This document shows, piece after piece, positions 1 through 11,699 of a stretch of DNA of 11,699 nt (position 1 is its first letter; every line of letters begins with the position of its first letter). A model generated the notes under the pieces. It saw only the letters and a program-made list of their open reading frames with translations. It was not told the DNA's origin and did not search any database. Position numbers and translations under genes: made by a program. The stretch comes from Candidatus Fraserbacteria bacterium. GTDB taxonomy: Bacteria; Bipolaricaulota; Bipolaricaulia; RBG-16-55-9. Where the stretch lies: the NCBI GenBank assembly GCA_037443265.1, contig JBBIOR010000021.1:18999-30697 (forward strand), read 5' to 3'.

Positions 1-1039
1 AAAAATACTTGACGAGGCCTCCGCCGATGAGAGCGCCTAAAGCTCCTCCGGCCGCGCCCAACAGCTGCCCCTCCAGCACGAAGATGGTAATGACTTGGGG
101 GCGCGTTGCGCCTAGAGCCACCATCGTGCCGATCTCGCGGACCCGCTCAAAGACGGACATCAGCATCGTGTTGGCCATGCCCAGCATGGCGATCGCGATC
201 ACGATGAATGAGATCACGCTCAGCAGCCAGCGTCGGAAAGTCAGGGTCTGCCAGATGGCCGCGCCGATCTCTTTCCACGTCTCCAGCTCAACTTTCCAAT
301 CTGCCAGACGATCATTAAGAATCTCTGCAACTTGGTCTGTCCAGTCAATGTCTTGGAGGCCGACGGCGATCTCCGTGATCTTCCCCGCAAGCCCCAGCAG
401 CCGTTGGGCGTCTTCCAGCTTGAGCATCACCACGGAGCCATCGTATTGGGGGTAGCCGGTATAGAAGATGCCCTTCACTTGCAGGCGGGTCGCGTTGAGC
501 GCGCCCGCGGCTGTGGTGGCGACGATCAGCGGGATCGAGCCGACGCGCAGCTTGAGATCCTCCGCCAGTTGTTTCCCAACTAAGATGAAGCCGGGCTGAT
601 CGTCCAGATAGCTGCCCTCGACGATGGAGTTGGCGATGACCCCGGTGGCTCGCTCGACTTCTGGGTGGATGGCCAGACCCATGACTCCAGTGCTCTCACT
701 GCCCCTGCCCAGGATCGCCCGGAAGCGAATTCGGGGCGAGACTCCGACGACTCGAGGGACGCTTCGCGCAGCCTGAAGCAGATCTTCTGATTCAGCCAGA
801 GTGCGATCGAGCGGGAGGAGCCGCGCCTTCTCTCGGTAACCTTGGGCATAGATCTGAATGTGTCCGGCTTGGGCCTTGATGAAATTATTCGTGATCTGCT
901 GATCCATCCCTCCGATCATGCCCTGGAAGAAGATGATGAGCGTAAGTCCCAGGCCGATGCCGGCGGACGTGATCACCGATCGGCGTCGATTGCGAAGCAC
1001 GTTGCGCAAGGCGATCTTGATCAGAGTGAACAAGAACAC
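1..1039 (-). CDS. ABC transporter permease, FtsX/LolE/MacB-like family (3' end outside the window)
   Basis: Manual translation from GTG at 1039 (purine-rich SD GAGGGGG upstream) is open to position 2. It reads MFLFTLIKIALRNVLRNRRRSVITSAGIGLG...LQVKGIFYTG...MANTMLMSVFERVREIGTMVALGATRPQVITIFVLEGQLLGAAGGALG. The 'A-x-RN-x-x-R-N-x-R-R-S' start and the 'ER-x-REIG-x-x-x-ALGA' FtsX motif are typical. It is absent from the ORF track, probably because no stop codon lies in the window. Confidence 0.93.
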   Translation of the reverse strand, partial: MFLFTLIKIALRNVLRNRRRSVITSAGIGLGLTLIIFFQGMIGGMDQQITNNFIKAQAGHIQIYAQGYREKARLLPLDRTLAESEDLLQAARSVPRVVGVSPRIRFRAILGRGSESTGVMGLAIHPEVERATGVIANSIVEGSYLDDQPGFILVGKQLAEDLKLRVGSIPLIVATTAAGALNATRLQVKGIFYTGYPQYDGSVVMLKLEDAQRLLGLAGKITEIAVGLQDIDWTDQVAEILNDRLADWKVELETWKEIGAAIWQTLTFRRWLLSVISFIVIAIAMLGMANTMLMSVFERVREIGTMVALGATRPQVITIFVLEGQLLGAAGGALGALIGGGLVKYF

Positions 1040-1387
1040 GCTAAGCACCCCCTCTTTAATTCGCGCGAGGGCGGATCAATAGGATCTCCTATCTGGTTGC
1101 TGCGACCACATCCTGAAATAGCTCCAAATTCTCCGCGCGCAGGCAGTCCCCAACGACTTCGAGCGGGCTGCGGCCTAGCTCTTTCATCAAAGCGCTGCGC
1201 GTCTTCGCTTTCGGCACGCAGCTCGAATGGCGTGGATCTCCGCGTGAGCCGTATGAGATCCTCATCCGTCGCGCGGCTCATTCTGACCTCCACGGCACTT
1301 CAGAAGCTCTCCGGAGGGTGACGCATGACCTTGCTCCCAGAGTCCCTGTGGCTATATGTTACCCTCATATCGAATGAGGAGGCTACC

Positions 1388-1861
1388 ATGCGTGTGCTCA
1401 AGCTGACAGCGTTGAGTCTCATTTTGATCCCTTTGGCATTGGCATCTGCCAATCCCACAGCAGCGGCTCCGTGTGCCCCCAACGGACGGCAGCTCCAGCC
1501 CCTTCATATCGCTTGGATCCACTGCCAGAACAACTATGACGAGGTGGTCGTCATCGTCAATGCCAGCGGGGAGGACATCGATCTGGCCGGATATCAGCTC
1601 GACAGTTTAGTGGGTCAGAAATTCGTCTTTCAGCCCAGCGAGTGGAACCCGAACTGCTGTGTCATCCAGGCCTATGGGACGCTTCGCATCCACTCCGGGC
1701 CGCGGAACCTTGAGCCCTTCGATGATCCCAGGGATCTACACTGGCTGAACGCGGATGGACAGCCGCGTCGCGACCTGGTGTGGCGAGACAGCTACGATGT
1801 GGCCACCCTGTTTAACGCACAGAAGCAGATTGTGGCTCACTACGAATATGGCCAGCCCTAA
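1388..1861 (+). CDS. Secreted lamin tail domain (LTD) protein
   Basis: ATG 1388 follows GAGGAGG, so it is preferred over 1325. Sec-type signal MRVLKLTALSLILIPLALASA. LTD pattern DEVVVIVNASGEDIDLAGYQL...FVF...LRIHSG...LHW...VWRDSYDVATLFNAQKQIV. Confidence 0.8.
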   Translation: MRVLKLTALSLILIPLALASANPTAAAPCAPNGRQLQPLHIAWIHCQNNYDEVVVIVNASGEDIDLAGYQLDSLVGQKFVFQPSEWNPNCCVIQAYGTLRIHSGPRNLEPFDDPRDLHWLNADGQPRRDLVWRDSYDVATLFNAQKQIVAHYEYGQP

Positions 1862-1877
1862 GGAGCTGATCCGCTCC
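1862..1877 (+). terminator. Possible weak hairpin after the LTD gene
   Basis: GGAGC-tgatcc-GCTCC, a 5-bp stem right after the stop codon, with only a broken T-rich tail (ATTCCCTTT). Confidence 0.3.
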
Positions 1878-1884
1878 ATTCCCT

Positions 1885-1913
1885 TTGCATAGATCTGGCA
1901 TACCGGCTATAAT
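1885..1913 (+). promoter_or_regulatory. sigma70-type promoter for tRNA-Glu (and probably hppA)
   Basis: TTGCAT (1885-1890), 17-nt spacer, TATAAT (1908-1913), then a GC-rich discriminator TCCGGGG. The -10 box ends 12 nt upstream of the tRNA. Confidence 0.85.
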
Positions 1914-1925
1914 TCCGGGGATTTC

Positions 1926-1998
1926 GGTCCCATCGTCTAGTGGCCTAGGACGCTGGTCTCTCAAGCCGGAAACAGGGGTTCGAATCCCCTTGGGACCG
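1926..1998 (+). tRNA. tRNA-Glu, anticodon CTC
   Basis: Cloverleaf: acceptor GGTCCCA/TGGGACC, D-arm GTCTAGTGGCCTAGGAC, anticodon stem CTGGT/GCCGG with loop CT-CTC-AA, T-arm AGGGG-TTCGAAT-CCCCT, discriminator G. CCA is not encoded (CCC follows). Confidence 0.97.
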
Positions 1999-2039
1999 CC
2001 CCTTTATTCTCAGAAGTTCAAGGAGGGCTACATCCATTT

Positions 2040-4085
2040 ATGGACCTCTCACAACTGGTCACACTATTAGCCATCGCCGCAGGCTTGGCCGCGATCGTAT
2101 ACGGCCTTGCGCTCACGCTCTACGTGCTGCGCCTGCCCCAGGGGGCCAAGCGCATGCAGGAGATCGCCTCCGCCATTCAGGAAGGTGCCTCGGCGTATCT
2201 CCATCGCCAATACTCGATCATCGGGCTGGTGGCCGTCGTCATTTTTATTGTGCTCCTTCTGGCACTGGGGGCCGCGACGGCTATCGGCTTTCTCCTTGGG
2301 GCAGTCTCCTCGGCCCTGGCGGGCTACGTGGGCATGAACGTGGCGGTGCGCACTAACGTGCGCACCGCGGAAGCAGCCAAGTCGGGGCTGGCGGCGGCCC
2401 TCTCCGTGGCCTTCAAGGGGGGCGCAGTCACAGGACTCTTCGTGGTGGGCTTGGGACTGCTCGCCATTGCTGCCTTCTTCTGGATCTTGCGCGTCTCTTT
2501 GGGATTTGAGCTTAAAGGGGCGCTCGATGCGCTGGTGGGCTTGGGCTTTGGAGGTTCTTTGATTAGCGTCTTCGCTCGTCTGGGCGGAGGCATCTACACC
2601 AAGGGGGCTGACGCGGGGGCTGATCTCGTCGGCAAAGTCGAAGCCGGCATCCCGGAAGATGATCCGAGAAACCCGGCCGTCATTGCTGACAATGTGGGTG
2701 ATAACGTGGGGGACGACGCGGGCATGGCGGCCGACCTCTTCGAGACGTACGCCGTCACAGCCGTCGCGGCCATGCTCTTAGGCTTCCTCGAGCTCAAAGA
2801 CACCAGCGCGAACGTGAGCCATGCCGTCGTCTACCCTCTGCTCTTGGGCGGGATCTCCATCGCCAGCTCCATTATTGGAAGTTTCTTCGTGAGGCTGCCC
2901 CAGAGTCAGAGCATCATGGGGGCGCTCTATCGCGGCCTGGCCGTGGCGGCTGTGCTGGCCATGAGCGCGTTCTATCCCGCTACGCAGTGGCTCATGGGCG
3001 ACATCGAGAAATTTCCGGTGTTGAATCTGTGGATCTCCTCCATTCTGGGCGTGATCGTCACCGTCGGGATGGTCCTGATCACGGATTATTACACCTCGAA
3101 GCGCTTCTCGTCCGTGCAGCGCATCGCTCAGGCTGCTGTGACGGGCCATGCGACAAATATTATTACGGGGCTGGCGGTGGGGATGCGCTCGACGGTCCTG
3201 CCCATTCTGCTCATCTGTGCGGCCATCTTAGCGGCGTATGCGCTCGCCGGGCTCTACGGGATCGCCATTGCTGCCATGGCCATGCTCTCCATGACGGGCA
3301 TTATTGTCGCGATCGATGCCTATGGGCCCATTACAGACAACGCCGGAGGGATTGCCGAGATGGCGGATCTGCCGGACTCGGTGCGCGCTGTGACAGACCC
3401 GCTCGATGCTGTAGGCAACACCACGAAAGCCGTCACCAAAGGCTATGCCATCGGCTCGGCGGGCCTGGCGGCCCTCGTGCTCTTCTCAGCCTATGCTCAA
3501 GAACTGGAAGCCAAGCTGGGCCTGGCGCTTCAATTCTTGCTCTCGGACCCCTGGGTGCTGGTGGGTCTCTTCCTTGGGGGCGCGCTGCCGTTCCTGTTTG
3601 CGTCTTTGGCGATGGACGCCGTGGGCGTGGCTGCGAGCGCAATCATTGAAGAAGTCCGCCGACAATTTAGGGAAAAGCCAGGGATCTTGCAGGGCAGAGA
3701 CCGGCCTGACTACGGTCAATGTGTGCGGATCGTGACCGCTACGGCTCAAAGAGCGATGATTGCTCCGGCGCTCATTCCCGTGTTGGCCCCGATTCTCGTA
3801 GGGTCTCTGCTGGGGGCCAAAGCTCTGGGGGGATTGCTGGTAGGATCGATCGTAACAGGTCTTTTTGTGGCCATCTCCATGACTACCGGAGGAGCAGCGT
3901 GGGACAATGCCAAGAAATTTATTGAAGAAGGGGCTTATGGGGGCAAGGGCTCTCCTCCCCACAAGGCCGCTGTCACGGGAGACACCGTGGGAGACCCCTG
4001 CAAGGACACGGCCGGACCGGCGATCAACCCCATGATCAAAGTGATCAACATCGTGGCGCTGCTCATTGTGCCCTTCCTGCGGTAG
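2040..4085 (+). CDS. hppA: Membrane-integral ion-pumping pyrophosphatase, K+-independent H+-PPase signature
   Basis: 681 aa with many TM helices. Motifs [96 protein letters not shown] at 2021-2026. Confidence 0.97.
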
Positions 4086-4090
4086 CTCTT

Positions 4091-4119
4091 TCGACTTCGT
4101 CTGCTCCGGATGCTAGAAT
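4091..4119 (+). promoter_or_regulatory. Putative extended -10 sigma70 promoter for the ABC-2 pair
   Basis: TCGACT (4091-4096), 17 nt, TAGAAT (4114-4119), with TG at 4111-4112 (TGn extended -10). Confidence 0.55.
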
Positions 4120-4128
4120 GAATCCGCC

Positions 4129-5061
4129 ATGAGCGGGGGAGAGATCCTGCGGGTCGAAGGGGTCACCAAAGAGTTTGACAGACTCGTCGCCGTCTCCGAG
4201 GTCTCGTTTGAAGTCCAGCGGGGTGAGATCTTTGGGCTTCTGGGTCCCAACGGCGCGGGCAAGACGACCCTTATCCGCATGATCCTGGGGATCTTGAGAC
4301 CCGACTCCGGCCGGATTCTCTTCCATCTGGACGGCGCGCCGGGGCCTCTTAAGAAGCAGAGAGTGGGCTATCTCCCTGAGGAGCGCGGCCTGCCTGAAGA
4401 TCGCTGGGTGGGCGAGGCGCTGCTCTATCTCGCCCGCCTGCACGGGATGGATCCCGCCCGCGCGCGCGAGCGCGCTCTCTATTGGCTGGATCGCTTTGCG
4501 CTGGGTGATCGCTTTCAGAGTCGCATCAAAGAGCTCTCCAAGGGAATGCAACAGAAAGTGCAATTCATCGCGGCCGTGCTGCATCAGCCGGAGCTGGTCG
4601 TGCTCGACGAGCCCTTTTCGGGCTTAGATCCCGTCAATCAGGATTTATTTCAAGATGTGATTCGCGAGCTGGCGCGCACGGGCATGACCATCTTGCTCTC
4701 TTCTCACCAGATGAACCTCGTCGAAAATCTGTGCGATCGGGTCTTTCTCATCAATCATGGCCGTCAGGTTTTGTATGGGGAACTCAGCCAGATCAAGCGC
4801 GATCACGGCGAGGATGTCGTGCGATTGAGATATAAAGCCCAAGATCCTGATCCACTGCGCAGTTGGCTGTCCCACAACGGACATGTGCGGATCCTCTCGC
4901 TCGATCGCGACCAAGCTGAGCTGCTCCTTCTCAAAGGGACCTCTCCCAATGAGTTCTTGCGCTCCATAGTCGATCGCGTGGAGATCACAGAGCTTTTCAT
5001 CACGCAGCCCTCGCTCCATCGGATCTTCGTGGAGGTCGTGCAGAGGGGGCCTTCGAGATGA
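4129..5061 (+). CDS. ABC-2 type exporter ATP-binding protein (NatA/YhaQ-like)
   Basis: Walker [19 protein letters not shown], signature LSKGMQQK, Walker [16 protein letters not shown]-loop SSH, C-terminal PSLHRIF. Confidence 0.95.
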
Positions 5062-5990
5062 AGCACGTGCTGGCCGTGGCCCAGTGGGAGTTCAGCGGCA
5101 CACTGAGAAACCGCCAATTTCTCTTCTTCACGGTGCTCTTTCCCCTGTTCATTCTGGGATTCAGCGCGCTCTCCATCGTGCTGAGCGAGCCGGGGACGCG
5201 CGCGGCGCTCTCCGCCGTCAACCCAGAGCAACTGAGCCAGAAGCTGAGTGCTGTCGGAGCCGATCCTCAGAAGACGTTCCCTCTCGTCTTAGCCACGATC
5301 TTGGCTTTCATCTTCTTGTTCGTGGTGCTCTTCTCGGGGACATTTGTGCTTCAGAACATCGTCCGCGAGAAGCAGAGTCGGGTGGTAGAGCTGCTCTTGG
5401 CGGCCATCTCGCCCCGAGCCCTTATCTATGGAAAGATTCTAGCTTTTGGGGCCTTGGGCCTCTTTCAAGTGTTCATCTGGGTGTTGGTGGGGCTGGTGGC
5501 TCTGCTCGTGCTCGGGCCGTATTTGGGCATCCCGACCTGGCCGCTTCTGGGGCTGATCTTGGCGTATATGCCCTGGGATAAGCTCTTGCTCTTTGCGATC
5601 TATTTCGTCTTGGGGTATCTCTTCATCGCGTCTTTTTCGGCGGGCATGGGATCGACCATGACGGATGTCTTAAGCGGCCAGCAGCTACAGAGCTTGATCA
5701 TTGCCCTGCCCGCGGCGCTGCCGCTCCTTATTTTTCACATCATCTTGACGGACCCTGAGGGCTTTTTGCCGCAGCTCTTCAGCTACATTCCTCCGACGAT
5801 TCCAGGGACGATGATGCTCCGGCTGGCTGTGGCTTCGATCCCGCTCTGGGAGGTGGCCCTGAGCCTCGGGGTGCTGCTGGCCAGCATGCTCATCGTGATG
5901 AGGCTGGCGGGCAAGATCTTCGAGATTGGGATCTTGATGTACGGCAAGTCGGCATCCCTCAAGGAGATCTGGCGCTGGGTGCGGAGTTGA
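5058..5990 (+). CDS. ABC-2 type exporter permease (NatB/YhaP-like)
   Basis: ATGA overlap with the ATPase gene; about 7 hydrophobic segments. Motifs IVREKQSRVVELLLAAISP...GKI and KIFEIGILMYGK. The first extracytoplasmic loop is short. Confidence 0.92.
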   Translation: MKHVLAVAQWEFSGTLRNRQFLFFTVLFPLFILGFSALSIVLSEPGTRAALSAVNPEQLSQKLSAVGADPQKTFPLVLATILAFIFLFVVLFSGTFVLQNIVREKQSRVVELLLAAISPRALIYGKILAFGALGLFQVFIWVLVGLVALLVLGPYLGIPTWPLLGLILAYMPWDKLLLFAIYFVLGYLFIASFSAGMGSTMTDVLSGQQLQSLIIALPAALPLLIFHIILTDPEGFLPQLFSYIPPTIPGTMMLRLAVASIPLWEVALSLGVLLASMLIVMRLAGKIFEIGILMYGKSASLKEIWRWVRS

Positions 5991-6015
5991 CCTTAGGCAT
6001 TCCAAATCATAATCT
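5987..6015 (+). promoter_or_regulatory. Putative sigma70 promoter for the surface-protein operon
   Basis: TTGACC (5987-5992), 17 nt, TAATCT (6010-6015), overlapping CATAAT. SD GGAGAGGGG precedes ATG 6049. Confidence 0.5.
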
Positions 6016-6048
6016 GATCCCGGCCAGGGAATTGGAGAGGGGGATCAT

Positions 6049-6831
6049 ATGAGCAACGCTCTTCAGACGTTGGCCGTCATCTTGGTGGCCCTGCTCTTGC
6101 TCCTGGTGATCGCGTTGGCCGCTCCGGAGCTGATCTCATCAAGGACCACCGTGACGGAGCCGGTAGGGCCTAGGACTTCCCCGGCTGTCCCGGTGACGCC
6201 TTCGCCGGCGCCGGGCCAAGACGTGACCGTGATGGTCATCATCCCTGAGGTCGTGCTTCGGCAGCAGATTCCCGATCCGGCTGCGGAGAAGGCCGTCATT
6301 CGCGCCCTCATTTTGAAAGACTTTCGCGTGGTGGATCAATCCCAGGTGAAGAAGATCCGCTACAACGATCAAGTGCTTCTAGCTATCCATGGCGATCCCG
6401 AGGCCGTGAAAGCGCTTCAAGCTCTGGCACTCGAGTACGATGCCGACGTGCTGGTGCTCGGAGAGGCCTTTGCGGAAGGCCCCATTCCCGCTCCCGGAGG
6501 CTTGCAATCTGCCCGAGCGCGGGTCGAGATCCGGGCGATTCTGGCGCGGACGGGTCAGATCCTCGCCTCCGAGGCCGTCACGGCCGGTGGCGCGGACTTA
6601 ACGTTCAACATCGCGGCCAAGACGGCCCTTCAGAACGGCGGCCAGCAGATGGGCCAAATTTTAACGAAGGCGCTCTTGGCCAAGTTCGGCCGACAATCCG
6701 GGGCGCAGGGCAAAGTGGAGCTCCTCGTCACGTCCATGCCCTTCCCGCTCTATCTGCTCTTCAAGGAGAAATTGACGGCCTCGAGCGCTCGCGTGACGTT
6801 TAAGCTCGTCGCTGGAGAGGGAGGGGAGTGA
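6049..6831 (+). CDS. N-terminally anchored or secreted protein with a CsgG/FlgT-middle-like alpha/beta domain
   Basis: N-terminal hydrophobic helix, Pro/Thr-rich linker, then VMVIIPE...DPAAEKAVIRALILKDFRVVD...ADVLVLGEAF...ARARVEIRAILARTGQILAS, the pattern of the CsgG/TolB-N/FlgT fold. Recognised by eye only. Confidence 0.65.
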   Translation: MSNALQTLAVILVALLLLLVIALAAPELISSRTTVTEPVGPRTSPAVPVTPSPAPGQDVTVMVIIPEVVLRQQIPDPAAEKAVIRALILKDFRVVDQSQVKKIRYNDQVLLAIHGDPEAVKALQALALEYDADVLVLGEAFAEGPIPAPGGLQSARARVEIRAILARTGQILASEAVTAGGADLTFNIAAKTALQNGGQQMGQILTKALLAKFGRQSGAQGKVELLVTSMPFPLYLLFKEKLTASSARVTFKLVAGEGGE

Positions 6832-7820
6832 GCGTCGTGTCTGACTTCGTCAAGATCGTCTTCGTCGGGCTTCTGGTGGCGGCGGCTCTGTTCGTGGTCT
6901 TAATGATCATCCCCAAAGAGCCGCCGAATCAGGTGATTGTACCCATCGAGCCGGTGAACGCGGCCGTCATTCGCTTTGACGATCGCAGCGGCCGGGGGAC
7001 CCTGGGCGAGGAGATGAGAATCCGCTTGGAAGGGGAGCTGGTGAATCGTCCGGGCCTGCAAGTCCTCGCGCGCGAGCGGCTAGATGTGATCCTGCAGGAG
7101 CAGCGGCTCTGTGCCTTGGGGCTGTGTGATCCCCAGACGGCCCTTGAAATCGGCAGACTCACGGGCGTAAACAAGCTCGTCACCGGCGTGATCCTGGGGG
7201 TCAGCCAGGACCTCCAAGAGACTCAGATCTGCAAGGAGATTCGGCTCTGGCCGCCGGGGTGCGCACGCTCCGTACCCGGAACGGAGCTTCGGGTGGAGCT
7301 GGAGATGCAGTTCCAGATTCTGAACGCGCAGACGGGCCGCATTGAAGTCTCCGAGCGTCTGACGCATTCGGCCTCCCAGTCGGTGGAGCGCGGCCAGCCC
7401 CTGCCGGATGCGAACAAGATCCTGCGGGCCGTCATGGATAGCTTAAGCAGTCGCATCGCGGATCGCATCCAGACGGGCTACACGCGGGAGCTACGCTACG
7501 GGCTCTACAAGAGCTACAAGACGAAGGGCAGCGCCTATGAGGGAGAGAGTCCAGCGACGACGTTCACCGCAGAAGATCCACAAGTCGTGTTGATTGTGCA
7601 TCTGGTCAGAATGCAGCCCACTGATCAATTCTCTGTGGCCTGGATTGATCCGCAGGGTAATCGCATGGAGACTCCCGCTGTGCCCGGCGATGCCGGCTGG
7701 GTTCCCTTCACGCTGCCGCTCTTAGGGAAGCCCAGCGGCTCCTGGACTGTAGAAGGCTTCATCAACGGCCAGAAGGTCTTTGCGGAGACGTTCGTTGTGC
7801 TGGGCTCCTCCAGCCAGTGA
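6828..7820 (+). CDS. CsgG/HfaB-family protein with an N-terminal TM anchor and a C-terminal Ig-like beta domain
   Basis: GTGA overlap with the upstream gene, SD GGAGGGGA. Motifs AVIRFDDRSG, LQVLARERLDVILQEQRL, DPQTALEIGRLTGVNKLVTGVI, QILNAQTGRI are typical of CsgG-like domains. C-terminal WIDPQG...GSWTVEGFING suggests a beta-sandwich. Confidence 0.8.
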   Translation: MSVVSDFVKIVFVGLLVAAALFVVLMIIPKEPPNQVIVPIEPVNAAVIRFDDRSGRGTLGEEMRIRLEGELVNRPGLQVLARERLDVILQEQRLCALGLCDPQTALEIGRLTGVNKLVTGVILGVSQDLQETQICKEIRLWPPGCARSVPGTELRVELEMQFQILNAQTGRIEVSERLTHSASQSVERGQPLPDANKILRAVMDSLSSRIADRIQTGYTRELRYGLYKSYKTKGSAYEGESPATTFTAEDPQVVLIVHLVRMQPTDQFSVAWIDPQGNRMETPAVPGDAGWVPFTLPLLGKPSGSWTVEGFINGQKVFAETFVVLGSSSQ

Positions 7821-9178
7821 TGAACTTGAGCTTCACCAAGAATAAAGTGGCATTCTGTGGGCTGCTGGGGCTGGCGTTTCTGAGTGGCTGCTCCTCTGTC
7901 AATCAGCCGCCCACGGTCAAGATCACAGCCCCGCTAGAGGGAAGCCTTCAGGGCAGTGCAGTCGCATTCCAGAGCAGCGCCAGCGACCCCGATGGGCGCA
8001 TAGCAACCTACCGTTGGGACTTTGGAGACGGCACGACGAGCGAGGAACCTCAGCCGAAGCACACATACGCCCAGAGCGGCGAGTATCGCGTGGAGCTTGT
8101 CGTGACAGACGATCGGGGTGCCAGCGCACGTCATAGCATCACCATCAGAGTACAAGTGGGTCCGAAGGCCGTGGCCACGCTCCGTCAAGCCCACAGCGAC
8201 CCAGCCGTGCTGCTACAGCACATAAGCGGCGAAACCCCCTTGGCCGTCGTCTTCGATAGCTCGCGCTCCATGCCGGAGCCCGGCACCAAGATCATGCGCT
8301 GGCACTGGGACTTCGGGGACGGTGAGGAGAGCGGTGAGCCAAACCCGATTCACATCTACACCCGAGGTGGCCAATACCAGCCCACCCTCATCATCACCGA
8401 CGATCGGGGTCGGACGAGTCAGGCCCAGCTCAGCGTTCAAGTCACCTCCTATGAGGCCTATGAAGGCGCTGTGGAACTTAAGGATGCCACGGTACGCTAT
8501 CAGCTGTATGAGAAAGCCACGAAAGCCTCATCCGCTGGGCCTTCGATGAGTTACTGGTACGTGGTCGAGACGCCCCGCAAATTGAGGGAAGGCGAGATCC
8601 GGGCTGTGCTGGCAGATATCATTCAGAGAGCCCAACAGCGCCCCAGGATCACGCGCATCACGGTCTATCTCTTCGATAAAATCAAAAAGAACTTCATGAT
8701 CGCAGGAGACTACGAGCACTATTTGGGGAGCGCAATATGGGACAAGACGGAGCTACCTGAGAAGGCGCTTTCGTTCAGTGCCAATCGCGCGTATCTTTTA
8801 GGGAAGGCGATTCCCGTCTTGGGATACGAGATCCGGGAGCAGGTGTTGGAGCCGGATGATCCAGAATGCGAAGGGCTGTGTGAGCGCTATCGCATTGGAG
8901 TTGCCCAGATTACGATTCAAGATGAGTCTGTATGTCGAGGGCTTCTGCTGACGACCATCCGCGAGATCGCCCGCTGGCGCTTAGGGGCAAGCTATGATGG
9001 CTTTCTGGTGCAGATCTACTCCAAAGACGGCGGGCAACCGTTGGCTTGGGTGTTGGGCGTGAGGGGCCCGTTGACCTTCGAGCAGCTTTCCGTTCAAAAG
9101 CTGGCTGAGCGGCCGAGCCGCTGGGACATCCAGGAGCCCTCGCTGCGGGTGAGCTTGGGTCAAGTGCCTTCCTGCTGA
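7817..9178 (+). CDS. PKD-domain lipoprotein (2x PKD plus an unknown C-terminal region)
   Basis: Lipobox FLSG|C. Two PKD domains: SDPDGRIATYRWDFGDG...HTY...GEYRVELVVTDDRG and WHWDFGDG...NPIHIY...GQYQPTLIITDDRG. Start is GTG 7817 or ATG 7820, coupled to the upstream stop. Confidence 0.9.
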   Translation: MMNLSFTKNKVAFCGLLGLAFLSGCSSVNQPPTVKITAPLEGSLQGSAVAFQSSASDPDGRIATYRWDFGDGTTSEEPQPKHTYAQSGEYRVELVVTDDRGASARHSITIRVQVGPKAVATLRQAHSDPAVLLQHISGETPLAVVFDSSRSMPEPGTKIMRWHWDFGDGEESGEPNPIHIYTRGGQYQPTLIITDDRGRTSQAQLSVQVTSYEAYEGAVELKDATVRYQLYEKATKASSAGPSMSYWYVVETPRKLREGEIRAVLADIIQRAQQRPRITRITVYLFDKIKKNFMIAGDYEHYLGSAIWDKTELPEKALSFSANRAYLLGKAIPVLGYEIREQVLEPDDPECEGLCERYRIGVAQITIQDESVCRGLLLTTIREIARWRLGASYDGFLVQIYSKDGGQPLAWVLGVRGPLTFEQLSVQKLAERPSRWDIQEPSLRVSLGQVPSC

Positions 9179-9215
9179 GCCCATCTCTTCTGATCACAAA
9201 GGGGTTCTGAGGGCC

Positions 9216-9243
9216 TTGACAAATCTTTAAAGTTCCTTACCTT
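9216..9243 (+). promoter_or_regulatory. sigma70-type promoter of the Tat-lipoprotein gene
   Basis: Perfect TTGACA (9216-9221), 16 nt, TACCTT (9238-9243). SD AGGAGGT (9276-9282) lies 7 nt before ATG 9290. Confidence 0.6.
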
Positions 9244-9251
9244 ACCTTACC
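9235..9251 (+). repeat. Short tandem repeat (CCTTA)3CC over the -10 region
   Basis: The sequence reads CCTTA CCTTA CCTTA CC. Confidence 0.85.
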
Positions 9252-9289
9252 GGTGGACTTGAAGTCTGCCCACAGAGGAGGTACAAGCA

Positions 9290-10177
9290 ATGTGCTGCGG
9301 CAAGGAAACGTACGAAGAGATGCAGGGAGGCCGGGTAGGACTCACGCGCAGAAAGGTGCTCAAGGCGATGGGAGCCGGAGCAGGGTTAGTAGCGCTGGGT
9401 GGGCTGACGGGATGTACTGCGTGGCTTGCCGATTCAGGTTTTACCTCTGAAAGTAGTGCTGGGAAGGTTTCAGCGGCGGGAACCGCATCAGATCGCCTAA
9501 AAAAAGCTCTATCTAGAGTGGATCAGAAGCTTATTCATGAGATCAATGAGACTAAAGAAGCTTGGAGTAGAGTTTGGAAGATGGCCTTTCACAATCATGA
9601 GAGCGATAGAGCAAGTGTTATTTCAACATTCGAGCATGCGAAGAAGAAAACGAGGATCTTGATCGATCAGTATGATAGAATTGATTTCATCGGTGCGCTT
9701 GAGAGTTTGGCTTTAACCGCGAGTCTGGCTGACGTAAATACAGCTCTAAGTCAAGACACAGAGTTTAAGAGAGAACTAGAGAAAAGATTCATGGATGACC
9801 TAGTCGGAATTGGATTTTCCGAAAGGGATGCCAATGACGAAGTGCAAAGACACTTTCATCGCCTCTTCACTCAAGCTGAATATGACCAAGCTCGCCAAGG
9901 GCTCAGTGGGCAAGGTCTGAGTAATGCATTTCAGGAGTCACTCAATGTGCTGGACCCAGGCGATGGAGGAGGTGGCGGATCTCCCACTCCTTCGCAATGC
10001 ACTGCGGCAGTAATAAGTTGCATTGCGATTTTCGGCGTAATAGTCCTCGGATGTATTGCGATAGGATTAGCAGAGTGTCTAGCTCTTCTGGGTAATATTG
10101 GACCCGGGGGTGCAGGCAATCTTGTTCTAACGGCAGCTTTGATTTGTTATATCGATCTCATAGAATGCTTTGCATAG
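9290..10177 (+). CDS. Tat-exported lipoprotein with a C-terminal Cys-rich hydrophobic peptide; candidate bacteriocin precursor (halocin C8-like architecture)
   Basis: TRRKVLK twin-arginine motif, h-region, lipobox LTG|C42, charged helical middle, DPGDGGGGGSPTPS linker, and a 59-aa hydrophobic tail with 6 Cys. The CDS itself is solid; the bacteriocin function is inferred. Confidence 0.7.
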   Translation: MCCGKETYEEMQGGRVGLTRRKVLKAMGAGAGLVALGGLTGCTAWLADSGFTSESSAGKVSAAGTASDRLKKALSRVDQKLIHEINETKEAWSRVWKMAFHNHESDRASVISTFEHAKKKTRILIDQYDRIDFIGALESLALTASLADVNTALSQDTEFKRELEKRFMDDLVGIGFSERDANDEVQRHFHRLFTQAEYDQARQGLSGQGLSNAFQESLNVLDPGDGGGGGSPTPSQCTAAVISCIAIFGVIVLGCIAIGLAECLALLGNIGPGGAGNLVLTAALICYIDLIECFA

Positions 10178-10179
10178 CC

Positions 10180-10785
10180 ATGATAAAATGGAATCGATGG
10201 TCGGCTCTATTCATAGTCCTTGCGATTTTTGTTGTTCAGGCAGTTGCTTGGGCAACTACGGGAGATTCGCTCTATGGATTGACGTTTCTGGCCTTTGGTT
10301 CCCTGGCTTGGGCCATTGGCGCAGTCTGCGAAGCGCATCGCATTTCATCTGCTGGACAACGTTGGACCGCTGTTTCATTCTTCGTGATGTTCCTCTTATT
10401 TGGTAGTTTAGCAGCTTCTGTGATAGATAATACATACTGGTCGTGGGGTTTTCTTGCAGCTGCAGCAATTGGCGGACCCACCTTGGCCATGATCTTGCAA
10501 TTACTCAGGCCCATACCTGAAGATAAAGATGTTTTCAAACCTAGCAAGGAATCGTCTACCAACAGTCTACCATATAGGTTCTTCTTCTGGCTGTTGACCG
10601 TAGGTCTATTCCTCTTGGTAGCGCTGCCACTCCTGTCAACCATCTCGCTATCCGAGCTGGAGAAACGTCATACCATCATCCCAGCCGTGGCTCTTTTAGG
10701 GTGGATTTTGTTACTTTTTTTAATCTACAATATCGCCTACCTCATCTCACTGATCAAATGGTTCAAAGCTAGGTCGAAAGACTAA
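10180..10785 (+). CDS. Hypothetical multi-pass membrane protein (about 6 TM); candidate immunity protein
   Basis: ATG 10180 lies 2 nt after the upstream TAG (translational coupling). 201 aa with about 6 hydrophobic stretches and the same AT-richer composition as the upstream gene body. No family recognised. Confidence 0.7.
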   Translation: MIKWNRWSALFIVLAIFVVQAVAWATTGDSLYGLTFLAFGSLAWAIGAVCEAHRISSAGQRWTAVSFFVMFLLFGSLAASVIDNTYWSWGFLAAAAIGGPTLAMILQLLRPIPEDKDVFKPSKESSTNSLPYRFFFWLLTVGLFLLVALPLLSTISLSELEKRHTIIPAVALLGWILLLFLIYNIAYLISLIKWFKARSKD

Positions 10786-10919
10786 GAGTCAACCCATGAC
10801 ATAACGAAATACAAAAGGAAAGCCATCATTCCATCTCCATGACGCAGGATGGCTTATCCACCGGGCTTTCACCCTCCAGTCATTCACTTTCCACGTCATT
10901 TCCGGTTAATCTCACAGTA

Positions 10920-11084
10920 ATGAAGCCGCAGAGCAGCAGAAACCCTGTGAACATATGGTTGTTCCTGCTTGTGAATCTAGAAACTGTGCTGCTCTTGCTA
11001 GGTTTGGCAACCTTGTTCGGCATATATGGTCGGATTCTCACCATGGCCGTCGTCGGGTTGACAGCCACAACGGGCTTGCTCTGA
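10920..11084 (+). CDS. Small hydrophobic ORF or membrane-protein gene remnant
   Basis: MKPQSSRNPVNIWLFLLVNLETVLLLLGLATLFGIYGRILTMAVVGLTATTGLL, about 2 TM-like segments. No clear SD. Confidence 0.35.
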   Translation: MKPQSSRNPVNIWLFLLVNLETVLLLLGLATLFGIYGRILTMAVVGLTATTGLL

Positions 11085-11114
11085 GTCTCCCTCTCCCCTA
11101 AGATGAGTCAAGCC

Positions 11115-11234
11115 ATGTCCAGCGTCAAAGTGAAAATCTGCGGCAATCGCACGCTTCGTGATGTGCAGGCCACGCGGGGAGCGGACGCCCAAGGGTTCAT
11201 CGTTGGCTTCCCTGACTCTGAGAGGGAATGTTAG
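11115..11234 (+). pseudogene. trpF: 5' fragment of phosphoribosylanthranilate isomerase
   Basis: MSSVKVKICGNRTLRDVQATRGADAQGFIVGFPDSEREC*. VKICG and GADAxGF are the TrpF N-terminal motifs. It stops after 39 codons, whereas full TrpF is about 200 aa. Confidence 0.85.
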
Positions 11235-11254
11235 ATTGATGGAGTCTCATCTCC

Positions 11255-11506
11255 ATGGCTGGGCGCGGCAAACTTCTGGAACGCATCTTATAGGGCACAT
11301 CGGACACAAATATCCCCGTTAGCGGACTGTGCCAGTTGCTACGCAAGCTGGAGTTCGAAGAACGAATCCGAGGTGACCATCATATCTTCACCAAGGACGG
11401 GGTAGCAGAGATCTTGAACCTGCAACCCAAAGACTCCAAGGCGAAACCCTATCAAGTCAAACAGGTTCGCCATGTGGTTCTCAAGTACAGATTAGTAGGC
11501 GATGAA
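11255..11506 (+). pseudogene. hicA: HicA-family mRNA interferase toxin with a premature stop
   Basis: MAGRGKLLERIL*GTSDTNIPVSGLCQLLRKLEFEERIRGDHHIFTKDGVAEILNLQPKDSKAKPYQVKQVRHVVLKYRL. It has the HicA G-x-H-H-I-F and KAKPYQVKQV motifs. In-frame TAG at 11291-11293. Confidence 0.88.
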
Positions 11507-11591
11507 GCTCTGAGGAACGTAGAAGTGATAGCGCAAGAATGGATTGAGACGGCTAACCCCTGCGCCGAAAGGCCGCTTGATCTTTGCCTGG
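11504..11591 (+). pseudogene. hicB: C-terminal remnant of a HicB-family antitoxin
   Basis: EALRNVEVIAQEWIETA (11504-11554) and, after a frame change, PAPKGRLIFA (11559-11588) match the end of short HicB proteins. The N-terminal half is missing. Confidence 0.75.
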
Positions 11592-11626
11592 CGTTATCCG
11601 ACAATCTTCCTTACCGAAGAGCGCGA

Positions 11627-11699
11627 GGATTCACGCGCAGGCAAGTGCTGCGGGCCATGGGAGCCGGAGCAGGGTTGATCACGCTGGGTGGGCTGATAG
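11627..11699 (+). repeat. Second copy of the Tat leader of gene 9290..10177 (runs off the window)
   Basis: GFTRRQVLRAMGAGAGLITLGGLI versus GLTRRKVLKAMGAGAGLVALGGLT: 18/24 aa and 59/73 nt identical to 9338-9410 by hand alignment. Confidence 0.92.

Follow-up and report, generated by a model that had tools for sequence, protein, structure and literature searches.

The window (the whole 11,699-nt stretch of DNA that we analysed) carries near its right-hand end a gene for a protein with a twin-arginine leader, here called copy 1, together with its conserved 5' region, two ORFs for membrane proteins, and then a run of four broken genes (trpF, hicA, hicB and copy 2), the last of which repeats the leader of copy 1 and is cut by the window edge. 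The features, given as positions in the window, are the following:

9216-9221, + strand: TTGACA, putative -35 box of copy 1; TTGACA also occurs upstream of the tract in contig L003
9235-9251, + strand: TRF-called (CCTTA) x3.4 tract preceding copy 1
9252-9289, + strand: conserved 5' UTR of copy 1, with the hairpin GGTGGACT-TGA-AGTCTGCC (9252-9270) and the SD GAGGAGG (9275-9281)
9290-9415, + strand: copy 1 leader, codons 1-42, with MCCGKETYEE n-region, TRRKVLK twin-arginine motif and LTGC lipobox
9416-10177, + strand: copy 1 payload, in which a low-GC all-helical body is followed by a Gly5 linker (~9959-9976) and, at residues 237-295, by a hydrophobic tail with 6 Cys
10180-10785, + strand: 201-aa multi-pass membrane ORF starting 3 nt past the copy 1 stop, by its position a candidate partner or immunity gene
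10839-11084, + strand: conserved 81-aa small membrane ORF with similarity to contig L002, serving as a 3' marker of the copy 1 locus
11103-11234, + strand: 5' part of trpF that ends at a stop after 43 codons, with weak but consistent TrpF matches
11255-11500, + strand: hicA pseudogene, interrupted in frame by TAG (11291-11293), found by tblastn with the HicA protein P0056 (Pfam HicA_toxin, E = 0.0016)
11501-11588, + strand: hicB 3' remnant, lacking ~39 N-terminal codons and carrying a 17-nt frameshifting deletion
11589-11626, + strand: scraps of the promoter and 5' leader of copy 2, namely GACAATCTT (11600-11608), CCTTACC (11609-11615) and GAAGAG (11616-11621)
11627-11699, + strand: copy 2 leader, codons 17-40, matching copy 1, L001-L003 and P0032 and ending at the window edge

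The copy 1 ORF (9290-10177) encodes a product of 295 aa, P0001, and its start lies 8 nt downstream of GAGGAGG. Residues 1-42 (MCCGKETYEE..LTRRKVLKAMGAGAGLVALGGLTGC) combine a twin-arginine motif with a lipobox, residues 39-42 (L-T-G-C) fitting the pattern [LVI]-[ASTVI]-[GAS]-C, and C42 is invariant in 8/8 proteins. P0001 scored 14.5 bits against TIGR01409, below the curated cut-off of 16.7, and apart from this sub-threshold Tat signal our searches of Pfam and NCBIfam identified no family match to it. The window contains no tat genes. The GC content of the copy 1 body is 43-49%, as against 55-63% in its flanks. An AlphaFold2 model of P0001 (18-sequence alignment, mean pLDDT 64.8) predicted an all-helical body at residues 66-220 (pLDDT 75-85) and a tail of two long helices, the latter at low confidence; a Foldseek search of the PDB with this structure gave 0 matches at E ≤ 0.001 and generic helical bundles only, and a search of the PDB by sequence gave nothing meaningful. 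The GGGtGRT and GrdA clusters to which the tail alone was matched in the ESM Atlas (0.76-0.77) were dismissed as noise, and matches to NF058595, the 'lipo-invert C-terminal anchoring domain', were set aside as too weak, being found in 2/18 members with a best E-value of 0.3 and 11.4 bits against a cut-off of 37. The 201-aa membrane ORF has ~6 hydrophobic segments and 1 Cys, and it likewise had no family match in Pfam or NCBIfam. A consensus scan for promoters and terminators gave nothing above shuffled expectation and no full promoter at the putative -35 box of copy 1, and an Rfam search over 9000-11699 and the conserved block identified no known RNA family.

When 11627-11699 was aligned without gaps to the copy 1 leader at 9338-9410, 59/73 nt were identical (81%), with longest exact shared runs of 20 nt and then 15 nt; the next-best placement of this 73-mer in the window, on both strands, reached 34/73. 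The repeat, which had been called in the original prediction from the letters alone, is thus real, and copy 2 is confirmed as a genuine second leader copy. Both copies are in frame for G-[LF]-T-R-R-[KQ]-V-L-[KR]-A-M-G-A-G-A-G-L-[VI]-[AT]-L-G-G-L-[TI], and a comparison of the 24 codons (14 the same, 4 synonymous, 6 nonsynonymous) bore out the claim that the RR motif is kept. The further claim that most substitutions are silent or conservative was roughly right; it named K/R, V/I and L/F, but it passed over K>Q, A>T and T>I, which complete the six residue changes from copy 1 to copy 2. The twin-arginine pattern S/T-R-R-x-F/V-L-K followed by a mildly hydrophobic h-region was recognized in both copies, the region reading L-T-R-R-K-V-L-K-A-M-G-A-G-A-G-L-V-A-L-G-G-L in copy 1 and F-T-R-R-Q-V-L-R-A-M-G-A-G-A-G-L-I-T-L-G-G-L in copy 2, and the copy 2 ORF gave 15 bits against PF10518 (cut-off 22.7). 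The copy 2 stretch also matches the leaders of contigs L001-L003 at 55-58/73 nt, and at the protein level it is identical at 21/21 residues to the leader core TRRQVLRAMGAGAGLITLGGL of P0032, a protein with an intact MCCG-type start, based on which we consider copy 2 to be derived from an ordinary member of the family. It departs from its relatives at 2/17 visible positions that are invariant in seven of them (L18F and T40I), and a lipobox of the resulting LIGC type is found in P0036. Copy 2 is visible up to L-I plus one base (G) of the next codon, where the window stops, so that its lipobox Cys lies outside the view.

Of the 7818 candidates in a word-indexed protein search with P0001, 8 reached E ≤ 0.01; these were P0001 itself, one orthologue of 76% identity, and six proteins that have in common with it only the leader (~80% identical) and a Cys-rich tail. 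A profile built from four 45-residue leaders found 29 matches at E ≤ 1e-3 (14 of them at E ≤ 1e-10) in 1.84 billion cluster representatives, and we read the sequences of 25 of the 29, leaving out the repetitive multi-stretch matches P0038, P0041, P0042 and P0045; the MCC start is present in 17 of the 25 and the other 8 are without it. Within the 42-residue leader, 26 positions are invariant across seven proteins, and the N-terminally truncated P0002 was left out of the leader alignment used for the genome scan described below. Members range from 248 to 358 aa (P0003 has 283 aa), and their bodies are of at least three unrelated types. The Cys residues that follow the lipobox all lie within the last 100 residues in 21/22 members and are even in number in 20/22, a pattern that fits a disulfide-bonded C-terminal module. 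As read from these sequences, the family plan is a 42-residue N-terminus (MCCG..E.YEE, a twin-arginine motif and an L-x-G-C lipobox), a predicted helical body specific to each type, a Gly- or Pro-rich linker and a hydrophobic, probably helical hairpin of ~60-90 residues with nearly all the Cys. The TIGR01409 cut-off was passed by 4 of the 23 relatives scanned (P0003, 17.8; P0037, 20.7; P0049, 21.6; P0051, 16.8), and no member scanned matched any toxin, bacteriocin or immunity family of Pfam or NCBIfam. This is a small and rare family, so far encountered only among metagenome proteins and in a single Candidatus Fraserbacteria MAG, and our search of the literature on Fraserbacteria and on polymorphic toxins in combination with twin-arginine, lipoprotein and immunity elements found no paper on it.

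A leader scan of species-representative genomes matched 47 stretches, of which 6 were confirmed by tblastn and fell into 5 loci, the best having 64% identity in its best aligned segment. Two of these, L004 and L005, were set aside because they proved to be Tat signals of the ordinary kind (31% identity); the other three, L001-L003, come from different contigs of one Candidatus Fraserbacteria MAG, with one leader gene each and three different bodies. Every full copy (4/4) carries (CCTTA)n, the hairpin, an SD and MCCG; the CCTTA unit is repeated 11.4 times in L003, and contigs L001 and L002 both begin inside the tract, 64 nt before the ATG. The UTR hairpin recurs in three folds, with z-scores of just -1.0 to -1.6. 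In pairwise comparisons of the full copies the 5' UTR (-40 to -1) is 80-100% identical, codons 1-16 are 79-92% identical and codons 17-42 are 73-90% identical; past the codon for the lipobox Cys (codon 42) identity drops to ~25% in 6/6 pairs. The leader paralogues differ synonymously at 9-16 of the 42 codons, and such abundant synonymous differences indicate that the leader is held by selection on the peptide and not by recent gene conversion; they argue against conversion as the source of the similarity, and we rejected it. This points to the leader copies being old and to their having probably been kept by peptide-level selection rather than by ongoing conversion.

Small, Cys-poor, multi-pass membrane ORFs lie downstream of the leader gene in 4/4 loci. 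When the copy 1 locus was compared with L002, a 210-nt block of the window (10857-11066), which falls within the 81-aa ORF, aligned to L002 2983-3195 with 72% nucleotide identity (213 aligned columns). In L002 this block directly precedes trpB and trpA, and in the window the start of trpF comes after the same block. Between the leader and the block there are 1.4 kb in the window, made up of the P0001 body and one membrane ORF, and 2.8 kb in L002, where a body of the P0004 type is accompanied by a pair of small membrane ORFs and a gene for a Rce1-like/CPBP protein (PF02517, E = 7e-20). With common flanks around unrelated payloads, the two loci show directly that the payload is exchangeable at one locus. 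L002_109 is 44% identical to the C-terminal part of L003_231, and both adjoin type-B tails. L003 carries, downstream of its intact gene, a leaderless tail ORF (10330-10800) that aligns only to residues 190-331 of P0007 (333 aa) and 218-331 of P0004 (358 aa) and is followed by two small membrane ORFs that are 59% identical. The idea of one export leader shared by different payloads is therefore borne out for the family, by the loss of homology after the lipobox Cys, the three bodies in one MAG and the unrelated payloads at equivalent loci. The tandem family that had been proposed along with it stands as far as two copies do lie in the window, but a tandem array is seen only as those two, 2.3 kb apart, and overall the interpretation given in the original prediction is partly supported. 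The main object of interest is the family with its constant 5' unit, rather than the copy at the window edge.

Copy 2 is without the (CCTTA)n tract, hairpin, SD, ATG and ~16 codons, each of which is present in all four full copies. That its SD and MCCGKE start are missing had been noticed before, and indeed no SD, ATG or MCCGKE codons lie upstream of it; comparison with the four full copies upheld the view that it is 5'-deleted. Collinear scraps of the 5' region of copy 1 had also been reported just upstream, and these are present and in order, but they scarcely rise above chance: when 11584-11626 was aligned with gaps to 9180-9337, the score obtained was reached by 18/1000 shuffles and by 5/302 natural 43-mers of the window. 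The GAAGAG scrap would read T-E-E in the other frame, as might be expected if a 13-nt loss had shifted the frame of what is left of ETYEE. L003 has in this place an intact hicB, then 257 nt with TTGACA, CCTTA x11.4, hairpin and SD, then the ATG and the 16 codons that copy 2 misses, so that the hicB gene is separated from leader codon 17 by ~300 nt in L003 and the hicB remnant by ~38-43 nt in the window; set against this layout, copy 2 is without the whole 5' unit. The neighbours of copy 2 are broken as well. The trpF fragment matched only phosphoribosylanthranilate isomerases (NCBIfam, E = 0.0019, over model positions 2-37 of 209; PDB 1lbm, E = 0.2). A tblastn search of the window with the 86-aa HicA P0056 gave an alignment of 82% identity over 77 residues that crosses a stop, and the hicB remnant, which ends in GRLIFA, matches the C-terminus of the L003 HicB at 16/17 residues. 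While the pair is thus recognizable as a HicAB type II toxin-antitoxin system, neither gene has an intact full-length frame in the window, hicA being interrupted by the TAG and hicB having suffered both loss and frameshift. We note that the broken neighbours of copy 2 may in part reflect errors of MAG assembly or consensus.

On balance, and with moderate confidence, we favour the reading in which copy 2 is a 5'-truncated, probably defunct and decaying paralogue of copy 1. Copy 2 would once have had the full 5' unit, deletions would have taken its repeat tract, UTR hairpin, SD, ATG and first ~16 codons, and trpF, hicA and hicB would have decayed in the same patch; such a copy would presumably not be expressed. 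Arguments against a remnant are that the copy 2 leader is little decayed at the protein level, that translation from a substitute start is possible (see below), that the collinearity of the scraps is marginal, and that the payload of copy 2 lies beyond the window, where an intact body is possible. We rank behind this reading a silent donor cassette and then, on a par with each other, a gene with a substitute start and an assembly artefact. Under the first of these, which is the reading offered in the original prediction and which we consider unlikely, copy 2 is promoterless and startless, as an orphan cassette would be, its payload is intact, and it is activated by recombination of its leader with that of copy 1: as the two are direct repeats 2.3 kb apart, recombination between them would delete 9411-11699 and put a new payload behind the promoter, SD and MCCG start of copy 1. 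The same orientation of the two copies and their common leader core, the well preserved leader protein of copy 2, and the polymorphism of the family with its sharp junction and its different payloads at positionally equivalent loci all agree with this, as does the L003 ORF 10330-10800, a second 5'-truncated copy downstream of an intact gene. The L003 orphan has no leader, however, and this route is closed to it; furthermore, 81% identity with exact runs of only 20 and 15 nt makes a poor recombination substrate, the many synonymous differences among the leader paralogues speak against frequent conversion, the genes around copy 2 are decayed, and the payload that would have to be intact lies beyond the window.

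Based on the fact that the copy 2 frame is open from 11294 to the window end and contains an in-frame GTG at 11525, 8 nt after a GAGGA (11512-11516), as well as an in-frame ATG at 11657, translation of copy 2 from a substitute start is possible. Copy 2 might then be a working gene, most likely starting from the GTG within the hicB remnant, so that 36 new residues would replace MCCGKETYEE as its n-region, and the SD-like GAGGA and the intact RR motif, h-region and L-I-(G) of the lipobox are what such a gene would require. We hold this to be quite improbable, as the GTG and GAGGA belong to the normal coding sequence of hicB and recur in L003, and all four full copies known at the DNA level keep the MCC start of a leader peptide that is apparently under selection. 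The 121-aa open frame at 11336-11698 was found in no protein of 66-2000 aa of a 5.8-billion-protein set, in which no predicted protein of at least 66 aa has the copy 2 frame; only HicA and HicB relatives were returned. As 8 of the 25 profile matches read lack MCC, a changed n-region is nevertheless compatible with the family. A similarly small probability attaches to copy 2 not truly lying 2.3 kb from copy 1, the trpF'-hicA or the hicB'-leader join being chimeric or collapsed over repeated family sequence. Loci of this family do break assemblies, as L001 and L002 both begin inside (CCTTA)n, the L002 gene is split by a frameshift in a contig of ~2.3x coverage, and there are several abrupt junctions in the patch around copy 2. 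Yet copy 2, at 81% identity, is no duplicate of copy 1, the adjacency of hicB and leader recurs in L003, so that at least this join is natural, and in-frame stops and 17-nt deletions are not made by chimeric joins. We thus retain the decaying paralogue as the preferred reading of copy 2.

With regard to the function of the full-length proteins, we speculate that the leader would direct the precursor, once folded, to export by the Tat (twin-arginine translocation) pathway and to lipid anchoring; the disulfide-stapled tail would be a membrane-active antimicrobial peptide, cleaved off or displayed on the surface, and the helical body, the small downstream membrane proteins, or both, would protect the producer. 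We infer this mechanism by analogy with the halocin C8 precursor of haloarchaea, ProC8, which is described as a 283-aa Tat-secreted precursor whose N-terminal part confers immunity and whose C-terminus contains a 76-aa peptide (bioRxiv 10.64898/2026.07.27.741052). The two resemble each other in their architecture: both would be Tat-targeted precursors of about the same length (~283 aa for ProC8, 283 aa for P0003 and 295 aa for P0001), in which a large N-terminal part is followed by a hydrophobic, Cys-rich C-terminal peptide of ~70-76 residues, and the immunity role of the N-terminal part of ProC8 suggests a possible role for the helical body here. Precursors of ~280 aa with a predicted Tat signal and a Cys-rich hydrophobic C-terminal peptide occur in the family as such. 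In the ESM Atlas the Halocin C8 cluster came third, at 0.80, a score that is a lead only because one in three shuffled proteins reaches it, and the tail alone gave no halocin lead there. Membership in the halocin C8 family is not supported by the sequence searches. TIGR04449 (the C-terminal halocin C8 domain) gave no match for P0001, none in 18 members at E ≤ 10 among the best 25 of 28 matched families, and none in 23 proteins at E ≤ 1; PF22862 (the N-terminal HalI-like domain) gave no match for P0001 and none in the 18 members at E ≤ 10 among the best 25 of 41 matched families. The leader family differs from halocin C8, moreover, in its lipobox, conserved MCCG n-region, (CCTTA)n tract and separate downstream membrane ORFs, as well as in being bacterial (a Fraserbacteria MAG) and in having bodies that vary between types.

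Polymorphic toxin loci with orphan modules, such as CdiA-CT/CdiI, Rhs and MafB/MafI, offer a second comparison. In the leader family, as in these loci, a constant N-terminal targeting part joins variable C-termini at a sharp junction, a small candidate partner is encoded immediately after the gene, a full gene can be followed by 5'-truncated copies that point the same way, and equivalent loci carry different payloads. However, its constant part is a 42-residue signal peptide and not a large delivery domain, there is no known toxin, immunity or dedicated secretion domain in the family, there is no T5SS, T6SS or T7SS context, and leader paralogues that are 73-90% identical are a weak match for a recombination handle. 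Of the conserved stretch that recombination could use, copy 2 keeps at least 73 nt of leader (81% identity, longest exact run 20 nt) and the L003 orphan keeps none.

A more far-reaching interpretation, which we offer as speculation and regard as rather unlikely, is that the 5' unit, made up of a (CCTTA)n tract of variable length, the UTR hairpin, the SD and the 42-residue Tat-lipoprotein leader with its invariant MCCG n-region, serves specifically to express and export an arsenal of halocin-like membrane peptides that are stapled by disulfides and particular to this lineage, with modules swapped at the lipobox codon. Payload-plus-immunity modules would be exchanged by recombination behind the 5' unit, the stretches at 11600-11699 of the window and 10330-10800 of L003 would be archived modules, and the length of the tract, whose CCUU units could pair with an AAGGAGG ribosome-binding site, would set which paralogue is translated. 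If the family reading as a whole is true, these proteins would form an undescribed class of exported antimicrobial precursors in a barely studied candidate phylum, in which the signal peptide alone would be the constant handle and all behind it would be swapped, joining the logic of halocin C8 (a Tat precursor with a Cys-rich C-terminal peptide) with that of polymorphic toxins (variable payload, partner gene, truncated spares). The leader would then be a simple search key for mining new membrane-active peptides, copy 2 would mark how such loci decay or store modules, and the conservation of the n-region in a Tat signal would pose a concrete question.

RiPP precursors such as the Nif11/NHLP-type prochlorosins also combine a conserved leader with hypervariable Cys-rich cores. 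They differ from the family described here in that our leader is a predicted Tat/lipoprotein signal and a body of ~180 residues stands between leader and tail, and neither a modifying enzyme nor a C39-peptidase transporter was identified in the window or among the ORFs scanned against Pfam. What the two have in common is the presence of many paralogues per genome with a common leader and variable Cys-rich cores, as well as a Gly-rich junction before the core.

Each full leader gene, that is, copy 1 in the window and those on L001, L002 and L003 (three contigs of one other Candidatus Fraserbacteria MAG), carries, immediately 5' of a conserved UTR hairpin and ribosome-binding site (SD), a (CCTTA)n tract whose length varies. 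Tract, hairpin and SD together occupy:

Window 9235–9289
L003 8669–8763
L001 1–64
L002 1–64

The window's tract counts 3.4 units and that of L003 11.4; two contigs begin with at least 5 units, and the assemblies are broken by this tract. RNA folds (n = 3) paired the AAGG/GAGG of the ribosome-binding site with CCUU units, at z-scores of only -1.0 to -1.6. The tract could serve as a translational or phase-variable switch.

The GC content is 43–49% over the payload and its partner gene (window 9411–10800) as against 55–63% in the leader and flanks. This fall is consistent with a resident leader behind which a module with a foreign or separate origin has been placed. In both genomes a small membrane ORF separates the cassette from the trp genes; this ORF of 81 residues (window 10839–11084), conserved at L002 2983–3195 with 72% nucleotide identity, is in one frame in the window versus split frames in L002.

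Toxin-antitoxin modules flank the leader-gene loci in both genomes. Those in the window belong to a series of broken genes ahead of the 5'-truncated leader copy, in which the trpF'/hicA junction is confined to ~30 nt (11226–11254), and in L003 the modules are directly upstream of the leader gene:

Window, within 11103–11588: trpF', cut after 43 codons
Window, within 11103–11588: hicA, with an in-frame TAG at 11291–11293
Window, within 11103–11588: hicB, with ~39 codons missing and a frameshift
L003 7486–8507: Gp49-like toxin with HTH antitoxin pair (minus strand), and intact hicB

Two loci of the other MAG concern type B, one of the payload body and tail types of the family. The type-B gene of L002 (65–1145) consists of a leader ORF (65–286) and a body ORF (237–1145) that lie in different frames; because the coverage of this contig is ~2.3x, as given in its title, the split may reflect an error in sequencing and not a genuine frameshift. 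Its intact counterpart is P0004, a family protein of 358 residues with 74% identity. The L003 region 10330–12132 opens with a 156-residue ORF that has no leader, aligns to type-B proteins over their C-terminal part alone and terminates with G-C-S-P-T-S-P-C after a stretch of prolines. Next come a pair of 98- and 99-residue membrane ORFs (59% identical to each other) and a 231-residue ORF, to the C-terminal part of which a 109-residue ORF adjoining the L002 type-B gene is 44% identical.

Upstream of copy 1, window 6049–9178 contains two ORFs that weakly resemble CsgG (E = 0.054 and 9e-8) and, after them, a protein that carries a lipobox-like LSGCSS as well as two PKD domains; together with the leader gene these may form a cell-surface gene cluster. 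Window 1–5990 is ordinary gene context, in which two assignments were made from the sequence by eye:

Extending past the left edge: permease-like ORF
1325–1861: Lamin-tail-domain protein
1926–1998: tRNA
2040–4085: 681-residue membrane ORF that looks like a proton pyrophosphatase
4129–5990: ORF pair resembling an ABC ATPase with its permease
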